Shown here one piece after another: positions 1 to 64,000 of a stretch of DNA of 64,000 nucleotides. The translations under genes were made by a program, and so were the position numbers. Numbering within the stretch: position 1 is the first letter of the stretch; every line of letters begins with the position of its first letter. The stretch is from Candidatus Saccharibacteria bacterium RIFCSPHIGHO2_12_FULL_41_12 (GTDB lineage: Bacteria; Patescibacteriota; Saccharimonadia; Saccharimonadales; 2-12-FULL-41-12). The stretch is taken from positions 40,462 through 104,461 of the forward strand of contig MGCQ01000001.1 in NCBI GenBank assembly GCA_001790445.1, written 5' to 3'. The notes beneath the pieces are model-generated. The model had not been told where the DNA came from. It saw only the letters and a program-made list of their open reading frames with translations, and searched no databases.

Positions 1-33
1 GTAGGTCAGACTCACTCTGAAACCCCAGAATAA
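1..33 (+). CDS. 3' end of an upstream CDS (rpsJ/S10 expected from operon order; cannot be verified from 10 codons)
   Basis: Frame 1 is open from the window edge to TAA 31-33. It sits directly upstream of rplC, where rpsJ lies in S10 operons. Confidence 0.25.
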   Translation, partial: VGQTHSETPE

Positions 34-84
34 CACCGAATTTTATTATAATTAATAGTTAAAATTATTAAGGAGTTGCCAGCT

Positions 85-705
85 TTGAAAGCGTTGATAA
101 CCAAAAAAATTGGTATGACTAGTATCGTTGACGAAAACGGTGTGCTAACTCCTGTGACAATTTTATCTGTAGATGACAATGTAATAACGCAAATTAAAAG
201 TGTTGAAATTGATGGTTATAATGCACTGCAAGTAGGCGCAGGCAAAGGCAAAAACATCGGCAAAACACTTCTCGGGCACCTTAAAAATTCCAAAGCAACT
301 CCTAAAACCTTAAAAGAATTCCGTGTGGATACACTTCCTGAAGATATCAAGGTCGGTGACAGTCTTTCTATCGAAGCCTTTGCGCCTGGCGACAAAGTCG
401 ACGTGACTGGTACAAGCAAAGGCAAAGGCTGGGCCGGCACAATCAAGCGGCATAACTTCCATCGTCAGCGAAAGACCCATGGTGGCAAGGGCAACACACG
501 AAAGCCGGGATCTATCGGATCAATGTACCCACAAAAGATTTTTAAAGGCAAAAAAATGGCAGGACAATTGGGGCACACAAAAACCACCACACAAAATTTA
601 CGAATCGCACTTGTTCTACCAGAAGAAAAAGTTATTGCAGTCACTGGTGCTGTACCCGGGCCAAAAAAGAGCGTAGTAATCATCAAACAGGCGGTCAAAC
701 AGTGA
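85..705 (+). CDS. rplC: 50S ribosomal protein L3
   Basis: Protein has L3 hallmarks (KKIGMTSIV..., KGKGWAGTIKRHNF). TTG at 85 lies 9 nt after AGGAG 71-75; the ORF-track start at 76 abuts the SD. Confidence 0.93.
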   Translation: MKALITKKIGMTSIVDENGVLTPVTILSVDDNVITQIKSVEIDGYNALQVGAGKGKNIGKTLLGHLKNSKATPKTLKEFRVDTLPEDIKVGDSLSIEAFAPGDKVDVTGTSKGKGWAGTIKRHNFHRQRKTHGGKGNTRKPGSIGSMYPQKIFKGKKMAGQLGHTKTTTQNLRIALVLPEEKVIAVTGAVPGPKKSVVIIKQAVKQ

Positions 706-1337
706 GCAACACAATATTATTTACTGCAACTGGTGCAAAATCTACCAAAAAGGTCACTTTAGACAAATCGATATTCGGCAAAGATATTGACAGCCACAAT
801 TTGGTCCAACAAGCATATGTTGCTCACCAGGCAAATGGACGCGGTAACTTTGCGATTACAAAAACCCGCGGAGAAGTCAGCGGCGGGGGCAAAAAACCTT
901 GGAAACAAAAAGGCACAGGTCGAGCACGATTTGGTAGCTCTAGAGTGCCAATTTGGCGTGGTGGTGGTATCACCTTTGGCCCAACCGGCAACGAAAATTA
1001 CTCAAAGAAGATCAACATAAAATCTAAACGACTTGCACTCCGTCAGTCACTTAGTTTATCGTGTGACAAGATTAAAGTTATTGAGACGTTTTCTTGTAAA
1101 GATGGCAAAGTTAAGCCAACAGTTGAACTTTTGAAAAAGGTTGGTGCCACGCGGAGGGTGTTGATCGTAGTAAGCACCAAAGACGATCTAGTAGAGAAAG
1201 CAACACGCAATATCCCACAAGTGAAGGCTGTACAAGCTAATTATCTCAATGTTGTTGACATTATGAACGCCGATACAATTCTTATTAGCATGAAATCGCT
1301 TGAAATTATTTCTCAGTGGCTGGGAGAGGATAAATAA
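702..1337 (+). CDS. rplD: 50S ribosomal protein L4
   Basis: GGGKKPWKQKGTGRAR motif. GTGA start/stop overlap with rplC. S10-operon order. Confidence 0.93.
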   Translation: MSNTILFTATGAKSTKKVTLDKSIFGKDIDSHNLVQQAYVAHQANGRGNFAITKTRGEVSGGGKKPWKQKGTGRARFGSSRVPIWRGGGITFGPTGNENYSKKINIKSKRLALRQSLSLSCDKIKVIETFSCKDGKVKPTVELLKKVGATRRVLIVVSTKDDLVEKATRNIPQVKAVQANYLNVVDIMNADTILISMKSLEIISQWLGEDK

Positions 1338-1700
1338 ATGAATATTTTGCTAAAGCCACGAATTACAGAAAAGACTTACTCTCTTGCGCTGAAGCAAAAT
1401 ACATACGTTTTTGACGTCTTAGGCGAAACAAACAAGATAGAGATTGCTAAGCTTGTTCAGAGCACTTATGATGTAACCCCAGAAGTTGTCAGAATAGCTA
1501 TCGTCAAAGGCAAGACAAAGCGTTCATATCGCAAAGGTGGCAAGGTTGTCTCTGGCAAACGAGTAGACGTTAAAAAAGCGTTTGTTCGTATAAAGGACGG
1601 TGAGTCGTTACCATTTTTTGCAGAAATTCAGGCAGAAGAAGAAAAAGAGAAAAAAGTAGCAGAAAAAGCTGCAAAAAAAGCCAAAAAGGATAAGAAATAA
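1338..1700 (+). CDS. rplW: 50S ribosomal protein L23, with Lys/Glu-rich C-terminal tail
   Basis: KPRITEKT N-terminus, size and position between rplD and rplB. Confidence 0.88.
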   Translation: MNILLKPRITEKTYSLALKQNTYVFDVLGETNKIEIAKLVQSTYDVTPEVVRIAIVKGKTKRSYRKGGKVVSGKRVDVKKAFVRIKDGESLPFFAEIQAEEEKEKKVAEKAAKKAKKDKK

Positions 1701-2536
1701 TGGCCATTAAGCAATACAAGCCAACTACACCCGGACGACGTGGCATGACCAGCCAAGATTTTGACGGTATTACGACTAAAAGACCTCTAAAATCGCTTTT
1801 GGCGGTTAAAATACGCGGTTCCGGCCGAAACAACCAAGGTCGCATCACTACTCGCCATAAAGGCGGAGGTGCCAAGAAATTTTATAGGATTGTTAACTTT
1901 AATCTTCCGGCAGGAACAGAGGCCACTGTCGAACATATAGAATATGACCCGAACCGTAGCGCCAGAATTGCCAGAATCAAAGATCAAAATAACCAGTATC
2001 ACTACATACTTGCCCCATTAAAATTAAATCAGGGGGACAAGATCAGCGTTGGAGAAGAAGTCTCAATAGAAAATGCCAACAGACTCCCACTGTCGAGTAT
2101 CCCTACAGGTAGTGTTATTCATAGTATCGAGGTAAACCCAGGAAAAGGCGCTCAGATGGTGCGAAGTGCAGGGACTAGCGCTCAACTAGTAGCAAAAGAA
2201 GATAATTACGCACAGATCAAGTTGCCTAGTGGCGAGGTACGACGAGTTCTTCTAATCTGTATGGCTAGCATAGGAGTTGTTGGTAATGAGCAACACCAAA
2301 ACATCAAAATCGGTAAAGCTGGTAGATCACGCCATAAAGGTATTAGACCGACAGTCCGTGGTGTCGTGATGAATGCAGCTGACCATCCTCATGGTGGTGG
2401 AGATGGAGGCCGTCACGGTATTGGTGGTGATCCACGTACGCCTTGGGGCCAGAAAACGTTAGGATTTAAGACCAGAAGTCGTAAGAAAGTCAACAAGCTA
2501 ATTTTAAGAAGCAGACACATAGGTAAAAGGAAGTAA
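1700..2536 (+). CDS. rplB: 50S ribosomal protein L2
   Basis: KPTTPGRRG and DHPHGGGDGG motifs. TAATG overlap with rplW. Confidence 0.96.
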   Translation: MAIKQYKPTTPGRRGMTSQDFDGITTKRPLKSLLAVKIRGSGRNNQGRITTRHKGGGAKKFYRIVNFNLPAGTEATVEHIEYDPNRSARIARIKDQNNQYHYILAPLKLNQGDKISVGEEVSIENANRLPLSSIPTGSVIHSIEVNPGKGAQMVRSAGTSAQLVAKEDNYAQIKLPSGEVRRVLLICMASIGVVGNEQHQNIKIGKAGRSRHKGIRPTVRGVVMNAADHPHGGGDGGRHGIGGDPRTPWGQKTLGFKTRSRKKVNKLILRSRHIGKRK

Positions 2537-2537
2537 A

Positions 2538-2654
2538 ATGCGTATAACGAATAAAGTAGACCGTATAACGGAAAATAAAATAATCTTGACACTTCGGAAT
2601 CCCGTACCACGTACTACTTTATACGTACTACAGCAACAGGAGGTTGCCCGATGA
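2538..2654 (+). repeat. Structured intergenic insert, copy 1 (117 nt; 38-codon mini-[41 protein letters not shown])
   Basis: Shares the CGTATAACG 5' arm, the TTATACGTACTAC 3' arm and the GCAAC-AGGAG-GTTGC hairpin with copies 2-5. ATG lies 1 nt after the rplB stop; TGA overlaps the rpsS ATG (ATGA). Confidence 0.8.
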
Positions 2655-2926
2655 GTAGATCACTGAAAAAAGGACCATTTATAGATCCAAAACTTGCAAA
2701 AAAGGTAGCTGCTCAGGTTAAAGATGACCGAACAGTAATAAGAACATGGGCACGATACTCTGCAATTTCACCTGAATTTGTCGGTAAAACTATAGCTGTT
2801 CATAATGGCAAAGTTCATGTTCCTGTGTTTATTACGGAAAACATGGTGGGGCATAAACTTGGTGAATTTGCTCCGACACGTAAATTCCGCAGTCACGGTG
2901 GCAAACTAGCGAAAGGTCAAAAATGA
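2651..2926 (+). CDS. rpsS: 30S ribosomal protein S19
   Basis: [10 protein letters not shown]...[27 protein letters not shown]. Confidence 0.96.
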
Positions 2927-3033
2927 GTATAACGAATAAAGTATACCGTATAACGGAAAAGGCTGAATTACTAGTTCAGCCCGTAATACGTAATACGAAC
3001 CCCGTACTACAGCAACAGGAGGTTGCTCGATGA
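2923..3033 (+). repeat. Structured intergenic insert, copy 2 (111 nt; 36-codon mini-[39 protein letters not shown])
   Basis: ATGA overlaps at both ends (rpsS stop and rplV start). Central hairpin GGCTGAA/TTCAGCC at 2961-2981. Confidence 0.8.
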
Positions 3034-3470
3034 GTGTTAAGGCTGTCGCAAAAAACGTGCGAATTAGTCCTCGCAAAGTAGCGATTGTAGCTGGGCTTGT
3101 GAGAGGACGATCTGTTGAAGATGCTCTAACTATTTTATCTCATACCCCACGTCGTTCTGCTACAGCGGTCAAAAAAACTATCGAAAGTGCTAGAGCAAAC
3201 GCCGAGAACAATCACAACTACAAAGCTGAGACATTACAGATTGTCTACATTAGCGTAACGCCAGGGACAAAACTTAAGAGATTTCGTCCAGCAGCTCATG
3301 GTCGAGCGCTACCATTCCAAAGAAAGTCCAGCCATATAACTGTTCATGTTGACGGAGAAATGCGCGGTTCAAAGAAAACCGACCAAAGCGGCAAAGAGAC
3401 AAAGAAAGAAGCTAATCCTGCGACCAAGAAGCCAGATAAAAAGAAAATTACAAAGAAGGAAACCAAGTAA
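3030..3470 (+). CDS. rplV: 50S ribosomal protein L22, with Lys-rich C-terminal tail
   Basis: ISPRKV motif and operon position. Confidence 0.93.
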   Translation: MSVKAVAKNVRISPRKVAIVAGLVRGRSVEDALTILSHTPRRSATAVKKTIESARANAENNHNYKAETLQIVYISVTPGTKLKRFRPAAHGRALPFQRKSSHITVHVDGEMRGSKKTDQSGKETKKEANPATKKPDKKKITKKETK

Positions 3471-4099
3471 TGGGACAAAAAGTCAACCCTATCAGTATGA
3501 GGCTCCAAGTCAACAAGGATTGGCGAAGTAAGTGGTTTGTGCCAAAAAGGGATTATGCCGCATACCTAACCCAAGATCTTAAAGTCCGAAAACTTATAGA
3601 TGACAAAGTAGGCATACGTGGTGCAATCAACAAAGTTGATATCGAGCGCTCTCCAAGCCTTGTCACTGTCACAATTTCTACTGCAAAGGCTGGGGTTATT
3701 ATTGGCCGTGGGGGTACAGGTGTCTCAGAGCTAAAAGAAAAGATCCAAGCAATTTACAAAGTCAACACTCGTATCAACATTGAAGAGATCAAAAAAAGTG
3801 AGCTTTATGCAAAAATTGTTGCAGAGAATATTGCAAATCAATTGAGCCGTCGTATTTCGTTCCGCCGAGCCATCAAACAATCTGCAGCCGCAACCATGAG
3901 AGCTGGAGCAAAAGGTATTCGTGTCGAGGTTGCCGGAAGATTAAACGGCGCAGAAATGTCTAGACGGGAAAAAGAAGTCCTGGGTAGTGTCCCGCTTCAT
4001 ACTATACGTGCTGATATTGATTATGCATTTGTACCCGCCCAGACTGCAGCCGGCATTATCGGTGTTAAAGTCTGGATTTATAAAGGAGAGGTTTTATAA
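3470..4099 (+). CDS. rpsC: 30S ribosomal protein S3
   Basis: MGQKVNPIS N-terminus, KH-domain GRGG motif. TAATG overlap with rplV. Confidence 0.96.
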   Translation: MGQKVNPISMRLQVNKDWRSKWFVPKRDYAAYLTQDLKVRKLIDDKVGIRGAINKVDIERSPSLVTVTISTAKAGVIIGRGGTGVSELKEKIQAIYKVNTRINIEEIKKSELYAKIVAENIANQLSRRISFRRAIKQSAAATMRAGAKGIRVEVAGRLNGAEMSRREKEVLGSVPLHTIRADIDYAFVPAQTAAGIIGVKVWIYKGEVL

Positions 4100-4102
4100 A
4101 TC

Positions 4103-4519
4103 ATGCTTTTACCAAATAAAATGAAATACAGGAGAGTGATGAAGGGTCGAGTTCGAGGCCCTGCTACCTCAGGCAACTACATCGCATATGGACAATACGC
4201 GCTTCAAGCCCAAGGTCACGATAGAGTGACTAGTAGACAGATTGAGGCATCCAGACAAGCCATGACTCGTTATATTAAACGCGGGGGCAAAATTTGGATA
4301 AGAATTTTCCCGCACACCCCTGTTACAAAGAAACCAGTTGGTCTTAAAATGGGTGGCGGCAAAGGATCACCAGAATTTTACGTTGCCAAGGTCAAACCCG
4401 GGACTATTCTTTTTGAAATGGAAGGCGTTAAAGAAGAAGTTGCTAAAGAAGCCATGAGGCTTGCAGGTCATAAATTGTCAGTCAAAACGAAGTTTATCGT
4501 TCGGGAGACAAACCAATGA
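4103..4519 (+). CDS. rplP: 50S ribosomal protein L16
   Basis: [12 protein letters not shown]-terminus, [12 protein letters not shown] motif. Confidence 0.95.
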
Positions 4520-4716
4520 AAGTTATAGAAATACGAAAAATGCCAGTTAACGAGTTGATCAAGACCTCTAACGTTCTTAGGGATGAAATAATTGATTCTA
4601 AAAAAAGAGTACACATGGGCGAAACGACCAACAACAGAATAATAAGGAAAAAAAGAAAAGATTTAGCTCGTGTGCTAACTGTTATGCGCGAACAGCTTGA
4701 AAAGGAGAATGCATAA
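4516..4716 (+). CDS. rpmC: 50S ribosomal protein L29
   Basis: 66 aa, ATGA overlap with rplP, operon position. Confidence 0.85.
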
Positions 4717-4717
4717 T

Positions 4718-5005
4718 ATGGCGAAAACATTAACCGGCACTGTGGTGTCAACTAAAGCAAATAAAACTATTGTAATTGAAGTACATGCACGAAAAACTCA
4801 CCCTATCTATAAAAAACAATACTCGGTTACCAATAGAATAATGGCTCACGACGAAAATAGTCAGGCAAAGATGGGCGACAAAGTCACTGTTGTAGAAATT
4901 CGTCCAATATCAAAGAACAAACACTTTGCTCTCAAAAATGTTCTGTCACATGCAGCACTTACAAAAGAGGACAAAGCAGTAATTGACCAAGAGGAGGTTG
5001 CTTAA
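4718..5005 (+). CDS. rpsQ: 30S ribosomal protein S17
   Basis: [22 protein letters not shown]. The ATG at 4718 has an AAGGAG upstream; the ORF-track start at 4697 lies inside rpmC. Confidence 0.92.
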
Positions 5006-5006
5006 G

Positions 5007-5375
5007 GTGATCCAACAAGAATCAAAACTTGGTGTTTGTGACAACAGCGGTGCAAAAGAGATACTTTGTATCCGTGTTCTTGGTGGCACCCGCAGACGTT
5101 ACGCTGGTGTTGGAGACATTATTGTGGCAACTGTTAAACAGGCAGCTCCAAATGGCACCGTCAAGAGAAAATCAGTCGTCAGAGCAGTTATTGTTCGGAC
5201 AAAGAACTCAATCAAGCGAAAAGACGGATCAGTTATTAAATTTGACGATAATGCTGCTGTGATTATTGGTGACGATAAACTGCCGCGAGGAACTCGTATT
5301 TTTGGCCCTGTACCTAGAGAATTAAGAGAAAAAGGTTTTGCAAAAATTGTTAGCCTTGCCCCGGAGGTACTATAA
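5007..5375 (+). CDS. rplN: 50S ribosomal protein L14
   Basis: GTG start gives (M)[16 protein letters not shown], the canonical L14 N-terminus. GAGGAGG SD at 4991-4997. Confidence 0.94.
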
Positions 5376-5708
5376 ATGAGTGATAAAATATACAAAATCA
5401 GATTAAAAAAAGGTGACACAGTCGTTGTCCTGGCTGGAAAAGACAAGGGGAAAACCGGAATTGTCGAGTCTACTCATCCCCGTGAGAACAAAGTGACAGT
5501 AAAGGGTATCAATGTTTACAAAAAGGCAGTCAAACCTGACAAAACACATCCAAAAGGCGGGATCATAGACATAACTAAACCTATTTGGGTCAGTAAAGTC
5601 GCCTTGCAGGAGCCCACGTCTAAAAAACCGTCAAAAATAGGATATAAGTTGACTAAAGACGGAACAAAAGTACGTATTTATAAGCGTACAGGGAAAGGGG
5701 TCAAATAA
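5376..5708 (+). CDS. rplX: 50S ribosomal protein L24
   Basis: KOW motif KKGDTVVVLAGKDKGKTG. Confidence 0.93.
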   Translation: MSDKIYKIRLKKGDTVVVLAGKDKGKTGIVESTHPRENKVTVKGINVYKKAVKPDKTHPKGGIIDITKPIWVSKVALQEPTSKKPSKIGYKLTKDGTKVRIYKRTGKGVK

Positions 5709-6283
5709 TGTCCGATAAATCCACCGCAAAATATATCCCAAGACTCAAAAAGGAGTTTAATGACACCTATAAATCTGAACTAAAGAAAGAACTTGGCCTT
5801 AGCAATATTAATGCTGTTCCTTCACTGGAAAAAATTGTTATAAATATTGGACTCGGAAAATCAAAAGATGACAAAAAAATGTTTGAGGTAGCCACCAATA
5901 CAATTGAAAAGATTACTGGACAGAAACCAATCATGACGTATTCAAAGGTCAATGTGGCGTCTTTTAAGCTTCGAGAAGGTAACAAAATTGGCATGAAAGT
6001 CACTTTGCGTGGTGATCGTATGTTTGAGTTTCTAGACCGTTTTGTCAATATTGTTATGCCTCGTCAAAGAGATTTTCACGGTGTATCAAACAAGTCTTTT
6101 GATTCACAAGGCAACTTTTCAATAGGAGTTGTTGAGCAGTCAATATTTCCAGAACTAAGTTTTGAAGAAACAACCTCGCCACACGGACTTCAAGTGGTTA
6201 TAGTAACAAAATCAAACGGTAAAGAAGAAGCACGGGCTCTTCTTGTGAAGTTCGGTGTACCGTTTATGAAAGAAGGTAAATAA
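5708..6283 (+). CDS. rplE: 50S ribosomal protein L5
   Basis: Length, spc-operon position and conserved central region ([16 protein letters not shown]). Confidence 0.94.
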
Positions 6284-6284
6284 C

Positions 6285-6554
6285 ATGGCAAAAAAATCAA
6301 TTATAGCCAGAGATGCAAAAAAGAACAAAATGATCGCTAAAGATGCCAAAAAACGCCAGGAACTCAAAGATTTAGGTGATTTTGACAAATTACACCTAAT
6401 GCGACGTAATGGTGCACCTTCCAGACATAAAAATCGCTGCCAAGAAACCGGACGACCACGTGCATATATGAGAACATTTGGGCTATCTAGAATTAGTTTT
6501 AGAGAACATGCAGTAAAGGGAGAAATCCCTGGTATAACAAAGGCAAGTTGGTAA
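6285..6554 (+). CDS. rpsN: 30S ribosomal protein S14 (long form without a Cys4 zinc motif)
   Basis: [25 protein letters not shown]-terminus; 89 aa. Confidence 0.93.
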
Positions 6555-6562
6555 GGAGTATT

Positions 6563-6958
6563 ATGGTATCTACAGATCCAATATCAGATATGTTAACGAG
6601 AATACGCAATGCAATAGCTGTGTCAAAAACACAAGTTGAAATGCCATATTCAACTGTGAAGTTTCGGGTTGCTGGAATTTTAAAAGACAATAATTTCCTT
6701 GACGATGTCTCACAAAAGGGAGAAGGCATAAATAGAAAAATTGTCGTAACCATCAACACAGAAAACTCCAATGCGCGTATTACTGAGATAGCAAGGTTGA
6801 GCAAACCCGGACGAAGAAAATACGTCAAAGCTGACCAAGTCCCAACCGTCAAACGTGGACGTGGTATTGTGATAGTTTCTACGTCAAAGGGTCTTATGAC
6901 AGGCGCTGAAGCAAAGAAAACCAACATTGGCGGAGAATTAATTTGTCAGGTATATTAA
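6563..6958 (+). CDS. rpsH: 30S ribosomal protein S8
   Basis: DPISDMLTRIRNA motif. ATG 6563 follows AAGGAG 6553-6558. Confidence 0.94.
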   Translation: MVSTDPISDMLTRIRNAIAVSKTQVEMPYSTVKFRVAGILKDNNFLDDVSQKGEGINRKIVVTINTENSNARITEIARLSKPGRRKYVKADQVPTVKRGRGIVIVSTSKGLMTGAEAKKTNIGGELICQVY

Positions 6959-6959
6959 C

Positions 6960-7070
6960 ATGAGTATAACGAATAACGTATACCGTATAACGGAAAAGGC
7001 TGGATTACTAGTTCAGTCCGTAATACGTAATACGAACCCCGTACTACTGCAACAGGAGGTTGCTCGATGA
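6960..7070 (+). repeat. Structured intergenic insert, copy 3 (111 nt; mini-ORF MSITNNVYRITEKAGLLVQSVIRNTNPVLLQQEVAR)
   Basis: Differs from copy 2 at only 4 positions. ATG lies 1 nt after the rpsH TAA; TGA overlaps the rplF ATG. Confidence 0.8.
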
Positions 7071-7606
7071 GTCGTATAGGAAAACTACCAATCAAAATTG
7101 AACCTGGTGTGACAATCACTGTTGACAATGATTTTGTGCGTGTCGAGGGGCCCAAGGGTAAACTTGAACAGTTCACCATGCCTGACGTCAATATTGAGCA
7201 AAAAGATGGAGAGATAATTGTCACAAGAGAAAATGACGAGATAGAAAATAGATCAAAACATGGTCTGATGCGTTCATTAATCCAAAATATGATAATAGGA
7301 GTGACAAAAGGGTTCGAGAAGCAACTAGAAGTCAACGGAGTTGGGTTTCGGGTTGCACTTGCTGGGACTGATCTCAAGATGAATCTTGGTTTTTCTCATG
7401 AAGTTGTTTATCCTGTTCCGGAATATGTAAAAGCTGAAGTTAAACAAAACGTGATTACTATTTCTGGAATAAGCAAACAACAAGTTGGTCAGGTCGCAGC
7501 CGAAATACGTTCTCTAAAAAAACCAGAGCCATATAAGGGCAAAGGTATCAAGTATGTTGGCGAAAAAATTATACGAAAAAGTGGTAAATCTGGTAAGGAC
7601 AAATAG
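7067..7606 (+). CDS. rplF: 50S ribosomal protein L6
   Basis: MSRIGKLPI N-terminus; PEPYKGKGIKY motif. Confidence 0.95.
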   Translation: MSRIGKLPIKIEPGVTITVDNDFVRVEGPKGKLEQFTMPDVNIEQKDGEIIVTRENDEIENRSKHGLMRSLIQNMIIGVTKGFEKQLEVNGVGFRVALAGTDLKMNLGFSHEVVYPVPEYVKAEVKQNVITISGISKQQVGQVAAEIRSLKKPEPYKGKGIKYVGEKIIRKSGKSGKDK

Positions 7607-7613
7607 GAATATT

Positions 7614-7967
7614 ATGAATAGAATATTAAATAAAGTAAAACATGCTAACAGGCGGGCTATTAAAGTTCGTTCGCGTGTTGTTGGCACAAGTGAGCGACCT
7701 AGAATGAGCGTCAGTGTTAGCAATAAAAATATCTCTGTGCAGATAATTGATGACGGAAAACATCAGACAATTGCCAGCGTCACCACTGTTGGATCAAAGA
7801 TAGAAGGAACTATGACCGAAAAAGCTGAAATAATTGGCACAGAAGTTGCAAAAAAAGCTAAAGCAAAAAAGATCAAAAAAGTTTCTTTTGACAGAGGCTC
7901 AAAGCTTTACCATGGTCGCGTAAAAGCACTTGCTGATGCAGCAAGAAAAGAAGGATTGGAGTTTTAA
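7614..7967 (+). CDS. rplR: 50S ribosomal protein L18
   Basis: FDRGSKLYHGRVKALADAARKEGLEF C-terminus. The ATG at 7614 lies after the rplF stop. Confidence 0.92.
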   Translation: MNRILNKVKHANRRAIKVRSRVVGTSERPRMSVSVSNKNISVQIIDDGKHQTIASVTTVGSKIEGTMTEKAEIIGTEVAKKAKAKKIKKVSFDRGSKLYHGRVKALADAARKEGLEF

Positions 7968-7968
7968 A

Positions 7969-8628
7969 ATGGCTATAAATCAACCACAAAACAATCCAGA
8001 TTTACTAGCTGGAGAAAATCCGTACGAAGAAAAAGTAGTAAATATTGATCGTGTTGCCAGAGTCGTCAAAGGTGGTCGTCGCTTTAGGTTCCGCGCACTT
8101 GTTGTAGTGGGAGACAAAAAAGGTCAGGTTGGAATTGGAGTGTCAAAAGGAGCTGATGTAACCGCAGCAGTCACCAAAGCTACTCAAGTCGCAAAAAAGA
8201 ATATTCAAACTGTAACAATAGAAAACGGCACATTTCCTCATGAAGCGCAGGCTAAAGTTAGCGGAGCTAATATACTGATTATGCCTGCAAGTGCCGGTAC
8301 TGGTTTAATCGCCGGTGGTGTTGTTAGAGTAGTGCTTGAGGTTGCTGGTGTTCAAAACGCTCTTAGTAAGTCTCTGGGCTCCGCGAATAAGATTAACGTT
8401 GCCTATGCCACGCTAAAAGCGCTGATGTCTATCAAGCCAAAATCTGAATGGGTTAATCCTCCTCGTAAATTTGTTAAGACACCTGTTCAGGACAAACCAG
8501 AACCTAAGGTTGAGCCAAAACCAGAGATTAAACCTAAAGAAACGCCAAAGCCAAAAAAAGCTGCCACCAAAAACACTAAACCCAAGAAGCCCGCAGCCAA
8601 AAAGTCAACCTCAAAGGATAAAAAATAA
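7969..8628 (+). CDS. rpsE: 30S ribosomal protein S5, with Pro/Lys-rich C-terminal extension
   Basis: [36 protein letters not shown]. Start MAINQP at 7969. Confidence 0.94.
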
Positions 8629-8712
8629 TGAATCACGTTAGAATATTGACGACTTATCATATACTAGACATAAACGACTCTGACGTGGTTGGGAAGAAAG
8701 GATTCTAACGTG

Positions 8713-9183
8713 ATGAAATATTCAGATCTTTCACTGACAAAAAAGAAGTCAAGCAAAAGAGCAGGGCGCGGTATATCTGCTGGTCGGGGTAAAACAGCAG
8801 GTCGTGGGACAAAAGGCCAAGGTTCACGTAAAAGTGGTGGCGTCAAGCCTGGCTTTGAAGGCGGCCAAATGCCTCTGTACAAAAGAATTCCTAAGCTCAG
8901 AGGCTTTAAATCGCACAGACCTAAAGCTCACAACATCAAAACTTCAGTACTTGACGATCTTAAACTAAAAAAAGTTGATAATTTTGTACTTGCTGACAAG
9001 GGTTTGTTGCCCGATGCATACTCGAAAGTTAAATTAATAGCTGACAAAGATATCAAAACAGCGGTAGAAGTTAGCTTGCAAGGGGCCAGCACATCAGCAG
9101 CCGCGAAGCTCGAAAAAGCAGGCGGATCGTTTATAAAAATTCCTCAAAACCTGCGACCAAAAACATCAAATAAATCTAAATAA
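8713..9183 (+). CDS. rplO: 50S ribosomal protein L15
   Basis: GRGISAGRGKTAGRGTKGQGSR motif. It follows rpsE directly, with no rpmD between them. Confidence 0.92.
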   Translation: MKYSDLSLTKKKSSKRAGRGISAGRGKTAGRGTKGQGSRKSGGVKPGFEGGQMPLYKRIPKLRGFKSHRPKAHNIKTSVLDDLKLKKVDNFVLADKGLLPDAYSKVKLIADKDIKTAVEVSLQGASTSAAAKLEKAGGSFIKIPQNLRPKTSNKSK

Positions 9184-9186
9184 TAT

Positions 9187-9215
9187 TTGGACTAATATAC
9201 AAATAGTGATATAGT
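9187..9215 (+). promoter_or_regulatory. Putative sigma70-type promoter for the 9244 ORF
   Basis: TTGGAC (9187-9192), 17 nt, TATAGT (9210-9215). Confidence 0.45.
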
Positions 9216-9243
9216 ATGTCAATATATTATTGAAGGATTTAAA

Positions 9244-9585
9244 ATGAGTGAAAAAAGAATACGCGTGACAGAAGTTTCCTTTGACATTTTAGACATGTTA
9301 CTAAGAGGCAGAGATGATAAAAGCTTAAGTGAACTGGGCGCAGAAGTTTTTATTGTGGATGATCTGGAAGATGCATTTTTTTTGCCGAGAGGTGATGATA
9401 GAAGTGATTTAAGTTTGTTCTACAGCTGGTTTAACAAGCGAACAAACGGAGATACCGCATGGTTCGATCAGATTGCCACCCACCCCATACAATACGCATT
9501 TTCAGACTACGGACGAGAAGTTCTGGAACGATTCATGAAAAAAGACGCTCGGTTGCTAGGTGCTCAAGCCCTTGAAGCAGCATAA
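9244..9585 (+). CDS. Hypothetical acidic protein (113 aa) inserted between rplO and secY
   Basis: Only long ORF in the gap; AAGGA 8 nt upstream; no recognisable motif. Confidence 0.55.
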   Translation: MSEKRIRVTEVSFDILDMLLRGRDDKSLSELGAEVFIVDDLEDAFFLPRGDDRSDLSLFYSWFNKRTNGDTAWFDQIATHPIQYAFSDYGREVLERFMKKDARLLGAQALEAA

Positions 9586-9653
9586 GTAAAAATTACATTT
9601 AGATATTCCAGCGAAGTTGTATATAATATATAGAATATTTTAGAGGGTAATCT

Positions 9654-11144
9654 ATGAATTGGAAGATAATTTGGAAGTCATTCGCAGATCGAGATATGCA
9701 AAAACGCATATTTGCTGTGCTTGGGATAATTGTTGTCTACCGCGTCATGGCTCATATACCGATCCCGATTGGTGATTCAGCCACTGTCAGACAAGTCATT
9801 GATTCTATATTTGCCTCTACCAATTCTTCTCAGTTTTTAAATTTTGTCAATGTCCTGACAGGTGGGGCCCTGGCTAATTTTTCAATTATGTTGGTCGGAC
9901 TTGGTCCATACATTAATGCCAGTATTATTATGCAACTTCTCACCAAGGCTCTGCCAAAACTGGAAGAACTGAATAAAGAAGGTGAATTTGGACGTAAAAA
10001 GATTAATCAGTACACACGTATGCTCACTCTGCCACTTGCGGTTGTTCAGTCTATTGGGATGATTTACATTGTTAAGCAACAAGCGGCCAGTGTGGCGGGT
10101 CTTGGTGACATTACGGCAAATTCCTCTTTGTTGCAATGGATTTTGATGGTCTGTGCGCTGACAGGTGGTGCAATGATCATGATGTGGCTTGGCGAAATGA
10201 TCACAGAACAAAACATCGGTAACGGAATATCTCTACTAATTACCGTAAGTATCGTTAGTTCTCTTCCTAGAAGCATAGCTTCGTTAGTTAGCTCTGTGTT
10301 TGGTCAATCCTCCTCATGGCAAGTTTTTGGTGTCAATCTACCCATATCAAAAGAGTCCGCTATAACGGCAACAATAATTTCTGCCAGTATAGTCATTTTA
10401 TTAGTATGTGTAGTCAAGCTTAATGAAGCCAGGAGGAATTTAACGGTATCTTATGCAAAAAGGGTCAAAGGAAGCCGCGAATACGGTGGCGTGACCACAG
10501 TTTTACCAGTTAAAATGATAACTGCAGGAGTAGTCCCTATTATATTCGCAGTGGCGTTTTTAAGCTTGCCGACTTTTGTTGGTCAAATACTAAGCTCAAA
10601 CTCAAGCCAAGATCTTCAACAAACCGGCGCTACATTAACAAAAATATTTCAAACACCCACCGCACAAAGCTTTCAGGCGGGCGAAATAACTGCATATATA
10701 TATCCTGTCGCGTATTTTCTTTTAGTATTTTTCTTTACATTTTTCTATACCAGCATAGCCTTTAATGCAAAAGAAATAGCCGAAAATATGCAAAAACAAG
10801 GAGGATTTATCTCTGGAGTTAGAAGCGGACCTAGAACTGAAAAATACTTGAGTTCTGTGGTGATGCGCCTAACTCTTTTTGGCGCTGTATCTATTGGGCT
10901 ACTTGCAGTTATGCCAATAATTGGTGAAATATATTTAGGCAATAACATCGCGGTAAGCGGTACGAGTATTCTTATTTTGGTTGCTGTATCTCTTGAAACA
11001 CTACGTCACATTGAGTCAAGAGCTCTCATGATAACGTATGATCAATATGATGGATCAGATTACTTTCAGCAAGTAGAGGCCAAAAAGTCTAAATTCGCTA
11101 GGGTTAAATCGTTACTAACAAAAGCCAAAAAAACAAACAAATAA
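9654..11144 (+). CDS. secY: Preprotein translocase subunit SecY, with extended C-terminus
   Basis: Multi-TM protein with a SecY-typical N-terminus (RIFAVLGIIVVYRVMAHIPIPI); position after rplO. Confidence 0.95.
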   Translation: MNWKIIWKSFADRDMQKRIFAVLGIIVVYRVMAHIPIPIGDSATVRQVIDSIFASTNSSQFLNFVNVLTGGALANFSIMLVGLGPYINASIIMQLLTKALPKLEELNKEGEFGRKKINQYTRMLTLPLAVVQSIGMIYIVKQQAASVAGLGDITANSSLLQWILMVCALTGGAMIMMWLGEMITEQNIGNGISLLITVSIVSSLPRSIASLVSSVFGQSSSWQVFGVNLPISKESAITATIISASIVILLVCVVKLNEARRNLTVSYAKRVKGSREYGGVTTVLPVKMITAGVVPIIFAVAFLSLPTFVGQILSSNSSQDLQQTGATLTKIFQTPTAQSFQAGEITAYIYPVAYFLLVFFFTFFYTSIAFNAKEIAENMQKQGGFISGVRSGPRTEKYLSSVVMRLTLFGAVSIGLLAVMPIIGEIYLGNNIAVSGTSILILVAVSLETLRHIESRALMITYDQYDGSDYFQQVEAKKSKFARVKSLLTKAKKTNK

Positions 11145-11169
11145 TCAACATAATTCAACTAAAAAAGCT

Positions 11170-11199
11170 TTGACAAATGTGGTCACACTCTGATATAGT
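11170..11199 (+). promoter_or_regulatory. Putative promoter for infA-rpmJ
   Basis: TTGACA (11170-11175), 18 nt, TATAGT (11194-11199). Confidence 0.5.
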
Positions 11200-11218
11200 T
11201 GATAGATTAGTTATATTT

Positions 11219-11440
11219 ATGGTCAAGAATAAAGAAGTTATTGAACTTACCGGCAGAATAGTTGAAACACTACCCGGGACTCAGTTCAAATTAGAACTTG
11301 AAAATGGTCATCAAATTATAGCTCACGTCGCAGGAAAAATGAGAAAACACTATATTCGACTTGTTCCTGGTGACACCGTTAAGGTCGAGTTGACCCCTTA
11401 CGATCTTTCTAAGGGCAGAATCACCTACCGGGTTTCATAA
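11219..11440 (+). CDS. infA: Translation initiation factor IF-1
   Basis: [46 protein letters not shown]. Start taken at MVKNKE. Confidence 0.95.
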
Positions 11441-11489
11441 ATTAAGCAGTGTGCCACGCTCACAATTACATAGAAAGTGCGAGGTCCGT

Positions 11490-11606
11490 ATGAAAGTACG
11501 TGCAAGTGCCAAAAAAATTACAGCTGATGACAAGATCGTTCGACGAAAAGGACGTGTCTATGTAATTAACAAACTAAAACCTAAGCACAAACAGAGGCAA
11601 GGCTAA
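11490..11606 (+). CDS. rpmJ: 50S ribosomal protein L36 (Cys-less form), 38 aa; too short for the ORF track
   Basis: My translation: [38 protein letters not shown]. Position between infA and rpsM. Confidence 0.92.
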
Positions 11607-11608
11607 AA

Positions 11609-11725
11609 ATGTGTATAACGAATAACGGGTGTCGTATATCGGAGAATCTTAAACACAAAGAAGTTTTTGCCGTAATACGTAATACGAGCTACGTAATACA
11701 GAAGCAGGAGGCTTCTCGTGGCTAG
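11609..11725 (+). repeat. Structured intergenic insert, copy 4 (117 nt; mini-[41 protein letters not shown])
   Basis: ATG lies 2 nt after the rpmJ TAA; TAG 11723-11725 overlaps the rpsM GTG 11718 by 8 nt. SD hairpin GAAGC-AGGAG-GCTTC covaries with the other copies. Confidence 0.75.
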
Positions 11726-12104
11726 AATCGCTGGCGTAACAATTCCTTCTGAAAAACGAGTAGTTATTGCTCTAACATATGTTTACGGGATAGGTAGAAA
11801 ACATTCTTCAGAAATTCTAACAAAGGCAAAAATTGACGAATCAGTTCGAGTAAAAAACTTAACAGACGCCGAAATTGGACGTATTTCTGATGTGATTGGC
11901 AAAGATTACATAGTAGAAGGTGATTTGCAAAGAATCGTTACAGGGAACATTAAGCGGCTCAAAGACATCAATGCTTATAGAGGTCTTAGACATAAGAACA
12001 ATCTACCGTCTCGTGGTCAAAGGACAAAGACAAATGCACGAACTCGCCGAGGACGAAAACTCACTGTGGGCGGTACCGCTAAAAAGGTAGCATCTAAAAC
12101 TTAA
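11718..12104 (+). CDS. rpsM: 30S ribosomal protein S13
   Basis: (M)[10 protein letters not shown]-terminus, GTG start. Confidence 0.95.
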
Positions 12105-12115
12105 ACAGAGAAATT

Positions 12116-12517
12116 ATGGCAGAAAATCAACCCACCACAACTACTAGAAAGAAAAAGTCCAAAAGAACAGTATCAAATGCCATTTTGCATGTGTTTTCGT
12201 CATTCAACAACACAATTATTACGATCACTGACACTAATGGCGGTGCTTTGACGACTTCAAGCGCTGGTGCGTGTGGATTTAGAGGCAGCAAAAAAGGTAC
12301 GGCATACGCAGCTCAAGTTGCAGCACAGAAGGCTATTTCAACTGCAAAACAACAGTACGGTGTTAGCAAAGTTAACGTCAGCATCAAAGGTATCGGTATG
12401 GGTCGTGAGGCAGCCGTAAGAGTGTTAATTTCTGAAAATATTGCTGTAGAGTCCATAAAAGATGTGACTGGTATTCCGCACGGTGGTTGCAGACCAAGAA
12501 AGGCACGTAGAGTCTAA
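12116..12517 (+). CDS. rpsK: 30S ribosomal protein S11
   Basis: FNNTIITITDTNG...GSKKGTAYAAQVAA. Confidence 0.95.
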   Translation: MAENQPTTTTRKKKSKRTVSNAILHVFSSFNNTIITITDTNGGALTTSSAGACGFRGSKKGTAYAAQVAAQKAISTAKQQYGVSKVNVSIKGIGMGREAAVRVLISENIAVESIKDVTGIPHGGCRPRKARRV

Positions 12518-12518
12518 A

Positions 12519-13133
12519 ATGGCAAGAGATCGTAGCCCAATTGTAAAAATGAGTCGTAGAGAAGGATATGCCCTTCATCCAAAGGCTCACAAAGCTCTTG
12601 TTAAACGACCGGGGACTCCTGGACAAACTAGTGGTAGGTTTAGAGCAAAACCAAGCCAATATTCACTACAATTGAGAGAAAAGCAAAAAGTACGAAGGTT
12701 ATACGGTCTTCTTGAACGACAATTTCGACGCCTCATGGAAGAAGCAAGCAAAACATCTGGTCAATCAGGCCAAGTTTTACTCCGATTTTTAGAACAAAGA
12801 GCTGACAATGTTGTCTACAGGAGTGGATTCGCAGTATCACGTCGAGCTTCCAGACAACTTGTTACACATGGTCATTTTGAACTTAACGGCAAACGAGTAG
12901 ATATCCCATCAATCCGACTAAAAGAGGGGGACATGCTTACTCTCAGAGACAAAAGCAAAAAGTCTGAGTATTTTTTGAAAATTGACGATGTGAGCCCACA
13001 CCCCAGCGATATCCCAAGCTGGATTAAGGTGGACCGCAAAAAATTTGTAATTACAGTTATCGGTGTTCCTTCTAGAGAAGAAGCAGAGCCGGATATTAAT
13101 GAGCAACTAATAGTAGAGTATTACTCACGATAA
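12519..13133 (+). CDS. rpsD: 30S ribosomal protein S4
   Basis: MARDRSPIVKMSRREG N-terminus. Begins right after the rpsK stop. Confidence 0.94.
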   Translation: MARDRSPIVKMSRREGYALHPKAHKALVKRPGTPGQTSGRFRAKPSQYSLQLREKQKVRRLYGLLERQFRRLMEEASKTSGQSGQVLLRFLEQRADNVVYRSGFAVSRRASRQLVTHGHFELNGKRVDIPSIRLKEGDMLTLRDKSKKSEYFLKIDDVSPHPSDIPSWIKVDRKKFVITVIGVPSREEAEPDINEQLIVEYYSR

Positions 13134-13152
13134 ATAGGAGGACAAGAGAAAT

Positions 13153-14115
13153 ATGAGCAAAACAATTCACTCACCAGGAGTAGTCAAAGTAGAGGAGATA
13201 ACGCCTTACAACGCTACACTATCGATAGAGCCACTTCATAATGGATATGGCATGACATTAGGGAACAGCTTACGTCGTGTTTTGCTTTCCTCTATCTCAG
13301 GAGCTGCTGTGACCGGTTTCATGATAGAAGGGGTTAGTCACGAATTTACTACTATTAAGGGAGTTCAAGAAGACGTTGTCGATATTATTTTGAACCTCAA
13401 AAAAATACGGTTTCGAGTTTTTTCTGACGAGCCGCAAACGCTTAAATTGACCAAAAAAGGTAAAGGAACAGTTACCGCAAAAGATATTGCAAAGAACGCA
13501 AATGTAGAAATTGTCAATCCAGGCCAAAAAATTGCGACAATTGGTGAAGATAAAGGATCTATAGCAATAGATCTTATAGTAGAAACAGGACGTGGTTACA
13601 AAAGTGTAGAAGAAAATGCTAAAAACCAACATATTAGTGACATGGTTTCTATTGACGCGATATTTACTCCTGTACACAGGGTGCGCTATAAAGTAGAGAA
13701 CACTCGTGTTGGGCAAATGACTGACCTTGATAAGTTAATTATTACAATCGAAACTGACGGCAGTATCACTGCAAAAGAGGCTTTTGAAGAAGCTAGTGCA
13801 ATTTTGATTAATCAATACACAGCACTTGCTGGTCAAACACGAATAGAAGCAACAGCTGCTCTTAGTGCGTCTGCGCCAGAAGGGGCATTTGAAAAAGAAG
13901 CGGATACAGATTTCGATGATGGTGAATCTGCTCTGATGACTTCTATCGAAGATTTGAATTTATCAGCTCGCACAACAAATGCACTTGTAAATAACGATAT
14001 ACACACTCTTAAAGATTTATTTAACCTCAGTGATGTTGATCTAAAAGAACTTAAAGGTTTTGGTAGCAAAGCACTTGATGAGGTTAAAGACAAGATGGCG
14101 GAGTTGGAATTCTAA
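13153..14115 (+). CDS. rpoA: DNA-directed RNA polymerase subunit alpha
   Basis: N-terminal domain (LEPLHNGYGMTLGNSLRRVLLSS) and C-terminal domain (LNLSARTTNAL). Confidence 0.96.
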   Translation: MSKTIHSPGVVKVEEITPYNATLSIEPLHNGYGMTLGNSLRRVLLSSISGAAVTGFMIEGVSHEFTTIKGVQEDVVDIILNLKKIRFRVFSDEPQTLKLTKKGKGTVTAKDIAKNANVEIVNPGQKIATIGEDKGSIAIDLIVETGRGYKSVEENAKNQHISDMVSIDAIFTPVHRVRYKVENTRVGQMTDLDKLIITIETDGSITAKEAFEEASAILINQYTALAGQTRIEATAALSASAPEGAFEKEADTDFDDGESALMTSIEDLNLSARTTNALVNNDIHTLKDLFNLSDVDLKELKGFGSKALDEVKDKMAELEF

Positions 14116-14116
14116 A

Positions 14117-14233
14117 ATGTGTATGACGTATAACGAAGAACGTATAACGGAATATTCAAAGCAGGTCGCTTCCGTAGCGACCTGGCGTGATACTTTATAC
14201 GTACTACTGCAACCAGAGGTTGCTCATGCATAG
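14117..14233 (+). repeat. Structured intergenic insert, copy 5 (117 nt; mini-ORF MCMTYNEERITEYSKQVASVATWRDTLYVLLQPEVAHA)
   Basis: ATG lies 1 nt after the rpoA TAA; TAG 14231-14233 overlaps the rplQ ATG 14226 by 8 nt. Central 9-bp hairpin at 14162-14184. Confidence 0.75.
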
Positions 14234-14675
14234 ACACGGATATAAAGGTCGTAAATTTGGTAGAGAACGTGATCAGCGTCGGGCACTTCTAAAAGGGCTA
14301 GCTGATGCGTTGATTATCCACGAATCTATAGAAACAACTAAACATAAGGCAAAAGACCTCCGTCCGTACACTGAGAAGTTAATTACAAAAGCCAAAAAAG
14401 GCGGACTTCACAGACGTCGTCAAGTTATCTCAAAACTTAACACTCTTGATGCGGCACATAAACTATTTGATGATATTGCTCCAAAGTTAGTTGGACGTTC
14501 CAGCGGTTACCTTAGAATTGTTGTAACAACAACCAGACGTGGAGATAACGCTCAAATGGCACGTATTAGTTTTGTTGATGATCTAAAAGCCCCCGCTAAG
14601 AAGGCCGGGGAGGCAAAACCAACCATCAAATCCGCTAAAGTTTCAGATGAAAAGACTGAAAAGGGAACCAAATGA
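14226..14675 (+). CDS. rplQ: 50S ribosomal protein L17
   Basis: MHRHGYKGRKFGRERDQRRALLKGLA. The ORF-track start at 14187 lies inside insert copy 5. Confidence 0.93.
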   Translation: MHRHGYKGRKFGRERDQRRALLKGLADALIIHESIETTKHKAKDLRPYTEKLITKAKKGGLHRRRQVISKLNTLDAAHKLFDDIAPKLVGRSSGYLRIVVTTTRRGDNAQMARISFVDDLKAPAKKAGEAKPTIKSAKVSDEKTEKGTK

Positions 14676-15118
14676 AAAAGACATATTCAGCTAAACCAAG
14701 CGAAGTAGAGCGTAAATGGTACGTAGTTGATGCTTCTGAGACAACGTTGGGTCGTCTTAGCACAGAAATAGCCAACATTTTGACAGGGAAGAACAAGCCG
14801 ATGTTCACAAAGCACATCGATTGTGGTGATTTTGTAATTGTCCTTAATTCTGACAAACTCGTAGTAACCGGACAAAAAATGGACGATAAAATGTATTATC
14901 GACACAGCGGATACCCTGGAGGACTTAAAGAAGCCACCCTTAAAGAGGTGATTTCAAAAGATTCCACCAAAGCTATACAAAAGTCCGTCAAAGGAATGTT
15001 GCCTGTTAACAAACTTCGAGCAGAAAGACTTAAACGGCTTAAAGTATACAAAAATGGTGAGCATATGCACCAGGCGCAGACACCAATTGTTCTAAATCTC
15101 AAGAAAGGTGCCAAATAA
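14672..15118 (+). CDS. rplM: 50S ribosomal protein L13
   Basis: RKWYVVDASETTLGRLSTEIANILTGKNKP. Confidence 0.95.
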   Translation: MKKTYSAKPSEVERKWYVVDASETTLGRLSTEIANILTGKNKPMFTKHIDCGDFVIVLNSDKLVVTGQKMDDKMYYRHSGYPGGLKEATLKEVISKDSTKAIQKSVKGMLPVNKLRAERLKRLKVYKNGEHMHQAQTPIVLNLKKGAK

Positions 15119-15516
15119 TGACTACAGGTTCATACTTTTACGGTCTAGGACGGCGTAAATCATCAACTGCAAGAGTGCGGCTATATAGAGGTAAAGGCAA
15201 TATTACTATTAATGATAAATCTGCCACAGATTATCTGAGTTCCAGCCAATATCTACTTTCGGAGTTAGAAAAGCCTTTTAAAGCTCTCCAGGAAGAAAAC
15301 AAATTTGATATTACGATCAAAGTTAGTGGTGGGGGACTATCTGGACAGGTTCAAGCGATTCGTCTGGGTATTTCAAAAGCATTGGTAGCCAAAGACGAAA
15401 ATCTTCGTGGTACTCTCCGTAAAGCTGATCTTCTTGGTCGAGATGTTCGAGAAAAAGAACGTAAAAAGCCAGGTCTCAAAGGCGCACGTAAAAAACGACA
15501 ATTCACCAAACGTTAG
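15118..15516 (+). CDS. rpsI: 30S ribosomal protein S9
   Basis: GGGLSGQVQAIRLGISKAL...ARKKRQFTKR C-terminus. Confidence 0.95.
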   Translation: MTTGSYFYGLGRRKSSTARVRLYRGKGNITINDKSATDYLSSSQYLLSELEKPFKALQEENKFDITIKVSGGGLSGQVQAIRLGISKALVAKDENLRGTLRKADLLGRDVREKERKKPGLKGARKKRQFTKR

Positions 15517-15553
15517 AAAACTCGCTAGCTTTGTAATGACCGTTGGTTCCTGA

Positions 15554-15650
15554 TAAAATCGGATTAATGCCTAAAGGAGAGTATAAGCGTAGTGCAGTCC
15601 CGCCTGTAAGCGGGACGAAACGCTCTCTTTTAGATATTGATTCGATTTTA
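15554..15650 (+). other. 97-nt two-tier hairpin after rpsI (possible operon-end terminator, processing site or small structured RNA)
   Basis: 28-bp outer stem (four G.U pairs, one mismatch) plus inner perfect 7-bp stem GTCCCGC/GCGGGAC (15597-15616). The G.U pairs exist only on the + strand. Confidence 0.55.
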
Positions 15651-15680
15651 CAGTCAAATGATGTCCCACAGGGCGCAGTT

Positions 15681-15691
15681 TAGGGTATAAT
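15681..15691 (+). promoter_or_regulatory. -10 region TAGGGTATAAT upstream of trpS (apparently leaderless)
   Basis: TATAAT at 15686-15691, with the ATG 8 nt downstream and no SD. The same TAGGGTATAATAA string precedes tRNA-Gln. Confidence 0.45.
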
Positions 15692-15699
15692 AAGTAATT

Positions 15700-16875
15700 A
15701 TGAGTAAACCTGTTATATTAACTGGTCTTAGGGCTAATAATGACCTCCATATAGGCAATTATCTGGGGGCGTTACTGCCTATTGTCGATTTGGCACGGAA
15801 TAAATCTGATGAATATCAGGTAAATCTGTTTGTACCAGATCTACATAGCTTCACTACGCCGATTGATCACAGCAAGTTGCAAGAGCAGATTATGCAAAAT
15901 CTTAGAGTATTTGTAGCCGCAGGATTGCCTCTAGATAACTCAAATATAAATCTTTATCGCCAGAGCCATATCCCCGCCCACAGCGAACTAACAATAATTC
16001 TCAATAGTTTTACTGGCTATGGAGAAATGCGTAGAATGACTCAATTCAAAGATAAGTCAAGCGTTAAAGAAATAAGCGTAGCAGTTGGAGAATTAGCACA
16101 AAGAGATAAAACAATACGGAAGTATCTTGAAATGAACAGTGAGGGTAGCAAGGAAAAAGAATTGATAGCAAGTTTTCTCTTTGACTACACTGCTTTAATG
16201 GCGAGTATCGCAATGATGGACAGAGTAAGCGTTGGATTATTCGATTACCCAATACTAATGGCATCTGATATTCTGCTTTATGACGCTATATATGTGCCAG
16301 TTGGAGATGACCAGACACAACATCTAGAGTTTACGCGCGATATTGCCCAGCGGATGAACAATAAATTTGGCGATATATTTACCGTACCAAAGCCAGTGGC
16401 TGATCAGCATAAGTTTTTTGGCAAAGATCAAGGTTTGAGAGTCAAGGATTTGTTAGATCCAACCAAAAAAATGAGCAAAAGCGATGAGTCCGGCAGAGGT
16501 ATTATCTTTATGAGTGACAGCCCAGAGGACGCACGGAAGAAGATTATGGGCGCAACTACAGATAGTCTGGCAAACGTTGTCTATGACCCCGAGAAGCAGC
16601 CAGGGGTGGCAAATCTGCTGCAGATACACGCACTTTTGAGCAATCAACCTCTCGATAAGACTATTGAACAATTCAAAGGACAAACCCAATATGGCGAGTT
16701 TAAAACTGCCGTAGCGGACGTTGTGGCTAAATTTTTGGATGAATTTCAGATTAAACTCAGACAAGTGGATGACTTTAAGCTGCTAAACAAATTACAGCTT
16801 TCAGAAACAGCTATGAACGAAGTAGCCAATAAAACGCTACAAAAGGTGCAAAAAGCCGTGGGACTAAGAAGTTGA
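15700..16875 (+). CDS. trpS: Tryptophanyl-tRNA synthetase, with about 57-aa internal insertion
   Basis: HIGNYLGA (HIGH-type), KMSKS, MTQFKDKS and DDQTQHLEFTRDIAQRMN match TrpRS signatures. Confidence 0.9.
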   Translation: MSKPVILTGLRANNDLHIGNYLGALLPIVDLARNKSDEYQVNLFVPDLHSFTTPIDHSKLQEQIMQNLRVFVAAGLPLDNSNINLYRQSHIPAHSELTIILNSFTGYGEMRRMTQFKDKSSVKEISVAVGELAQRDKTIRKYLEMNSEGSKEKELIASFLFDYTALMASIAMMDRVSVGLFDYPILMASDILLYDAIYVPVGDDQTQHLEFTRDIAQRMNNKFGDIFTVPKPVADQHKFFGKDQGLRVKDLLDPTKKMSKSDESGRGIIFMSDSPEDARKKIMGATTDSLANVVYDPEKQPGVANLLQIHALLSNQPLDKTIEQFKGQTQYGEFKTAVADVVAKFLDEFQIKLRQVDDFKLLNKLQLSETAMNEVANKTLQKVQKAVGLRS

Positions 16876-17759
16876 ATGTGTTTGGTTCTGAAGAAGAAAT
16901 AACCAGTCCGCCAGTCCGCCTAGATACAAAAGTATCAGATGAACTAGAAAACAGATCACGGAGCTACGCTAACAAATTGATTAAACTGGGCAATGTTAAA
17001 GTGAATGGCCACGTAGTCGTAAAACCTAGCTACATGGTCAGCGACAATGATAATCTTGAGATTACTGATTTAGCAGAGCCAAGTGATATGCCCACCTATA
17101 ACCCTGGGATTATCTACGAAGATGATTCGTGCATAGTTATAGACAAACCCATTGGTATGCTGACTCATTCTAAAGGCGCATTCTACCCAGAACAAACGAT
17201 TGCTTCGTTTATTAAACCGAAAATATCTGACAGATTTACAGATACTAACCGTGGTGGGATTGTTCACCGGCTCGATAGGGCAACAAGCGGAGTTATTCTG
17301 TGTGCAAAGACGCCAGAAGCAGAGAAGTGGTACAAAGCGCAGTTTGCGGATAGAAAAGTTAAAAAAACATACATCGCCGTAGTAAGTGGTAGTTTGGAGC
17401 ACAATAAGGCCGTTATTGATCTGCCGATAGAGAGAAATCCCAAAAAACCGCAGTTTTTCAGAGTTGGACCTCACGGCAAACCGTCAATGACAGAGTACGA
17501 AGTCATCAATGAGACACAGATAAAGTCAAAAACCTATTCAACGATCAAATTGACGCCAACAACAGGGAGAACGCACCAACTTCGAGTCCATCTCGCTGAG
17601 CTTGGCAACCCAATACTGGGGGATACTTTTTATGAAGGATCAAAACACGAAAGGTTGATGCTTCATGCCAGCGAACTAGAGATATCTTCATATATATCGC
17701 ATGAAAAACAGAAATATTCTGCAAAATTACCTGACGCATTTGGAGTTTATGTATGTTGA
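16872..17759 (+). CDS. RluA/RluD-family pseudouridine synthase
   Basis: S4-like N-terminus and HRLDRATSGVILCAKT catalytic motif. TTG start overlaps the trpS stop. Confidence 0.85.
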   Translation: MNVFGSEEEITSPPVRLDTKVSDELENRSRSYANKLIKLGNVKVNGHVVVKPSYMVSDNDNLEITDLAEPSDMPTYNPGIIYEDDSCIVIDKPIGMLTHSKGAFYPEQTIASFIKPKISDRFTDTNRGGIVHRLDRATSGVILCAKTPEAEKWYKAQFADRKVKKTYIAVVSGSLEHNKAVIDLPIERNPKKPQFFRVGPHGKPSMTEYEVINETQIKSKTYSTIKLTPTTGRTHQLRVHLAELGNPILGDTFYEGSKHERLMLHASELEISSYISHEKQKYSAKLPDAFGVYVC

Positions 17760-18577
17760 TCAACCCGCGTACAGGGGAGGCAATAAAAGAATATCTACAA
17801 GAGCCATTTCACGCTCTACTAATCGTAGGACCAAAAAACAGTGGCAAAACCGATATATTAGAGTCTATAGTGCGCGGATTAACGCAAACTGAGTACACTG
17901 CATATCCCCACAAGTTAGTTATCGATGGCAAAACAGAGGGCATAGATCAAGTAAGGGCAATCAAAAAAGAATTTTCGTACATTTTCGTCAGCCAAAATCC
18001 TGCTCATTCAAGAATCATTATAGTGAAATCTTTGGATGAAATCAGCAGAGAATCACACAACGCTCTTCTTAAAATTATTGAAGAACCTCCAGCCGCAACG
18101 TATATAATCGCTACCACTAGCAACAAAGCGGGCCTTCCGGCAACTGTTTTATCTAGAATGAAACAGATAGAGATACTACCAATTGATGAGCTTAGTGCGA
18201 CTCAGTACCTTACAGCTAAAAACATTGAAGCTGATCAAGCGCGAAATATTTGGCTTAAAAGCACTGGACTGGCGAGCAAAATCAAACATTATGCTCAGCA
18301 GGAAAGCCATAGCGAGTCAGTTGAGCTTGCCAAACAGTTCTTATCAACAAAGATGTATAGTCGTCTTGTCATGGTCAATGAAATTGTCAAACTTGAAAAA
18401 ACTGATCAACAAACAGTCATTAATGCTATATTTGATATCTTATATTTTAAACTATCCAAAACTCCAGAGTCTCATAAAATAATTCAGAAAATACAACTAG
18501 CCGAAAAATGCCAAAAGATGCTTCGTGAAAGCGTTAACCCTAAGCTACTTTGGCTTGATCTTTCTCTCAATCTATAG
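17753..18577 (+). CDS. holB: DNA polymerase III delta-prime-like subunit
   Basis: GPKNSGKT P-loop, ALLKIIEEPP, TVLSRMKQIEI. Confidence 0.8.
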   Translation: MLINPRTGEAIKEYLQEPFHALLIVGPKNSGKTDILESIVRGLTQTEYTAYPHKLVIDGKTEGIDQVRAIKKEFSYIFVSQNPAHSRIIIVKSLDEISRESHNALLKIIEEPPAATYIIATTSNKAGLPATVLSRMKQIEILPIDELSATQYLTAKNIEADQARNIWLKSTGLASKIKHYAQQESHSESVELAKQFLSTKMYSRLVMVNEIVKLEKTDQQTVINAIFDILYFKLSKTPESHKIIQKIQLAEKCQKMLRESVNPKLLWLDLSLNL

Positions 18578-18735
18578 CCACACCAAATCAAGATGACGAA
18601 ATTCTAGGTGATGTATGACTAGGCTAAAAATTATTGTTTTGAGACAAAGCATATCCTTAGATACGGTGCGAAACAAAACATAATTTTTAGACAGTCAGAC
18701 ACAGATAGAAACGTTATTTTGTTTTGGGGGTGGCT
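18576..18735 (+). repeat. 160-nt long imperfect inverted repeat (hairpin or MITE-like element)
   Basis: Arms of 66 and 62 nt (18576-18641, 18674-18735) align at roughly 80% as reverse complements by eye, including a perfect CTAAAAATTA block. Loop of about 32 nt. Confidence 0.6.
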
Positions 18736-18759
18736 ATATAAAAATGTTAAAATACTCTC

Positions 18760-19425
18760 ATGTTAGAAACAACTTTAGTTTTTGTTGTGGCATTGTTTGC
18801 ATTTTATTCATTAAAAAGGCATCACTACATAGAGCCAGAAATATCAGTCAAGATTAAAGATCAGGTTGGTAAGTTGTGGGGGATGGCTCACCATAATATG
18901 CGAGAAAACAGATTTGTCAGGGCCGAAAAAGCGCTTTTAACAATCCTCAAAATTGACAAAACAAATGCCGCTGCGTACAATCGGCTTGGCGTGCTATATG
19001 CCAAACAAAAAGAATATAAAGACGCAATAGAATGTTTTGAAATTGCATCTAGCATTCAGCCGACGGCCCCAAGCTTACACAACCTGGGATTGATTTACTA
19101 TGAAACAGAGAATTACGAAAAAGCCGTCCGTGCATTTGAAAATGCTCTTCAGCTGGATGACACTATGGCATCTAGGCATATCGCAGTTGCAAAAGCGCTT
19201 GAACATCTAGGTAACGAAAAATTGATGCAAGAACATCTTGAAAAAGCAGCGGAGCTTGAGCCAACAAAAGAAAGCTACTCGCTACTAATTGCTCTTTACA
19301 GGAAAAAAGATATGAACATAGAGGCTGATCAACTAGAACATAAATTAAAAAAGATGGTAGAGTCGACCGCCAAGCAAAAAAAACCTCTTCGTCTACGTCG
19401 TTCCAAAAGACGTGTCGTTGTCTAA
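18760..19425 (+). CDS. TPR-repeat protein with N-terminal membrane anchor
   Basis: Hydrophobic N-terminus; repeated A..Y..LG..Y....Y..A...F..AL TPR pattern. Confidence 0.75.
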   Translation: MLETTLVFVVALFAFYSLKRHHYIEPEISVKIKDQVGKLWGMAHHNMRENRFVRAEKALLTILKIDKTNAAAYNRLGVLYAKQKEYKDAIECFEIASSIQPTAPSLHNLGLIYYETENYEKAVRAFENALQLDDTMASRHIAVAKALEHLGNEKLMQEHLEKAAELEPTKESYSLLIALYRKKDMNIEADQLEHKLKKMVESTAKQKKPLRLRRSKRRVVV

Positions 19426-19480
19426 AGTTTTTGTGTATGACACCGATTTTGTTAAAATATATTGAGATGTATCTGTGTTT

Positions 19481-19555
19481 GCCATCTTAGCTCAGGGGTA
19501 GAGCACATCCATGGTAAGGATGGGGTCTCGGGTTCAAATCCCGAAGATGGCTCCA
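19481..19555 (+). tRNA. tRNA-Thr (GGU), CCA encoded
   Basis: Manual cloverleaf: acceptor GCCATCT/AGATGGC, anticodon loop AT-GGT-AA, T-loop TTCAAAT. Confidence 0.9.
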
Positions 19556-19580
19556 TATATATATATAACAGATATATTTT

Positions 19581-19665
19581 GCAGGGATAGTGAAGTGGTT
19601 AAACACGGTAGACTGTAAATCTACTCCCATCGGGTTCGGGGGTTCGAATCCCTCTCCCTGCACCA
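19581..19665 (+). tRNA. tRNA-Tyr (GUA), long variable arm, CCA encoded
   Basis: Acceptor GCAGGGA/TCCCTGC, anticodon loop CT-GTA-AA, T-arm GGGGG-TTCGAAT-CCCTC. Confidence 0.9.
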
Positions 19666-19778
19666 AAATGTATGCACGGTTTCATAAAGGAACAATCAGC
19701 AAATTGTACGAGTGGGGGAAATACTGGAAAACAAAATCAGACAAATCAAAACAACAGTAGCTATGGTATATTAGACAG

Positions 19779-20030
19779 ATGGAAATAGTTGGATTTGTCG
19801 CTACAGTGTTGACTATATTGGCTTTTTTGCCACAAACTTTCAAAGTTGTGAAGACTCGTGAGACTAGAGATATCGCCTTGCTCACATATCTTACTCTTGT
19901 TGTGACAAGCACATTGTGGACGACGTACGGTGTACTGTTGAACAATCCTGCACTCTATGTAACCAATTCTGCAGTAGGTCTTTGTAGCATAACTATTGTC
20001 ATTTTCAAATTACGTGAGATAAAGAAATAA
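19779..20030 (+). CDS. SemiSWEET / PQ-loop sugar transporter (83 aa, 3 TM)
   Basis: Three hydrophobic helices with an LPQ motif in TM1 (FLPQTFKVVKTRETRDIAL). Confidence 0.7.
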   Translation: MEIVGFVATVLTILAFLPQTFKVVKTRETRDIALLTYLTLVVTSTLWTTYGVLLNNPALYVTNSAVGLCSITIVIFKLREIKK

Positions 20031-20090
20031 AGATAATTTGCAGAATTTAGTTAAACGTTGTATTATATCTATCTACATTTAGTGGTGTAA

Positions 20091-21722
20091 TTGAATATGC
20101 TGAATACATTTTCCCCCGATCATGAATTACTGACTAGGAGCTTGAATAGTCCTGGCGATAGTGTCAACCTGCCAATATTCTATTACGGGGAACACGGTTG
20201 GGCTGATACAACACACAGTGACACCGCTATTAATGGACGCACTTCACAAGAATCAGCGGTGCTAGGTCGCGCTGTTGTAGCTCTTACAGATCAACTTCCA
20301 AACAAAACAAATGAAGATGCTGCGCAATCAAGCTACTTAAAGGGACGTATATTAAATGCTGTTGTCCCTGGGATAACTAGTGGGGAGGTGATAACGCCAC
20401 AAGCACTCGGGTACACATACATACCTGGTCAAGGATTTGCTCAAGTCTTGGAACGAGTAGATTGCCACAGCCCTAGATTAGATGACGAAGGGCTGGAAAG
20501 CCAAAGAGTTAGAGAAGCCAGGCAACTTCTCTGGAGCAAAGCAGAAGAGACAGGGATCCAACCATTGACCCATATACACCCCCAGAACCCTCTGGGGAAA
20601 TCAAATTTTCGGGTGCACTCTGATGGGCGATTGATTTGGCTCGATGGGCGGTCAGATATTCCTCTAGCTGGAGCTGTCGGACGGTTGATCCTGCCACACT
20701 TTGGCTTCTACCAAGACGCGGACGAAAAGTTTGGTAAAGATGGCAGAAACTCTGCTTTCAGTGAGATAGATGCTGAAAAGATCGCAGAGCTAATTGATCA
20801 ATTTAATCTAGATCCTCAGGAGAAAGCTCAACTAAGTGAACTGCTGAATATGTACCAATCTTTACAAGATGTTTTGTCTGAACCCTCTGGCAAAAAACAT
20901 AGAGAGCTTGTGGCAGACGATCTCGAAAATCTAGGTGCTTCAAAAAATCGATTGAGAATAATTCGCTCTTCGGTACTTGGGCATAAAGCCGTTAGAGCAT
21001 TTACAATTGGTGGCTCAGCAGCCACTTATACCGGCGATAAAATACAAAGTACAGCTTTGTCGTTAAAGGACAAGCCAAATTCATATTATTTATATCTTAC
21101 AAATCCTACAATCCGTACACACGCTATTCTTAAGTACACTGTATTAAGAGGGCTGAAGGCCGGCTGTGAGCATGGATCAGTTACAGAAAAGGAATATAAA
21201 GAGGCTCTCGACGTAGTGTCTCCACATGATCTCAGTACATACGTGGGTTTGCAAACGTTTTATTTAGCTAATTCACGAGTATTTGATCTCATAACGGGTT
21301 CTCTAATAGCAACCAATCCCGGGTTTAAAGAATTTTTGACAATATTCACTGCTGGTACAGTAGGTAGTTCGGCAGTCAGAGGGGTAGCAACGGCTATAAC
21401 AAGTCTTTTTAGAGATACTGAGCTTAAAAAGGCCACCATGTCCTCTATGATACCTATGCTTGGTGGCTATACAGCCATTGTTCAGCAAATGATGGCTACT
21501 TATGGAGAATACACTAAAGATATTAAGCACAATACATTTAGGCTACTAGCATCAAATATTTCTAAACTAAGGCTTGGTGGTGGTTGGGGTAGTGACGCAG
21601 AGGAAAAATTATGGCAAAAAAACCAAAACTACAAAACCGTTTATCAAGGAGTAAAAAAAGATACCCAAGCTATAATTAGCCATACCATAGCAATGCTCAA
21701 TAAAGTTAAATCAAAATTTTAA
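20091..21722 (+). CDS. Hypothetical protein (543 aa)
   Basis: Long uninterrupted ORF with no confident family assignment. Weak kinase-like strings (HIHPQN, LIWLDG). Confidence 0.6.
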   Translation: MNMLNTFSPDHELLTRSLNSPGDSVNLPIFYYGEHGWADTTHSDTAINGRTSQESAVLGRAVVALTDQLPNKTNEDAAQSSYLKGRILNAVVPGITSGEVITPQALGYTYIPGQGFAQVLERVDCHSPRLDDEGLESQRVREARQLLWSKAEETGIQPLTHIHPQNPLGKSNFRVHSDGRLIWLDGRSDIPLAGAVGRLILPHFGFYQDADEKFGKDGRNSAFSEIDAEKIAELIDQFNLDPQEKAQLSELLNMYQSLQDVLSEPSGKKHRELVADDLENLGASKNRLRIIRSSVLGHKAVRAFTIGGSAATYTGDKIQSTALSLKDKPNSYYLYLTNPTIRTHAILKYTVLRGLKAGCEHGSVTEKEYKEALDVVSPHDLSTYVGLQTFYLANSRVFDLITGSLIATNPGFKEFLTIFTAGTVGSSAVRGVATAITSLFRDTELKKATMSSMIPMLGGYTAIVQQMMATYGEYTKDIKHNTFRLLASNISKLRLGGGWGSDAEEKLWQKNQNYKTVYQGVKKDTQAIISHTIAMLNKVKSKF

Positions 21723-21725
21723 ATT

Positions 21726-21802
21726 TGGAGCCACCTGTCGGATTCGAACCGACGACTTTCAGTTTACAAAACTGACGCTCTAACCAACTGAGCTAAGGTG
21801 GC
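21726..21802 (-). tRNA. tRNA-Thr (UGU), CCA encoded
   Basis: Reverse complement folds as GCCACCT...AGGTGGC-T-CCA, with anticodon loop TT-TGT-AA. Confidence 0.9.
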
Positions 21803-21810
21803 AAATGTAA

Positions 21811-22224
21811 TTAAGGTTTAGACTTTATATACTTAAGCTTTCGCCAAGCTCTACCTTTACACTTGTTTAAATTTCTATAACTTGGAGTGAGCGAATGACA
21901 GTTAGGGCACAATAAACGTAGATTACTTTCGTTATTGTTTTCAGCATCTCCATCTATATGATCTACTTCAAGCGGGGAATTTCCTGTAACTCTATTTGTT
22001 TTGTTCCAGCCACAAAATGAGCATGCTTGTTTGTTTTTCTCGAGCAAGTATCTACGTATGTGTTTAGAAATATTTCTGGCTGAGATTCCTCTACTGCCTG
22101 TCACTTCATTGTTTTTCCATTTGTTAATGTACTCTTGGTGCTGATAATCTAATTGGCATTGATTTGAGCAGTATATGTACGAAAGTTTTGCTTTTCGATT
22201 ACTGCACATTATGCAATATTCCAT
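21811..22224 (-). CDS. HNH endonuclease
   Basis: EVDHIDGDAENNNESNLRLLCPNCHS HNH core plus N-terminal Cys-rich region. Confidence 0.85.
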   Translation of the reverse strand: MEYCIMCSNRKAKLSYIYCSNQCQLDYQHQEYINKWKNNEVTGSRGISARNISKHIRRYLLEKNKQACSFCGWNKTNRVTGNSPLEVDHIDGDAENNNESNLRLLCPNCHSLTPSYRNLNKCKGRAWRKLKYIKSKP

Positions 22225-22349
22225 CTATCAATTATACCAGCAATAAGACATTTTCTATTACAATAAACTATCTAGTTTTCGTATATAATAAATTTTAACA
22301 AATATGTTACTCGAACTCTATTATTACTTGATAAATTGTTAGGAAATCG

Positions 22350-22378
22350 TTTACATTTCGGTTTTGATCTGTTAAAAT
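22350..22378 (+). promoter_or_regulatory. Putative promoter of rpmG (near-leaderless)
   Basis: TTTACA, 17 nt, TAAAAT (22373-22378). ATG 22388 lies 9 nt downstream with no SD. Confidence 0.4.
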
Positions 22379-22387
22379 AGCATGAAT

Positions 22388-22594
22388 ATGGCGAAGAAGA
22401 ACGACAAACGAAAAATAGTAGGACTTGTCTGTGAAGAAACAGGGCATCGTACATACTACACTAAAAAAAATACGATGAATACTCCCGACAAGCTAGAACT
22501 ACGTAAGTATAATCCACTACTCAGGCGTGTAACCAAATATGTTGAGACTAGTAAGAGCCTTGGTCGTAACGAAGTAAAAGCTCGAAAAAAGTAA
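22388..22594 (+). CDS. rpmG: 50S ribosomal protein L33 (Cys-less form) with C-terminal extension
   Basis: MAKKNDKRKIVGLVCEETGHRTYYTKKNTMNTPDKLELRKYNP matches the L33 pattern. Confidence 0.85.
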   Translation: MAKKNDKRKIVGLVCEETGHRTYYTKKNTMNTPDKLELRKYNPLLRRVTKYVETSKSLGRNEVKARKK

Positions 22595-22623
22595 ATCTTT
22601 TGTACTTTTTGAGTTAAGTGCTA

Positions 22624-25131
22624 TTAGTCTGATATCACGTATTGACTATTATCATCAGCATTTGGCAGGGTAGGAGGCGCTGGTTTGAGCAATATTGCAA
22701 ATGCGGTAACTTTGTTCGGTATTGATCTTTCGAGATAAATCTTTCCACCCATTTGTTCCGTCAGCAATCGCGAGATGTATAAGCCCAAACCAGTACTTTG
22801 CGTATTATCTCTTGTAAGGATGCTTTCTGTTGCTTGTTGAAACTTGCGGAATAACAAGTTTTGATACTTGGGGTCAATGCCTTTGCCGGTGTCTTCTACT
22901 ATAATCTTGACCATATTATTCTCCGTGCTGAGTTTAATAGTAATGGTACCTTGCTCAGTAAACTTACGGCTGTTACCTATAAGATTAACAATGACCTGTC
23001 TCAATCTATCTTTGTCCCCAGAAACATTTGGTATAGCCGCAGCTGGTTTTTGCATCAGTAAAGACAATTTATCCCCAGATACAGTCAAATTGAATTCCCG
23101 AAGAATGCTTTCGCACATCGTCGTTACGTTAATTGACTCTATTTTGAATTCTATTTTGCCAAGCTCTAAACGTGAGGTGTCCAAAAAATCATTAACTATT
23201 TTTATTAAGCGAACGCCAGATTCATGAACATCGTTGATCATTTCGCGTAGCTCAGGTGTTTTCAGCTCGTCAATGAAGTAGCTTTGGATCATGGACATAT
23301 TGCCGACAATCGCAGTCAAAGGCGTTCTCAGCTCGTGAGAAGCAATAGAAAAGAATTCATCGCGAGTGCGTTCCAGGATTTTGGTTTCAGTAATATCTTG
23401 TATGATTATTACGCTACCTATGACTCGACTAGTCGTTCCTATGGTGATCGGCGCGATGAATATATGGAGGAATTTATTGCCAAATTCAAGAGACGTTATT
23501 TCTATTGATCGAGAGTCGTCTCTACAGTTTTTCACATCTTTTGTAAAATCAAGTGTCCCGTCTAAAAGCTGAGACAGAGATGTTAAATTATCTATAGATT
23601 GGTCAATGTGTTTATCAAATAATATTTGTTGAGCAGCAGAATTCAGCATAACAATTTTGTCTGCAGGATCTACCATGATAAAGCCTAGCTGCAAATTATT
23701 TATCGATGCTTGCAGCCTGGCCTGTTCCTCCATGATCTGGTGCGTATAATCTTGGTTTTCTCGTATATAGCGGTTAAAAGCCTGGGACAATACCTGAAAT
23801 TCATCGCCGGTATTAACAGTTGGCGGGTCATATTTACCTGTTTTCTCTGCTTGATTCACAGCCTGAATTAACGAGTTAGTAGCTCGCGTTAACACAGAGT
23901 TAAATATACCAATGGCTGAAATTGTCAGCAATACTATAAACAAACCGCAAAGCGACAAAAACACAGCTATTTTATAAAGAGGGCTATAAAAGTCTGTTTC
24001 ATATACGAGCACCACTAATTTTTGGTCATGATAAGGCTCAAAGACGATCAGCTTTATATCTCCCTTTAAGTCACGAATTGCTCCACGGTCTGCATTCTGA
24101 AATCTAGCTTGTGTCCCTGCAGTTACGTTGTCTACTGGTAAACGTTCATTATTTTGTAACAACCACGCTTTGCTGTTATCCCCGCGTTGCAAATTATCTG
24201 TTACCGGTTCACCCTTTGTGTCCGCACGTTCAATACTCTTTTGCATGTCATTTTGGATATTAGCCGTTAGATTATCTCTGGTTATAGACTGGAACGATTG
24301 CATAAATATCATAATCATTAAGGAGAGGCTGGCAAGCGTCAGGAGCAAAACAACACCGAACACCTTATACGCATATTTTCGTCTCATGACGTCTTCTAAT
24401 TTATATTGCTCAATAATCCGTGAGCGTATTGGTCCCATGAAGCTGTCTATCACCAAGTATTGAAACAACGCTACAAAAAATGATAATACCGCGCCGACAC
24501 CAATATTTTTTATGGTTTCTATCATTGGAGCGTCAGCCCAAAAGTGGACCTGCATAGTCCCGACAGTAAATCCAACAATAGTAAATACTGACATTCTGAC
24601 AGCAACGTTGATAGGGAAGTTGAGCATTCTTCTATAAAGCCGCTCGGGATCGTCTGTGTGTCCGGTTGCGAGGTATTTTGTTATCGGTAAAAAGATGATC
24701 TGGCTAATTGTGTACGTAATCCCTGCAATAATGAACACTTCCCAGTAATATCCAAAAGAAACTATTCTTAGCTGATCAGAGTTCACGTTTGTGGTAACAA
24801 ATTGATAAAAAATGCCAATCAACCAGTACCAGAATACTGCACTGGCCCACTCTATCATAAGAAGTTGAGTGTTAGTACTTATGACGTGTCGTTTTCTCCA
24901 AATTGCGAACAGAGAGACAATAACTATCGATACCAGGGGTATGGTCAAGGTGTAAAATGTGTAAAAGGTAAAATCCCAATCCCGCAATATGCTGACACCG
25001 ATATATCCGCAAACTATTAAGGTGGCGATTGTCATTACTGAGAGAGGAACGGCAATTAGGGGGAGTGAACTACGCAGAGTTTTCCTCTGTGTATCTATTG
25101 TCTGCGTTTGAATATTTTTTGTCATAAGCAA
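22624..25131 (-). CDS. Membrane sensor histidine kinase (835 aa)
   Basis: Multi-TM N-terminus, then FFSIASHELRTPL H-box and a GTGLGLYISR-type ATPase G-box. Confidence 0.88.
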   Translation of the reverse strand: MLMTKNIQTQTIDTQRKTLRSSLPLIAVPLSVMTIATLIVCGYIGVSILRDWDFTFYTFYTLTIPLVSIVIVSLFAIWRKRHVISTNTQLLMIEWASAVFWYWLIGIFYQFVTTNVNSDQLRIVSFGYYWEVFIIAGITYTISQIIFLPITKYLATGHTDDPERLYRRMLNFPINVAVRMSVFTIVGFTVGTMQVHFWADAPMIETIKNIGVGAVLSFFVALFQYLVIDSFMGPIRSRIIEQYKLEDVMRRKYAYKVFGVVLLLTLASLSLMIMIFMQSFQSITRDNLTANIQNDMQKSIERADTKGEPVTDNLQRGDNSKAWLLQNNERLPVDNVTAGTQARFQNADRGAIRDLKGDIKLIVFEPYHDQKLVVLVYETDFYSPLYKIAVFLSLCGLFIVLLTISAIGIFNSVLTRATNSLIQAVNQAEKTGKYDPPTVNTGDEFQVLSQAFNRYIRENQDYTHQIMEEQARLQASINNLQLGFIMVDPADKIVMLNSAAQQILFDKHIDQSIDNLTSLSQLLDGTLDFTKDVKNCRDDSRSIEITSLEFGNKFLHIFIAPITIGTTSRVIGSVIIIQDITETKILERTRDEFFSIASHELRTPLTAIVGNMSMIQSYFIDELKTPELREMINDVHESGVRLIKIVNDFLDTSRLELGKIEFKIESINVTTMCESILREFNLTVSGDKLSLLMQKPAAAIPNVSGDKDRLRQVIVNLIGNSRKFTEQGTITIKLSTENNMVKIIVEDTGKGIDPKYQNLLFRKFQQATESILTRDNTQSTGLGLYISRLLTEQMGGKIYLERSIPNKVTAFAILLKPAPPTLPNADDNSQYVISD

Positions 25132-25233
25132 TCTTTGCTCAAGATTTCCTCCTAAAGCATAACTACTTTATATATTACAACGCCAGTGGAATATCCCAAA
25201 ACTTACTTGGTTATAAGTTGCTTAAAATAATTT

Positions 25234-25308
25234 TGGCAGGGGCACGTGGAATCGAACCACGATCTAAGGTTTTGGAGACCTTTATACTAACCGTTGTACT
25301 ATGCCCCT
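25234..25308 (-). tRNA. tRNA-Trp (CCA anticodon), CCA end encoded
   Basis: Reverse complement: AGGGGCA...TGCCCCT-G-CCA, with anticodon loop CT-CCA-AA. Confidence 0.88.
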
Positions 25309-25558
25309 ATACCTCATAGCTCCGCACCAACTACAGTCCTGCTAACTAACTTGTAGCAACCTGACTATAGTTTCTTGGCACAAAATAGCTTTTCTTCAGT
25401 GGTATTTACTTCAACGTACTCTAGGTACGTTTCGCTCCATTCCTCAAAGAGAAAAACTCTTTTGCACTCAAGTGCAAAGCTATGGACAACTTGCACTCTG
25501 TTAATTTTATCATCTCCTCTTGAATAAATCGATATAATTTGATATAAATAATAACGCC

Positions 25559-26200
25559 ATGAGTAAAGTTCTTATAACAAAACCAATAGTTGTTCAGTTA
25601 TATGGGTATCCCGGTTCAGGAAAAACAAATTTTGCATCTGAGTTAGCTGCAGCGACTAATCTGATCCATCTTTACAATGAAAAAATATCACAAGAATTTT
25701 TTGGTAGACCATATTCGGACAACAAAGAAAGCACTGACAAGCTAATCATGATGTTGGCTGAAGAATTTATTGGTGCGGGTTTGGGTATCATCTTGGATGT
25801 CGATTCATCCAAAATCAAAAATAGGAAGATGGTCCGTGAATTTGCTACAAAAAATAAAGCTGGTAATTTGGTAGTTTGGTTTCAGCTAGACCCAGAAACT
25901 GCATTTGCCCGAAAATCTCAAATTGATAGAAGAAAATCAGAAAATAAATACGAAACTTCTCTATCTTATAGCGATTTCAATGACAAAACAAAGACTATGC
26001 AAAACCCAGTCAACGAAGAGTGTGTAGTTGTTAGCGGCAAACATACCTTTAGAACACAAAAAGCTGCAATTTTGCGGAGACTTTATGATTTGGGCATTAC
26101 CAGCCAAGCTCAGACTCAAGCAAATTTGATAAAGCCTGGACTTGTTAATTTAGTACCACAAACTCACTTGGGCGGAGTTCGTAACATTTCTATAAGATAA
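25559..26200 (+). CDS. P-loop kinase-like ATPase (AAA_33/zeta-like)
   Basis: Walker A motif YGYPGSGKTNFA near the N-terminus; about 210 aa. Confidence 0.65.
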   Translation: MSKVLITKPIVVQLYGYPGSGKTNFASELAAATNLIHLYNEKISQEFFGRPYSDNKESTDKLIMMLAEEFIGAGLGIILDVDSSKIKNRKMVREFATKNKAGNLVVWFQLDPETAFARKSQIDRRKSENKYETSLSYSDFNDKTKTMQNPVNEECVVVSGKHTFRTQKAAILRRLYDLGITSQAQTQANLIKPGLVNLVPQTHLGGVRNISIR

Positions 26201-26892
26201 TGCTGATGACCAGCGATTTTGTCGAAATAAACAGCCACAAAGTGCGAATACTCAAAAGAAAAGGTCAGCGTCATCTACGGCTACGCATTAATTCTAGTGG
26301 CAATGCAATATTATCTATGCCAAAGCGGTTGCCAAAGTACATGGGTATAAAATATTTACAAACCAAAACAGCATGGTTGGACAAACACACATTCCAGCCA
26401 AAACAAATATCGTTCGGTAGCAAATTGTTTACTGGACAAGAAATAAGCATCGTAGATGGTTCAAATACTAGAAATAGAGTTGTAATTTCAAAAGAAACGC
26501 TTGAGTTTTACTTACAATTTGATAGTAACGACCCAGCTTCGCAACGATATATGTCAAAAATAATCAAGAATCTATACATTGATCATTTAAGCAAAATTGT
26601 CTCACAAAGACTTGACTATTATAGTGATCTGACCAAACTGAAATATAGAGATTTTGCTGTTAAAAATTTGCGCAGCAAATGGGGTAGCTGTGACCGCCAT
26701 AAGCAATTAAAGTTCTCCCTATATCTACTGGGCGTGGACATGGCGTTGATTGACTATGTAGTTCTACATGAGCTTGCACATACTAAGTACATGCACCACC
26801 AACCATTGTTCTGGAAGTTGTGCGAACAGTATATGCCTGACTACAAACATAGACAAAAACAACTTAAAATTTCTAGAATGAATCTAGTATAA
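26200..26892 (+). CDS. YgjP/DUF45-type zinc metallopeptidase-like protein
   Basis: KWGSCDRHKQLKFS...YVVLHELAHTKYMHHQPLFW (HExxH). 1-nt overlap with the upstream kinase gene. Confidence 0.8.
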   Translation: MLMTSDFVEINSHKVRILKRKGQRHLRLRINSSGNAILSMPKRLPKYMGIKYLQTKTAWLDKHTFQPKQISFGSKLFTGQEISIVDGSNTRNRVVISKETLEFYLQFDSNDPASQRYMSKIIKNLYIDHLSKIVSQRLDYYSDLTKLKYRDFAVKNLRSKWGSCDRHKQLKFSLYLLGVDMALIDYVVLHELAHTKYMHHQPLFWKLCEQYMPDYKHRQKQLKISRMNLV

Positions 26893-26948
26893 ACTTATCT
26901 TAAAATGGTTATGACTATAATATGTTATGTGAGATAATATTTTGAGAT

Positions 26949-28088
26949 ATGATCCAAAAGAAAAAACCCGTGAGCAAAAAGAAAACAACTATTTCAAAGA
27001 GCGATAAAACTGCAGACAGCACAGCCTTAAGTCAGCATAGATTGTCAGCTTTAGTCAACAGCATGGCAGATGCTGTGGTTGCAATCGACGAAAAGGGCAA
27101 AATTGCTGTTTACAATGGAGCAGCACTTGATTTGTTTGACGTAAATATTGATCTTTCAAACAAAAAGATTAGTCAAATAACCAAAATCATTGACAAGGAT
27201 TCCAAACCAGTTGATATAGAAATGCTAATATTACAAACTAAGATTCAAACAACCAATAGAGATATGCGCCTGGTATACGCAGATGATAGCGTGATAAATA
27301 TCTATGTTAGCATTGCGCCTGTACGTGTTGGCTACGGTGAAAGCGATAGTGGTGGATTCGTTGTTTTGATGAGAGACATAACAAAGGAGAAATCGTTAGA
27401 AGAAGAAAGAGATGAATTTATTAGTGTAGTAAGCCATGAACTACGCACTCCAATAGCTATTACTGAGGGCAATGTGAGCAATGCAACACTAGTGGCCCAA
27501 AAAAAGTCTCTTGACCCACAGATTATACAAATGCTTGAAGCTGCACATGACCAAGTTTTATTTCTTGGGGAAATGATTAACGATCTTGCGACTCTCTCCC
27601 GAGCAGAACGTGGAGCCTTAAACGTGGAAATAGCCCCAATAAATATGTTCGATCTGATAAATAAACTTGCAAAAGAATATAGCGATGAGGCCCAAGCAAA
27701 AAACATTAAAATTTCAACTGACTTAGACCCACATTTGCGCCTGTTGAACTCTAGCGAGCTTTATGTTCGTGAAGTTATCCAAAATTTTGTGACAAATGCA
27801 ATTAAATACACAGAGAAAGGCAAAGTAGTTGTTCGTGCCATTCAAAAAGATAGCTCAACAGTAGTCGAAGTCATAGATAGTGGTATAGGAATATCAAAAC
27901 CAGATCAAGAAAAAGTTTTTGATAAGTTTTTTAGAAGTGAAGATTATCGCACACGGGTAAACAATGGGACAGGACTTGGTCTGTACGTAACTATGAAGCT
28001 CGCCAAAATACTTCGGGCAAAAATATCTCTCAGTAGTGTTATCAATCAAGGCTCAACATTTTCTATTGAGTTTTCAGATCTGTCTTAG
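26949..28088 (+). CDS. Cytoplasmic PAS-histidine kinase
   Basis: FISVVSHELRTPI H-box, N-box FVTNAIKYT, GTGLGLYV G-box. No TM segments. Confidence 0.88.
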   Translation: MIQKKKPVSKKKTTISKSDKTADSTALSQHRLSALVNSMADAVVAIDEKGKIAVYNGAALDLFDVNIDLSNKKISQITKIIDKDSKPVDIEMLILQTKIQTTNRDMRLVYADDSVINIYVSIAPVRVGYGESDSGGFVVLMRDITKEKSLEEERDEFISVVSHELRTPIAITEGNVSNATLVAQKKSLDPQIIQMLEAAHDQVLFLGEMINDLATLSRAERGALNVEIAPINMFDLINKLAKEYSDEAQAKNIKISTDLDPHLRLLNSSELYVREVIQNFVTNAIKYTEKGKVVVRAIQKDSSTVVEVIDSGIGISKPDQEKVFDKFFRSEDYRTRVNNGTGLGLYVTMKLAKILRAKISLSSVINQGSTFSIEFSDLS

Positions 28089-29571
28089 GCAGGCTTTTTT
28101 CGTAGCGCAACAACGGTATGCAAACGTTTCTACCTTTCCATATTACGTCACTAAATTCGTATTTAAACATTGAATAATGCATTATAAATATTTCTGACAA
28201 TACCAGTAGCGGGAGCTGGCAAGTCCAGACAATAATATTATGGATTTTTACCGCGTACCCAACATAAATATGGACTAACAAGCCCAGAACTATCAATATC
28301 GCAACCATCACCTCAATTTGTCCTGTTGTCACATAAATATACACAGCTTTGGCTGATATCATCAGCATAAAGGCCAGTATAATTGCTCTAAGTGCGATTT
28401 TTTCTGGGCAAAGCCGTGTTAATGGATAATAGGTTCTCACAGCGGTGTTAAACTGTTCTTCCAGGGATTTGACGCTGGTAAGCTTGATAGTTTTATCAGA
28501 AATTAAGAAGTTATAATTTTTCAAGTTTTTTGCAATAACTTTTTCTGGATATATAGAATTTCGACAAGTATTAAAACCGCCGGTTTTTACTAGAGGGTCT
28601 TTTTTTACCACAAAACAGCTGCTCAAGGGTGGTGGTGGCTGTTTGACGTGACTGAGCCCAGAGAATATTCTGTGATAACGCAAACTCTGTAGCAACAGAT
28701 ACCAATCATATTTTTGCCAAACTCTAACAGGCAATACAGACAGCATATTATAATTGTTGCTTTGCATTTGCGCGACAATCTGCCCAATGCTACCAGTGTC
28801 CATCCTGACGTCAACGCCGGCATAAATAATATATTCACCGTTGGCGTTGTGCAAAAGTTGCTCATATGCCCAGTTCTTGGCTAGCCAATACGCACGAGGC
28901 TGTGTACCTTTTAAAAAAATTACACCTTCTTGGGCAAAGTGTTTAATTATTTCGTTTACTGCAATTCCTGAGCAGTCATCCAGCACCACAATCTCAAGTT
29001 TTGGATAATTACTATTGATTGCTTGCTCCAGAGCTTGTACTAAGTCATAATTCTCGTTCCTTGAGGGTATAGCTAGGGTAACTGTCGGTAATTCGTCAGA
29101 GTTAAGTGATGGCAATATTGGCCTAACTTTTGATTTTAATGTTTTAATGAGCACGATGACTAACGTTACAAATATAATGCCTACGCAGCAGTATACAGCT
29201 AACTTTACGATATTCGGTAGCGGAGAGATTAGATAGACAGCAAAGGTCAACAAATTTATATAAACAAATGATTTTTTACTTAACTTACGGCTTTTTTTCT
29301 GGTCAATATTGCTCCCCGCCAGCCTAAGGATCAGTATGAGCTGGACAATGCCCAAGTATGTTAATAACAGGATGACCCACAAAGACTGTTGGATAGTTAT
29401 CAAACTAATAGCCGCGCCCATAACTCCACTTAAAATAAAACTAAAATACCGACGAAGCGCCCAAAGTGTATTATTTGCAATAATTAGCAGCTCAAATACA
29501 AGCAAACATATTAGCATAACAAGCCCAAGTTTAGGCTCAAAATCGACTACCATAACCGTTTTATTATACAC
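28063..29571 (-). CDS. Membrane-embedded family-2 glycosyltransferase
   Basis: TVTLAIPSRNENYDL...LEIVVLDDCS GT2 signature flanked by multiple TM helices. Confidence 0.8.
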   Translation of the reverse strand: MYNKTVMVVDFEPKLGLVMLICLLVFELLIIANNTLWALRRYFSFILSGVMGAAISLITIQQSLWVILLLTYLGIVQLILILRLAGSNIDQKKSRKLSKKSFVYINLLTFAVYLISPLPNIVKLAVYCCVGIIFVTLVIVLIKTLKSKVRPILPSLNSDELPTVTLAIPSRNENYDLVQALEQAINSNYPKLEIVVLDDCSGIAVNEIIKHFAQEGVIFLKGTQPRAYWLAKNWAYEQLLHNANGEYIIYAGVDVRMDTGSIGQIVAQMQSNNYNMLSVLPVRVWQKYDWYLLLQSLRYHRIFSGLSHVKQPPPPLSSCFVVKKDPLVKTGGFNTCRNSIYPEKVIAKNLKNYNFLISDKTIKLTSVKSLEEQFNTAVRTYYPLTRLCPEKIALRAIILAFMLMISAKAVYIYVTTGQIEVMVAILIVLGLLVHIYVGYAVKIHNIIVWTCQLPLLVLSEIFIMHYSMFKYEFSDVIWKGRNVCIPLLRYEKSLPKTDLKTQ

Positions 29572-29584
29572 ATATATAATTTTG

Positions 29585-29613
29585 TTGACCTAGAGCTCTA
29601 TCTGAGCTATAAT
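29585..29613 (+). promoter_or_regulatory. Putative promoter of secE-nusG
   Basis: TTGACC (29585-29590), 17 nt, TATAAT (29608-29613). Confidence 0.55.
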
Positions 29614-29629
29614 TGACATATAAAGCTGG

Positions 29630-29653
29630 TCCTACTAATACGGTAGGATTTTT
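29630..29653 (+). promoter_or_regulatory. Hairpin plus T5 run in the secE leader (possible attenuator)
   Basis: TCCTAC-taatacg-GTAGGA followed by TTTTT, lying between the promoter and the secE GTG. Confidence 0.35.
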
Positions 29654-29676
29654 AAATTGAGAGGAACAGCTCCAAA

Positions 29677-30066
29677 GTGGCAAAGGCCAAAATTCGAGTA
29701 TCAAGAAAAAAAGAAAGCTCTAAATCTGTTAGAGAGATATCTTCAGGTAAAAAATCATCATTTAAAAGACCAAAGATCAAAATACCTGCAAAATTAAAGC
29801 AATTAAAAAGCTTTATGGGAAAGAGTTATCACTTGCCTCTGCCTGATAACAGAGTGAACAATATCCTTAGTAAAAGAGTCAGACTTGTTCCAAACTACCT
29901 TAAAAACTCATTTACAGAACTAAAACTGGTCGAGTGGCCAAATCGTAGGCTAACAATTAGCCTTTCTTTTGCTGTCATGATTTTTGCCATAGTATTTGGC
30001 TTATTTGTAGCTTTTTTGGATTATGGCTTAGATAAAATATTTAAAGAGGTGTTTATAAAAAAATGA
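29677..30066 (+). CDS. secE: Preprotein translocase subunit SecE, with long basic N-terminus
   Basis: ELKLVEWPNRR motif followed by a single C-terminal TM. Directly precedes nusG. GTG start. Confidence 0.8.
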   Translation: MAKAKIRVSRKKESSKSVREISSGKKSSFKRPKIKIPAKLKQLKSFMGKSYHLPLPDNRVNNILSKRVRLVPNYLKNSFTELKLVEWPNRRLTISLSFAVMIFAIVFGLFVAFLDYGLDKIFKEVFIKK

Positions 30067-30605
30067 AGAAACAATACAACACAACAAAACAGTGGTACGC
30101 TATCCATACTTATAGTGGATTTGAAGAAAAAGTAGCTGAAAGCATTAAGCAAAGAGCAGATGCACTTGATATGGCAGATAAAATCTTTGACTGCATGGTT
30201 CCTAAAGAAAAAATGATCGAAATTAAAAACGGCAAAAGAAAAGTCGTAGAAAAGAAAATTTTTCAAGGATATGTGTTGGTGCAGTTAAAGTTGTCAGAAG
30301 ACGCTTGGTATGTTGTCCGTAACACGCCAAATGTTACAGGTTTTGTAGGAACGGGAACCAACCCAACACCTGTGAGCGAAGATGAGATGCAAAAGATTAT
30401 TAAAAGGATGGGGCTAGAACAGCCAAAGCATAATATTGATTTCGCAGTCGGTGAAGTTGTCGGCATCATAGACGGACCATTTAAAGGATTTGATGGATCA
30501 GTGAACGAAATTGATGAAGCAAAAGGTAAATTAAAAGTATTGGTCAACATGTTTGGACGAGAAACACCCGTTGAGCTGGACAGTCTTCAGGTCAAGAAAA
30601 CATAG
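30063..30605 (+). CDS. nusG: Transcription termination/antitermination factor NusG
   Basis: WYAIHTYSGFEEKV NGN domain and KOW motif VGEVVGIIDGPFKGFDGSV. Confidence 0.95.
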   Translation: MKKQYNTTKQWYAIHTYSGFEEKVAESIKQRADALDMADKIFDCMVPKEKMIEIKNGKRKVVEKKIFQGYVLVQLKLSEDAWYVVRNTPNVTGFVGTGTNPTPVSEDEMQKIIKRMGLEQPKHNIDFAVGEVVGIIDGPFKGFDGSVNEIDEAKGKLKVLVNMFGRETPVELDSLQVKKT

Positions 30606-30651
30606 AATTATTTACGAAAGAATGTTATAATAACTAAACTATAGAGGAATC

Positions 30652-31080
30652 ATGGCAGAAAAAAAGATCAAAGCGAATTTAAAAATGAAAATTCCAGCCG
30701 GCAAAGCTAGCGCAGGGCCACCTGTTGGTTCGACCCTCGGTCAATATGGCGTTAGCATGATGGATTTTGTTAATCCATTTAATGAAGCCACTCGCGACAT
30801 GGGCAATGTTACGGTTACGGCGCATATTACGGTTTACGAAGACAGAAGCATGAAATTCCGTGTTGTGGGAGCCCCAACAGACGACTTAATTCGGGCAAAG
30901 TTGGGCATTGCTAAAGGATCTGGCAAACCAAACACAGAGAAACTGGAACAAAAGCTATCGCAGACCGACCTGAAATCTATTGCAGAAGATAAGGCCCAAG
31001 ATATGAACACCGACGACATTGAATCAATAAAGAAAATGGTTGCTGGCACAGCCAGAAGCATGGGAATCGAGGTACAGTAA
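30652..31080 (+). CDS. rplK: 50S ribosomal protein L11
   Basis: IPAGKASAGPPVGSTLGQYGV motif. Confidence 0.95.
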   Translation: MAEKKIKANLKMKIPAGKASAGPPVGSTLGQYGVSMMDFVNPFNEATRDMGNVTVTAHITVYEDRSMKFRVVGAPTDDLIRAKLGIAKGSGKPNTEKLEQKLSQTDLKSIAEDKAQDMNTDDIESIKKMVAGTARSMGIEVQ

Positions 31081-31388
31081 TGGCAGTTGTAAGTGGCATG
31101 CCGTCAGATCGCAAAGGGTTTGAAAGAAACGCAGGATTTAATACATTTGCCAAGAATATTAGAGCTGCAGCGAACAGAAGTGGTCTGCCCTTAAGAGATT
31201 CAAGTTTGTCGCGGGAAACACCAGCTAACGGGCAATACATACCCAAAAGTGTGCATGAACTCGCAGAACTAGCTACGCAAGCTATTGTTGAGAATAATGA
31301 TCGATATCGAGGTTTATCGGCTAGCGCAAGAGCCTTACAGGTGGCAGAAGACGCTGCTAATGCATTTACGAATCAGGAAGCCAAATAA
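31080..31388 (+). CDS. Hypothetical protein (102 aa) inserted between rplK and rplA
   Basis: TAATG start/stop overlap with rplK. No recognisable motif. Confidence 0.5.
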   Translation: MAVVSGMPSDRKGFERNAGFNTFAKNIRAAANRSGLPLRDSSLSRETPANGQYIPKSVHELAELATQAIVENNDRYRGLSASARALQVAEDAANAFTNQEAK

Positions 31389-31414
31389 CAAAGTAAACTT
31401 ATTAAATTAATATT

Positions 31415-31450
31415 GTGGGAGTCCCGCCAGAAGCGCGACGCTTGGACCAC
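31415..31450 (+). promoter_or_regulatory. Possible L1-binding mRNA mimic upstream of rplA
   Basis: GUGG...CCAC-closed structure containing GGGAG and GGAC, immediately 5' of the AAGGAGG SD of rplA. Confidence 0.3.
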
Positions 31451-31463
31451 AAGGAGGAACAAA

Positions 31464-32477
31464 ATGGCAAAAACTAAATCAGAGCTACTTCAAGAAGCAA
31501 AAATGCTTGATTTGGATGTAACTACCAAAAATACAGTTGCAGAAATATCTGCAGCAATTAAATCAGTAGCAAGTAGCAAGCAAAAAGTAGCAAGCGGGGA
31601 AGGGTTGGAAGTTAAAGATACCCAAGAAGTTATTGCTGATGATAACGGACCAGCAAAGGCTGGCAAAAGAAGCGCTAAAGCTATCGCCCAAACAGAAGAA
31701 AAAAGAGCCAAAGAGGAACGAAAAGCCTCTGGCGAAGCTCAGGATACACCAAAGCCTAAGACAATTGTCACACCTACTCGCTCAAGGCTAGAAAGAAGAG
31801 GAAAAGCCTACAAAGAAGCTTCTAAACTTATCGAAAAGGACAAAGAGTACACAATTAAGGAAGCAATGTCTATATTGGTCTCAACGTCTGGCAAGAAATT
31901 TGACTCGACAGCAGAATTACACACACGTCTAGGTGTTAACCCTAAGCATGCCGACCAAAACATTCGCGATAGCATTGTTTTACCAGAGGGTACTGGCAAA
32001 AAACTCAAAGTAGCTGTCTTTGCTGATGAACAAACCGTTGCCAAAGCTGGTAAAATAGAGGCTTTTGCAGTAGGCGAAGAAGTCATAATGAATCTGTTAA
32101 CTAAAGGCGAGATTGAATTCGACATTTTGATAGCTACACCAAATATGATGCAAAAATTAGCTAAATTTGCTAAATTACTTGGTCCTAAAGGCCTTATGCC
32201 AAACCCAAAGAGTGGGACTGTGACTAACGATATTGCAAAAGCCACGTCTGAAGCAAATGCTGGACGCGTGGAATACAGAGTTGATTCATCTGGTATTGTT
32301 CATATAGGTTTTGGAAAAATTAGTTTTGGTGAGTCAAAATTAACAAATAATCTTACGACACTGCTGACTAGTATCAAAAATAACAAGCCGTCTAGCGTAA
32401 AAGGTATTTACATAAAATCCATATATTTGACCACGACAATGGGCCCATCAATCAAAATATCATTGTCAGAGATTTAG
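31464..32477 (+). CDS. rplA: 50S ribosomal protein L1, with about 110-aa N-terminal extension
   Basis: The C-terminal ~230 aa is L1-like (LGPKGLMPNPKSGTV). ATG 31464 follows AAGGAGG. Confidence 0.9.
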   Translation: MAKTKSELLQEAKMLDLDVTTKNTVAEISAAIKSVASSKQKVASGEGLEVKDTQEVIADDNGPAKAGKRSAKAIAQTEEKRAKEERKASGEAQDTPKPKTIVTPTRSRLERRGKAYKEASKLIEKDKEYTIKEAMSILVSTSGKKFDSTAELHTRLGVNPKHADQNIRDSIVLPEGTGKKLKVAVFADEQTVAKAGKIEAFAVGEEVIMNLLTKGEIEFDILIATPNMMQKLAKFAKLLGPKGLMPNPKSGTVTNDIAKATSEANAGRVEYRVDSSGIVHIGFGKISFGESKLTNNLTTLLTSIKNNKPSSVKGIYIKSIYLTTTMGPSIKISLSEI

Positions 32478-32506
32478 TCACTACACCCCAACGGTTCTGC
32501 TTATGC

Positions 32507-32536
32507 TTGCTCATGGTTTGATTTTTAGACTATAAT
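32507..32536 (+). promoter_or_regulatory. Putative promoter of the tmk-thyX-like gene
   Basis: TTGCTC, 18 nt, TATAAT (32531-32536), preceded by TTATGC as at 61213 and 62460. Confidence 0.4.
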
Positions 32537-32557
32537 ATTATAAGCATAGGAGATAAT

Positions 32558-32608
32558 ATGACTAAAAACAACGTTTTGCAGGTGGAGACCTTGTCCCATG
32601 AGCACTAG
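32558..32608 (+). CDS. Possible 16-codon upstream ORF (MTKNNVLQVETLSHEH)
   Basis: AGGAG lies 7 nt upstream. The stop overlaps the tmk start by 11 nt. Confidence 0.2.
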   Translation: MTKNNVLQVETLSHEH

Positions 32609-34913
32609 TAGAAGCGGATTGTTTGTAGTTATCGAAGGAACTGATGGCTCCGGCAAGGGGACACAGTTTGAACTTCTTGAAAAACATCTTGCTAGGCAAG
32701 GTTATGACTATGAGCAATTCGATTTTCCTCGATATGACCACGAATCCAGTTATTACGTTAGACAATATTTAAACGGCACATACGGCGGCGTAGACGATGT
32801 TAGTCCATATACTGCGTCACTTTTTTATGCACTTGATCGTTACGATGCGAAAGAACAAATACAAACTGCTCTAGACGCAGGCAAAATTGTCATAGCTAAC
32901 CGTTACGTTGGGTCAAATATGGCTCATCAAGGCACAAAATTTGACACAAGAGCAGAAAGAAGAGGATATTTTGTTTGGTTAGACAGTTTAGAGCACACAA
33001 TGCTCGGCATACCTCGTCCTGACCTCTCTATTGTGCTAAATATGCCGGCTGAGATAGCTCAACAACTCGTAGATAACAAAGAAACTCGCCAATATACAGA
33101 CAAAAAAAGAGATATCCATGAAGCGGACCTCGAACATTTAAAAAAATCAGCTGAGGTTTACGAGGACATGTGCAAATTGTTCCCGAAAGATTTTCAAACG
33201 ATTGAATGCGTGAGAGGTAACAAAGTTATAGCTAGAGAAAAAATACAAAAATTAATTTGGGAGACAATTCTTCCTCTGATGCCGTCCAAAAGCCAAAATA
33301 AACAGAATAAGCCCACCAGACAAAATGAAAATGTCTATCTTGACAAAACATCTAAAAATACATCCATTACAAAAGAGGGTAGGCAATTTCTTGAACAGGC
33401 AGTCACCAACCCGGATGGGCAAGTTTATGGATTTTATGACAAGCTCTCCCCGATAACTATTGCTGCTGCTATGGCGCGTCTGAGCAGACGAGCTGATGAT
33501 ATGCGAATCACCATACTTGACGAGTTCACATCGATCAACGGCAATGATGAAACCCTACTTAAAAAAGTAATCACTGCGTATGGTGATGACTCTGTGCAAC
33601 AACTCGTGGGTCAATACATTGTTGTTGAGGACGCCAGCAATTTACTCACTAAAAAACTTGAGTGGGGTCGCCTGGCTGCATATCTAGAACAATCAACAAG
33701 GTATATTTATTTTGACCAGAAAGACAAAAACGATAAATTTCGATATTATACGCCCGACAATCTTGATGCTGGATCAAAAGAATTTTACAACGAGATTATG
33801 GATCAAATATTTTCGATCTATTCTGATATGGCAAAAAATTTGACTCAGTATGTCCGGAATAATTCGAAGGTTCCAAAGGAAGAACGTGATATATCTTGGA
33901 AGGGTGCAACTAGAGCACAGGCTTGTGATGCGATTAGAGCTACACTGCCAGTCGCCACTAAGGCAACTGTTGGTATATTCGCGTCTGGACAGGCACTAGA
34001 AAGCCTAATACTACATTTAATGAGCGATGATTCACATGAAGCAAGGCAGGTTGGGCAAATGATTCTCGGTGAAGCCAGAAAAACTATTCCTGCGTTTTTA
34101 CAGCGAGCTGATCTCCCAGACAGAGGAGGAGCGTTTGTTGCGTACAGACAAGAGACAGCAGAAGATGTTAAAAAAGCTGCCAAAAAATATCTTAAAAGCA
34201 CACACTCAAAAGACGTTGAACCAGTTAAATTAGTTGGATTTTGGCCGAAAAATGAACTTGATCTTGTGAGCACTATGCTTTATGAGCACAGTGGTCTATC
34301 TTTGACAGAAATACAAAAAAACGTTGATAAACTTTCTTACGATCAAAAGAAAAATATTTTTGATAGCTACGTGGGAGAACGACAGAACCGACGACATAAA
34401 CCCGGAAGAGCCTTAGAGACCGCTCACTACAGCTGGGACCTTGTCTGTGATTATGGAGCGTTTCGTGATCTACAGAGACACAGAATGGTTGATGACTTAG
34501 CTTGGCAAGAGTTAAGCCCTAGATTTGGCTATGATATACCAAAACTCGTTGAACAAGCAGGACTGGCTGACAAGTTTGAGCAATGCTTTGATTTAAGCTT
34601 GAAGCTGTATAGCTACTTACAGGCTGAAGGTTATGACAACGAAGCACAATATGCGGTTTTGCTCGGTCATAAAATGCGCTGGAAAGTGACATTTAACGCT
34701 CGTCAGGCGTTCCACTTGATGGAACTACGCACTACTCCTCAAGGACATCCATCGTATCGTAAACTGACTAAACAAATGTTTGACAAACTAGCAGAAGTCC
34801 ACCCGCTCATTGCAAAGTCAATGATATTCGTCAATAAAGATGAAGATCCAGAACTTAATAGATTAGCAGCAGAGCGTTATGCACAGTGGAAGTTGAAGCA
34901 ACTCGATAAATAA
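32598..34913 (+). CDS. Fusion protein: thymidylate kinase (N-terminal) plus tandem ThyX-like (Thy1-family) domains
   Basis: N-terminus FVVIEGTDGSGKGTQ (Tmk P-loop). C-terminus has GAFRDLQRHRM...ELSPRF (ThyX RHR motif) and an earlier degenerate copy WGRLAAYLEQSTRY. Confidence 0.8.
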   Translation: MSTSRSGLFVVIEGTDGSGKGTQFELLEKHLARQGYDYEQFDFPRYDHESSYYVRQYLNGTYGGVDDVSPYTASLFYALDRYDAKEQIQTALDAGKIVIANRYVGSNMAHQGTKFDTRAERRGYFVWLDSLEHTMLGIPRPDLSIVLNMPAEIAQQLVDNKETRQYTDKKRDIHEADLEHLKKSAEVYEDMCKLFPKDFQTIECVRGNKVIAREKIQKLIWETILPLMPSKSQNKQNKPTRQNENVYLDKTSKNTSITKEGRQFLEQAVTNPDGQVYGFYDKLSPITIAAAMARLSRRADDMRITILDEFTSINGNDETLLKKVITAYGDDSVQQLVGQYIVVEDASNLLTKKLEWGRLAAYLEQSTRYIYFDQKDKNDKFRYYTPDNLDAGSKEFYNEIMDQIFSIYSDMAKNLTQYVRNNSKVPKEERDISWKGATRAQACDAIRATLPVATKATVGIFASGQALESLILHLMSDDSHEARQVGQMILGEARKTIPAFLQRADLPDRGGAFVAYRQETAEDVKKAAKKYLKSTHSKDVEPVKLVGFWPKNELDLVSTMLYEHSGLSLTEIQKNVDKLSYDQKKNIFDSYVGERQNRRHKPGRALETAHYSWDLVCDYGAFRDLQRHRMVDDLAWQELSPRFGYDIPKLVEQAGLADKFEQCFDLSLKLYSYLQAEGYDNEAQYAVLLGHKMRWKVTFNARQAFHLMELRTTPQGHPSYRKLTKQMFDKLAEVHPLIAKSMIFVNKDEDPELNRLAAERYAQWKLKQLDK

Positions 34914-34987
34914 CCTGGATTATCAGACAGATCACATATATTCAATAAGCTTTCGCAAATCTGACTAAATAAGTTAAAATATATACA

Positions 34988-35590
34988 ATGAATAACACGG
35001 TTTTCGGGACGGGTTCCAACCTAGCAATGAGAAACATCTCCAATTTGGATACCCTCAAAAAAATGGTTCAGAAATGGAAAGATGAGGGCAGCAAAATCGT
35101 TTTAGTATCGGGCTCTTGGGATTTGATTCATGAGGGACATGCTCTGTACCTAGAAGTGGCAAAATCTTACGGCGATATACTGGTTGTGGGCGTTGATAGT
35201 GACAAAAAGGTTAAAAGACGCAAAGGTCCCAGGCGTCCAATCGTACCACAACAAGAGAGGCTGAGAATGTTATCACACCTTAGGTCTGTAGATGTAGTTA
35301 CACTTAAAGAAGACACCGCTCCTAAGTGGTCACTGATAAAGGCTATTAAACCAGATGTGCTTGTTGCTACAAAAAGCACATACTCTAAAAAAGAAATTGA
35401 CGAACTTGAAAAAAAGTATTGCAAAAAAGTACTGGTTCACGAAAGAATGGCCACCACAAGCACAAGTGCTCGTCTGAGACTTGTCCAAATCGATCTTGCC
35501 AACAAGCTATCTCAGAAACTATCTGAAAAGATTCCTTCTATGATAGACGAGGTTATTGCTCAAGCGGTAAAGCCCGAAAAGGGGAAATAG
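34988..35590 (+). CDS. Cytidylyltransferase-like nucleotidyltransferase (RfaE domain II-like)
   Basis: SGSWDLIHEGHALYLEVAK...VVGVDSDKKVKRRKGPRRPIV (HxGH family). Confidence 0.75.
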   Translation: MNNTVFGTGSNLAMRNISNLDTLKKMVQKWKDEGSKIVLVSGSWDLIHEGHALYLEVAKSYGDILVVGVDSDKKVKRRKGPRRPIVPQQERLRMLSHLRSVDVVTLKEDTAPKWSLIKAIKPDVLVATKSTYSKKEIDELEKKYCKKVLVHERMATTSTSARLRLVQIDLANKLSQKLSEKIPSMIDEVIAQAVKPEKGK

Positions 35591-35596
35591 CCTTAT

Positions 35597-36484
35597 ATGC
35601 CCAAAAAAATTATCGTTGCATATCTGCCTGTTTTGCACTCTGGCTATATAAACTTTTTCAAGCAGAACCCCGATTGTTCAACTTTATATATTATTGGTCC
35701 GGATATTATTGATAATTACCGACCTATTCAAAAAGACGTGCGAGCGTTGACACCAGAAATAGCAAAGGAAGCAATATCAAGTTTAAATTTGTTTGACGAG
35801 ATTAAAATAGTAGACACAGACGATATCAAAAAGCTCAACGACACTTCCACAGCAATAGTTATGCCTGACGAAGATATTTGCCAAGAACTAGCCCAAAAAT
35901 ACTTAGACCGCGCAAATGTCACGTTTTCACCAAGCTTTTTGCGCTGGGATCGAGCACGCAGTAATGCTCAAGATCCTATTATTGCTGACCTAGAAATTTC
36001 TGAAGACAAATTAGACAAAGAAATATTAAACAAAGCATACACAGAAGCCATAAAAAGCTCAGATATCTGGCGGAGAGTTGGAGCGTTAATTGCGAAAAAT
36101 GGCCGAATAACCGCCTCTGCGCACAACCAAGCAACCCCAAATGAACATTCTTCCGTCATAATGGGGGACCCACGCAACAACTACAATAAGGGAGTTGGTA
36201 TAGAGCAATCAATATTTATACATGCAGAATCAAAACTCATAGCCCAGGCTGCAAAAATGGGCGTAAGTCTTAATGGTACAGACATGTATGTCACAACTTT
36301 TCCTTGTCCAGTTTGCGCCAAGCTCATTGCATTTAGCGGGATTAGTAGGCTGTTTTTCGCAGAAGGTTACGGTATGCTCGATGGAGCTGAAACACTCAAA
36401 ATACATGGTGTAAAGTTAATCAAGGTTAATGTTAAACCAAAAGTTGATGATCCGAGTATCCTTATTCCATATCCAGAAAAATAG
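35597..36484 (+). CDS. dCMP/cytidylate deaminase with about 150-aa N-terminal extra domain
   Basis: HAESKLI...PCPVCAKLI zinc-binding deaminase motifs. Confidence 0.82.
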   Translation: MPKKIIVAYLPVLHSGYINFFKQNPDCSTLYIIGPDIIDNYRPIQKDVRALTPEIAKEAISSLNLFDEIKIVDTDDIKKLNDTSTAIVMPDEDICQELAQKYLDRANVTFSPSFLRWDRARSNAQDPIIADLEISEDKLDKEILNKAYTEAIKSSDIWRRVGALIAKNGRITASAHNQATPNEHSSVIMGDPRNNYNKGVGIEQSIFIHAESKLIAQAAKMGVSLNGTDMYVTTFPCPVCAKLIAFSGISRLFFAEGYGMLDGAETLKIHGVKLIKVNVKPKVDDPSILIPYPEK

Positions 36485-36497
36485 CACAACTTAGCTT

Positions 36498-36953
36498 TTA
36501 GATATTATCGGGCACAGAACTCATTTTGAATCGTACTTTATTGTGATTTTTGGGATCACTAAAATCGCCAACTACTACATGAGCATGTAGATGCTCAACA
36601 CTGCCACCATTATAAAACATATCGCCAACTCTCATCCCTAGTGCAAAACTATTGAGATCAAATTGTTTCTCTATCCTGGCCAGAACCTCCATAAACTCTG
36701 CTCGCGACTCCTTGGTTATTTCTTTCATACTGCGTGCATGCTCACGTAAAATAATCAGTAGGTGAGTGGTTGTGTGCTTATACGGATAGTCATTTTTCGT
36801 TACAATCCAGTGTTTTGTCTCAAACTCAATCGGATTGTCATGGTGCTCAATAAAATATTCTGGACAAAACGCACAAACGCCTGAGTCTGTTAATTTTTTC
36901 ATTTTCTCTATCTGCTTCTCATGTCTGCCAGCAGAAATATTGTACTTGTTCAT
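36498..36953 (-). CDS. HIT-family nucleotide hydrolase/transferase
   Basis: Histidine triad HLHAHVV near the C-terminus. Confidence 0.8.
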   Translation of the reverse strand: MNKYNISAGRHEKQIEKMKKLTDSGVCAFCPEYFIEHHDNPIEFETKHWIVTKNDYPYKHTTTHLLIILREHARSMKEITKESRAEFMEVLARIEKQFDLNSFALGMRVGDMFYNGGSVEHLHAHVVVGDFSDPKNHNKVRFKMSSVPDNI

Positions 36954-37453
36954 TGTCTCTCTCTTTCATATGTGACGTAGCAATAGTCAAACTCATTTCT
37001 GTCGTCTCTTGGGCGGGGTTCTCTGTCAATTTCTACCCAACTTTTATCATCAATAAAATCTGGAAAGTGCGCGTCACCTTCTAATTTTGCCTCAACTTCT
37101 GTGGCATATATCTTGTCCGTTTGACTCAAAAATGCTTCATAAATCTGCGCACCGCCGATAATAAAATTTTCGTCCTCAGGTGACAACATTTGCATTACTT
37201 GGCTAACGCTGTGTGCAATTTCTATGCCATCTGCAGAAAAGTTCACATCCCTGGTCAAAATAATATTGCGTCTATTGGGCAGAGGTTTGCCGATACTTGC
37301 CACGATGGAGTCGAATGTAGTCCGCCCCATAATAACTGGATGCCCAGTGGTCAACTCTCTAAATCTTTTTAAATCAGCCGGTAAAGACCACGGCAGTTCA
37401 TTCTTATTGCCGATTACGCGGTTTTTGGTCATAGCGACGATAATACTTATCAT
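36950..37453 (-). CDS. folA: Dihydrofolate reductase
   Basis: ISIIVAMTKNRVIGNKNELPWSLPADLKRFRELTTGHPVIMGRTTFDSI. Confidence 0.93.
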   Translation of the reverse strand: MISIIVAMTKNRVIGNKNELPWSLPADLKRFRELTTGHPVIMGRTTFDSIVASIGKPLPNRRNIILTRDVNFSADGIEIAHSVSQVMQMLSPEDENFIIGGAQIYEAFLSQTDKIYATEVEAKLEGDAHFPDFIDDKSWVEIDREPRPRDDRNEFDYCYVTYERERQ

Positions 37454-37456
37454 ATC

Positions 37457-38353
37457 TCAGGCCGCTACGGGGATACCCTTTATTGATGGATGCGGGTCAT
37501 AATCACTTAGCTCAAAATGTTCACCACGAAAATCATGGATATCTGTCACTTTTTTGCCTTCCTCAGTCAAATGCACAGTGGGGAATGGGCGTGATTTACG
37601 TGCAATAACTTCGTTAAGATATTCGATTTGATCCTCGTAAATATGTGCGTCAGAAATAGTATGAACATACTGACGCGCCTCATAGCCAGTCAAATGCTCT
37701 AATATAAGTGCCAAGGCTGCATATTGGATCATATTGGATGGAACGCCGATTGGCACGTCACCTGAGCGTTGAAACATATGAAGATAAAGCCCCCCGTCGA
37801 TAATGCGTACGTGTATCCAGCCATGACAAGGCGCCAAGGTTACTTTTTGCTGTTTACCTTTACCACGAACAATATATTGCGGAATCCAGGGAGTAACGAA
37901 ATGCGTTCTAAGTTCTGGTAATTCTTTAATTTGTTCGACTAGATGCTTAAACTGATCAAACGAGCCACCATCTGCAGTCGGGAAGTCATGAAAAGCTGCA
38001 CCGTAAGATCCTGGACCAATATCGCCTGGCTGGAGACCACGTTTTTGGCTTTTTGCTGCGGTTGTCCATTGGTCCCACCACATAACGCCGTATTTTGCTA
38101 ATCCATCGCGGGTTCTCTCTCCATTAATAAATGCACATAGCTCGTCAATTGGTTTACGCCAAAAGCCAGCCACACTACGTTCTGTAATGACAGGGAAGCC
38201 GTTACTCAGATCAAAGTGCATTTGTTGGCCAATCAATGTTTTGGCTGCAGGACCTTGCCTTGTGGGCGAGAACACTCCATTTTCTAGTATATTTTTGAGC
38301 ATATCTTGATACTGATGGTCAGGGCGACGTTCTGCAACCGGTAAATATTTCAT
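37457..38353 (-). CDS. thyA: Thymidylate synthase ThyA family (divergent)
   Basis: LAPCH catalytic Cys, FQRSGDV, SNMIQYA (Asn retained), DAHIY, C-terminus DPHPSIKGIPVAA. Lies upstream of folA. Confidence 0.85.
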   Translation of the reverse strand: MKYLPVAERRPDHQYQDMLKNILENGVFSPTRQGPAAKTLIGQQMHFDLSNGFPVITERSVAGFWRKPIDELCAFINGERTRDGLAKYGVMWWDQWTTAAKSQKRGLQPGDIGPGSYGAAFHDFPTADGGSFDQFKHLVEQIKELPELRTHFVTPWIPQYIVRGKGKQQKVTLAPCHGWIHVRIIDGGLYLHMFQRSGDVPIGVPSNMIQYAALALILEHLTGYEARQYVHTISDAHIYEDQIEYLNEVIARKSRPFPTVHLTEEGKKVTDIHDFRGEHFELSDYDPHPSIKGIPVAA

Positions 38354-38433
38354 AAACCTCCAATAGATTAGTTACTTCTAGTATACCAAATGAAAGATTA
38401 TTGTGAACAAAGTAGCTTGATTAATATATAGTA

Positions 38434-38979
38434 TTGTTCTATAATATACATATGATAAGTAAAGAGCATCGACCTCCACACGGTGGTTATGCTGAAGTTT
38501 ATAGCCCAAGAGATCCAAATGAGCTGATCAATCTTCCATGTATTGATTTTGTACCAGGATGTTATGAACCGATGTTATACTCTGCGGATCTATATCATGT
38601 CTTGAGAGAAGATATGATTGCCAGTGATACAGATTCAATGATGAGGCTTGTGCAAGGACAAAAAGTTGAACCTGTCGATGCAGTCAATGCATTTATTAAC
38701 AATAAGCTTGCAGGACAAGGCACAAACGAAGATATCTTAGACATTCTTCCAACATTGGAAGCCATATCGACAAAAAGGGTCACGAATTTTGTAGATATAC
38801 TACTCGAAACGATCAAATCAGACAAAGATTATGCCAGTGATTTATATAGACATCAAACAGTCGTTTCTCCACTCATTATTGATGGATATCTAAGACGTGA
38901 GACAGATGAAGATATTCGACTATTTTTAAGAGAAATGAAGACGAGAAGATATACAGATCAACAATGGGTTGAAAAATAA
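38434..38979 (+). CDS. Hypothetical protein
   Basis: ORF only. The start is uncertain (ATG 38452 is an alternative). Confidence 0.5.
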   Translation: MFYNIHMISKEHRPPHGGYAEVYSPRDPNELINLPCIDFVPGCYEPMLYSADLYHVLREDMIASDTDSMMRLVQGQKVEPVDAVNAFINNKLAGQGTNEDILDILPTLEAISTKRVTNFVDILLETIKSDKDYASDLYRHQTVVSPLIIDGYLRRETDEDIRLFLREMKTRRYTDQQWVEK

Positions 38980-39082
38980 TACATGTTTTGTTACAATATT
39001 TGCATAGTTGCCAGAGACAGTAGCGGCTCGAAAGAGATTTAAGAATGCTACCTAGGTGTTAATCATTTAACGACTTCTAGAC

Positions 39083-39111
39083 TCTTGTTGGCACAAAACA
39101 AGAGTTTTTTT
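39083..39111 (+). terminator. Intrinsic terminator/attenuator in the rplJ leader (possible L10-leader element)
   Basis: CTCTTGTT-ggcaca-AACAAGAG followed by T7, 66 nt upstream of the rplJ ATG. Confidence 0.55.
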
Positions 39112-39176
39112 GTAGCAACTTTTCGGTAAATAACAGGTCGATTACCGGATATATTAACTAAAAAGGCAAAAAATCT

Positions 39177-39701
39177 ATGGCATTAACCAAAGTCAAGAAA
39201 AAAGAAATCATCGATGAAGTTACAAAACTTCTTGAGGAGTCAAAGCTCACAGTTATAGCTAAGTACGAGGGAACTCCCGTCAAAGCTATGCAAGAACTCA
39301 GACGCACAGGCAAAGAAAGCCAAACAAGCTTAAAGGTCATAAAAAACCGCTTAGTCATCAAGGCTATCACCAGTAGCAATAAGTTGAAAGACATCAATGT
39401 TGATGATCTTACCGGCATGTTGCTCTATGGTTTTAACCCTGTTGATGAAGTAGCTCCAGCCAAAGTTATCGCTGACTTCGCTAAAAAGCAAAAAACTTTA
39501 GTGTTTGTTGGCGCAATTTCTGAGGATGGGAAACTCATGACAGCAGACGAAGTAAAAGCACTAGCAAGCTTGCCAGGCAAAAACGAGCTTATAGCCCAGA
39601 TATTGCATACTCTTAATTCTCCACTAAACAACTCGATGAGTGGGCTTAGAGGTGATTTACATGGCATGCTCAAAGGCTTAGAAAAAGCCAAAGCAAATTA
39701 A
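39177..39701 (+). CDS. rplJ: 50S ribosomal protein L10
   Basis: Size, position before rplL and L10-like N-terminal half. Confidence 0.9.
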   Translation: MALTKVKKKEIIDEVTKLLEESKLTVIAKYEGTPVKAMQELRRTGKESQTSLKVIKNRLVIKAITSSNKLKDINVDDLTGMLLYGFNPVDEVAPAKVIADFAKKQKTLVFVGAISEDGKLMTADEVKALASLPGKNELIAQILHTLNSPLNNSMSGLRGDLHGMLKGLEKAKAN

Positions 39702-39720
39702 TTAAGAAAGGAACTTTAAA

Positions 39721-40101
39721 ATGGCAGATTTAAAAAAATTAGCAGAACAATTAGTCAACTTAACAGTGTTAGAAGTCAACGAACTCAGCACTATATTAAA
39801 AGAAGAATATAACATCGAACCTGCTGCTGCAGCTGCAGTAGCTGTCGCTGGCCCAGCAGCTGGCGGAGACGCTCCCCCAGAAGATGCAAAAAGCGAATTT
39901 GACGTAATTCTAAAAGATGCAGGAGCCCAAAAAGTTGCTGCGATCAAAGCAGTTAAAGAAATTACTAACCTAGGACTTGGTGAGGCCAAAGCTATCGTAG
40001 ATGGCGCCCCAAAGCCAGTGTTAGAAAAAGCTAAAAAAGAAGACGCAGACAAAGCAAAAACTCTTCTTGAAGCCGCCGGTTGTACAGTAGAGCTAGCTTA
40101 A
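39721..40101 (+). CDS. rplL: 50S ribosomal protein L7/L12
   Basis: Ala-rich hinge plus [27 protein letters not shown]. Confidence 0.96.
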
Positions 40102-40194
40102 GCTTATCCACAGATCCTCCGCATCGTATTGACAGATATATACGTCTGTGATACTCTGATGATAATTACTGTCTAAAACACAAATGCGAGGAAA

Positions 40195-40707
40195 ATGAGG
40201 ATGACAGAGATTTCGGACAAACAGATAAAGCGACTTCGCTCATTGATAGCGGAGTCAGAAACATGCCTTGGCGCTGCTAAAGAGTTAATGAACAGCATTC
40301 TTGGCGATGAAGAAGTTACAAGACCAGTCGATACAGAAGAAAACATTGGCAAGGTCATAGAAGGCGTTTTTGACGGTCAAAATATGGTTGGTTCTGATGG
40401 CAAAAATTATCCAGTACCTGCAAACTATGCCAGTAAATCCAAACTAGTGCAGGGCGACATCCTAAAACTGTCTATCGCTGATGATGGTGGATTTACCTAC
40501 AAACAAATTGGACCAATCCCACGCAAACAAGTAGTTGGGTCACTAGAACTAGTTGATGGAAACTACATCGTGCATGTCGGAGAAAAGAAATACCGAGTGT
40601 TGCTAGCCAGCGTGACCTATTTCAAAGCAAAACAAGGCGATCAAGTTAGTATTAACATACCTGAAGACGACAGTGCCGAGTGGGCCGCCCTCGAAGCCGC
40701 GTTATAA
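40195..40707 (+). CDS. Hypothetical protein
   Basis: ORF only. Confidence 0.5.
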   Translation: MRMTEISDKQIKRLRSLIAESETCLGAAKELMNSILGDEEVTRPVDTEENIGKVIEGVFDGQNMVGSDGKNYPVPANYASKSKLVQGDILKLSIADDGGFTYKQIGPIPRKQVVGSLELVDGNYIVHVGEKKYRVLLASVTYFKAKQGDQVSINIPEDDSAEWAALEAAL

Positions 40708-40711
40708 TATA

Positions 40712-41413
40712 TTACGAATAGACTGGTGATTTAGATTCAGCTTCTGGACGTTTTTGTCTTTCTTGACCTAGCATATACCCGTCTAATGAGTAAGCTGGAC
40801 CAATAGATATACCACCCATTGCTAGATTTACTTCACTGATATCAAATTCTCCTTCGATTGGTAGATGAACGCCCATATTTATACCAACATTTCTAGGATT
40901 ATGGCCAAAATTGGGGTTATTACTCTCAGCACTGTTCAAAAGTCTGCAACATTGGGGATTTGCCTCAGTAGCTTGCTCTCCAAACTCTTTAACTAAATTT
41001 TTTGGGAGTTTTCCAAAAAGAGCTAAACTACCACTAACACTCTTACCAAGTCGTGATTCTGATAACATGCCAATAGTGCTATCAAGTCTTGGCTCGCCTG
41101 CAAAAACAGCGATAACACCAACATCAGACGCTACTAGATCATAATTATGTGTGAATACTTGCTCAGCTTGCCAAGGTAGCCCAATAATAGGCCTGATAAA
41201 AACTGGTTCGAACAAGTTAAATTGTTTTTTGGGCGGTCCTGGACTTGATTGTCTATCTAATAGAGCTTCCTGTTCTTGCAATCTTTGTTCTTCTTCGTCA
41301 GCACGCGCTTCAGATTCTTCCCGAGCTCTTCTTATTTCTCGGTTACCAGGCTCTAGCCTCTTCATTATCTTATCAGGGTCGAATCCATTGCCTTTTCTGG
41401 GTCGTTTTGTCAT
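40712..41413 (-). CDS. Hypothetical protein
   Basis: ORF only. Start taken at MTKRPRKG (41413). Confidence 0.5.
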   Translation of the reverse strand: MTKRPRKGNGFDPDKIMKRLEPGNREIRRAREESEARADEEEQRLQEQEALLDRQSSPGPPKKQFNLFEPVFIRPIIGLPWQAEQVFTHNYDLVASDVGVIAVFAGEPRLDSTIGMLSESRLGKSVSGSLALFGKLPKNLVKEFGEQATEANPQCCRLLNSAESNNPNFGHNPRNVGINMGVHLPIEGEFDISEVNLAMGGISIGPAYSLDGYMLGQERQKRPEAESKSPVYS

Positions 41414-41525
41414 AAACACAATTTTAACTTCTACTCGTAAGTTACGCAAGCATATGCTTTATAAGTGTTGTGATGTTTTCCTGCTACTGTTAGCTGTTAG
41501 CTTTCTGCTGTATACTGTTATACAT

Positions 41526-42923
41526 ATGGGAGTCGCATTATACCGCAAATATCGATCTGTAAAATTCGATGATGTTATTGGACAAGATCATATAATTACT
41601 ACTGTGAAAAATATGATCAAAAGTGGCAACATACCCCACGCTTTTTTGTTAACTGGGCCCCGCGGAGTCGGCAAAACATCAGTTGCGCGGCTAATCGCGT
41701 GTAGCGTTAACAAAATTGACTACAAAGATTTAGATTCACAAGTAGACATCATAGAAATTGATGGAGCATCAAACCGCAAAATTGACGAGATTAGAGAAAT
41801 TAGAGAACAAGTCAACATCGTTCCAACCTCACTAAAGTACAAAGTATACATCGTCGATGAGGTCCACATGTTAACCCGTGAGGCCTTTAACGCTTTGCTG
41901 AAAACCCTTGAGGAGCCACCTGAGCATGTAATATTTATTCTTGCTACAACTGAGTTTCACAAGCTCCCACCCACGATTATTAGCCGTTGTATTCGTTTTC
42001 ATTTCAAGCCGATATCAAAAGAGGACATTACTAAACATCTGACAACGATCGCTCAAAAAGAAAAAATTAACATCGATGGATCTGCGATTGAAACTATAGC
42101 GTCCCATAGTGACGGTAGCTTCCGCGACGGGATCACGCTTCTTGAAAACTTCCGTAGTTTTGCTACTAAAGTCAGCCAAGACGACGTAGAACACAACCTT
42201 GGAATTGCAAAAGCATCTATTGTCCAGAGCATTATTGATGCGATAAATGCATCTGATAGTAAACAAGTATACTCTCTAATAGATTCCATGCAGTATAACG
42301 GCGTCAACTATGTGTCTTTGGCTAATGATTTATCTAGCAAATTTAGAAATTCTTTAATTGAAAATACAAATATTATCGCCAAAGACAAAGTTATTGAGCT
42401 TATGGACGGGTTACTTGAGGTACAATCATCAACCCAACCAAAACAAAAACTAGTTATTGTCTTGCTCGGCGCTACCGTAGCCAAAGATACACCTAAGCCA
42501 AAACAAAACACACCCAAAAAATCAGAGACACCTACCGAGATTCCTCCTGAAATTGATGAAAGCCCTGCCAAAGAGCAACCAAGCGAGGACAAAGAACAAA
42601 AATCTGATAAGAACGATTCCATAGAAGAAATTTGGGACGCCACCCTGAAAATTCTTAAGACGGAGCAAAACACTATTTATGCCATTTCTCGCATGGGGAA
42701 AATTGCTAATTTTCAAGATAACAGTTTAACTATAGAATTTAAATTTCCTTTTCATGCAAAACGCATGAACGATAGTAAAAACAAAATATTAGTAGAAAAA
42801 TACCTCTCAAATACAGCTAATGGTCAAATAAATGTCAGTTTCATTGTTGCCGGTGGCCCCGCAGAGGATAAAAATATTCAAAACATAAGCAATATTTTTG
42901 GACACCCAGAAGTGCTAGAATAG
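41526..42923 (+). CDS. dnaX: DNA polymerase III subunit gamma/tau
   Basis: ALYRKYRSVKFDDVIGQDH...LTGPRGVGKTS...LLKTLEEPPEHVIFILATTE. True start at MGVALY. Confidence 0.92.
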   Translation: MGVALYRKYRSVKFDDVIGQDHIITTVKNMIKSGNIPHAFLLTGPRGVGKTSVARLIACSVNKIDYKDLDSQVDIIEIDGASNRKIDEIREIREQVNIVPTSLKYKVYIVDEVHMLTREAFNALLKTLEEPPEHVIFILATTEFHKLPPTIISRCIRFHFKPISKEDITKHLTTIAQKEKINIDGSAIETIASHSDGSFRDGITLLENFRSFATKVSQDDVEHNLGIAKASIVQSIIDAINASDSKQVYSLIDSMQYNGVNYVSLANDLSSKFRNSLIENTNIIAKDKVIELMDGLLEVQSSTQPKQKLVIVLLGATVAKDTPKPKQNTPKKSETPTEIPPEIDESPAKEQPSEDKEQKSDKNDSIEEIWDATLKILKTEQNTIYAISRMGKIANFQDNSLTIEFKFPFHAKRMNDSKNKILVEKYLSNTANGQINVSFIVAGGPAEDKNIQNISNIFGHPEVLE

Positions 42924-42930
42924 TCATACG

Positions 42931-44289
42931 ATGGATGATAAGGGGAAAGAACTACCGCAAAATTTAGAGGCAGAAGCTAGTCTGCTTGGGGCGATACTTA
43001 TAGATACCGATGCAATTATTAAGGTCGCAGACGTCATTGATGAAACAGATTTTTTTGATCCAAAAAATGCACATATTTATCGTTGTATCAAAAAAATATA
43101 TGAAAACAGAGGGGCTATTGACGTACTGACCCTTGCCGATATGCTGAAATCAGAAAACTTGCTTGATTCTGTCGGTGGTTCTAGCTATATTAATGAACTG
43201 ACAAACTTTGTGCCGACAGCAGCACATGTTGTTAAATATGCAGAAATTGTTAGCGACAAATCCATGCGCAGAAAACTGATTAGGACTAGCAAGGAAATTA
43301 CTGATTTTGGTTACAACGAGCAAACAAGTATTGGCGATATTATAGAAACTGCAGAGACAAAACTCTTTGACGTTAGTGGCAAGCATGTAAAAAACAGTAT
43401 CATTTCTCTCGAACAAATTTTGAACGATAGTTTTGAAAGGCTTGACGAACTCCACAAAGACAAGGGTGGGGTAAGGGGATTAAGCACTGGATTTAAAGAT
43501 TTAGACACTGTCTTAGCTGGCTTTCAAAAAAGTGACTTAGTGATTATTGCTGCCAGACCAAGTATGGGTAAAACAGCTCTTTCGCTTAATCTGGCTCACA
43601 ACGTAGCAAAAAAGACAAAAGAGAGAGTGCTGATATTTAGCCTTGAAATGAGCAAGGAACAGCTTGTTGACCGTCTGCTTGCCGCAGAAGCAGGTGTTGA
43701 CGCATGGAATATCCGAACAGGCAACATGAGTGATCAAGATTTTGAAAAAATTGGTCATGCGATGGGCACGCTCAGCGAAGAGCCGATACTTATTGATGAT
43801 ACCCCCAGCATTTCTGTTAGTGAAATGAGGACAAAAGCCAGGCGTGAAATGCACAATCATCCTATTGGCCTAATTATCGTTGATTATCTTCAACTTATGA
43901 GCGGTAGCAGCAAGTTTGCCAACAACCCATCTAACAGAGTCCAGGAAATATCTGAGATCTCAAGAGGTCTTAAAAACATTGCTAGAGAGCTGAATGTGCC
44001 AGTTATTGCACTTTCTCAGTTAAGTCGTATGGTTGAGAACCGTTCACCACAAATCCCGCAGTTAGCAGATCTTCGCGAGTCAGGGTCGATAGAACAAGAC
44101 GCTGACGTAGTCGCATTTATTTACAGGGAAGAATTTTATAAACCTGACACAGAACGCAGACATATTGCAGATATATTAATTAAAAAACACCGTAATGGAC
44201 CGACAGGAAATATCGAGCTGTACTTTGATATTACAAAGCAAAGATTCCGTAGCCTTGACTCTAAACATACTACTCCATTCGACCAATAA
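42931..44289 (+). CDS. dnaB: Replicative DNA helicase DnaB
   Basis: LPQNLEAEASLLGAIL N-terminus, Walker A ARPSMGKTA, LSQLSR motif. Confidence 0.95.
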   Translation: MDDKGKELPQNLEAEASLLGAILIDTDAIIKVADVIDETDFFDPKNAHIYRCIKKIYENRGAIDVLTLADMLKSENLLDSVGGSSYINELTNFVPTAAHVVKYAEIVSDKSMRRKLIRTSKEITDFGYNEQTSIGDIIETAETKLFDVSGKHVKNSIISLEQILNDSFERLDELHKDKGGVRGLSTGFKDLDTVLAGFQKSDLVIIAARPSMGKTALSLNLAHNVAKKTKERVLIFSLEMSKEQLVDRLLAAEAGVDAWNIRTGNMSDQDFEKIGHAMGTLSEEPILIDDTPSISVSEMRTKARREMHNHPIGLIIVDYLQLMSGSSKFANNPSNRVQEISEISRGLKNIARELNVPVIALSQLSRMVENRSPQIPQLADLRESGSIEQDADVVAFIYREEFYKPDTERRHIADILIKKHRNGPTGNIELYFDITKQRFRSLDSKHTTPFDQ

Positions 44290-44316
44290 GCTCCAGGTGG
44301 TATAATTACTTTATTC

Positions 44317-45447
44317 ATGGCAAAACAGACAAAGTTTGGACTATTGGTTAAAAAATCATTAAACTGGAAATTTACAGCCTGGATAGTGGTGTGGCTGAGC
44401 ATTACAGGTTTTTCTTGGCACTTAAATCATATCAATATATACAAATTTGTACCCCCTGATTTACTGGTGAACCAACTTTATCACAGTGGTTCTGAGTATA
44501 TTAGTCTTAAAACTATTGTCGCTATATTCAGCCATTTGTCATCAAGGGGTATAGTCTATCATTTATTGTTTTCTGGTATTGTGACTATTTTTGGTCTGTC
44601 TATATATCTGATAGCAAAAGAAAAGTATTCGGATAGAATAGCTGCTATGTCGAGCATGATCGCCATGTTGCAAGCATATATTTTACTCAGTATTGGAAAT
44701 TTTGATTACAGCCTTCTCTCTTTAATTGCTTTGCCTGTGATCATATTAATTTGCTCTTGGCTCCACCCCAAACACGGCAAAAGCTATTATTTACTCCTTG
44801 GGCTAACTCTTGGTCTATTGTTTTGCGTACCATACTTCTGGGCAATGTTAATATTCGCGGCAGTTATGGCCCGCTCAAGATTAAAAGTACTGTTCAAGCA
44901 CATAAATTTAACCAAAAAAATCTTTTTAATAGCCCCCAGTTTATTTAGTATTGCTCTGAGCACTACATATAGCGTCAGGAGGGCAGATTACCACTGGTTA
45001 GTGGGCAATATACAAAATCTAGAGACAAAGCCAAGCAAACTGCTTGATGGAGCCGTGGAGGCAATTAAAAGACTTTTGGTCGACTTTGACCCTAGTACCA
45101 GCCCAAAACTACCCCTGATTGGGCTTGCTTTAGTTTTATTTAGCATACTATCTTTTTATCTCTATATTCAGGGTTTTAGTTCTATCCAGCAAAAAATTTT
45201 GCCTGCCATATGTCTTGGTGCTTTTGCTTTGACTGTTTTGGGGCTTAGCAGCATGTACTTTATTATTCTTGCTGGGGTTATAATTATGAGCATCAACGGG
45301 GTAGCAATGCTTTTGCAACAATGGTTTACTGTTTTTCCTAAAAACCCTTTTGCCAGATTTAGTGGCATAGCAATACTGACGATATGTGTCCTTGTATTCG
45401 TCGCAACTCAAGTAATCAGCTATATTGAACTTACAAAAATGAGTTGA
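44317..45447 (+). CDS. Polytopic membrane protein (function unknown)
   Basis: At least 9 hydrophobic segments; no confident family assignment. Confidence 0.55.
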   Translation: MAKQTKFGLLVKKSLNWKFTAWIVVWLSITGFSWHLNHINIYKFVPPDLLVNQLYHSGSEYISLKTIVAIFSHLSSRGIVYHLLFSGIVTIFGLSIYLIAKEKYSDRIAAMSSMIAMLQAYILLSIGNFDYSLLSLIALPVIILICSWLHPKHGKSYYLLLGLTLGLLFCVPYFWAMLIFAAVMARSRLKVLFKHINLTKKIFLIAPSLFSIALSTTYSVRRADYHWLVGNIQNLETKPSKLLDGAVEAIKRLLVDFDPSTSPKLPLIGLALVLFSILSFYLYIQGFSSIQQKILPAICLGAFALTVLGLSSMYFIILAGVIIMSINGVAMLLQQWFTVFPKNPFARFSGIAILTICVLVFVATQVISYIELTKMS

Positions 45448-45538
45448 TAATTTATAGATTGATTCACTGGCTCAATATCTTGGTGGTATCTAGGCACCTT
45501 CCAATGTTATAATAAATAGATTACGAAAGGGGATAATT

Positions 45539-45832
45539 ATGAGTAAACTTGACCAAGCAAAGATGTTAATGAAAGTCAGAAAGCTACAAAAAGAGTTGCA
45601 AAAAGAGATTATCACAGTCACTACTGGTGATGATGCAGTTAAAGTAGAAATAACCGGCGAACAAAAAATAAAAAGAATATCGATTGATCCAGAACGCGTT
45701 AACCTTGATGATATTCGCGAGCTGGAAAAGTGGGTCGAAGAAGCAGTTAAAGACGCCATTGCCAAAAGCCAAAAACACGCAGCTGAGAAAATGCAACCTA
45801 TGATGGGAATGCTCGGCGACCTAGGTCTGTAA
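45539..45832 (+). CDS. ybaB: YbaB/EbfC-family nucleoid-associated protein
   Basis: 97 aa, MMKVRKLQKELQK pattern, and the canonical position before recR. Confidence 0.85.
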   Translation: MSKLDQAKMLMKVRKLQKELQKEIITVTTGDDAVKVEITGEQKIKRISIDPERVNLDDIRELEKWVEEAVKDAIAKSQKHAAEKMQPMMGMLGDLGL

Positions 45833-45845
45833 CCGACAAACTACC

Positions 45846-46454
45846 ATGGAAGACAGCTCCTTGCCCAGATCAATTGAAGACGCTATCAGTAGTTTTTCGC
45901 TTTTGCCTGGTGTTGGCCGAAGAAGTGCAGAACGATATGTGCAGTATTTATTAAAATCAGACCCTTCAAAGTCTGGTAGTATAAGCACGTCTCTTGGCAA
46001 TCTGGTGGGCTCGGTCAAACGTTGCCCTGTCACTTTCGCATTTATTGATGCTGGATCAAACGTGTCAGATCTTTATAGTGATCCGAAAAGAGACAAGAGC
46101 ATCATCGCCGTTGTAGCCGACCCATTTGATATATACGCCATAGAAAAAACTAGTTATCGTGGCACTTATCACGTTCTGGGGGGGCTGCTATCTCCAATTG
46201 ATGGCATCACACCCTCAGAACTCAATATCCCAACACTTGTTAAGAGATGTAAAAGTGACAAGGTCAAGGAACTTATTCTAGCTACAAACGCCAGTGTAGA
46301 AGGTGAAGCCACCTCACACTATGTGGCTAAACAACTTGAAGATTTTGATATCCGAATAACTCGTTTAGCCAGAGGTTTACCCATTGGACTGGACATCGAA
46401 TATGCTGATATGATTACTTTAGCTCGCGCCATTGAGGGCAGACAAACATTATGA
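45846..46454 (+). CDS. recR: Recombination protein RecR (Cys4 zinc finger absent)
   Basis: LPGVGRRSAERY HhH motif and Toprim LILATNASVEGEATSHY. Confidence 0.9.
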   Translation: MEDSSLPRSIEDAISSFSLLPGVGRRSAERYVQYLLKSDPSKSGSISTSLGNLVGSVKRCPVTFAFIDAGSNVSDLYSDPKRDKSIIAVVADPFDIYAIEKTSYRGTYHVLGGLLSPIDGITPSELNIPTLVKRCKSDKVKELILATNASVEGEATSHYVAKQLEDFDIRITRLARGLPIGLDIEYADMITLARAIEGRQTL

Positions 46455-47449
46455 ACAAGACCCAAACACAAGCTGTCAAAGATTTTTTTTCTAAAAACAA
46501 TACATTTGTTATTGTCCAAGCCGACAATCCTGATGGAGACAGCCTAACTAGTGCATTGGCTATCGGGCGAATTATCGAAAGTCTGGATAAAACTGCTTAC
46601 CAATTTTGTTCCGTAAAAATTGCAGATTATCTTAGCTACATTGACGACCAAAGCACAGTATCAAGCCAGTTTCCACCTGACTTTGACGCTTCAATTATTG
46701 TAGATGCCAGTGCAAAAGTACTATTTGAGAACCTAGAAAAATCAAGAAAATTCGGTCTGCTAGCTGGCAAGCCTTGTCTTGTTATTGACCATCATTCCAA
46801 CGAGTGCGATCTTGAATTTGCCACAATTGTATATCAAAAGACAGCAGTTTCTGCTAGTCAATTGGTTGCCGAAATAAGCAAAATTATTGGGGCTAAGCTT
46901 GATCTCACAACCAAAGAACTCATCACTATCGGTATATTGTCAGATAGTCTAGGTCTGGTTAGTGAAGCTACAGACTCTGCAGCAGTTAGGTTAATTGCCG
47001 ATTATATAGACGACGGAGTATCTCTTGCAAAATTAGACAATCTCCGCAGAGAAACTTACCGCAAAAGTCCTGAAATTATTAAGTATAAAGCCAAGTTGCT
47101 AGATCGAATTGAGTATTGGGCTGACGGGCAGGTTTCTACAGTAGTTATTCCTTGGAACGAGATCCAAACGTACAGCAACGAGTACAACCCAAGCATGCTG
47201 GTTATTGAGGAAATGCGACAGGCGATAGGAGTAAATTTAGCTGTTGCGTTTAAAATATATCCTGACAGAATAACTGCTAAACTCAGGTCAAATTATGGCA
47301 TTAGAGTATGCGACAAAATTGCTGAAAAATTTGGTGGTGGCGGGCATCCATACGCCAGCGGATTCAAAATTAAAGGTAGAAATACTGATGTTAAAGAATT
47401 AACGGACAAAGTAATTGTAGAATATCTGAGACTTATAAAAGATGATTAA
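46451..47449 (+). CDS. DHH/DHHA1 phosphoesterase (NrnA-like)
   Basis: DGDSLTSALA, VIDHHSN and GGGHPYASGF motifs. Confidence 0.85.
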   Translation: MNKTQTQAVKDFFSKNNTFVIVQADNPDGDSLTSALAIGRIIESLDKTAYQFCSVKIADYLSYIDDQSTVSSQFPPDFDASIIVDASAKVLFENLEKSRKFGLLAGKPCLVIDHHSNECDLEFATIVYQKTAVSASQLVAEISKIIGAKLDLTTKELITIGILSDSLGLVSEATDSAAVRLIADYIDDGVSLAKLDNLRRETYRKSPEIIKYKAKLLDRIEYWADGQVSTVVIPWNEIQTYSNEYNPSMLVIEEMRQAIGVNLAVAFKIYPDRITAKLRSNYGIRVCDKIAEKFGGGGHPYASGFKIKGRNTDVKELTDKVIVEYLRLIKDD

Positions 47450-48845
47450 GCTATACAATACCCTCAGTCGAAAAATAGAACCATTTAAGCCATTGGTTGA
47501 TGGCAAAGTTAATATGTACTCTTGTGGTCCAACAGTTTATGATCACGCACATATTGGTAACCTCAGCTCATATATATATGCGGATACTTTGCGACGTATT
47601 CTTGAGCTAGGAGGCATGCAAGTCAGACAAGTTATGAACTATACCGATGTCGATGACAAAACTGTCGGGAAGAGCACCACAGCGTACCCTAATTTGCCCC
47701 CAAAAGAAGCTCTTCGAAAACTCACAGATGGGTACATTGAACAATTTTTAAACGATATAAAGCTTGTTAGTATTGACGTAGACGCTATTGATTTTGTGCG
47801 GGCAACAGATAGTATTGAAGATATTAAAAACCTGATTATCCAACTAGTAAGCAGTGGCGTTGCCTATATTTCGGACGACGGAGTGTATTTTTCTATTGAA
47901 GCCTACAAAAAGAGTGGCAAGACGTACGGACAATTGCTGAAAATATCAGATTCAAATACCAGCCAAGCAAGAATAGATAACGACGAATACGATAAAGAAT
48001 CTATCCATGATTTTGCCCTCTGGAAAAAGCAAAAGGAAGGCGAACCTGCGTGGGATTTTGAGATTGACGGGCACAATATAAAAGGACGCCCGGGTTGGCA
48101 TATTGAATGTTCTGCCATGAGCGAAAAAGCTTTTGGTCTGCCGTTTGACATCCACACTGGTGGCATTGACTTGATATTCCCACACCACGAAAACGAGATT
48201 GCCCAGAGCACAGGAGCAAAAGACAACCCTGTTATGGCAAATTATTTTGTACACAGCAGCCACCTGTTGGTTGATGGTAAAAAAATGGCAAAATCAGCAA
48301 ACAATTTCTACACTCTTGATGACATTATTAATAAAGGCTACGATCCGTCGGCCTTTAGACTGCTAGTATTGCAATCACACTACAGAAATGAGTCCAACTT
48401 TTCGTGGGAAAATCTAGAATCAGCACAGAACAGACTAAAGCGTTGGAAAAACATAGCAGAGTTGCGCTGGCAAGAGCACATAGCAAGCGATAGCAAAATT
48501 AACTCAGATGACTTTAAAAAAGCACTGAATAGTGCAATATTTAAAGACCTAGATACGCCGTCTAGCTTACTTGTAGTTGAAGAGTGGCTAGAAAAGACGG
48601 AAAACTTAAGTCTATGTAAGCCGTGTTTAGAGAATATTTTTTATGAAATTAGCTCAATATTTGGCATAGATATTTTGACTGCTACTCCAGATATTGACAG
48701 TAGAACACTACAATTAATAAAAGACAGATTTAAAGCTAGGGAGTCAAAGGATTGGACGAAGTCAGATGAGTTACGTGATGAGTTGGCTGAGCAGGGCATA
48801 GGTATCCGCGACACAGATCACGGTTCAATTTGGTACAGAATATAA
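47442..48845 (+). CDS. cysS: Cysteinyl-tRNA synthetase
   Basis: MYSCGPTVYDHAHIGNL, GWHIECSAM, KMAKS. Confidence 0.94.
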   Translation: MIKLYNTLSRKIEPFKPLVDGKVNMYSCGPTVYDHAHIGNLSSYIYADTLRRILELGGMQVRQVMNYTDVDDKTVGKSTTAYPNLPPKEALRKLTDGYIEQFLNDIKLVSIDVDAIDFVRATDSIEDIKNLIIQLVSSGVAYISDDGVYFSIEAYKKSGKTYGQLLKISDSNTSQARIDNDEYDKESIHDFALWKKQKEGEPAWDFEIDGHNIKGRPGWHIECSAMSEKAFGLPFDIHTGGIDLIFPHHENEIAQSTGAKDNPVMANYFVHSSHLLVDGKKMAKSANNFYTLDDIINKGYDPSAFRLLVLQSHYRNESNFSWENLESAQNRLKRWKNIAELRWQEHIASDSKINSDDFKKALNSAIFKDLDTPSSLLVVEEWLEKTENLSLCKPCLENIFYEISSIFGIDILTATPDIDSRTLQLIKDRFKARESKDWTKSDELRDELAEQGIGIRDTDHGSIWYRI

Positions 48846-48851
48846 AAGCTT

Positions 48852-49931
48852 CTACTCAGAATTCTTAAGGCGTTCGTGGTAGTGATCTTCAATCAAGACA
48901 CCGATGCAACCTGCTATCGGTATAGCAAATAGAGCACCGACAATTCCCGCAACTGCTACGCCTATCATTGCACCCATAAAAACCAGTAATGGAGTGAGGT
49001 TGTTGCTTCTGGATTGTATGTATGGCTGGATAGTCGTATTTTCTATTTGTTGATACAAAATAAAATATATCGCCATAGCTATTGCCAATGGGGCAGAGAT
49101 AAATATACAAGCTACAACCACCAATACAGCGCCTATTGTTGTACCTATTAGGGGCAACAGTGCAAAAAGAGTGATAATAGCGGCTAGAGCGATTGCATTG
49201 ACATTGACATGAAATATTTGACTAAGCACAATCAAAGCAATAAATGTAAAAACCCCACCTATCGTTGCCACTATAACTTGTGCATTGACATATCCAGTCA
49301 CTACTTTGTACATTTTTTCTGCTAACTCTTTGCGACGCTGTCTTTTGGAAGGCGGTTGTATCTTCCAGAACTTACTTAGCCAGCCTGGCCCCTCTACTAA
49401 CATCATAAATGTGATAATTAGCAGGGCGATAACGTTGGCTATAGTCGAACCTATTGTTGTTGCTGTTGCCAAAGCTGGTTTACTAATGTCTTTATAATGA
49501 TCACCAAAATCATATGAAAAATCATCTAATGCTTTATCTAGCTTATAGTGATATACAAAATTTTTTGCTGCGGAGTCTTGGGTTTTAAAATTATTGATTG
49601 TTTGAGGGACATCTTGAATAAATTTTACTGTTTGACCAACAAGTGGAGGAATTAACAGAGAGAAAAAGCCAATCAATATGGCCAGAACGAGTACATATGT
49701 AATAGCTGTTGCTTTTATCCTACTATGACTTTTTAATCTTTTTGTTATCCAGCTTACAGCAGGATTTAGTCCAATGGCCAAAAAAAATGAGATAGAAATA
49801 AGAATTAGAGGCTTGACTATCAGCCCGAGCATTTTAATCAAAAAAACAGTTCCTATGAGTACTGCGACAACTTTAATTAAGGTTCTTGTCTTAACCGATA
49901 TAGTGATGACTTGCTTATTGTTTTCACTCAT
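48852..49931 (-). CDS. AI-2E/PerM-family (UPF0118) transporter
   Basis: Eight-TM architecture with the typical central cytoplasmic loop; family call from overall pattern. Confidence 0.7.
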   Translation of the reverse strand: MSENNKQVITISVKTRTLIKVVAVLIGTVFLIKMLGLIVKPLILISISFFLAIGLNPAVSWITKRLKSHSRIKATAITYVLVLAILIGFFSLLIPPLVGQTVKFIQDVPQTINNFKTQDSAAKNFVYHYKLDKALDDFSYDFGDHYKDISKPALATATTIGSTIANVIALLIITFMMLVEGPGWLSKFWKIQPPSKRQRRKELAEKMYKVVTGYVNAQVIVATIGGVFTFIALIVLSQIFHVNVNAIALAAIITLFALLPLIGTTIGAVLVVVACIFISAPLAIAMAIYFILYQQIENTTIQPYIQSRSNNLTPLLVFMGAMIGVAVAGIVGALFAIPIAGCIGVLIEDHYHERLKNSE

Positions 49932-49956
49932 AACTTACTGCCTGATAATAGCATAA

Positions 49957-51099
49957 TTATTCACCTTGATAAACTTTTAGAATTTGTTTTGCAACAGTTT
50001 TAACATCATATTGCTTGACCAATTTTTGTTGGCGAGAGAACAAAGTGCTTCTTTGTTTAGGACTATTTATGTATTTTGCCAAATGTTTTGCAAACTCTTC
50101 TGTATTAAATGCGTCGAACAAACTTCCTTTTGCCTGGGCAAGAACGCTTGCATACCCTGGATTGTTACCAGCCAAAACAACAGGATGAGCCGTTGCCATA
50201 GCCTCAACCGTGACAACTCCAAAACTTTCTCCACTCATTGCTGGATAGATAGTTATATCTGATAAATTCATCAGTTTAAATTTTTTGTCATCAGTTGTAC
50301 GCCCATAAAATTTAACTTGTTTTGAAATTTCATTACTGGTTACAAATTTTTCAAGTTTTTGCCTGTCCGGTCCATCGCCGGATATGTGCAAAAACCAATC
50401 TTTTTTAAACAGGTTATTCTCTGTTCCATATTTCAGAACTTTCAGAAGCTCGATGCAACCTTTACGTTCAACTAGACGCCCATGAAACAAAAGTTCTACT
50501 TCGTGGTCATTTGGCAATTTTGTTTTAACAATTTTTTTAATATTTGATAAGTCAACTGGGTACTTAATAATTTGCCCATCTATCCCATAGTACTTTTTTG
50601 AAAATATTTTTGATGGCTCAGAAATATTGATAAATCCATTAAAATATTTGTTGTAAAGTTTTGACCAATATCCAAATATATAATTAGAAATTGTAGACAC
50701 CCGGTCATATGGCAATATATGAAATGTTCCGACAATCCGTGAGTGTCCATCAGCTATTTTCAATACTTTGCCCGCCATAAGTGGGCTAAATGGATACTGA
50801 ACATGCACAATGTCAAATTGCTCGTTATACAACAATTTACGCACTGCCTTTTTGCTTGTGTAAATAGGAATAGACAGATGATTCCCACTAAACTTTACCT
50901 TAATATTTTTTGACAAACTATGTTGACGCTTGCGTACTTTTTTCTTGGTTTCTCCAACAATGTAATCAACTCTGTGGCCATGTTTTTCAAAATAATCACC
51001 GAGAGTCAGCACATAAACCTGCGCGCCTGCATTTCTATCAAGCGTGTCGTCCAAGACCATCGCTATCTTTAGTCGTTTAATTGTTGTGCTTTTTTTCAT
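49957..51099 (-). CDS. Family-4 (GT-B) glycosyltransferase
   Basis: C-terminal ESFGVVTVEAMATAHPVV E-x7-E type motif. Confidence 0.85.
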   Translation of the reverse strand: MKKSTTIKRLKIAMVLDDTLDRNAGAQVYVLTLGDYFEKHGHRVDYIVGETKKKVRKRQHSLSKNIKVKFSGNHLSIPIYTSKKAVRKLLYNEQFDIVHVQYPFSPLMAGKVLKIADGHSRIVGTFHILPYDRVSTISNYIFGYWSKLYNKYFNGFINISEPSKIFSKKYYGIDGQIIKYPVDLSNIKKIVKTKLPNDHEVELLFHGRLVERKGCIELLKVLKYGTENNLFKKDWFLHISGDGPDRQKLEKFVTSNEISKQVKFYGRTTDDKKFKLMNLSDITIYPAMSGESFGVVTVEAMATAHPVVLAGNNPGYASVLAQAKGSLFDAFNTEEFAKHLAKYINSPKQRSTLFSRQQKLVKQYDVKTVAKQILKVYQGE

Positions 51100-52213
51100 A
51101 GGCCATTTTATATAAATTCATGTAGCTTTTTGCCACAACTGAAAAGTCATATTTTTCAACTTCATTTACCGCCCAATTGTTCCACACTTTTTGAAGGTTT
51201 TCACTGTCGATTAATAAGTCCAGTCTTCTAGCAAATTCATCTGTTTCTTTAGGGTTGACAATAGACATACGACCGTCACCGCTCAACACATCCGCATAAC
51301 CACTGTTGTCTCCCGCTACAACAACCAACCCACTTGCCATAGCTTCAAGCAGGACTATACCAAAACTTTCGCCGTAAAGAGCAGGCGAACAAAATATATG
51401 AGACGAATTAAAATATTCAATTTTTTCATCATCAGTAATTTTACCAACAAAAGATACATCTGGAATTTTATACTCTTTGACCTGATCGTGTAATTTATCA
51501 ATATCTACTCCTGTGCCGGCAATTATCAGTTCTACATCATCTCTATATGTCCTCAAACTACTGTAGGCACGAAGCAAATATTGAAGTCCTTTGCGCTTTT
51601 CTAATCTACCTATATAAAATATTCGCTTTTTTGAGCTATGTCTTTTGTCTGGCTGTGTTTGCCTAAAGTTGGCTACATCTATCCCATTGGGGATAATCAA
51701 TATTTTTCTATGCGTCATCTGTGCAATATATTGAGTGGCAGTGGGCGATACAGCCGTCAAAACATCTATGTATTTGAGAATTGATTTTGTATATGGCTTA
51801 AAAACACGCTCGATAGTCTTGGCCATAAAAAGATCTGGAATTGCGGCATGAGACGTAGCAATATTAATACTTTTTGACCTGGACATGACTTGCCTGGACA
51901 TTAGCGGCGCCCATGGTTCATGAAAATGTAAGATATCAAAATCTTCGCTTGCCAGTACCTGGTCAATTTTGTCAGTATCTACGCTAACAGAGAACTGTGA
52001 CTGAGTATGCATCGATTTAATTGGCCGTGACCTACCCAAAAAAACTATATTATCGTAATCTTCTTTACAACCCACCGGACGAGGCGTAATGATTACTGAT
52101 TTGAGTCCTGATTCATTATAAATTTTATTAAGAGCCAGAACTTGTTCCTGCACACCGCCACCAGCGAAAATATCGTAAGGGCACACTATACCAACTTTTA
52201 TCATGGCATACAC
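51077..52213 (-). CDS. Family-4 (GT-B) glycosyltransferase
   Basis: ESFGIVLLEAMASGLVVV motif. Overlaps the downstream GT4 gene. Confidence 0.85.
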   Translation of the reverse strand: MYAMIKVGIVCPYDIFAGGGVQEQVLALNKIYNESGLKSVIITPRPVGCKEDYDNIVFLGRSRPIKSMHTQSQFSVSVDTDKIDQVLASEDFDILHFHEPWAPLMSRQVMSRSKSINIATSHAAIPDLFMAKTIERVFKPYTKSILKYIDVLTAVSPTATQYIAQMTHRKILIIPNGIDVANFRQTQPDKRHSSKKRIFYIGRLEKRKGLQYLLRAYSSLRTYRDDVELIIAGTGVDIDKLHDQVKEYKIPDVSFVGKITDDEKIEYFNSSHIFCSPALYGESFGIVLLEAMASGLVVVAGDNSGYADVLSGDGRMSIVNPKETDEFARRLDLLIDSENLQKVWNNWAVNEVEKYDFSVVAKSYMNLYKMAYEKKHNN

Positions 52214-52324
52214 ACCACATCTTTTGCTTTACCGTACCATTTGTACGGCTTGCTGTGTTTCTCAAAGAGAAAATTAATATTGGTCTCAAGTGTGTGGGCC
52301 ATAATTCTTAGGTATATTTTCTCA

Positions 52325-53242
52325 TTATTTGACAAGTTTATCAACTACGGCAGGCGGTATGTACTGACCTGCTTCTTCTGCAGTAGCTACAATAGATGGC
52401 ATATGTGCCGCCATTTTGCTCTCTACCGCTACGTAACCCTCATAAATGACGTTCATATGCTGTTCGGTCATGTATTGATCTACATATACATCGTCTTTGA
52501 CATAAATATTATAAACTTTGTGATCAATCCGTTGGTTGTACTCGCATAAATCGACGCTGAACATTGTCAATATAGTTTTCATTCGCGTTCTAACATCGTT
52601 GATGTGCCAAAGCTTTATTTCTGCTTTAATGCGTCGCCGTAGCTCAGAGAATCCAGCTCCCCTCATTTTTGGGTTTTTTCTCGAAACTACTAAATATGAC
52701 ATGATTATAACTGGAGGCAACAACACGGTATATCTGAATATTGTCGATGTAATCTTGCCTGAAGATACTTTAGCTAGGAGTTTAGCCAACCTTATGTAAA
52801 TTTTTTTGAGCTTGATATCTTCATGGTGAGTGAATCCAACAAAACCAAAAATGTAGTCTATCTGTGGCAAAAATTGTGGATATTTTTGGAGCATTCTGGT
52901 GGCAATAAGAAACGAAAAAGACATAGGCATGATCATAAAATTCTTTTTTTTGTACTTTATCTTGATGAAAGAGGCCAAATAGTCCGCATAATTTTCCAAA
53001 GTAGGGGGCATATTAATCGTGTAGAAGCTATCCATCCCACCGAATCCAGGCAGGTCACAGATAGTAACATTACCAAATTTGCGCATAAACTCTGCAAAAC
53101 CCTTCATTCTCTCAATAGAAGCGTGGTGGCCATATATCATCAGTATCTCTTTATCTGTAGGCTTTTGACACTTGAAATAGAGCATGCGTCCTTGCATGCC
53201 GTTGATACTCAAATTAGTTATAGAATCCTCGAATTCTGCCAT
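52325..53242 (-). CDS. Alpha/beta-hydrolase-fold-like protein
   Basis: LMIYGHHASIERM...DLPGFGGMD pattern. The nucleophile motif is not clear. Confidence 0.5.
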   Translation of the reverse strand: MAEFEDSITNLSINGMQGRMLYFKCQKPTDKEILMIYGHHASIERMKGFAEFMRKFGNVTICDLPGFGGMDSFYTINMPPTLENYADYLASFIKIKYKKKNFMIMPMSFSFLIATRMLQKYPQFLPQIDYIFGFVGFTHHEDIKLKKIYIRLAKLLAKVSSGKITSTIFRYTVLLPPVIIMSYLVVSRKNPKMRGAGFSELRRRIKAEIKLWHINDVRTRMKTILTMFSVDLCEYNQRIDHKVYNIYVKDDVYVDQYMTEQHMNVIYEGYVAVESKMAAHMPSIVATAEEAGQYIPPAVVDKLVK

Positions 53243-53322
53243 CTTGAAATGTATTATATCACCAAAGTAACTTTAGTTTGTGATAGTTTCCAAAACTAGG
53301 ACAAGGTGGTGTGGAGGTTTTG

Positions 53323-54180
53323 CTACTGGGTATGGGTGGAGTCTTTGCTGACCCAAACATATTCCCACGACTCTGGCTCTGGACCTTGACTAGTCGCCCC
53401 AGCAGGGTAGCTGGGTATCCAGCCAGCTTTTTTGGTGTTTTCATAATTATTTGCACTGAGCCAGGTATAACAAGGTGTATTTTCGAATCGTCGATTTTCG
53501 TAACCTTGACAAGCTAGATCTATAGTATATCCAGTATGGTGCCTGGAATACCCAGGTGGAGCAGTAGTATTCAAGACATTATTGATCTGTGCGTCTGTCG
53601 CACCATAACGATTACCCAAGCGACTTAGAAATATTTCTTTTTGATCCTCGGCACTCCTATATCCAGCGATAACCTTTAGCCCAATATTGTCTTTCACAGC
53701 GTGAGCTTGCAGCTCAACCCAATCCGCATAAGCTTTTTGCTGTAGCTTGTGCTCACTGTCGACAGCTACAAAACTATCAACAATCGGGGCGCTCCTGATC
53801 ACGTAGCCTTTTGCGGCGGCCAATGTTCTGATTCGCTCATCTAATGACTCACTGTAGGTTATTGGTGTTTCTTCGCTGATTTTTGCAGTATTAGGGAAGA
53901 CAAATGATTTGTAGAGCTCTCTGAATTGTTCTGGAGTAAACTGTCTTAAGTTATTTTTTGCTGTAGATTGAGAAACTTGTGTGGCTGTTTTTGTTGGAGT
54001 ATTTTCTTTGTTGTTAACGTTCAAAACAGTGTGCTTAACGCCAACCTCATAAACAAAAGCCAAAATTATCGCTAATGCTAAAACTAATAGGAATTTCTTA
54101 AGCTTACTCCCACCTGTTTTCTTTGCTTGGATAGACTTATGATCTATAACCCTCATGCTAATAATTAGTATATCATCCAA
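53323..54180 (-). CDS. VanY/M15-family D-alanyl-D-alanine carboxypeptidase, membrane-anchored
   Basis: PGYSRHHTGYTIDL and GWIPSYP motifs. N-terminal TM. Confidence 0.82.
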   Translation of the reverse strand: MDDILIISMRVIDHKSIQAKKTGGSKLKKFLLVLALAIILAFVYEVGVKHTVLNVNNKENTPTKTATQVSQSTAKNNLRQFTPEQFRELYKSFVFPNTAKISEETPITYSESLDERIRTLAAAKGYVIRSAPIVDSFVAVDSEHKLQQKAYADWVELQAHAVKDNIGLKVIAGYRSAEDQKEIFLSRLGNRYGATDAQINNVLNTTAPPGYSRHHTGYTIDLACQGYENRRFENTPCYTWLSANNYENTKKAGWIPSYPAGATSQGPEPESWEYVWVSKDSTHTQ

Positions 54181-54248
54181 ATTACCATTGTTACAGAGGC
54201 AAATATTTGCTAGTTAAATGAGCTAATCCACAAAAAATTAATAAATAA

Positions 54249-54410
54249 TTAGTGTGCTGGAGCCGTGTCTCGAATTGTTTTGGCGCGCTTTACCATGTCA
54301 CGTTGATCTTTCATTGAAGCATCGACAGCTTTTTTTATAGCACGTTCGCTAGTAACATACTGTTTTGTCGTAGGTTTTCTAGTTAATTTTCGTAATATTG
54401 CGTAAACCAT
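54249..54410 (-). CDS. Small basic hypothetical protein (53 aa), not in the ORF track
   Basis: My translation: MVYAILRKLTRKPTTKQYVTSERAIKKAVDASMKDQRDMVKRAKTIRDTAPAH. Starts 4 nt after the zeta-like gene stop. Confidence 0.4.
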   Translation of the reverse strand: MVYAILRKLTRKPTTKQYVTSERAIKKAVDASMKDQRDMVKRAKTIRDTAPAH

Positions 54411-54414
54411 ATTT

Positions 54415-55098
54415 TTAGATTATCTTTCGATTTAATTCATCTTTATTGTACGTTCTTTTGCCAAAATCGTCAACTCTTTTCGCTCCTCTATTAAAGCTAT
54501 ATCTATTCAAATTATCTTTAACGACCGAAACAACGTATACTTTATCCCCTAAATCATCAATGATCTTTTGTACGTTGTTCGGCACCTCTTCGCATGCTTT
54601 TAAGAATCCTTTTCTTTCGATACCTCGTTTTGTGTCAATTTCTCTTGCTTTAGTAATATCCCAAGCCACAAGAGGATCTTGATAGATATAGAATAAGCCA
54701 ACAAAGTATCCATGGTTAAGAGCTCTTTGAATATTGTGTGCACCTTTGCTATGAGCAAAGGTGCCGTCTAGAGCAAAATTATATTTCTTTTCTGTGACAA
54801 TATCTAGAGTCTTCTCGATTATTGGATTAGCTGAATCGCGATACATATAATATTTGTCAGCACTATAATTTTCAAAATATTCCACGATAGTATCTAGGTC
54901 AATTTTGACGAATGGATCAGGTGAGCTTGCGAGAAATTGCTCAAGGAACTCTGTTTTTCCTGCTCCTGGAATACCTGCCATAAAAATAGCAATAGGCTTA
55001 TCTACAGGCACCGCACCTGAAGCTGAAATAATCTTTTCAGCTATCTTCTTACGATTCTTCTTTGCCCATTCTTTATTATTGATAACCCTCATGTTCAC
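54415..55098 (-). CDS. Zeta-toxin-family P-loop kinase-like protein
   Basis: Walker A FMAGIPGAGKTEF; ~227 aa with zeta/AAA_33-like layout. Confidence 0.7.
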   Translation of the reverse strand: MNMRVINNKEWAKKNRKKIAEKIISASGAVPVDKPIAIFMAGIPGAGKTEFLEQFLASSPDPFVKIDLDTIVEYFENYSADKYYMYRDSANPIIEKTLDIVTEKKYNFALDGTFAHSKGAHNIQRALNHGYFVGLFYIYQDPLVAWDITKAREIDTKRGIERKGFLKACEEVPNNVQKIIDDLGDKVYVVSVVKDNLNRYSFNRGAKRVDDFGKRTYNKDELNRKII

Positions 55099-55163
55099 TA
55101 TTATACTTCAAATTCATGACCGTTTAATATATAATTAACACCTGTAGTTGGTGGAAGCTTGAA

Positions 55164-55240
55164 GGTCGAATCCCTCCACTTAACAATTCGAACCCCCACG
55201 TTAGGGTATAATAATGTGTGTTGATGGGATGTGGCCAAGT
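55164..55240 (+). repeat. Direct repeat unit a (T-arm remnant, promoter, and 5' start of tRNA-Gln)
   Basis: Appears identical by eye to 55363-55439 (offset 199 bp). Confidence 0.85.
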
Positions 55241-55377
55241 CGCACTGGCACCAGTTTTTGGTACTGGCATTCGGGGTGAGAACTGCCAGTCGGCAGTTTG
55301 CAAGGAAATCTTCCGATGCCAACTGGTTTGGCAATCGCGAAGTTTCGGACCTGCCAAAGGTAGGTCGAATCCCTCCA
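55225..55377 (+). pseudogene. tRNA-Gln-derived pseudogene interrupted by the 87-nt module E1
   Basis: The 5' half matches tRNA-Gln except for the D-loop. The insert follows GCATTCGGGG. The 3' acceptor strand (CACTTAA) cannot pair with TGGGATG. Confidence 0.7.
55277..55363 (+). repeat. 87-nt structured module E1
   Basis: 80/87 identical to E2. Hairpins AACTGCC/GGCAGTT and TGCCAA/TTGGCA. Confidence 0.8.
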
Positions 55378-55439
55378 CTTAACAATTCGAACCCCCACGT
55401 TAGGGTATAATAATGTGTGTTGATGGGATGTGGCCAAGT
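55363..55439 (+). repeat. Direct repeat unit b
   Basis: See unit a. Contains TAGGGTATAAT (-10 at 55406-55411) 12 nt upstream of the intact tRNA-Gln. Confidence 0.85.
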
Positions 55440-55498
55440 GGTAAGGCACCAGTTTTTGGTACTGGCATTCGGGGGTTCGAATCCCTCCATCCCAGCCA
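55424..55498 (+). tRNA. tRNA-Gln (UUG), CCA encoded
   Basis: TGGGATG...CATCCCA-G-CCA, anticodon loop TT-TTG-GT, T-arm GGGGG-TTCGAAT-CCCTC. Confidence 0.9.
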
Positions 55499-55536
55499 TC
55501 CTCTGTTGTGACCCGTTTTGGGTCACTACGGAGGAT
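55498..55536 (+). other. Hairpin immediately 3' of tRNA-Gln
   Basis: ATCCTC/GAGGAT outer stem and GTGACCC-gtttt-GGGTCAC inner stem. Confidence 0.5.
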
Positions 55537-55572
55537 AATTGTGGATCAAGAGGGATCCGAACACCCGAGTGT

Positions 55573-55692
55573 GCATTCGGGGCGAGGACTGCCTGTCGAC
55601 AGTTCGCAAGGAAATCTTCCGATGTCAACTGATTTGGCAATCGCGAAGTTTCGGACCTGCCAAAGGTAGGTCGAATCCCTCCATCCCAGCCA
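55573..55692 (+). other. tRNA-Gln fragment: GCATTCGGGG, module E2 (55583-55669), then T-loop and correct 3' acceptor strand with CCA
   Basis: The flanks match tRNA-Gln exactly, apart from G for T at the first T-loop base, but no matching 5' acceptor, D arm or anticodon arm lies upstream. Confidence 0.7.
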
Positions 55693-55946
55693 AAAGACTT
55701 CTTCTTCGCGACCCTTTACAGACGCAACTTGATGAAAACATTGGCTGATAGGTAACTGAGGTGTAAAGAGGTATAATAGTTATAGAAATCCAGGCGATTC
55801 ATGCCGGTTGATATATAAATTGGCATTTCTCTTCTCGAAAGAGATTCATTACTGTAATTAAGAAAGGCTAGCTTATTAATATTCTATTTATTAGTCCGAA
55901 CTCTCCGCTCGAAAGCGTAGGCGGCATTGAGCGTTATCTAGTTAAT

Positions 55947-57068
55947 GTGATTGAGTACAGCAAAAAACAAACTAAGTTCAAAACGATTGTGCTATTGCCT
56001 ACCGGTAAAGAAAACTATGTTGAAGAAGACGGTAGTGTAGTTACTTATTTCGACAAAAATATTGAATTAACAAAAAATAATTATGGCAAGGTAATGAGTA
56101 GGAAAGCTCAAAAGTTTGCCAAGAAGGTAGAAGAAATCATCCTAAAACATAAAATAGATATAATTTGTGCCGAGAACTTTCCCGTCGGTCTGCCGCCAGC
56201 CTACAGCATATTGCTTAACATGGTAGCCGTTCGATATAAAACCCCTCTAGTTTTAAGGATGCACTCTTTTGCGGCTTCAGAACTTCAAACCGAGCTTATT
56301 AATCAACTTATGTGGAGCAAGATCAGTTGTGTCAGTAAAAGTGTCGCTGGGGATTGTTTTCGAAAGGGCGCGAACATAGATATCCTATCAACCGATTATT
56401 TAGGAGTGAACACGAACGTCTTTAATAACAATAGCCACGTCAACAATACAGCGAAGGAACGATTGCAGCTTGTACCCGAAAACAAAGTAGTCCTAACAGC
56501 CACCAGGATTATTCAAGGGCGGAATAATATTCTTAAGGCAAAAGGGCTTATTAACTTGGTCCAAGCATTTTCAAAACTTTCACTCAGACACCCTGATTTG
56601 CGACTGGTTATTGCGGTTGCTAAAGCACCCGATAGACTAAAAGACGAATTCGATAATGCATATACGATGCTTTTGGGGTATATAAAACTTCATAATATTG
56701 AGTCCAAGACTATAGTCAAAACCTTTATGTTAGATGAGATACCAGAGGTTTATAAAGCATCAGACGTATTCGTATTAGCCTCTGAAAACGAAACGTTCGG
56801 CCAGGTCTTTATTGAGGCGATGAGCTCTGGCTTACCAGTCATTGGTACGAAGGTCGGTGGTATCCCAGAAATTATTAGTGATTCGTATAATGGCTATTTG
56901 ATTCCGCCCAACGATGTCAGTAGCTTAGCCCAAAAAATAGCCAAGCTTCTCAATGACCAACCAACTCGGGATAAGTTTATAAAAGCGGGGGTTAAGACCG
57001 TTAATAATAAATTTACGCTAGAAAAACAGCTAGATAATTTTATTACGATGTTAAGAAAAACTGCTTAA
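55947..57068 (+). CDS. Family-4 (GT-B) glycosyltransferase
   Basis: ETFGQVFIEAMSSGLPVIGTKVGGIPE motif. GTG start. Confidence 0.85.
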   Translation: MIEYSKKQTKFKTIVLLPTGKENYVEEDGSVVTYFDKNIELTKNNYGKVMSRKAQKFAKKVEEIILKHKIDIICAENFPVGLPPAYSILLNMVAVRYKTPLVLRMHSFAASELQTELINQLMWSKISCVSKSVAGDCFRKGANIDILSTDYLGVNTNVFNNNSHVNNTAKERLQLVPENKVVLTATRIIQGRNNILKAKGLINLVQAFSKLSLRHPDLRLVIAVAKAPDRLKDEFDNAYTMLLGYIKLHNIESKTIVKTFMLDEIPEVYKASDVFVLASENETFGQVFIEAMSSGLPVIGTKVGGIPEIISDSYNGYLIPPNDVSSLAQKIAKLLNDQPTRDKFIKAGVKTVNNKFTLEKQLDNFITMLRKTA

Positions 57069-57228
57069 TTTGTCCTGTTTACTCTTGGGGAAGGTTTCAG
57101 ACCAATATGCTCAACCATACAAAAAGACTGTCTCTAGACGGTTTTCTTTGGTTGATTGGTATTGCTATAATATAGGTATGGTCATTGTCGGATGCCATGT
57201 ATTGGTTTTTACCAAAGTTTGGTGAGTT

Positions 57229-59427
57229 ATGGTTAAGCAAAAAATTATTATTGTATCTAACAGGTTGCCTATCAGCGTGTCGAAGGTTAATGGCAAGCTC
57301 AAATTTACAAATAGTGCAGGGGGGTTGGCCACTGCTGTATCATCACTTGGCGGTAATGCCAGCGACCATCTTTGGATCGGTTGGCCAGGAATAGCCTCTG
57401 ATGATTTATCACAAAAAGACCGCAGGCAGATCACCACTCGGCTGCACCGTGATGGTTGCTACCCCGTATTTTTAACCAAAAAACAAGTAAAAAAATTCTA
57501 CGATGGTTATTGTAATGCTACTATCTGGCCACTGTTCCACTACTTCCAGACTTTTACTAACCACAACGATGACTTCTGGCGAAGCTATAAAGAAGTAAAT
57601 GTTTTATTCAAAAAAGCCGTGCTTCATTACGCTACTCCTCAAACCAACATCTGGATTCATGACTATCATCTGATGCTTTTACCCAGTTTACTGCGAAGCG
57701 CTCTACCTAAAGCATCTATCGGTTTCTTTTTGCATATACCGTTTCCGTCTTTTGAGCTGTATAGGCTATTACCAAACCGCCGTTCGATTATAGAAGGACT
57801 TCTTGGTGCTAATTTGATTGGATTCCACACCTATGACTATGTGCGCCACTTTCTAAGTAGTGTTCAACGAACAACTGGTTTCGAAAGTGAGAGAGGTATC
57901 ATAACACTAGCTGACAGGACAGTCACTGTCGACGCTTTTCCAATAGGGATTGATTATGAGAAGTTTTCTGACACAGCAAAAAGCGACGCTGTTCTTAGAG
58001 AAACCAAATTACTGGGCGAACATTATAAAGATATGCAAATAATCCTGTCCGTTGATCGGCTTGATTATTCAAAAGGTATCCCCAGCCGTCTGGAAGCATT
58101 TGAGCTTTTTCTCAAACGCTACCCACGTTTTCATAAAAAAGTCGTGCTGGTGTTGGTCGCCGTACCGTCACGTGTCACTGTAGAAGCTTACAAAAATCTG
58201 CGCGCTGATGTCGAACAAACTATCAGCCACATCAACGGTATGTATGGGACTGTAGACTGGACGCCTATTTCCTATCAGTTCAAAAACATTGAGTTCGAGC
58301 AGCTTGTGGCATTGTACCAAAGGGCAGATGTTGCCATGGTTACTCCACTAAGAGACGGGATGAATCTGGTCGCCAAAGAATATATTGCATCCAAACAAAA
58401 ATCAACAGGCGTGCTTATTCTCAGCGAACTCACAGGCGCAGTAGACGAACTACATGAAGCCGAGCGTATTAACCCAAATGACTCACAAGGCATAGCTACC
58501 ATCATCAAAAACGCACTGACTATGCCAAGGAGCAAACAACGTGAAAAACTACATTCTATGCAACAACGTTTGCAGAGCTATAGTGTCCAAGAGTGGGCTA
58601 CCGACTTTACAGATCAGCTTAAGCAGTCGACCAAAGTCCAAGCCCAACTTTCAGACAAATTACTATCTACCGCCACCACGAAAAATATTGTTCGAGCGTT
58701 CATGTCTGCCAAACGACGCACACTACTGTTGGATTATGACGGAACGCTAGCAGACTTTGTCTCTAGCCCATTGCATACCAAAGCACCCCCGAGCAAAGCA
58801 CTTTTAAAGGTTCTCGAAAAACTGGCAAAACAGCCCAGGACCAATGTGCATATTATTAGCGGACGAACCCGCGAGGCATTGGATGTTTGGTTTGGTCATT
58901 TGCCATTGTCGCTAGTGGCAGAACACGGCTTTTGGGTAAAAAATAATAAGACTTGGGCACAAGAAGACGTTGCATTCAAAAAATACAAAAAAGATATCAT
59001 TTCAGTCATGGAAGGCTACGCCCAGCGCACACCTGGCGCGCACATAGAAGAAAAAGATTTTTCTATTGTCTGGCACTACCGCAACACACCGCCAGAGCTT
59101 GCTTATGCCCGCAACGCCAGTCTGCAACATGACTTGCGCCATGTTCTCAATAACGACGAGATCCAAATAGTCAACGGTGACAAAATCATAGAGGTAAAAC
59201 CGCAGGGAACAAACAAAGGCACCATAACCAATGAACTTTTGGTTGAGAACAAGTCCGATTTTGTACTTTGCATTGGCGACGACGCCACAGACGAAGACAT
59301 GTTCAGGGCGCTCCCAAAATCTGCCTATTCTATAAAGGTGGGACTTGGTGAAACCCGCGCTCGCAACCAACTGCCATCTGTCAACAAAGTCCTGAACCTT
59401 CTAAAACAACTCTCTCAAGCCAAATAA
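57229..59427 (+). CDS. otsA: Bifunctional trehalose-6-phosphate synthase (GT20) / trehalose-6-phosphate phosphatase (HAD)
   Basis: N-terminus IIVSNRLPISV...GGLATAV. C-terminus LLLDYDGTL and GDDATDEDMF (HAD motifs I and IV). Confidence 0.9.
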   Translation: MVKQKIIIVSNRLPISVSKVNGKLKFTNSAGGLATAVSSLGGNASDHLWIGWPGIASDDLSQKDRRQITTRLHRDGCYPVFLTKKQVKKFYDGYCNATIWPLFHYFQTFTNHNDDFWRSYKEVNVLFKKAVLHYATPQTNIWIHDYHLMLLPSLLRSALPKASIGFFLHIPFPSFELYRLLPNRRSIIEGLLGANLIGFHTYDYVRHFLSSVQRTTGFESERGIITLADRTVTVDAFPIGIDYEKFSDTAKSDAVLRETKLLGEHYKDMQIILSVDRLDYSKGIPSRLEAFELFLKRYPRFHKKVVLVLVAVPSRVTVEAYKNLRADVEQTISHINGMYGTVDWTPISYQFKNIEFEQLVALYQRADVAMVTPLRDGMNLVAKEYIASKQKSTGVLILSELTGAVDELHEAERINPNDSQGIATIIKNALTMPRSKQREKLHSMQQRLQSYSVQEWATDFTDQLKQSTKVQAQLSDKLLSTATTKNIVRAFMSAKRRTLLLDYDGTLADFVSSPLHTKAPPSKALLKVLEKLAKQPRTNVHIISGRTREALDVWFGHLPLSLVAEHGFWVKNNKTWAQEDVAFKKYKKDIISVMEGYAQRTPGAHIEEKDFSIVWHYRNTPPELAYARNASLQHDLRHVLNNDEIQIVNGDKIIEVKPQGTNKGTITNELLVENKSDFVLCIGDDATDEDMFRALPKSAYSIKVGLGETRARNQLPSVNKVLNLLKQLSQAK

Positions 59428-59546
59428 TACACCAGCTAAAAAATCTGGGTAAAGCAGCAATAATTTGAGCAATAGTCCTTGCCCAATGGGAGTATACTAT
59501 AGGTAGAGACAAATTTGCGTCTCGCTAGTAACCAAGGAGGTGAGTT

Positions 59547-59903
59547 ATGCCAACTGAATCAGAAAACAGGGAAGAACGCGAAGAACAACGAGTAGAAGCA
59601 TCAAACGAACGAAAACGCGAAGTCAGCAAAGCATCTCAGATAGTAGGGTTTATCACCGGTTTGTTAGCAGCAGTACTGATGCTTCGAGTCGTCCTGGCTC
59701 TGATGGGAGCGAATCTAGAGAATCAATTCGCTGACTTTATCTACAGTGTCACAGATCCATTCGTAGCACCTTTTCGTGGCCTGTTACAAGTAGGCGAGTT
59801 CAATGCAGGAGTTTCTCGTTTTGAGCTAGAAACAGTGATTGCAGCATTTATTTATATACTAATCGGCTGGGGGATCATGTCAGCCATACGCCTAGCCAAA
59901 TAA
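59547..59903 (+). CDS. YggT-like small membrane protein
   Basis: Two TM helices with FIYSVTDPFVAPFRG between them, which is YGGT-like. Confidence 0.5.
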   Translation: MPTESENREEREEQRVEASNERKREVSKASQIVGFITGLLAAVLMLRVVLALMGANLENQFADFIYSVTDPFVAPFRGLLQVGEFNAGVSRFELETVIAAFIYILIGWGIMSAIRLAK

Positions 59904-59934
59904 ACAATAAACCAAAAGATATCCACAGGTGCTA

Positions 59935-59963
59935 TTGACATTGTTAAAACGTAGTAGTATTAC
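59935..59963 (+). promoter_or_regulatory. Putative promoter giving a leaderless mRNA for the 59970 ORF
   Basis: TTGACA, 17 nt, TATTAC. The ATG lies 6 nt after the -10. Confidence 0.45.
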
Positions 59964-59969
59964 ATAGTT

Positions 59970-60569
59970 ATGGCAGAAGCCGCCAGTCCAATACAAACAT
60001 CAGCAGAAACACAAGAACAGCTCCAACCACCATTGATTTTATTGCCAATTCCAAATTCGCTAAGTCCAGCAGACACAAGTGTGCTCGCATTAAGAGAAAC
60101 ACTTATCGGAGAGATTAATGATTCTAGCAGAATACCCAAAAATGAAGCCTTAGTCTCAACTGAGTGGGACGGACAAACTCCACCTAAAGCGACAAGTATT
60201 CGTCAATTATGGATTCCAGTTGAAAATCCCTGGTTGCCTAATCAAACACTTAGAGTAGCACCAGGGATAGTTGATTCATCTGGCAATAACAAATCATTTG
60301 TACTTTTCACCAAAGAAAACATATATAGGACTAGCGTTTTGGGATTTATTTATGGCATCTTTGGTAGCAGAAGACTCATGATGCGTACAGATGATCATAA
60401 TAGAAAAAACGAATTTTCTGCTTGTGACTGGAGTGACCCAAATGCCCAAATATTTTTAAAACTGACTGAACGCGTGTTAAAGAATTGTCTACAAAAGCCA
60501 CAAGACAAGGCTGGTAGCAGACAAAAGTTTTGGCCAAGTATTGTATGTCAATTATTAAGATCATCCTAA
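59970..60569 (+). CDS. Hypothetical protein (199 aa)
   Basis: ORF only. Confidence 0.5.
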   Translation: MAEAASPIQTSAETQEQLQPPLILLPIPNSLSPADTSVLALRETLIGEINDSSRIPKNEALVSTEWDGQTPPKATSIRQLWIPVENPWLPNQTLRVAPGIVDSSGNNKSFVLFTKENIYRTSVLGFIYGIFGSRRLMMRTDDHNRKNEFSACDWSDPNAQIFLKLTERVLKNCLQKPQDKAGSRQKFWPSIVCQLLRSS

Positions 60570-60600
60570 AAACATCATTCGTGCTTATTAGATTATAATA

Positions 60601-60629
60601 TTGACAATTGTTGTAATTAGATTTACACT
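60601..60629 (+). promoter_or_regulatory. Putative promoter (near-leaderless) for the 60639 ORF
   Basis: TTGACA, 17 nt, TACACT. The ATG lies 9 nt after the -10 with no SD. Confidence 0.45.
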
Positions 60630-60638
60630 AAGGTCATT

Positions 60639-60953
60639 ATGCCTGAAACATCTAGTGAGATTAGACCAGATAACAACGATGCTATTGGTAATGCCACTAG
60701 GTTTGCTGTTGCTGCGTCAGCGATAACTGCCATTGGCACAGATATTGCAGCCTTCTTGGGAGGCAAAGAAATCATTGCTGCTAACAAACCAGACAAAGCT
60801 GTGCTTTTTGGCTTAATTGGCGGTGTAGCTCTTATAGTGAACGGGCTTGCTGGAAAAATTTATAGAGTAACAACCCAAAACAGCCATGCACGAGATCAAG
60901 CCCAGCAAGAACTAGCGACGACAGTACCTCTACACGAATCATCTGAGCTATAA
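60639..60953 (+). CDS. Hypothetical small membrane protein (104 aa, 2 TM)
   Basis: ORF with two hydrophobic Ala/Gly-rich segments. Confidence 0.5.
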   Translation: MPETSSEIRPDNNDAIGNATRFAVAASAITAIGTDIAAFLGGKEIIAANKPDKAVLFGLIGGVALIVNGLAGKIYRVTTQNSHARDQAQQELATTVPLHESSEL

Positions 60954-61212
60954 GATTACCTCTTAACTACATTGATAGTGGACTTGGGGTAATATAATCA
61001 GCATTATATAGTTGGCGCAAGATTTAGTAGAATATCTTGTTTAATATTTATGGTTGCTTTCCCATACATACCATTGGTTAGTGAAATTCTTGAGAAGCTA
61101 CATCTTTACAAACCGTTCCAACGCAAGTAGATATTTAATAAGTACATTGAGTGATTAGAATAAATCAATTTTAGGGAGTATCCTACAGATAAGCAACTTA
61201 TTGCTTTTATGC

Positions 61213-61241
61213 TTGTATTATATTATGTTCTATTGTATAAT
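61213..61241 (+). promoter_or_regulatory. Putative promoter of the GGDEF-like gene
   Basis: TTGTAT, 17 nt, TATAAT (61236-61241). GAGGAG SD before ATG 61272. Confidence 0.4.
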
Positions 61242-61271
61242 ATTACAAGTTAGAGGAGAATTTAGCTTATT

Positions 61272-62420
61272 ATGGCAGGAGTACCCGCAGCTGGCCCCGA
61301 AACAGACGCACAGCTTTTAGAAAGTGCCCTTGAGGCATACGCTGGAGAACAGTATGTGCGCGATTTACAGCAACCATTTATCGAATTAGCGAATGCTGCT
61401 CCACCAGATGCACCTGACGACCCAGAGAACGCCTCAGTGCAGAGAATTTACGAAAGGTACAACCGTAATCCTGACAGTGAATGGCTTTTTGTGGTTGCTG
61501 ATAGAATCGGGCATCTTGCTACGTATTGGGCAAATCCTCCAGAACATTCAGGCATTGAAAAACCAATAGATGTTACTACTGCCGAAAAAATCGATATTGG
61601 TGATAGTTCTGAGGCCACAGAATTATTGTTAGAAGCCGTGTACGCACACATATTAGATAAGGCAGAGAACGATGAGCTGATACTTGACGAGCTTGAGTTT
61701 GCAAGAAATGAATATGATAAATTTACACCGACCGATGATGCTTACGCTACAGGAAAAAATTTAGGCAGATATATTGGGAAGCTATGGAAACTCCAGTTTC
61801 ATGCTAGTGCCGAAATAAGAGAGAATACTGATCCATGGACACATCTTAGAAACCGAAGATCTTTATCAAGATTTCAAGTACGCAACGAGGACGAGCATGG
61901 AAGACTTAAAGATGCAAAATACATGATGATAGATTTAAATGACTTCGGAGAGACAAATAAAATTGGTAAAAAAGGACACACTCACGGGGATATGATGTTG
62001 CTTATGGCCAGTGGCTCACTGCAACATGCTGCCAAAGTATGCGGGATCGATCTAAACTTATTGTTCCGAGGGAAATTTGGCGACGAGTTTGTTGTTGTAG
62101 TTCCTAATGCTGTAGACCCAGATGCTGCTGATCTTGATGTTATAGATCCTGATGAAGATATAGGCGGTCAGTTCTTAGAGATAGCTCAACAAATTTTCTC
62201 AGAAGGCCTCCACAGAGATGATAGTTCTTTAGAGGAGGGAATTCGTGAACACAGGGGGATATATGCTGATGCGTCTGGAGTATCTATCGTCAGCATAAGC
62301 GGAGCCATAGCTGATACACTTGCGGAAGCAGACAGCTCGGTACAAGGGGTAAAAAAAAGAGACAAAGAACGCAGATTAGCTGAATACGCAAAAACTAGGG
62401 GTGAGTACCCAACTAGTTAA
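61272..62420 (+). CDS. GGDEF-domain protein with degenerate signature (FGDEF) and unknown ~200-aa N-terminal domain
   Basis: DPWTHLRNRRSL, MIDLNDFGETNKIGKKGHTHGDMMLL and RGKFGDEFVVVVP follow the diguanylate-cyclase fold pattern. Confidence 0.75.
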   Translation: MAGVPAAGPETDAQLLESALEAYAGEQYVRDLQQPFIELANAAPPDAPDDPENASVQRIYERYNRNPDSEWLFVVADRIGHLATYWANPPEHSGIEKPIDVTTAEKIDIGDSSEATELLLEAVYAHILDKAENDELILDELEFARNEYDKFTPTDDAYATGKNLGRYIGKLWKLQFHASAEIRENTDPWTHLRNRRSLSRFQVRNEDEHGRLKDAKYMMIDLNDFGETNKIGKKGHTHGDMMLLMASGSLQHAAKVCGIDLNLLFRGKFGDEFVVVVPNAVDPDAADLDVIDPDEDIGGQFLEIAQQIFSEGLHRDDSSLEEGIREHRGIYADASGVSIVSISGAIADTLAEADSSVQGVKKRDKERRLAEYAKTRGEYPTS

Positions 62421-62459
62421 TAAAATTTTACAAAAACCCATTTATATAGTTGCTTATGC

Positions 62460-62488
62460 TTGCTAAGAAGTAAAACAGATAGTATAAT
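62460..62488 (+). promoter_or_regulatory. Putative promoter (near-leaderless) of the ParB-like gene
   Basis: TTGCTA, 17 nt, TATAAT (62483-62488). ATG 62498 lies 9 nt downstream with no SD. Confidence 0.45.
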
Positions 62489-62497
62489 ATTGCGAAC

Positions 62498-64000
62498 ATG
62501 ACAAACGATCTTCTCCCACCCCAAGAAAAAGGCCCAAATAGAGTCGACGGTAGCAATCCTGATGACCTTGTTAATCAAATAACCATAAGATCTCGTGAGG
62601 GGAGAATAGTTGAAGCTCTGGTGCCGATTGAAATTATCGAACAATCAGACGTGCCTGTTGACCATGCACACGTAAATGACCTAGAAGATTCAATAGCTAG
62701 AGTTAAGGCCAGTGACCCCGAAAACGAGACCGGCCAACTTGCTCCGGTGATATTAGGATGCATAAACGGCGAAGAAAAACTTCATATTATTGATGGGTTC
62801 CATAGAGTAGCCTCTAAAGATCAAAGTGGTGATAAATTTGTTCTTTGCAGAGTCTTGGTAGATTGTACGTGGGAAGAGCTGTTTGATCATAGAATTATTT
62901 CAGCCACCTCACATCAGGCAACAAAAATTCCTAGAATAATTGAATGGGTTCAACAAGCTTGGAGTAGCACTGAGTGGGGAGACAGGACAAATGTTCGTTC
63001 AATAACTGCGCCCCAAGCGTTCAGTATGGTCGAGAGAAAATCCGTGGGCAAAGGTCTTGGCTTGAACGAAGACGAAGCCGAAGCGATAAAACAGTGGGTT
63101 ACAACTAAAACAAATTACTGGAAAATAAGCATAAATACAATAGATAAACATCTCCGTTTAATTGGATCAATCGACCCAGAGCTAATCAAAACTGCTCGTG
63201 AAAGAGCTGGTAAAGACAAGCTCGAGGAAATTACACCACAACATCTTGCAAGAATGGCAAAACATCTTGATGGAAAATTCGATCACCAGCGGTTAGTAAC
63301 AGAATTTGCGATTAAGCATAATGCCAGTGTTGCTGTTACGGAAAGAGTTTCAGCGACCATATCTGATGTTGATGATGTTGACGCGATCTCTGAACTTATG
63401 GAAAACTCCGAGTGGATAAAGAAAATGATAGCCCATAGGTCAAAAGATTCGAAAAAACTCAGTAGTGTAAAAGCCGAAGAAGAGGGTGACCTGTCTAATT
63501 TAGTAGTCGACGAAATTGATCTCTGCCGTGATGCTCTAAGAATATTGTTGCTAAGGAAAAGATACACTGCCCCGCGCGTAGCAGCAAAAGAAAGGCACCA
63601 TATAAATGTAGTTTCTGAGGCGGTAGAGGCACTACAGCCCCATGTCTGGACAAGAGATCAAAGAAAAGAAGTTAGAGACGTAATTGGTATAGCACAGGAG
63701 CCAGTTACAACAAGACTTATTTCAAAACATGGTTTATTTGGAGATGAAGCAGTCGAATTGGTTGACGAAGCCAAGAAACGAATTTTCCAGGATATAAAGA
63801 GCGGCGCTCTGAAATTTATTGGACCACTCGAAAAGGATCAAGATATTATCGGTTTGTTCATTAACACAGTAAACGATGAAATAAGTATGCGTAGGAGACG
63901 TAAAGCTTTTCAAGATGATCCTAACGACGCACCTTACATTGCACCCAAAAGAAAAGTGCTCACTCTTGATCTTAAGTCATATGCAAAAGCTATGCAGAGT
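62498..64000 (+). CDS. ParB/Srx-like N-terminal-domain protein, more than 500 aa, 3'-truncated by the window edge (not in the ORF track)
   Basis: My translation is open for 501 codons from ATG 62498 to the window end. N-terminus: VPIEIIEQSD...HVNDLEDSIARV...LHIIDGFHRVAS (ParB-like DGxHR motif). Confidence 0.8.
   Translation, partial: MTNDLLPPQEKGPNRVDGSNPDDLVNQITIRSREGRIVEALVPIEIIEQSDVPVDHAHVNDLEDSIARVKASDPENETGQLAPVILGCINGEEKLHIIDGFHRVASKDQSGDKFVLCRVLVDCTWEELFDHRIISATSHQATKIPRIIEWVQQAWSSTEWGDRTNVRSITAPQAFSMVERKSVGKGLGLNEDEAEAIKQWVTTKTNYWKISINTIDKHLRLIGSIDPELIKTARERAGKDKLEEITPQHLARMAKHLDGKFDHQRLVTEFAIKHNASVAVTERVSATISDVDDVDAISELMENSEWIKKMIAHRSKDSKKLSSVKAEEEGDLSNLVVDEIDLCRDALRILLLRKRYTAPRVAAKERHHINVVSEAVEALQPHVWTRDQRKEVRDVIGIAQEPVTTRLISKHGLFGDEAVELVDEAKKRIFQDIKSGALKFIGPLEKDQDIIGLFINTVNDEISMRRRRKAFQDDPNDAPYIAPKRKVLTLDLKSYAKAMQS

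Follow-up and report, generated by a model that had tools for sequence, protein, structure and literature searches.

A single gene of Candidatus Saccharibacteria bacterium RIFCSPHIGHO2_12_FULL_41_12 (contig MGCQ01000001.1) encodes a polypeptide of 771 residues in which a thymidylate kinase (Tmk) is followed by a variable linker and by two ThyX (Pfam Thy1) domains. This fusion is a conserved trait of Saccharibacteria. The gene occupies positions 32598..34913 (+ strand) of the whole stretch of DNA that was analysed, a window of 64,000 nt, and has more than 5000 homologues. From the pattern of retained residues, we consider it fairly probable that the product is a bifunctional enzyme which converts dUMP via dTMP to dTDP and acts as a dimer with composite ThyX sites.

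The fused gene and its distribution

The reading frame opens with an ATG at position 32598; between the preceding stop and this codon the frame has no other start, and GGAG lies 10 nt upstream. The upstream ATG (32558) is out of frame. An exact match in the protein collection, OGL31179.1, carries the GenBank label ‘hypothetical protein’. In a Pfam scan of the 771 residues, Thymidylate_kin (PF02223) matched residues 12–203 with 77.8 bits (cutoff 27; 1.1e-21) and Thy1 (PF02511) matched in two stretches with 121.5 bits (cutoff 24.8). Both families exceed their gathering cutoffs, and the single chain of Tmk and tandem ThyX proposed in the initial annotation is borne out by reading frame and domain matches alike. 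The NCBIfam equivalog model for ThyX (TIGR02170) scored 55.9 bits with the protein, which is below its cut-off of 87.9. The three motif strings quoted in that annotation, given below with their positions, are all present in the translation; together with the domain matches they go far beyond chance.

By phyletic distribution, the fusion is conserved across Saccharibacteria. The best 120 of the more than 5000 homologues are 765–798 residues long and contain both Pfam domains each. A genome scan based on a 20-sequence alignment, in which the full-length matches within the best 80 come nearly all from Saccharibacteria, found a relative encoded in at least 596 species-representative genomes, a count that is biased to intact motifs by search patterns including FRDLQRHR and is no gauge of how frequent degenerate forms are. 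About 50 species-level Saccharibacteria genomes carry the fusion, on contigs of up to 950 kb. In all, the full-length fusion is present in hundreds of Saccharibacteria genomes, and synteny is conserved, with the gene located behind rplK-rplA. The frame is unbroken in independent assemblies from NCBI, JGI, ENA and Logan.

Two kinase types (A and B), which are unrelated and 25% identical, occur fused to ThyX modules that are ~65% identical. The presence of two unrelated Tmk types on near-identical ThyX modules argues that linkage of the activities was itself selected. Among 20 full-length Tmk-fused cluster representatives, 16 have lost most of the ThyX catalytic residues and kept the kinase, so that the module can persist without catalysis.

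A literature search revealed no paper describing a Tmk-ThyX fusion and one remark on duplicated ThyX (PMC3224940). The initial annotation, too, was not aware of a described fusion to Tmk. Databases already detect and name the fusion. Thousands of entries contain it, under the automatic names ‘thymidylate kinase/thymidylate synthase ThyX’, ‘dTMP kinase’ and ‘FAD-dependent thymidylate synthase’. It is a publication that describes the fusion or an experiment on it that is lacking, not its detection in databases.

Residues retained in the kinase and in the two ThyX halves

The kinase domain (residues ~7–225; 32616..33272, + strand) is of the M. tuberculosis-like type, as indicated by its Pfam match, by NF005923 as the best NCBIfam match and by alignment with 1g3u. 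Its P-loop, G14-T-D-G-S-G-K20-G-T22 (32637..32663, + strand), is part of the string FVVIEGTDGSGKGTQFELL (residues 9–27), aligns with GVDGAGKRT of M. tuberculosis TMPK (1g3u) and is invariant in alignment A1 (16 relatives). The initial annotation had called this a ‘standard’ Tmk. Pfam supports a Tmk and the P-loop is present, but the domain stays below both NCBIfam equivalog cut-offs (NF005923, 135 bits versus 193; TIGR00041, 76.3 bits versus 83.25) and departs from the DRY motif. There it reads NRY, with Arg and Tyr kept (R102, Y103) and Asp replaced by Asn (N101), which is invariant in the clade. The positions that contact thymine and sugar align with those of M. tuberculosis TMPK.

The inter-domain linker (residues ~226–255; 33273..33362, + strand) is of low complexity. 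In 16 relatives its length ranges from 27 to 40 residues, its position being conserved and its sequence variable, and the AF2 model of the whole protein gives it a pLDDT of less than 50. Mean column identity is 0.78 for Tmk, 0.80 for half 1 and 0.82 for half 2, compared with 0.52 for the linkers, which suggests comparable constraint across the kinase and both ThyX halves.

ThyX half 1 (residues 256–520; 33363..34157, + strand) matched Thy1 when residues 245–520 were searched alone (1.5e-15, 57.9 bits, profile positions 10–190 of 191). Its motif, W356-G-R358-LAAYL-E364-Q-S366-T-R368-Y369 (33663..33704, + strand), read from the sequence and from the profile alignment, corresponds to the string WGRLAAYLEQSTRY at residues 356–369. 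In comparison with the canonical RHRxxSxxxxSxRY, RH is changed to WG and the first Ser to Ala, so that this half is degenerate as first claimed. The profile alignment sets half-1 RgRlasyLEqSTRY against RHRIASYNELSGRY. Residues R358, E364, S366, R368 and Y369 are invariant in alignments A1 and A5.

The remaining part, a connecting helix and ThyX half 2 (residues 521–771; 34158..34910, + strand), also matched Thy1 alone (8.7e-19, 68.5 bits). Its motif, FRDLQ-R627-H628-R629-MVDDLAWQEL-S640-P-R642-F (34461..34526, + strand), is contained in FRDLQRHRMVDDLAWQELSPRF at residues 622–643. Alignment with PBCV-1 ThyX supports both changes ascribed to this half, replacement of the first Ser by Asp and an insertion of three residues, which appears as a gap (RHRS---FHFQEFSQRY). 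RHR (627–629) does not vary within the clade; S640 and R642 differ between members of the wider family, and the half-2 S/R loop is variable throughout the tandem family.

Neither half contains the complete RHRxxSxxxxSxR(Y) motif, which is whole only as the sum of halves 1 and 2. We number residues after T. maritima ThyX; this numbering is consistent with that of the residues in PMC3498832 and PMC11940539. In this numbering, half 1 keeps R80, E86, S88, R90, Y91 and R147 (as R358, E364, S366, R368, Y369 and R447), that is, the residues of the dUMP loop and the R147 equivalent, and half 2 keeps R78, H79, R80, N163, R165, R174 and H178 (as R627, H628, R629, N700, R702, R711 and H717). The flavin and uracil residues N163, R165, R174 and H178 are found in half 2 only, while half 1 has lost the flavin-binding residues and has S463, Q465 and L474. 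Half 2 departs from canonical ThyX at H53 (P602), Q75 (D624) and R147 (Q684). The kept residues of both halves are invariant in the clade (12 key positions in the fusion and 15 relatives of 64–77% identity). Active-site decay in the two halves is complementary.

Sequence searches of the PDB were weak or empty. Phmmer with the C-terminal 520 residues gave no real match and no ThyX, and the profile of half 2 gave weak matches to the ThyX proteins of PBCV-1 and H. pylori. The only PDB match to the half-1 profile, 3d01, was rejected as spurious. Comparison of half 1 with half 2 by hhalign was insignificant (E 0.12), with a short aligned stretch in the expected register. Given the weak or empty PDB searches, a comparison of folds was needed. 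The AF2 model of all 771 residues (16 close homologues) was poor and was set aside (pLDDT 63, pTM 0.36); a model of residues 245–771, computed with 79 sequences from two clades, reached a pLDDT of 88.1 and a pTM of 0.86. When this model was compared with the PDB by Foldseek, the top 50 matches were all ThyX or PolB (probability 1.00, target-normalised TM 0.60–0.72), and, judging by this comparison, the PDB has no structure of a tandem ThyX. The C-terminal region is predicted by this model to have the ThyX fold, and a different fold, which would have spoken against the initial annotation, did not appear among the top matches.

Tandem ThyX proteins of ~520–560 residues that lack the kinase occur widely among Actinomycetota, Cyanobacteria and DPANN archaea, and the tandem family comprises 686 cluster representatives (<1e-30). 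The fusion aligns with the representatives of this length over their full length at 32–52% identity. The complementary pattern at 12 positions is common to 86 of the 94 unfused tandem representatives. The resemblance to long ThyX forms with one degenerate half, noticed earlier, holds: unfused tandem proteins of ~530 residues are degenerate in the same manner. The nearest unfused relatives of the ThyX module are in Actinomycetota, the phylum that hosts the cultured Saccharibacteria; a tmk gene, sought as a precursor of the fusion, was not found within 8 kb of the actinobacterial unfused tandem thyX genes. Duplicated ThyX of Chloroflexi was described in 2009 as ‘not characterized’ (PMC3224940).

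Proposed function and alternative explanations

Other genes of dTMP metabolism are located downstream of the fusion. A dCMP deaminase domain (residues 140–255; PF00383, 2.9e-16) is encoded at 35597..36484 (+ strand) behind an N-terminal region of 135 residues, which had no Pfam match; this enzyme would supply dUMP. The genes for dihydrofolate reductase (36950..37453, – strand; DHFR_1, 1.2e-59, with matches to NCBIfam DHFR families too) and for the classical thymidylate synthase ThyA, an alternative source of dTMP (37457..38353, – strand; Pfam 3.7e-67; TIGR03284, 184.4 bits versus a cut-off of 108.35), follow ~2 kb downstream of the fusion, within 3.5 kb. As ThyA and DHFR are encoded close by, the cell would on paper have no need of the ThyX module. 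The closest relative (77% identity) is part of a dCTP deaminase-DHFR-ThyA-dCMP deaminase-TmkThyX cluster.

In the mechanism that we favour, the C-terminal 520 residues would form a ‘fused dimer’ of ThyX domains, and this chain would probably pair with a second one, by which the canonical ThyX tetramer is rebuilt. Complete sites would exist only as composites, in which half 2 would bind flavin and uracil, while the dUMP loop and the phosphate-binding Arg would come from half 1. From the residue pattern we infer two such composite sites per dimer, not four. They would convert dUMP to dTMP with FAD, NADPH and methylene-tetrahydrofolate, and this dTMP would be turned into dTDP by the N-terminal M. 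tuberculosis-type kinase, on a flexible linker of 30 residues. Since Tmk is normally dimeric, the ratio of kinase to synthase sites would be 1:1. Dimerisation, both activities and any benefit of proximity or channelling are presumed in this scheme, and the channelling of dUMP to dTDP that the initial annotation proposed is a hypothesis. The literature search found no activity measurement for any tandem ThyX or fusion.

We regard it as unlikely that the kinase carries a non-catalytic ThyX module whose only role is to help it dimerise or to regulate it by sensing dUMP, FAD or folate, with ThyA and DHFR making all dTMP. The adjacent ThyA and DHFR look intact, and H53, Q75 and R147 are substituted in half 2. 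In addition, the large loss of catalytic positions next to a kept kinase in 16 of the 20 fused representatives means that pseudo-ThyX scaffolds evidently exist in sister lineages. In the fusion and its 15 relatives, however, all 12 key positions are invariant and the ThyX halves are conserved as strongly as the kinase. The substitutions at H53, Q75 and R147 are, moreover, common to the unfused family, and duplicated ThyX is the sole thymidylate synthase reported for most Chloroflexi (PMC3224940). ThyA and ThyX are also known to occur together in mycobacteria (PMC3352284).

Altered chemistry or an altered substrate is considerably less probable still: the ThyX module would (hydroxy)methylate a different pyrimidine nucleotide, either dCMP or, like PolB, UMP, and its product would be phosphorylated by the kinase. 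The insertion of three residues in the half-2 substrate loop, the replacement of H53 and Q75 and the presence of PolB (4p5b; target-normalised TM 0.66) among the Foldseek matches would fit this explanation, but genuine ThyX structures score at least as well as PolB. Further, R711, the equivalent of the uracil-recognising R174, and the E/S/R/Y loop of half 1 are strictly kept, the kinase positions for thymine and sugar agree with M. tuberculosis TMPK, and the gene neighbourhood is that of standard dTMP metabolism.

A sequencing or assembly frameshift merging separate tmk and thyX genes, against which the initial annotation had cautioned, has a negligible probability: the fusion's own 90% cluster of three includes two short fragments (2.3-kb contig) and no other support was found, whereas the same frame recurs across independent assemblies and the ~50 species-level genomes, a linker of conserved position and variable sequence joins the domains, and an artefact is ruled out by full-length homologues, genome spread and rplK-rplA synteny.

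The bifunctional enzyme and the pseudoenzyme may also be parts of one picture, which we put forward tentatively as a possibility. The fusion would be an obligate dimer with two composite ThyX and two kinase sites, a 1:1 module from dUMP to dTDP in which coupling was selected, and its ThyX part would have decayed repeatedly to a pseudoenzyme scaffold in sister lineages. If so, a single phylum of reduced-genome epibionts would offer a natural series from a bifunctional enzyme to a kinase with a dead domain.

Cells cannot do without thymidylate synthesis, and ThyX is a target for antibacterial agents. Saccharibacteria are ultrasmall epibionts which depend on salvaged nucleotides. If the protein is active, no earlier description would exist of a synthase joined to a kinase in the dTMP branch, and Saccharibacteria would have in it a hallmark enzyme. 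As the halves have lost complementary residues, it can be predicted directly, and tested, which subunit gives which active-site residue. Intact ThyA and DHFR, degenerate ThyX in related fusions and the occurrence of two kinase types raise the evolutionary question of redundancy and of pseudoenzyme formation. Existing knowledge of how ThyX or Tmk work is unchanged by the fusion.

Comparison with known systems

For residues 9–191 of the fusion, M. tuberculosis TMPK (1g3u) is the best structural-sequence match (1.3e-19). The P-loop Asp D16, FPRY, ALDR, the catalytic Arg R102, N107 (N100) and the Mg-site residue E175 align. The differences are the P-loop, which has GK-R-T in TMPK and GK-G-T in the fusion, NRY for DRY, His corresponding to Y103, and the junction of the fusion kinase to ThyX.

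Canonical homotetrameric ThyX/FDTS (TM0449, 1o26; PBCV-1 A674R, 2cfa/4fzb) shares the fold (target-normalised TM ~0.70) and the Pfam family of each half, and all of its flavin- and dUMP-binding residues are found in the fusion when the two halves are taken together. The four active sites of canonical ThyX lie where three subunits meet. In PBCV-1 ThyX, one monomer supplies S88 and another the R174 equivalent (PMC3498832). Sequence identity between the solved ThyX structures and the fusion is ~17–18%. Unlike canonical ThyX, the fusion has two ThyX domains per chain, neither with a complete residue set, the insertion of three residues in half 2, Pro at H53 and an attached kinase. PolB, a UMP/dUMP methylase of polyoxin biosynthesis, also has the ThyX fold, but is a single-domain protein encoded in a natural-product gene cluster and acts on another substrate; nothing points to a PolB-like role for the fusion.

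The domain-duplicated ‘long’ ThyX proteins are ~40% identical to the fusion over residues 256–765 and differ in having no kinase domain. Its C-terminal 520 residues clearly have their direct parent family in these proteins.

The bifunctional DHFR-TS of protozoa and plants is the textbook case in which substrate channelling has been proposed. Like the fusion as we envisage it, DHFR-TS combines two consecutive thymidylate enzymes in one chain which acts as a dimer. The folds, however, are unrelated, DHFR-TS being a pair of ThyA and DHFR, while the fusion described here joins a synthase to a kinase.

The fusion gene and its surroundings

The fusion gene (32598-34913, forward strand) starts with ATG and runs uninterrupted for 771 amino acids. 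A GGAG lies 10 nt 5' of this ATG, and the one other ATG close upstream, at 32558, is in a different frame. The initial annotation had placed a thymidylate kinase (Tmk) and two ThyX halves in one polypeptide. This was borne out by Pfam: Thymidylate_kin covers residues 12-203 (77.8 bits, cut-off 27), and two further stretches match Thy1/ThyX (121.5 bits, cut-off 24.8). Each half also matches Thy1 when scanned alone: residues 521-771 at 8.7e-19, and residues 245-520 at 1.5e-15 along nearly the full profile (positions 10-190 of 191). The peptide strings that had been cited were all found at the positions assigned to them. In GenBank, the protein is OGL31179.1, labelled 'hypothetical protein A3F37_02305'.

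More than 5000 relatives were found in a search of 5.8 billion proteins. The best 120 of these are 765-798 residues long and 64-77% identical, all contain both Pfam domains, and they span assemblies from NCBI, JGI, ENA and Logan. JGI names relatives 'thymidylate kinase/thymidylate synthase ThyX', whereas at NCBI they appear as 'dTMP kinase' or 'FAD-dependent thymidylate synthase'; the fusion is thus already recognised by annotation pipelines. When one genome per GTDB species was scanned, at least 596 genomes encoded a relative; among the best 80 of these, matches spanning residues ~1-770 come nearly all from Saccharibacteria/Saccharimonadia MAGs, on contigs of up to 950 kb. The order rplK-rplA followed by the fusion gene is conserved in these genomes. 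A frameshift or assembly artefact is refuted by the relatives, the species-level scan and the conserved synteny, and we give it practically no weight. Conservation is even across the three domains in the close full-length relatives, with a mean column identity of 0.78 for the kinase, 0.80 for half 1 and 0.82 for half 2. By the same measure the linker is poorly conserved, at 0.52; its length ranges from 27 to 40 residues.

A 102-residue ORF without Pfam match is located between rplK and rplA (31080-31388, forward), and a 91-residue ORF occupies the same place at L081, the locus of the closest relative. Ribosomal protein L1 (31413-32477, forward; 354 residues, called from the first in-frame TTG) has its Pfam L1 domain from residue 156, and the gene as called in L081 is likewise long (328 residues), which suggests a long N-terminal extension. 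Downstream of the fusion are a cytidylyltransferase-like gene (34988-35590, forward; best NCBIfam match RfaE domain II adenylyltransferase, below cut-off), a dCMP deaminase (35597-36484, forward; 295 residues), a HIT-family protein (36498-36953, reverse), and intact DHFR and ThyA genes (36950-38353, reverse; ThyA above the TIGR03284 cut-off). The cytidylyltransferase-like and HIT genes interrupt the thymidylate gene cluster. The deaminase domain is found only at residues 140-255, with no Pfam match in the first ~135 residues; as the L081 deaminase has just 165 residues, this N-terminal region is an add-on. The order in L081 is rplA, dCTP deaminase-dUTPase, DHFR, ThyA, dCMP deaminase and Tmk-ThyX2, with the thymidylate block between rplA and the fusion gene at L081:5421-7968. 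The fusion thus forms part of a thymidylate gene cluster in this sub-lineage, alongside the classical ThyA/DHFR route. ThyA or DHFR occurs within 8 kb of the fusion at only 3 of the ~56 Saccharibacteria loci from the species-level scan.

The kinase domain

Residues 9-191 align best to Mycobacterium tuberculosis (Mtb) TMPK (1g3u, 1.3e-19), including D16/K20/T22 of the P-loop, F43-P-R-Y46, A78-L-D-R81, R102, N107 and the Mg-site Glu (E175). The fusion kinase differs in its P-loop (GK-G-T versus GK-R-T in Mtb TMPK), in having His110 where the Mtb enzyme has Y103, and in its DRY motif, which reads N101-R-Y (residues 101-103; 32898-32906) and is invariant in 16 relatives. This Asp to Asn replacement affects a catalytic-site residue that is normally conserved. 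The domain scores above the Pfam cut-off and below both NCBIfam equivalog cut-offs, and there is no second tmk within the 64-kb window.

The ThyX modules of Saccharibacteria fusions, ~65% identical to each other, are joined to two kinase types: type A, the Mtb-like kinase of the window protein, and type B, a canonical 'GKYIVIEGPEGVGKTTQ...REPDSQ' kinase (Pfam 6e-26; L052:2045-4354, L073:7992-10319, L040:7122-9548, L023:7992-10286 and L025:7998-10250 of the genome scan). The kinases are only 25% identical, which points to fusion on two separate occasions or to replacement of the domain within Saccharibacteria. The window kinase is most like the actinobacterial (Mtb) type, and the nearest unfused tandem ThyX proteins are likewise from Actinomycetota. 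The known hosts of cultured Saccharibacteria are Actinomycetota, and host-epibiont gene transfer between the two groups is possible.

The tandem ThyX module

The C-terminal 520 residues were searched exhaustively with HMMER against 1.84 billion cluster representatives; of the 3474 relatives obtained, 686 fall below 1e-30. Most relatives are 520-560 residues long and lack a kinase. The nearest unfused ones, from Acidimicrobiia and other Actinomycetota (L057-L080, ~8001-9570 in each), are ~40% identical; others occur in Cyanobacteria (Fischerella, Calothrix, Aphanothece) and in DPANN archaea (Micrarchaeota, Aenigmarchaeota, Woesearchaeota). At least one Saccharibacteria MAG (L046) has an unfused form.

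An AF2 model of residues 245-771, built from 79 sequences of two clades, reached pLDDT 88.1 and pTM 0.86; an earlier model from a shallow alignment was poor. Foldseek matched it in the PDB only to ThyX chains (PBCV-1 4fzb, T. maritima 1o26/3g4a/8reo, T. thermophilus 6j61) and to PolB (4p5b), a methylase with the ThyX fold, with probability 1.00 and a target-normalised TM of ~0.70; the query-normalised value is ~0.30 because each target spans one half. Sequence identity to solved ThyX is 17-18%, and a phmmer search of the PDB with the module found no solved ThyX.

For residue assignment, half-specific profiles from 45 diverse tandem proteins were aligned to a T. maritima ThyX sequence whose numbering agrees with that of the residues given in PMC3498832 and PMC11940539. 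In half 1, RHRIASYNELSGRY of T. maritima ThyX corresponds to W356-G-R358-LAAYL-E364-Q-S366-T-R368-Y369 and R147 to R447, with N163, R165 and R174 replaced by S463, Q465 and L474. Half 2 keeps R78, H79 and R80 (R627, H628, R629) and N163, R165, R174 and H178 (N700, R702, R711, H717); R147, H53 and Q75 are replaced by Q684, P602 and D624. Thus half 1 has kept the dUMP-loop and phosphate-binding residues and lost the flavin binders, and half 2 the reverse. The retained residues of both halves are all invariant in relatives at 36-77% identity. The three-residue insertion already annotated in the second motif appears as a gap against PBCV-1 ThyX and sits in the half-2 S/R loop (S640, R642), which is variable family-wide (R in 27 of 64 diverse members).

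In PBCV-1 ThyX, S88/Q89 and the R174 equivalent are supplied by different monomers (PMC3498832). A dimer of tandem chains may accordingly rebuild the ThyX tetramer; two of its four pockets would be complete, each combining half-2 flavin/uracil residues with the half-1 loop and Arg residues.

Predicted function and relation to known enzymes

We consider the fusion probably a bifunctional enzyme, its most likely function being dUMP to dTMP to dTDP: methylation would occur at the two composite flavin sites, and the tethered kinase would phosphorylate the dTMP. Tmk usually dimerises; were it to do so here, synthase and kinase sites would be present at 1:1. Any benefit of the fusion through channelling is speculative.

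In the main rival reading, the ThyX module of the window protein is catalytically silent and ThyA does the work. Weight is added to it by other fused relatives: all 12 key ThyX positions are kept in only 4 of 20 full-length fused cluster representatives, and in the other 16 most are gone (RHR, R174, the S/R loop and other catalytic positions) with the kinase P-loop usually kept. These numbers are no frequency, as fast-evolving sequences are over-counted when representatives are taken at 50% identity. By sequence, such degenerate proteins exist and look like a kinase with a pseudo-ThyX. Many Tmk-fused relatives at 30-47% identity are degenerate in this way, among them the cluster representatives P0144, P0153, P0154, P0160, P0173, P0183, P0220, P0227, P0228 and P0230. 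In the window protein's own clade, however, all key residues are strictly conserved, and we judge silence there rather unlikely. Altered substrate specificity of the ThyX module, for which no positive support emerged, is more improbable still.

Among full-length unfused representatives, all 12 positions are kept in 86 of 94 and at least 10 in every one. According to Valas and Bourne (2009, PMC3224940), most Chloroflexi rely solely on a domain-duplicated ThyX, of which they say that it 'has not been characterized'; this favours reading the tandem form as an active thymidylate synthase. Neither biochemical nor structural work on tandem ThyX turned up in the literature, and the PDB has no solved structure with two ThyX domains in one chain. 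Full-text searches, with most subscription journals outside their coverage, gave no paper on a Tmk-ThyX fusion, an absence that is not proof.

The fusion is of moderate interest and well worth biochemical testing. Tmk and ThyX are each textbook enzymes, and the large tandem ThyX family was pointed out in 2009 but never studied. What makes the fusion valuable is mainly the prediction of composite sites, together with the evolutionary series, rather than new chemistry.

Follow-up and report, generated by a model that had tools for sequence, protein, structure and literature searches.

Two copies of a conserved candidate RNA module in truncated tRNA copies at a Saccharibacteria tRNA-Gln locus

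Layout of the tRNA-Gln locus

In the window (the whole 64,000-nt stretch of DNA that we analysed, from a Saccharibacteria (CPR) bacterium), we found that the tRNA-Gln locus is made up of a copy of the tRNA 5' part, an intact tRNA-Gln(UUG) and a copy of the tRNA 3' end, in that order. Counted by content, the window holds one upstream copy with an insert in the T-loop, the stump of a second, the intact gene and one downstream copy. Neighbours in the window are a zeta toxin, VanY, GT4 glycosyltransferases and OtsAB. A preliminary description had placed the features of the locus within 1 nt of where ARAGORN, Rfam and repeat comparison put them. The features are as follows.

55163-55200, +: leftmost remnant, a T-loop 3' half (AGGTCGAATCCCTCC) with a non-acceptor tail, ACTTAACAATTCGAACCCCCACG
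55163-55240 and 55362-55439, +: 78-nt direct repeat, 100% identical, offset 199
55201-55212, +: TTAGGGTATAAT, -10-like, before the upstream copy (a simple consensus scan did not call it)
55225-55276, +: upstream copy (class B), tRNA-Gln 5' part
55247-55276 and 55445-55474: 30-nt repeat
55267-55377 and 55573-55683: 111-nt repeat, 94% identical
55273-55373, +: module copy 1, from its fold and a match to covariance model R1 of 106.6 bits, E 9e-23 (both window copies are in the R1 seed alignment, so neither this score nor that of copy 2 is independent)
55277-55363 and 55583-55669: insert, exactly 87 nt in both copies
55400-55411, +: TTAGGGTATAAT before the intact tRNA-Gln
55424-55498, +: intact tRNA-Gln(UUG) with encoded CCA; ARAGORN tRNA-Gln(ttg), Rfam RF00005 65.2 bits (gathering score 29)
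55477-55498 and 55671-55692: 22-nt exact repeat
55499-55535, +: strong hairpin right after CCA, with no T-run
55539-55563, +: downstream copy (class A), 5' arm TTGTGGAT-CAA-GAGGGAT-CCGAACA; dG -21.1, z -3.1
55564-55581, +: hairpin P0 (CCCGAGT-GTGC-ATTCGGG)
55579-55679, +: module copy 2, R1 match 95.2 bits, E 4e-20 (likewise a seed score)
55671-55692, +: 22-nt tail TCGAATCCCTCCATCCCAGCCA, 100% identical to the 3' end of the intact tRNA

Only 55424-55498 is called as a canonical bacterial tRNA by ARAGORN and Rfam; the two flanking segments gave no Rfam tRNA match even at E<=10. In the upstream copy, the 5' part consists of the acceptor 5' strand, a D-arm with an altered loop (GTCGCACTGGC as compared to GTGGTAAGGC in the intact gene), the UUG anticodon arm, the variable loop and the T-stem 5' strand GGGG. 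The module follows, with hairpins P1 at 55280-55299, P2 at 55305-55346 (after the junction GCAAGG) and P3 at 55348-55366, then GAATCCC, and it is closed by GGGG/CCC(U). The CACTTAA after the T-loop half cannot pair with TGGGATG. The direct repeat, described earlier as 77 bp long, keeps its offset of 199 and gains one nucleotide. Its first copy opens with the leftmost remnant, to the left of which, on the zeta-toxin side, the DNA is unrelated; it carries the T-loop half, the tail, the promoter-like box and the first 16 nt of the tRNA, and stops inside the D-loop at GCCAAGT. Its second copy starts at the end of module copy 1 and reaches into the intact tRNA. Similar boxes, CCCCACGTTAG(G/T)G(T/C)TATAAT or TTTTAGGGTAAAAT, lie ahead of tRNA-Gln 5' ends in loci L014 and L012.

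On the other side of the intact gene, the hairpin at 55499-55535 occupies the place where other loci have a bidirectional terminator hairpin. The downstream copy opens with a 5' arm in which a decayed acceptor 5' strand is followed by a T-stem 5' strand and a T-loop 5' half; this arm is complementary to the 3' tail of the same unit. The 3' strand of P0 is GCATTCGGGG, common to P0 and the tRNA; the upper part of P0 varies and covaries from locus to locus. Module copy 2 has P1 at 55586-55605, P2 at 55611-55652 and P3 at 55654-55672, and the tail holds the T-loop half, the T-stem 3' strand, the acceptor 3' strand, G and CCA. The arm GGGATCCGAAC and GGTCGAATCCC are inverted copies, with TCGAA-like halves on both sides of P0 and the module. 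Inverted ends are also expected of a miniature inverted-repeat transposable element (MITE), together with a short target-site duplication; here they follow from tRNA ancestry, the T-arm being palindromic itself, and the upstream copies have no such ends. Two pieces of the insert, 19-26 nt long, each occur exactly twice in the window and not at all in shuffled sequence.

A covarying module in the loops of truncated tRNA copies

The module spans about 100 nt, and its hairpins P1-P3 stand around a conserved junction (GUGAGAA / CGCAAGG / CGG) and are closed by a tRNA stem. The search for the 87-nt insert that the preliminary description had proposed was productive: a genome scan found 13 Saccharibacteria loci with the module, and a metagenome scan found 42 more. 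Over at least 48 sequence variants, the insert is conserved with strong compensatory covariation. In 43 distinct aligned copies, we found 37 pairs that are 97.7% paired, 23 of them with double compensatory changes, as compared to 14.7 double-change pairs in shuffles (0/500) and 8-9 when slid. A 15-copy alignment gave 38 pairs, again 97.7% paired, and 21 with double changes (10.6 in shuffles, 0/500; 2-6 when slid). Within the T-loop class the closing GGGG/CCCU helix is invariant and thus unproven there by covariation. In the pattern-independent set (11 of 13 loci in A2), no helix is as conserved in sequence as P3, which adjoins the junction; the invariance of P3 in the metagenome set is imposed by the search pattern. 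The strand is fixed as + by G-U pairs and by R1 (95-118 bits, as compared to 15-30 bits on the reverse strand), and R1 finds 53 plus-strand matches of at least 62 bits in other loci. Both window copies have the features that define the R1 family: P1-P3, the conserved junctions, the tRNA closing stem and the strand of the tRNA.

Rfam at E<=10 reported tRNA and no other family in window 54000-57000 and in L058, where the upstream copy scored 19.3 bits as a tRNA, below the threshold. Two module patterns had 0 matches in viral collections. We also considered and set aside a hammerhead-type core (there is no CUGAUGA/GAAA in the alignment), an anticodon-like P2 loop (P2 loops have 4-5 nt, CUNNG) and a small ORF in the module (a 15-codon ATG frame is not conserved). 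Our best reading is that the module represents a conserved structured RNA domain, found in Saccharibacteria and not described before.

The module is never free-standing; it always occupies a hairpin loop in a partial copy of a tRNA, with an intact tRNA gene alongside on the same strand. A reading of the locus as a one-off rearrangement does not survive the conservation of the module and the recurrence of the module-tRNA-module layout in independent assemblies (L058, L043, L033 and L049). Misassembly of the window repeats is unlikely because the same architecture is found in those assemblies. Upstream copies open with a duplicated tRNA promoter (window, L033, L058) and the 5' part of the tRNA as far as one stem-loop; the module and the closing strand come next, and past these the tRNA homology ends. 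The loop that holds the module is the D-loop in L033, L049, L058 and L069, the anticodon loop in L043 and L069, and the T-loop in the window, L013, L014, L024, L039, L042, L056 and L058; in L069 there is also a tandem or nested module copy. In the upstream copies of L014, L039 and L042, the anticodon stems differ from those of the resident tRNA by compensatory pairs, suggesting that some upstream copies may be of foreign origin.

Downstream copies lie after a terminator hairpin and consist of a decayed acceptor/T-stem 5' arm, P0 and the module in T-loop position, and they end with the exact local tRNA 3' end and CCA. Such units follow Gln, Val, Arg, Lys, Ser and Leu tRNAs, each with the tail of its own tRNA, and measure 181-194 nt from CCA to CCA. 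Most genomes have a downstream copy only. The downstream copy lacks its own promoter, and a terminator-like hairpin separates it from the tRNA in most loci. We rejected the idea that the downstream unit is a maintained acceptor/T minihelix: the duplex dG ranges from -4 to -26 kcal/mol across loci, and we saw no compensatory changes at tails of the Lys or Arg type. The tRNA-like scaffold may be a relic rather than a functional feature, because acceptor/T-stem pairing is poorly kept in several loci.

This distribution also bears on whether the module is an intron that is spliced out of a tRNA precursor, or excised from it with no ligation. The broken copies would then feed functional tRNA-Gln, perhaps as a split tRNA with one piece from the 5' copy and the other from the 3' copy. 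Insertions in tRNA and rRNA are unusually common in Patescibacteria (PMC13011429), the D-, anticodon- and T-loop positions are like those of archaeal non-canonical introns, and the 5' and 3' copies in the window are complementary in content. However, all module-bearing copies examined are truncated next to an intact tRNA, which also tells against the earlier suggestion of an intervening sequence in a functional tRNA, and a full-length tRNA with the insert occurs in 0/13 of the Saccharibacteria loci from the genome scan. No group I core is present in the insert of about 87 nt, and it matched no intron family in Rfam; its removal would leave a 6-nt T-loop, and the acceptor of the upstream copy could not pair. 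A two-piece tRNA cannot be the rule where most genomes hold only the downstream copy, and the two modules in the window are identical in sense, not complementary. We therefore regard an intron as highly improbable.

Integrative DNA at the same tRNA genes

To place the copies among integrative elements, we compared the DNA bounded by repeats of tRNA 3' tails. Such a tail repeat bounds inserted DNA in the window (22 nt, exact) and in 28 distinct units elsewhere. The same tails bound islands of 4.3 kb and 13.6 kb, each beginning with a large serine recombinase, and at the same tRNAs there are arrays of tails with small ORF cassettes and kilobase islands. In the L009 island the order is tRNA-Gln, serine recombinase, cargo, then P0, module and tail, with no extra tail between; the recombinases of L009 and L057 have Resolvase, Recombinase and Zn_ribbon domains. 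The preliminary description had invoked integration at tRNA 3' ends with no integrase between the copies, and both points stand: the tRNA 3' end is duplicated exactly, the islands use the same tails, the 172 nt between the 22-nt repeats of the window have no credible ORF, and tblastn with two serine recombinases gave no match in the window. A second tRNA-tail match at window position 26400, an 11-mer with one mismatch, is within chance expectation.

In the close relative L072, the VanY, tRNA-Gln, OtsAB synteny is kept and the site holds a plain single tRNA-Gln, 98.7% identical to the window gene, with no module. Because this syntenic site is plain, module copies have been gained or lost between relatives; it is also the empty site expected of an integrative element at a tRNA. 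Such a simple relative had been named beforehand as a sign of plain decay, and L072 does lean that way, but other relatives keep the module, so the comparison is not decisive alone. Synteny through the downstream GT4 gene was uninformative: five relatives (76-92% protein identity) have no adjoining tRNA-Gln, and their homology to the window starts only at 55718.

The tail duplicates, cassette arrays, recombinase islands and the simple L072 locus would all be expected if the copies were pure scars, attL/attR-type leftovers of repeated entry and exit at tRNA-Gln with the insert as the decayed, functionless end of an element, and tandem partial tRNAs are a known signature of serial integration (10.1101/2020.12.28.424599). 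However, neutral relics would not hold the pairing and double compensation seen over the 43 copies, and such relics would not be expected to share one architecture in several species, or to occupy three different tRNA loops and still keep the closing strand. Scars or decay products, which the preliminary description had offered as one alternative, are thus unlikely. Of its three alternatives, a small tRNA-targeting insertion element comes closest to what we found.

A related reading gives the structure a role in the element rather than in the host: the module would be the attP P-arm next to the crossover of serine-recombinase elements, serving as a regulatory RNA or a folded recombination site, and the units of about 190 bp would be internally deleted, non-autonomous derivatives. 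The L009 island has this order, L025 and L057 combine a Gln-type 5' arm (CTGAGTG/CTGAGC) with Arg-type tails, as fits a travelling arm and a local tail, the direct repeat of L023 takes in the terminator, and the helix adjoining the junction is the most conserved in sequence. In contrast, among the recombinase-homologue loci L065-L071 (L067 left out) the module is present in 1/6 scanned, namely L069, and we rejected it as an obligatory end of such islands; the link to serine recombinases is weak. The window has no homologue of the recombinase, and serine recombinases require only sites of about 50 bp. We know of no use of RNA by these enzymes. One attP does not account for the D-loop and anticodon-loop upstream copies and their duplicated promoters, and a travelling 3' arm predicts chimeric acceptor stems at non-Gln tRNAs, which are intact. 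On balance, we find this reading doubtful.

It is very unlikely that the module works like a guide RNA of the omega and bridge kind encoded at transposon ends. In that case the module would be a protein-binding scaffold, and the tRNA-derived sequence beside it (17-52 nt 5' of the module, 8-22 nt 3' of it) would guide a nuclease or recombinase. The scaffold always adjoins sequence shared exactly with the target tRNA gene, at the edge of the inserted DNA, and the junction and loop nucleotides of the module are conserved; however, the flanks are identical and not complementary to the tRNA, no similarity to an Rfam family was found, and across the module loci compared no conserved protein gene accompanies the units. 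Among the window neighbours there is no adjoining recombinase or nuclease gene of the kind cognate to IS110 bridge RNA or TnpB/IscB omega RNA.

Proposed working and known systems

Taken together, these data make it probable that the window copies belong to a new structured RNA that uses tRNA as a scaffold and has spread through recombination at tRNA loops. The observations behind this explanation are the fold, its strand, the duplicated promoters, the recurrence, the gain or loss between relatives, and the six isotypes with local tails. We infer that transcription of the copies would accompany that of the tRNA, with starts at the duplicated tRNA promoters and read-through past the hairpin, and that the copies would be freed by the enzymes that mature the adjoining tRNA. 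The tRNA-derived stems and tRNA-like CCA end may act as a scaffold for expression and stability of the module, and its conserved junction and loops may bind a partner. New copies would arise by duplicative recombination with breakpoints in tRNA loops, which would let the module move between tRNA loci with an intact tRNA always kept. The large serine recombinases at the same tRNA sites are candidate agents of the duplication; units of about 190 bp are too small for plausible autonomous circles.

A bolder version, which we put forward as a tentative possibility, is that the module is itself a new small mobile RNA element of CPR bacteria that colonises the D, anticodon and T loops of tRNAs. Such an element would also enter its own hairpins (L069) and be fixed with a partial duplication that preserves the intact tRNA. 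It could correspond, in bacteria, to the tRNA introns that transpose, or serve an unrecognised recombination system as a guide-like scaffold, and would not be a passive passenger of ordinary integrases.

Saccharibacteria genomes are tiny and have little that is dispensable. If the module is a functional RNA, Saccharibacteria would have in it a non-coding RNA that is widespread, multi-copy, driven by tRNA promoters, probably highly expressed and absent from databases. We know of no description in bacteria of strict residence in the loops of truncated tRNA copies. The arrangement bears on tRNA genes as landing pads, on how CPR genomes gain DNA despite few classical mobile elements, and on the natural use of tRNA stems as scaffolds for other RNAs. 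Module copies also confuse tRNA annotation, and covariance model R1 can flag them.

Several known RNAs have a tRNA-like end or scaffold: the tRNA-like domain of tmRNA, mascRNA/MALAT1 and engineered tRNA scaffolds. As in these, tRNA stems carry an unrelated RNA domain, and a tRNA-like 3' end could recruit tRNA-processing enzymes; however, the module lies inside a loop and not between the acceptor and T arms, and acceptor pairing has decayed in many copies. ARAGORN reported no tmRNA in the window or the scanned loci.

Non-canonical introns of archaea and red algae, with bulge-helix-bulge (BHB) motifs, occur in D-, anticodon- and T-arms and have been proposed to transpose (PMC3241643, PMC9602550). 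They share with the module a short structured insert at alternative tRNA loop positions, with related inserts at different positions and in different tRNAs. In contrast, the module has a bacterial host, truncated carriers, no bulge-helix-bulge and an adjoining intact, intron-less gene: its removal leaves GGGGG-TCGAAT-CCCTC, and the consensus fold shows single strands of 3 nt and 2 nt by the closing helix. Group I introns of Patescibacteria are also RNA elements that interrupt tRNA genes in the same phylum; they exceed 200 nt, interrupt the anticodon loop of the only functional copy of the gene, self-splice, are missed by standard tRNA finders and are detectable with a group I covariance model (PMC13011429). 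The window insert has 87 nt in T-arm position, and no intron family matched at E<=10 (window 54000-57000, L058).

The tycheposons of Prochlorococcus arise by tandem accretion of integrative elements at tRNA genes (10.1101/2020.12.28.424599). Like these and other tRNA genomic islands, the Saccharibacteria loci have an intact tRNA followed by partial 3'-end copies, arrays with cargo of varied size, tyrosine or large serine recombinases at the same sites, and presence or absence between close relatives. However, the commonest cargo in the Saccharibacteria loci is about 190 bp long, geneless, and holds only the covarying module. Partial copies are also found upstream, with duplicated promoters, and the module sits precisely at the breakpoints, which lie in the D-, anticodon- and T-loops.

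The tRNA-Gln locus of the window and its neighbourhood

The preliminary description had seen tRNA-Gln-derived segments here, two of them sharing an 87-nt insert. This was borne out by ARAGORN and Rfam for the intact gene, by a repeat finder that recovered the four repeat families described, and by measurement of the insert at exactly 87 nt in each copy.

Features of the tRNA-Gln locus (window coordinates)
55424-55498: intact tRNA-Gln(UUG) (segment 2), the only one found there by ARAGORN; Rfam tRNA model, 65.2 bits
55267-55377 and 55573-55683: 111-nt repeat, 94% identity
55163-55240 and 55362-55439: 78-nt repeat, 100% identity, offset 199
Anticodon arm to GGGG: 30-nt repeat
55477-55498 and 55671-55692: 22-nt repeat of the tRNA 3' end

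In the upstream copy (segment 1), the D-loop is changed and the terminal CACTTAA is unable to pair with the 5' acceptor strand, both as described. Pieces of the insert occur at two sites only within the 64-kb window (chance expectation 0), and R1, a covariance model of the roughly 100-nt module that contains the insert, matches the whole window at 55273 and 55579 only. We found no module copy at the four other tRNA genes (Thr, Tyr, Thr and Trp; 19481-25308).

The array is flanked on the left by VanY and a zeta toxin and on the right by a GT4 glycosyltransferase and a fused OtsA-OtsB. The GT4 protein matches one from Candidatus Saccharibacteria bacterium RIFCSPHIGHO2_12_FULL_41 with 100% identity, which places the window in a CPR/Patescibacteria genome. 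There is no recombinase near the array, and when the serine recombinases from other loci were used as tblastn queries, the window gave no match. The zeta-toxin family gene (54415-55098, minus strand; Pfam PF06414, E 1e-26) lies between VanY and the array and has no obvious epsilon antitoxin; it is probably another acquired cassette, because it is missing from the syntenic site of a relative, L072. In L072, VanY is 72% identical, the order VanY, tRNA-Gln, OtsAB is kept and the tRNA is 98.7% identical; the site holds a simple tRNA and terminator only, with no R1 match, and GT4 is also absent. About 35 nt past this terminator, a GGGATTCGAAC motif (inverted T-loop-like; L072 4712-4800) occupies the position where downstream units start at other loci. 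After segment 3, the window has half a terminator hairpin (AAAGACTTCTTC..., 55693-55718), whose full form, AAAGACTTCTTCGGAAGTCTTT, comes after units in L061 and L062. In relatives, homology of the GT4-upstream region to the window begins at 55718, pointing to another junction at 55693-55718.

Conservation, fold and strand of the module

A comparison of the locus in related genomes had been proposed, and homologues of the insert were found in other Saccharibacteria. Using a pattern anchored on the tRNA-derived flanks only (GCATTCGGGG, 75-100 nt, GGTCGAATCCC), we found 17 loci in one-genome-per-species contigs, 13 of them from Saccharibacteria, and all 13 carry a homologue of the insert. A pattern built on the 3' part of the insert gave a further 42 metagenome loci. 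For 15 copies, RNAalifold predicted a fold made up of three hairpins (P1-P3) and a closing helix, in which 97.7% of cells are paired and 21 of 38 pairs are doubly compensated; none of 500 shuffles reached the observed covariation, and structures slid along the alignment had only 2-6 doubly changed pairs. With 43 distinct copies, double changes were present in 23 of 37 pairs, as compared to 14.7 for shuffles and 8-9 for slid structures. The invariance of P3 in the metagenome set is an artefact of the search pattern, which required P3; P3 does covary in the flank-anchored set (L010, L014). With R1, the tRNA strand scores 95-118 bits and the opposite strand 15-30 bits, and this difference, together with frequent G-U pairs, fixes the strand of the module. 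The window copies score 106.6 and 95.2 bits, values that are not independent because both copies were in the seed alignment. A search of Rfam 15 models gave no match. We conclude that the element is genuine and conserved, and that Rfam does not describe it.

The preliminary description had the integration logic right but was wrong to regard the segments as broken copies or scars. Covariation, strand specificity and one architecture recurring across species rule against neutral scars, which we consider very improbable. The comparison with related genomes went both ways: L072 has the simple tRNA-Gln expected of plain decay, whereas a model search of all loci found the full window layout (upstream copy, intact tRNA, downstream copy) also in L058, L043, L033 and L049, which argues against it.

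Architecture of the copies at tRNA genes

Downstream copies, as in segment 3, are preceded by an intact tRNA and then a terminator-type hairpin. Each runs from decayed acceptor and T-stem 5' strands through an extra hairpin (P0), the module and the 3' half of the T-loop to a tail that reproduces the local tRNA's 3' end exactly, CCA included; the unit measures 181-194 nt from CCA to CCA. Hosts are mostly tRNA-Gln, and also tRNA-Val, Arg(UCU), Arg(CCG), Lys, Ser and Leu, and at each the tail matches that tRNA's own. Recent recombination accounts for this identity better than RNA pairing does. Acceptor/T pairing is not maintained, so the tRNA-like 5' arm is probably vestigial.

Upstream copies, as in segment 1, comprise a separate copy of the tRNA promoter together with the tRNA 5' part. 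The module sits in the T-loop in the window and seven other loci, in the anticodon loop in L043 and L069, and in the D-loop in L033, L049, L058 and L069. In all cases, UGAGA starts the module directly 3' of the loop's 5' half, and the module is followed by the closing strand of the same stem, where tRNA homology ends. In the D-loop subtype, P2 and P3 have diverged into a form of their own that three species share, and the 78-nt perfect repeat of the window ends in GCCAAGT, at the same D-loop point. An intron of a working tRNA is argued against by the truncation of every carrier and by the constant intact gene.

Other unit types of 95-190 nt adjoin the module unit in six loci (L011, L013, L015, L017, L024 and L036), each closed by the same tRNA 3' tail and terminator. 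Several of them begin with GGGATTCGAACGGG, followed by a covarying hairpin with a UGCC-AGUG-GGCA apex as in P1; these may be related to the module in reduced form.

Movement, recombinase islands and known systems

The simple site in L072 is evidence of gain or loss of copies. In L014, L039 and L042, the anticodon stem of the upstream copy departs from that of the resident tRNA at compensatory pairs, which means that these 5' parts derive from a different tRNA-Gln lineage. At Arg loci (L025, L057), units combine a Gln-type 5' arm with Arg tails. The same tails bound small-ORF cassettes (L055, L061, L062) and kilobase islands. In two islands, L009 (4.3 kb) and L057 (13.6 kb), a large serine recombinase (Pfam Resolvase, Recombinase and Zn_ribbon) comes first, abutting the tRNA, and at its other end the L009 island closes with P0, module and tail. 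The main rival explanation assigns the module to such serine-recombinase elements, with the 190-bp units as deletion derivatives of them. We consider this unlikely. Every homologue of the island recombinase runs in antisense over a tRNA-Gln or tRNA-Leu gene. Among six scanned of the seven loci retrieved with such homologues (L065-L071), the module is present in L069 only. The link between module and recombinase is one of shared target sites, with no obligatory partnership.

In L065, L066, L069, L070 and L071 (about 10001-11650) and in L009 (1917-3555), the 3' ends of large serine recombinase genes of one family span the entire tRNA-Gln or tRNA-Leu in antisense; thus, the final ~28 codons are tRNA antisense sequence. 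L069 has two tRNA-Leu genes 6 kb apart on either side of a serine-recombinase island (5338-5806 and 11553-11796, minus strand); both have an upstream copy, with the module in the D-arm at one gene and in the anticodon loop at the other. In one L069 downstream unit, a partial module is directly followed by a complete one, in tandem or nested.

Taken together, we favor, with some reserve, a new structured RNA on tRNA-derived scaffolds that is transcribed with the tRNA and whose copies are made and moved by tRNA-loop recombination. This reading builds on the observed fold, flanks, promoter duplication, distribution and polymorphism. Module copies would be transcribed together with the tRNA, released by tRNA-processing enzymes and bound by a partner, and a putative recombination agent with breakpoints in tRNA loops would make and move them. 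We regard it as rather doubtful that the element belongs to a wholly new category, that of small mobile RNA elements targeting tRNA loops.

No description of the module came to light in the literature searched, although absence there is no proof of absence overall. Among known concepts, the nearest is the accretion of integrative elements in tandem at tRNA genes, a process that leaves partial tRNAs behind (tycheposons, bioRxiv 10.1101/2020.12.28.424599). Patescibacteria have group I introns in tRNA anticodon loops (PMC13011429); the module is too short for these and not similar. Its loop-hopping pattern recalls archaeal non-canonical tRNA introns. We rate the module as akin to tRNA-site cassettes and tRNA-scaffolded RNAs.

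What the first reader, a model, noticed from the sequence alone, without database searches (positions are those of the whole stretch)
55277..55363. 87-nt module inserted at the T-stem/T-loop boundary is itself structured and conserved
E1 (55277-55363) and E2 (55583-55669) are 80/87 identical. They sit at the same position in tRNA-derived sequence, between GCATTCGGGG and GTCGAATCCCTCCA. The intact gene reads GGGGG-TTCGAAT at that point. Predicted hairpins are AACTGCC-agtc-GGCAGTT, GGAA-atc-TTCC and TGCCAA-ctggt-TTGGCA. In E2 the last stem reads TGTCAA...TTGGCA, so the C-to-T change gives a U.G pair and the helix is kept in + strand RNA. At 87 nt, and in the T arm, it is neither a group I intron (longer, and found in the anticodon loop in bacteria) nor a normal variable arm.
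Basis: seen in the sequence. Interest (0 to 1): 0.55.

Follow-up and report, generated by a model that had tools for sequence, protein, structure and literature searches.

The report
Structured RNA module lodged in tRNA copies
The 87-base insert is real and belongs to a previously undescribed family of three-hairpin RNA modules, found only in Saccharibacteria, that sit in the loops of truncated spare tRNA gene copies beside an intact tRNA gene and appear to have spread among tRNA genes.

Summary
E1 (55277-55363) and E2 (55583-55669) are 80/87 identical, with the same flanks.

They are not a local oddity. Two independent exact-word scans plus a covariance model recovered about 130 copies, essentially all in Candidatus Saccharibacteria. 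None was found in phage, plasmid or viral collections, and no Rfam family matches.

Covariation is very strong for three hairpins: 98.4% of cells paired and 19 of 28 pairs with double changes. G.U pairs place the structure on the tRNA-sense strand.

Every copy that lies beside a tRNA (91 of 91) is co-oriented with it. Hosts cover at least 16 amino-acid types. The module sits in the T-, D- or anticodon loop, follows a G, and typically replaces exactly two loop bases.

The interrupted copy is never the working gene. It is either a 5' fragment upstream of an intact tRNA (E1) or a 3' fragment downstream of it (E2). A short antisense copy of the uninterrupted site lies beside it, and in the two window units that were folded it closes a helix around the module.

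No protein gene recurs nearby. One genome holds near-identical copies in tRNA-Met and tRNA-Pro contexts.

Best reading: a new, non-autonomous, loop-targeting structured-RNA element carried in tRNA transcription units. It is not an intron. The insertion mechanism and cellular role remain inferred.

The parts
55107..55135 (+). Promoter-like site (TTCAAA-17-TATAAT) upstream of the whole array
   Evidence: 10 of 12 matches. Consensus match only, not shown to function.
55163..55224 (+). First copy of the repeated spacer. It holds a T-loop/T-stem-3' fragment AGGTCGAATCCCTCCA (55163-55178), then a spacer with the antisense T-arm segment ATTCGAACCCCC (55186-55197) and a TATAAT box.
   Evidence: family D2 is 100% identical to 55362-55439; inverted repeats I2 and I3 pair with GGGGGTTCGAAT of the intact tRNA.
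55225..55276 (+). Truncated tRNA-Gln copy, positions 1-53 only. Its D-loop is altered (CGCACT for GGTAA, so the GG is lost) and it has no 3' acceptor strand.
   Evidence: ARAGORN finds no tRNA here, with or without E1.
55277..55363 (+). E1, a three-hairpin module. P1 is 55280-55287 with 55292-55299. The long P2 spans 55305-55346. P3 is 55348-55355 with 55359-55366.
   Evidence: Covariance model R1 scores it 103.5 bits. Folds. Covariation.
55362..55423 (+). Short right arm (GTCGAATCCCTCCA), then the second copy of the spacer with antisense segment ATTCGAACCCCC (55385-55396), which can close a helix with GGGG(U) at 55273-55277, and a TATAAT box.
   Evidence: the minimum-energy fold closes GGGGG with CCCCC around E1.
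55424..55498 (+). Intact tRNA-Gln(TTG), the working gene
   Evidence: ARAGORN. Rfam tRNA, 65.2 bits.
55499..55535 (+). Hairpin directly after the CCA end (TCCTCTGTTGTGACCC-GTTTT-GGGTCACTACGGAGGA). It occupies the place where the other loci have a terminator hairpin.
55543..55582 (+). Antisense copy of the T arm (GGATCAAGAGGGATCCGAACACCCGA), followed by the short left arm GCATTCGGGG (variable loop plus T-stem 5' strand)
   Evidence: the outer helix 55543-55556 with 55675-55688 and the hairpin CCCGAGU/AUUCGGG enclose E2 (-60 kcal/mol, z -3.7).
55583..55669 (+). E2, the second copy of the module
   Evidence: R1 scores it 93.5 bits. 80/87 identical to E1. Present in independent contig L065.
55670..55692 (+). 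tRNA-Gln 3' fragment (rest of the T-loop, T-stem 3' strand, acceptor 3' strand, GCCA); from 55671 it is identical to the 3' end of the intact gene, and one T-loop T is missing
   Evidence: family D4: 55671-55692 is 100% identical to 55477-55498..
55801..55826 (+). Terminator-like hairpin with a T-rich tail, downstream of the array
   Evidence: Consensus match only.

Best explanation
E1 and E2 belong to an undescribed family of structured RNA modules of about 86-88 nt, confined to Candidatus Saccharibacteria. Each has P1, a long bulged P2 and P3, joined by conserved linkers, and starts (G)UGAGA.

Shown:
- The fold is conserved through compensatory changes on the tRNA-sense strand.
- The module always lies in the same orientation as, and 30-90 nt from, an intact tRNA gene.
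- It sits inside a partial duplicate of that gene, in a loop (T, D or anticodon), after a G. It typically replaces two loop bases.
- The duplicate is either the 5' part upstream of the intact gene (layout A, as E1) or the 3' part downstream of it (layout B, as E2).
- A short antisense copy of the uninterrupted target lies beside the short arm. In the two window units that were folded, it closes a helix around the module in the predicted RNA.
- No protein gene travels with it.
- Copies range from near-identical within one genome, at different tRNAs, to decayed.

Inferred:
- It is a non-autonomous mobile element that recognises its target in folded single-stranded form. That form could be the pre-tRNA, or the displaced sense DNA strand of a transcribed tRNA gene whose cloverleaf exposes the loops.
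- An unidentified enzyme encoded elsewhere inserts it through a precise reaction.
- These tRNA genes are probably single-copy and essential. Only events that also leave an intact gene with its promoter and terminator survive. That would explain why every observed insertion comes with a partial duplication whose outer edge lies near the gene's regulatory boundary.
- Lodged in tRNA transcription units, the module would be made in quantity as part of the tRNA leader or trailer.
- Its structure is preserved either because only intact copies can seed new ones or because the cell now uses it. These are not distinguished here.
For: Family and taxonomic range:
- A 19-mer scan of 185,579 species genomes gave 64 loci. 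Of these, 57 are true copies. Every named one is Saccharibacteria, and 4 MAGs carry no lineage name.
- An independent 22-mer scan of metagenomes gave 65 more copies.
- Covariance model R1 found 60 and 71 hits.

Structure:
- 14 of 28 pairs are compensatory in alignment A1.
- In A3, 98.4% of cells are paired, 19 of 28 pairs show double changes, and the covariation score is 0.315 against at most 0.056 when partners are slid; 0 of 500 shuffles reach it.
- G.U pairs exist only on the + strand.

Context:
- 48 + 43 copies have an intact tRNA within about 100-120 nt. All 91 are on the same strand.
- Layout B gaps are 59-85 nt and layout A gaps 30-54 nt.
- Hosts are His, Ser, Leu, Met, Glu, Tyr, Pro, Ile, Lys, Ala, Arg, Gln, Val, Trp, Cys and Gly.
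- Insertions occur in T-, D- and anticodon loops. Exactly 2 host bases are replaced in 28 of 40 units.

Antisense segment:
- It is host-specific, for example GAATCGAACCC next to a TTCGATT host.
- Duplex energy for a unit's own target against other units' targets is -19.2 vs -16.0 kcal/mol (layout B) and -12.2 vs -9.75 (layout A).
- Predicted folds close around the module.

Mobility:
- L031 (tRNA-Met, layout B) and L046 (tRNA-Pro, layout A) come from one genome and are 98.9% identical.
- E1/E2 and the L009 pair are each other's closest relatives.
- The nearest foreign copy shares the host amino acid in only 5 of 44 cases.
- L050 is a decayed copy.

No partner gene: ORF clustering within 3 kb of 57 copies found no recurring protein.

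Transcription: a promoter-like site lies upstream of the window array and a terminator-like site downstream.
Against: - No transcript data were available, so expression and RNA ends are inferred.
- No filled-versus-empty pair of closely related genomes was found, so the exact inserted DNA and the order of events are not established.
- No candidate enzyme was identified.
- Units next to tRNA-Met in four species share a left arm that does not match their hosts. These look orthologous and long-lived, which fits a maintained gene as well as a mobile element.
- The 98.9% identical pair could reflect gene conversion rather than a recent jump.
- The antisense segment is only moderately host-specific by the energy test, and a cruder test was inconclusive.
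- The junction can be read two ways: two bases replaced, or insertion after G-T with one base lost.
Confidence: 0.55

Rival explanations
1. Domesticated small-RNA gene family. The module is a cellular RNA with a job of its own, for example binding a protein or an RNA. It borrows tRNA promoters, terminators and tRNA-like flanks for expression and processing. The flanking helix is a processing stem, as in rRNA precursors and rRNA intervening sequences cut by RNase III. Spread among tRNA genes would be rare and incidental.
For: - Strong purifying selection on structure.
- Units at the same tRNA and layout recur across species: Gln in the window, L027, L038 and L050; Met in L031, L040, L041 and L062; Ser, Leu and Lys groups as well.
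- The module is better conserved than the hairpin and spacer beside it.
- Persistence in very small genomes.
- The predicted closing helix.
Against: - A single function does not explain why the carrier must be a loop of a tRNA fragment, why the junction is so precise, or why three different loops and at least one non-tRNA hairpin (L055, L063) are used.
- Copies decay (L050, L010, L021).
- Copy number and host tRNA vary between genomes.
- Module similarity does not track the host tRNA.
Confidence: 0.25
2. Scars of integrase-driven integration. tRNA genes are classic attachment sites. The tRNA fragments would be att repeats left by an integrative element or phage, and the module would be the terminal sequence of that element, most of which has since been lost.
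For: - Layout B shows the classic direct repeat of a tRNA 3' part.
- In L092 two complete units flank a 194-aa gene like a small islet.
- The T-loop is a known crossover site for tyrosine integrases (established knowledge: Williams 2002, Nucleic Acids Res).
Against: - No integrase or any other recurring gene lies within 3 kb of 57 copies.
- The window's neighbours are a zeta toxin and glycosyltransferases.
- The supposed element between repeats is only about 160-200 nt in nearly every case.
- D-loop insertions occur.
- Layout A duplicates the 5' part, which integrase sites do not.
- RNA-type covariation with strand-specific G.U pairs is not expected of a recombination site.
- Nothing was found in phage, plasmid or viral collections.
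Confidence: 0.07
3. A new kind of tRNA intron, removed from the transcript to give a working tRNA.
For: - The module sits in tRNA loops, including positions used by archaeal non-canonical introns.
- It starts GUGAG and often ends AC, loosely like group II/III intron boundaries.
- Its size matches the group III introns of Euglena chloroplasts (from memory).
Against: - Every carrier is a fragment lacking half the tRNA.
- An intact uninterrupted gene always lies beside it.
- In-silico removal gives no tRNA.
- Two host bases are missing, so excision would not restore the loop.
- The E1 carrier has also lost the D-loop GG.
Confidence: 0.02
4. Assembly artefact. The tandem arrangement would come from mis-joining strain variants in a metagenome assembly.
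For: Independent contigs break inside the 78-nt repeat (L066 ends at 55416, L065 starts at 55434, L067 ends at 55192). The join at 55417-55433 therefore rests on the repeat.
Against: - E1 with both flanks and E2 with both flanks each lie wholly within an independent contig.
- The same two layouts recur in about 90 loci from unrelated projects.
Confidence: 0.02

Closest known systems
Integrative elements that target tRNA genes (tyrosine-integrase islands and prophages)
   Same: They use tRNA genes, often the T-loop. They leave a partial direct repeat of the tRNA and keep an intact gene.
   Different: - No integrase nearby.
- The inserted material is under 200 nt.
- D-loop sites and 5'-part duplications occur.
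- The conserved part is an RNA-type fold rather than a protein-binding core.
SINEs (tRNA-derived short interspersed elements of eukaryotes)
   Same: Short, non-coding and non-autonomous. A tRNA-derived head is joined to an unrelated conserved body (layout A). They depend on machinery encoded elsewhere and ride on tRNA-type transcription.
   Different: - The tRNA part here is copied from the neighbouring gene, not carried along.
- There is no tail and no target-site duplication.
- Insertions are confined to tRNA loci.
- No reverse transcriptase is implicated.
IS200/IS605-derived hairpin elements and REP/BIME repeats (single-strand DNA transposition by HUH enzymes)
   Same: Small, strand-specific and hairpin-rich, with no terminal inverted repeats or target duplication. 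They insert next to a short specific sequence in single-stranded DNA and are mobilised in trans.
   Different: - The conserved unpaired blocks and the long bulged P2 are unlike REPs.
- Those elements do not replace two bases or produce an accompanying partial gene duplication.
- No transposase was identified.
Archaeal tRNA introns at non-canonical positions, and split or permuted tRNA genes
   Same: Extra sequence in the D-, anticodon- or T-loops of tRNA sequence. tRNA halves are encoded separately.
   Different: - The host is bacterial.
- No bulge-helix-bulge motif is present.
- Carriers are dead fragments next to an intact gene.
- The two modules are the same sense, so the halves cannot pair through them.
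Intervening sequences of bacterial rRNA genes
   Same: A structured insert in a loop of a stable RNA gene, enclosed by a helix that could serve as a processing stem.
   Different: Those sit in the functional gene and are cut out without religation. Here the functional gene is untouched.
Group III introns of Euglena chloroplasts (from memory)
   Same: About 90-110 nt, with a degenerate group II-like 5' end. The module starts GUGAG.
   Different: No domain V or VI equivalents were found. There is no exon continuity to restore and no Rfam group II match.

Membership tests
Group I intron (bacterial tRNA introns) | P1-P9 catalytic core, usually over 200 nt | tested here: not met
   The module is 87 nt. 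No Rfam match of any kind at E up to 10.
Group I intron (bacterial tRNA introns) | Interrupts the anticodon loop of an otherwise complete tRNA gene | tested here: not met
   The T-loop of a truncated copy is interrupted. Removal yields no tRNA.
Archaeal bulge-helix-bulge intron | Removal restores a complete tRNA | tested here: not met
   Carriers lack either the 3' or the 5' half. Two loop bases are missing.
Archaeal bulge-helix-bulge intron | Bulge-helix-bulge motif at both junctions | tested here: not met
   In the predicted folds both junctions lie in a multi-branch loop, with no 3-4-3 motif. This is a prediction only.
Group II / group III intron | 5' GUGYG, domain V hairpin with the catalytic triad, and domain VI with a bulged A | tested here: not met
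   The module starts GUGAG. No hairpin resembles domain V. The A in the 3' strand of P3 is paired. No Rfam group II hit.
MITE / IS-derived miniature element | Terminal inverted repeats | tested here: not met
   No inverted repeat between the module's ends. The ends are GTGAGA... and ...GTGAC(C).
MITE / IS-derived miniature element | Short target-site duplication | tested here: not met
   Two host bases are replaced, not duplicated, in 28 of 40 units.
Integrase-mediated island at a tRNA gene | Integrase gene at one end of the inserted DNA | tested here: not met
   No recurring protein within 3 kb of 57 copies. Window neighbours are a zeta toxin, VanY and glycosyltransferases.
Integrase-mediated island at a tRNA gene | Direct repeat of the tRNA 3' portion bounding the insert | tested here: met
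   Met in layout B only, for example 55477-55498 and 55671-55692. Layout A repeats the 5' portion instead.
Known self-cleaving ribozyme classes (hammerhead, twister, pistol, hatchet, HDV-like, hairpin) | Match to the class consensus structure | tested here: not met
   Rfam 15 with permissive filters gave no hit on the module. Gathering-threshold scans of 15 loci and an E-value (up to 0.1) scan of 4 more gave no hit on the module.
Known self-cleaving ribozyme classes (hammerhead, twister, pistol, hatchet, HDV-like, hairpin) | Self-cleavage activity | not testable with these tools
   Needs an in vitro transcription and cleavage assay.
Retron non-coding RNA | Adjacent reverse transcriptase gene | tested here: not met
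   No recurring neighbouring ORF.
SINE-like retroposon | tRNA-derived head carried with the element, A- or T-rich tail, target-site duplication | tested here: not met
   The tRNA part matches the neighbouring gene rather than a master copy. There is no tail and no duplication.
tmRNA (including two-piece forms) | tRNA-Ala-like domain plus a tag reading frame | tested here: not met
   ARAGORN reports no tmRNA in the window.
IS200/IS605-type single-strand elements | HUH (Y1) transposase in the genome that recognises the end hairpins | not testable with these tools
   Whole genomes could not be retrieved. Only 8-kb loci were held.

The most novel reading that the evidence does not exclude
The module is an RNA-level mobile element. 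It would be a small structured RNA that gets itself written into exposed loops of tRNAs, either in the transcript or in the displaced sense DNA strand of a transcribed gene. The reaction would be precise, swapping two loop bases for about 86 nt. It could be catalysed by the RNA itself (a new small ribozyme) or by an unknown loop-specific enzyme. The insertion would then be fixed in the genome through a cDNA or single-strand intermediate that recombines once with the gene. That single recombination would leave the characteristic half-gene duplicate and the antisense scar. This would be the first bacterial counterpart of a SINE and a new way for RNA to colonise a genome.
Probability: 0.2. Interest if true: 0.9.

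Novelty: categorically new. Interest (0 to 1): 0.75.

Why it matters
- **An unrecognised RNA.** Saccharibacteria have some of the smallest bacterial genomes, yet they keep several copies of this heavily constrained 86-nt RNA fold. No database or searchable paper describes it.
- **Unusual genomic behaviour.** It always sits in a loop of a spare tRNA fragment, always co-oriented, always beside an intact gene, with a precise two-base replacement and an antisense copy of the empty site. No known mobile element, intron or RNA gene behaves this way.
- **If mobile,** it points to an insertion chemistry that reads folded single-stranded nucleic acid. It would also show how essential single-copy genes survive being hit.
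- **If domesticated,** it is an abundant, unstudied RNA in a major uncultivated lineage that includes human oral species.
- **Practical consequences.** The units break metagenome assemblies at tRNA loci, create tRNA-like pseudogenes that confuse annotation, and give a compact lineage marker.

Tried and rejected
1. **Third, older module remnant at 55100-55162.** The local alignment score of 5 is below the shuffle mean of 6.7. Dropped.
2. **Small peptide.** The conserved block reads AAGGAAAyCTTCCGATG, which looks like a ribosome-binding site plus ATG. But the P2 tip varies by 14-17 nt, so the frame and stop are not conserved, and the changes are compensatory for pairing. Rejected.
3. **Rfam.** No match for the module at gathering thresholds or at E up to 10 on the region, nor on 19 further loci.
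4. **tmRNA-like reading of the minus strand (GGGATTCGAC).** This motif is simply the complement of the T-loop, and ARAGORN finds no tmRNA.
5. **Phage, plasmid and viral collections.** No match.
6. **Partner protein.** All-against-all clustering of ORFs within 3 kb found only spurious frames running across the module itself.
7. **The ATTCGAACC motif as a -35 box.** Its spacing to the -10-like boxes varies from 8 to 14 nt across loci. Rejected.
8. **Crude Smith-Waterman test for the antisense segment.** Inconclusive: 7.5 observed against 6.5 control. Replaced by the duplex-energy test.
9. **Exact-protein look-up of the glycosyltransferase ORF.** Nothing on record, probably because the start codon was wrong. 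OtsAB and the 305-aa ORF worked instead.
10. **Literature.** Five searches returned nothing describing this.

Full report
**1. The observation**

E1 (55277-55363) and E2 (55583-55669) are 80/87 identical and share the flanks GCATTCGGGG and GTCGAATCCCTCCA. The only tRNA that ARAGORN and Rfam call in this region is tRNA-Gln(TTG) at 55424-55498, and it reads GGGGG-TTCGAAT at the same point. Two conserved sub-blocks of the module occur twice in the window and never in shuffles. Rfam has nothing for the module even at E = 10.

The layout of the region is as follows:
- A 78-nt block is present twice at 100% identity (55163-55240 and 55362-55439). It holds a T-loop/T-stem-3' fragment, a 46-nt spacer with a TATAAT box, and the first 16 nt of tRNA-Gln.
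- The first block continues into a tRNA-Gln copy that stops at position 53 and has lost the D-loop GG. E1 follows.
- The second block continues into the intact gene.
- After the intact gene come a hairpin, a 40-nt segment, E2, and a copy of the tRNA 3' end through CCA that matches the intact gene apart from one missing T-loop T.

E1 therefore sits in a 5' fragment and E2 in a 3' fragment, on either side of the working gene. Removing either module in silico gives no tRNA.

Independent contigs confirm each unit. L066 ends at 55416 and contains E1 with both flanks. L065 starts at 55434 and contains E2. The contigs break in the 78-nt repeat, so the join itself rests on that repeat.

**2. It is a family**

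An exact 19-mer from the module was scanned over one genome per species of bacteria and archaea. It hit 64 loci. Seven are chance matches in coding DNA. The other 57 are true copies, and every named one is Candidatus Saccharibacteria, Saccharimonadia or Saccharimonadales. Several genomes contribute two or three loci.

An independent 22-mer from the other end of the module found 65 more copies in metagenomes. Most carry a one-base variant of the first word (AAACC for AAATC), so the first scan saw only part of the family. A covariance model built from the first set scores E1 at 103.5 bits and E2 at 93.5 bits. It finds no other copy in the 64-kb window. Phage, plasmid and viral collections have none.

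**3. Structure**

The alignment supports three hairpins:
- P1, 8 bp, with nearly every pair covarying.
- A long P2, whose tip covaries heavily. Its base pairs GAAA.CUUC with GAAG.UUUC.
- P3.

In the first set, 14 of 28 pairs show compensatory changes. In the independent metagenome set:
- 98.4% of cells are paired.
- 19 of 28 pairs have changes on both sides.
- The covariation score is 0.315, against at most 0.056 when partners are slid by one to three columns.
- No shuffle out of 500 reaches the observed values.

G.U pairs such as GAGAAC/GUUUGC exist only on the + strand, so the functional strand is the tRNA-sense strand.

The proposed GGAA-atc-TTCC hairpin is better read as the 5' strand of the P2 base. 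P3 was missed, and in E1 it runs 3 nt past the stated end.

The conserved block resembles a ribosome-binding site plus ATG. The downstream frame is not conserved, so coding is rejected.

**4. Context rules**

ARAGORN was run on oriented segments. In the genome set, 48 of 60 copies have an intact tRNA within about 100 nt. In the metagenome set, 43 of 65 have one within 120 nt. All 91 are on the same strand.

Two layouts account for them:
- Layout B (31 + 31 copies): intact tRNA, terminator hairpin, spacer, 10-14 nt of tRNA (variable loop plus T-stem 5' strand), the module, then the tRNA from the T-loop to CCA. A second copy of the terminator often follows. The gap from the tRNA end to the module is 59-85 nt in most cases.
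- Layout A (17 + 12 copies): the tRNA 5' part, usually with about 25 nt of upstream sequence, the module, 8-15 nt of tRNA, a spacer, then the intact tRNA. The gap is 30-54 nt in most cases.

Hosts span His, Ser, Leu, Met, Glu, Tyr, Pro, Ile, Lys, Ala, Arg, Gln, Val, Trp, Cys and Gly. Most insertions are in the T-loop. L059, L043, L019 and one L049 copy are in the D-loop. L036, L051 and L058 are in the anticodon loop of tRNA-Pro. L055 and L063 carry the module in the loop of a non-tRNA hairpin, again with an intact copy of that hairpin downstream.

A junction analysis against the neighbouring intact gene shows a precise pattern:
- The 5' flank ends in G.
- In 28 of 40 units exactly two host bases are replaced (TT or GT in T-loops, TG or CG in D-loops).
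- The modal module length is 86 nt.
- The other 12 units are alignment ambiguities.
- The junction can equally be read as insertion after G-T with one base lost.

**5. The antisense segment**

Beside the short arm of every unit I read (the tRNA-Gln loci and the layout A spacers) lies a reverse-complement copy of the uninterrupted target:
- Window layout A: ...GGGG-E1-GTCGAATCCCTCCA-CTTAACA-ATTCGAACCCCC.
- Window layout B: GAGGGATCCGAACACCCGA-GTGTGC-ATTCGGGG-E2-GTCGAATCCCTC.

The segment is host-specific:
- GAATCGAACCC beside a TTCGATT host.
- ACTCGAACC beside TTCGAGT.
- CTTGAACC beside TTCAAG.
- TTACCGCTTGC beside the D-loop of L059.

The two layouts are therefore circular permutations of one arrangement. 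A sense strand carries the module and pairs with an antisense strand that lacks it, capped by a loop at one end or the other. RNA folding of the full window units gives exactly this, with z-scores of -3.7 and -3.4.

A duplex-energy test shows that the spacer pairs better with its own module-less target than with those of other units. The medians are -19.2 against -16.0 kcal/mol (layout B) and -12.2 against -9.75 (layout A). Own targets fall in the top tenth about three times more often than chance. This signal is moderate, because T arms are similar to one another.

In L038 the T-loop remnant and the antisense segment share a change that is absent from the intact gene. That fits either a maintained helix or copying from the unit itself.

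**6. Mobility or maintenance**

For mobility:
- No protein family recurs within 3 kb of 57 copies, so the module is non-autonomous.
- In one genome the copy beside tRNA-Met (L031, layout B) and the copy beside tRNA-Pro (L046, layout A) are 98.9% identical. E1/E2 and the L009 pair are also each other's closest relatives.
- Most other within-genome pairs are less alike than copies from different species.
- The nearest foreign copy shares the host amino acid in only 5 of 44 cases.
- Some copies are decayed (L050, L010, L021).

For maintenance:
- Units beside the same tRNA in the same layout recur across species.
- The tRNA-Met units share a left arm that does not match their hosts, so some units are old.

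Both are true: spread among tRNAs over evolutionary time, and long persistence with the structure preserved.

**7. How it most likely works**

Shown: the structure, the strand, the loop and G preference, the precise junction, the co-orientation, the two layouts, the antisense segment, the absence of a partner gene, and the taxonomic restriction.

Inferred:
- The target is recognised in folded single-stranded form. What the three loops share is exposure in the cloverleaf, and orientation is absolute.
- These tRNA genes are probably single-copy and essential. Only insertions that retain an intact, expressible gene are seen. This would explain why the outer edge of the duplicate lies just beyond the -10 box in layout A and at the end of the terminator in layout B. 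In L001 the two terminator copies are identical up to the last T of the run.
- A single recombination between the gene and a small intermediate of the form [short arm, module, long arm, linker] would give both layouts.
- The antisense segment could be a scar of that intermediate or a selected closing helix. I cannot say which.
- In the window, a promoter-like site at 55107-55135 and a terminator-like site at 55801-55826 bracket the array. The modules would then be transcribed with tRNA-Gln.

**8. Comparison with known systems**

The module fails the defining tests for:
- group I, group II/III and archaeal introns;
- MITEs;
- integrase att scars;
- retrons;
- SINEs;
- tmRNA;
- the ribozyme classes in Rfam.

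It resembles tRNA-targeting integrative elements in that a partial repeat is left and the intact gene is kept. It resembles SINEs in being non-coding, in having a tRNA head, and in riding on tRNA transcription. It resembles IS200/IS605-type hairpin elements in strand specificity, in lacking inverted repeats and target duplication, and in targeting single strands. Five literature searches found no description of it.

**9. Verdict**

The implied intron reading is rejected.

The feature is a new family whose structure and genomic rules are well established here. Its mechanism and function remain to be determined.

Noticed in passing
L092 (minus strand), the two model hits at 5987-6092 and 6858-6963: A complete layout B unit of about 230 nt is present twice, 871 nt apart. 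It comprises a tRNA-Gln 3' fragment, terminator, antisense segment, module and tRNA 3' end. The two copies flank a 194-aa hypothetical membrane protein gene, and no intact tRNA lies within 400 nt upstream. It looks like a small gene cassette bounded by units.
   Followed up: partly
L055 770-873 and L063 7452-7556: The module sits in the loop of a non-tRNA hairpin (CTCAAGAGGG|GGTGGGCACCGCTTGAGG). An intact copy of that hairpin lies about 25 nt downstream, followed by a conserved stretch (ATTACACCCTTCAACCCACCC...GTTAAAGGGGTTAGTTTG). Rfam finds nothing there, so the host may be an unrecognised RNA.
   Followed up: partly
L025 3583-3760 and L061 1944-2240: A second, divergent module (GTGAGATGAGCC...GGAGACTTTCTTCATC...GAAATCTCGGGGTCGC) begins right after the GGG at the start of P3 of the first module. 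It is either nested or tandem. Its P2 base covaries with that of the main family.
   Followed up: partly
Loci L001, L003, L005, L007, L027, L028; window 55499-55535: The hairpins that follow these tRNA genes start immediately after CCA. Their outer stems pair with the CCA end itself (for example CACCAAACAAA...TTTGTTTGGTG). This may be a general feature of Saccharibacteria tRNA terminators.
   Followed up: no
window 55417-55433: Three independent contigs end inside or at the 78-nt repeat (L066 at 55416, L065 from 55434, L067 at 55192). These units act as assembly breakpoints, and the join in the window rests on the repeat.
   Followed up: yes
L044 about 5880-6220 and L061 about 2050-2320: The module lies 270-340 nt downstream of tRNA-Leu(TAG). 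A sequence conserved between the two loci precedes it (TTCGCAAGACCGGAG...GAGGTGTGGCGACGGCTGATT...GAGTAAGACCGTGGCAGAAA), along with a weak, decayed model hit. What this stretch is remains unclear.
   Followed up: no
window 54415-55098 (minus strand): A zeta-toxin family kinase gene (Pfam PF06414, E = 1e-26) ends about 65 nt from the start of the array. No antitoxin partner was looked for.
   Followed up: no
window 38993-39119 (+), 19481-25308: There is a ribosomal protein L10 leader and a cluster of tRNA-Thr, Tyr, Thr and Trp genes. None of these tRNAs carries the module.
   Followed up: yes
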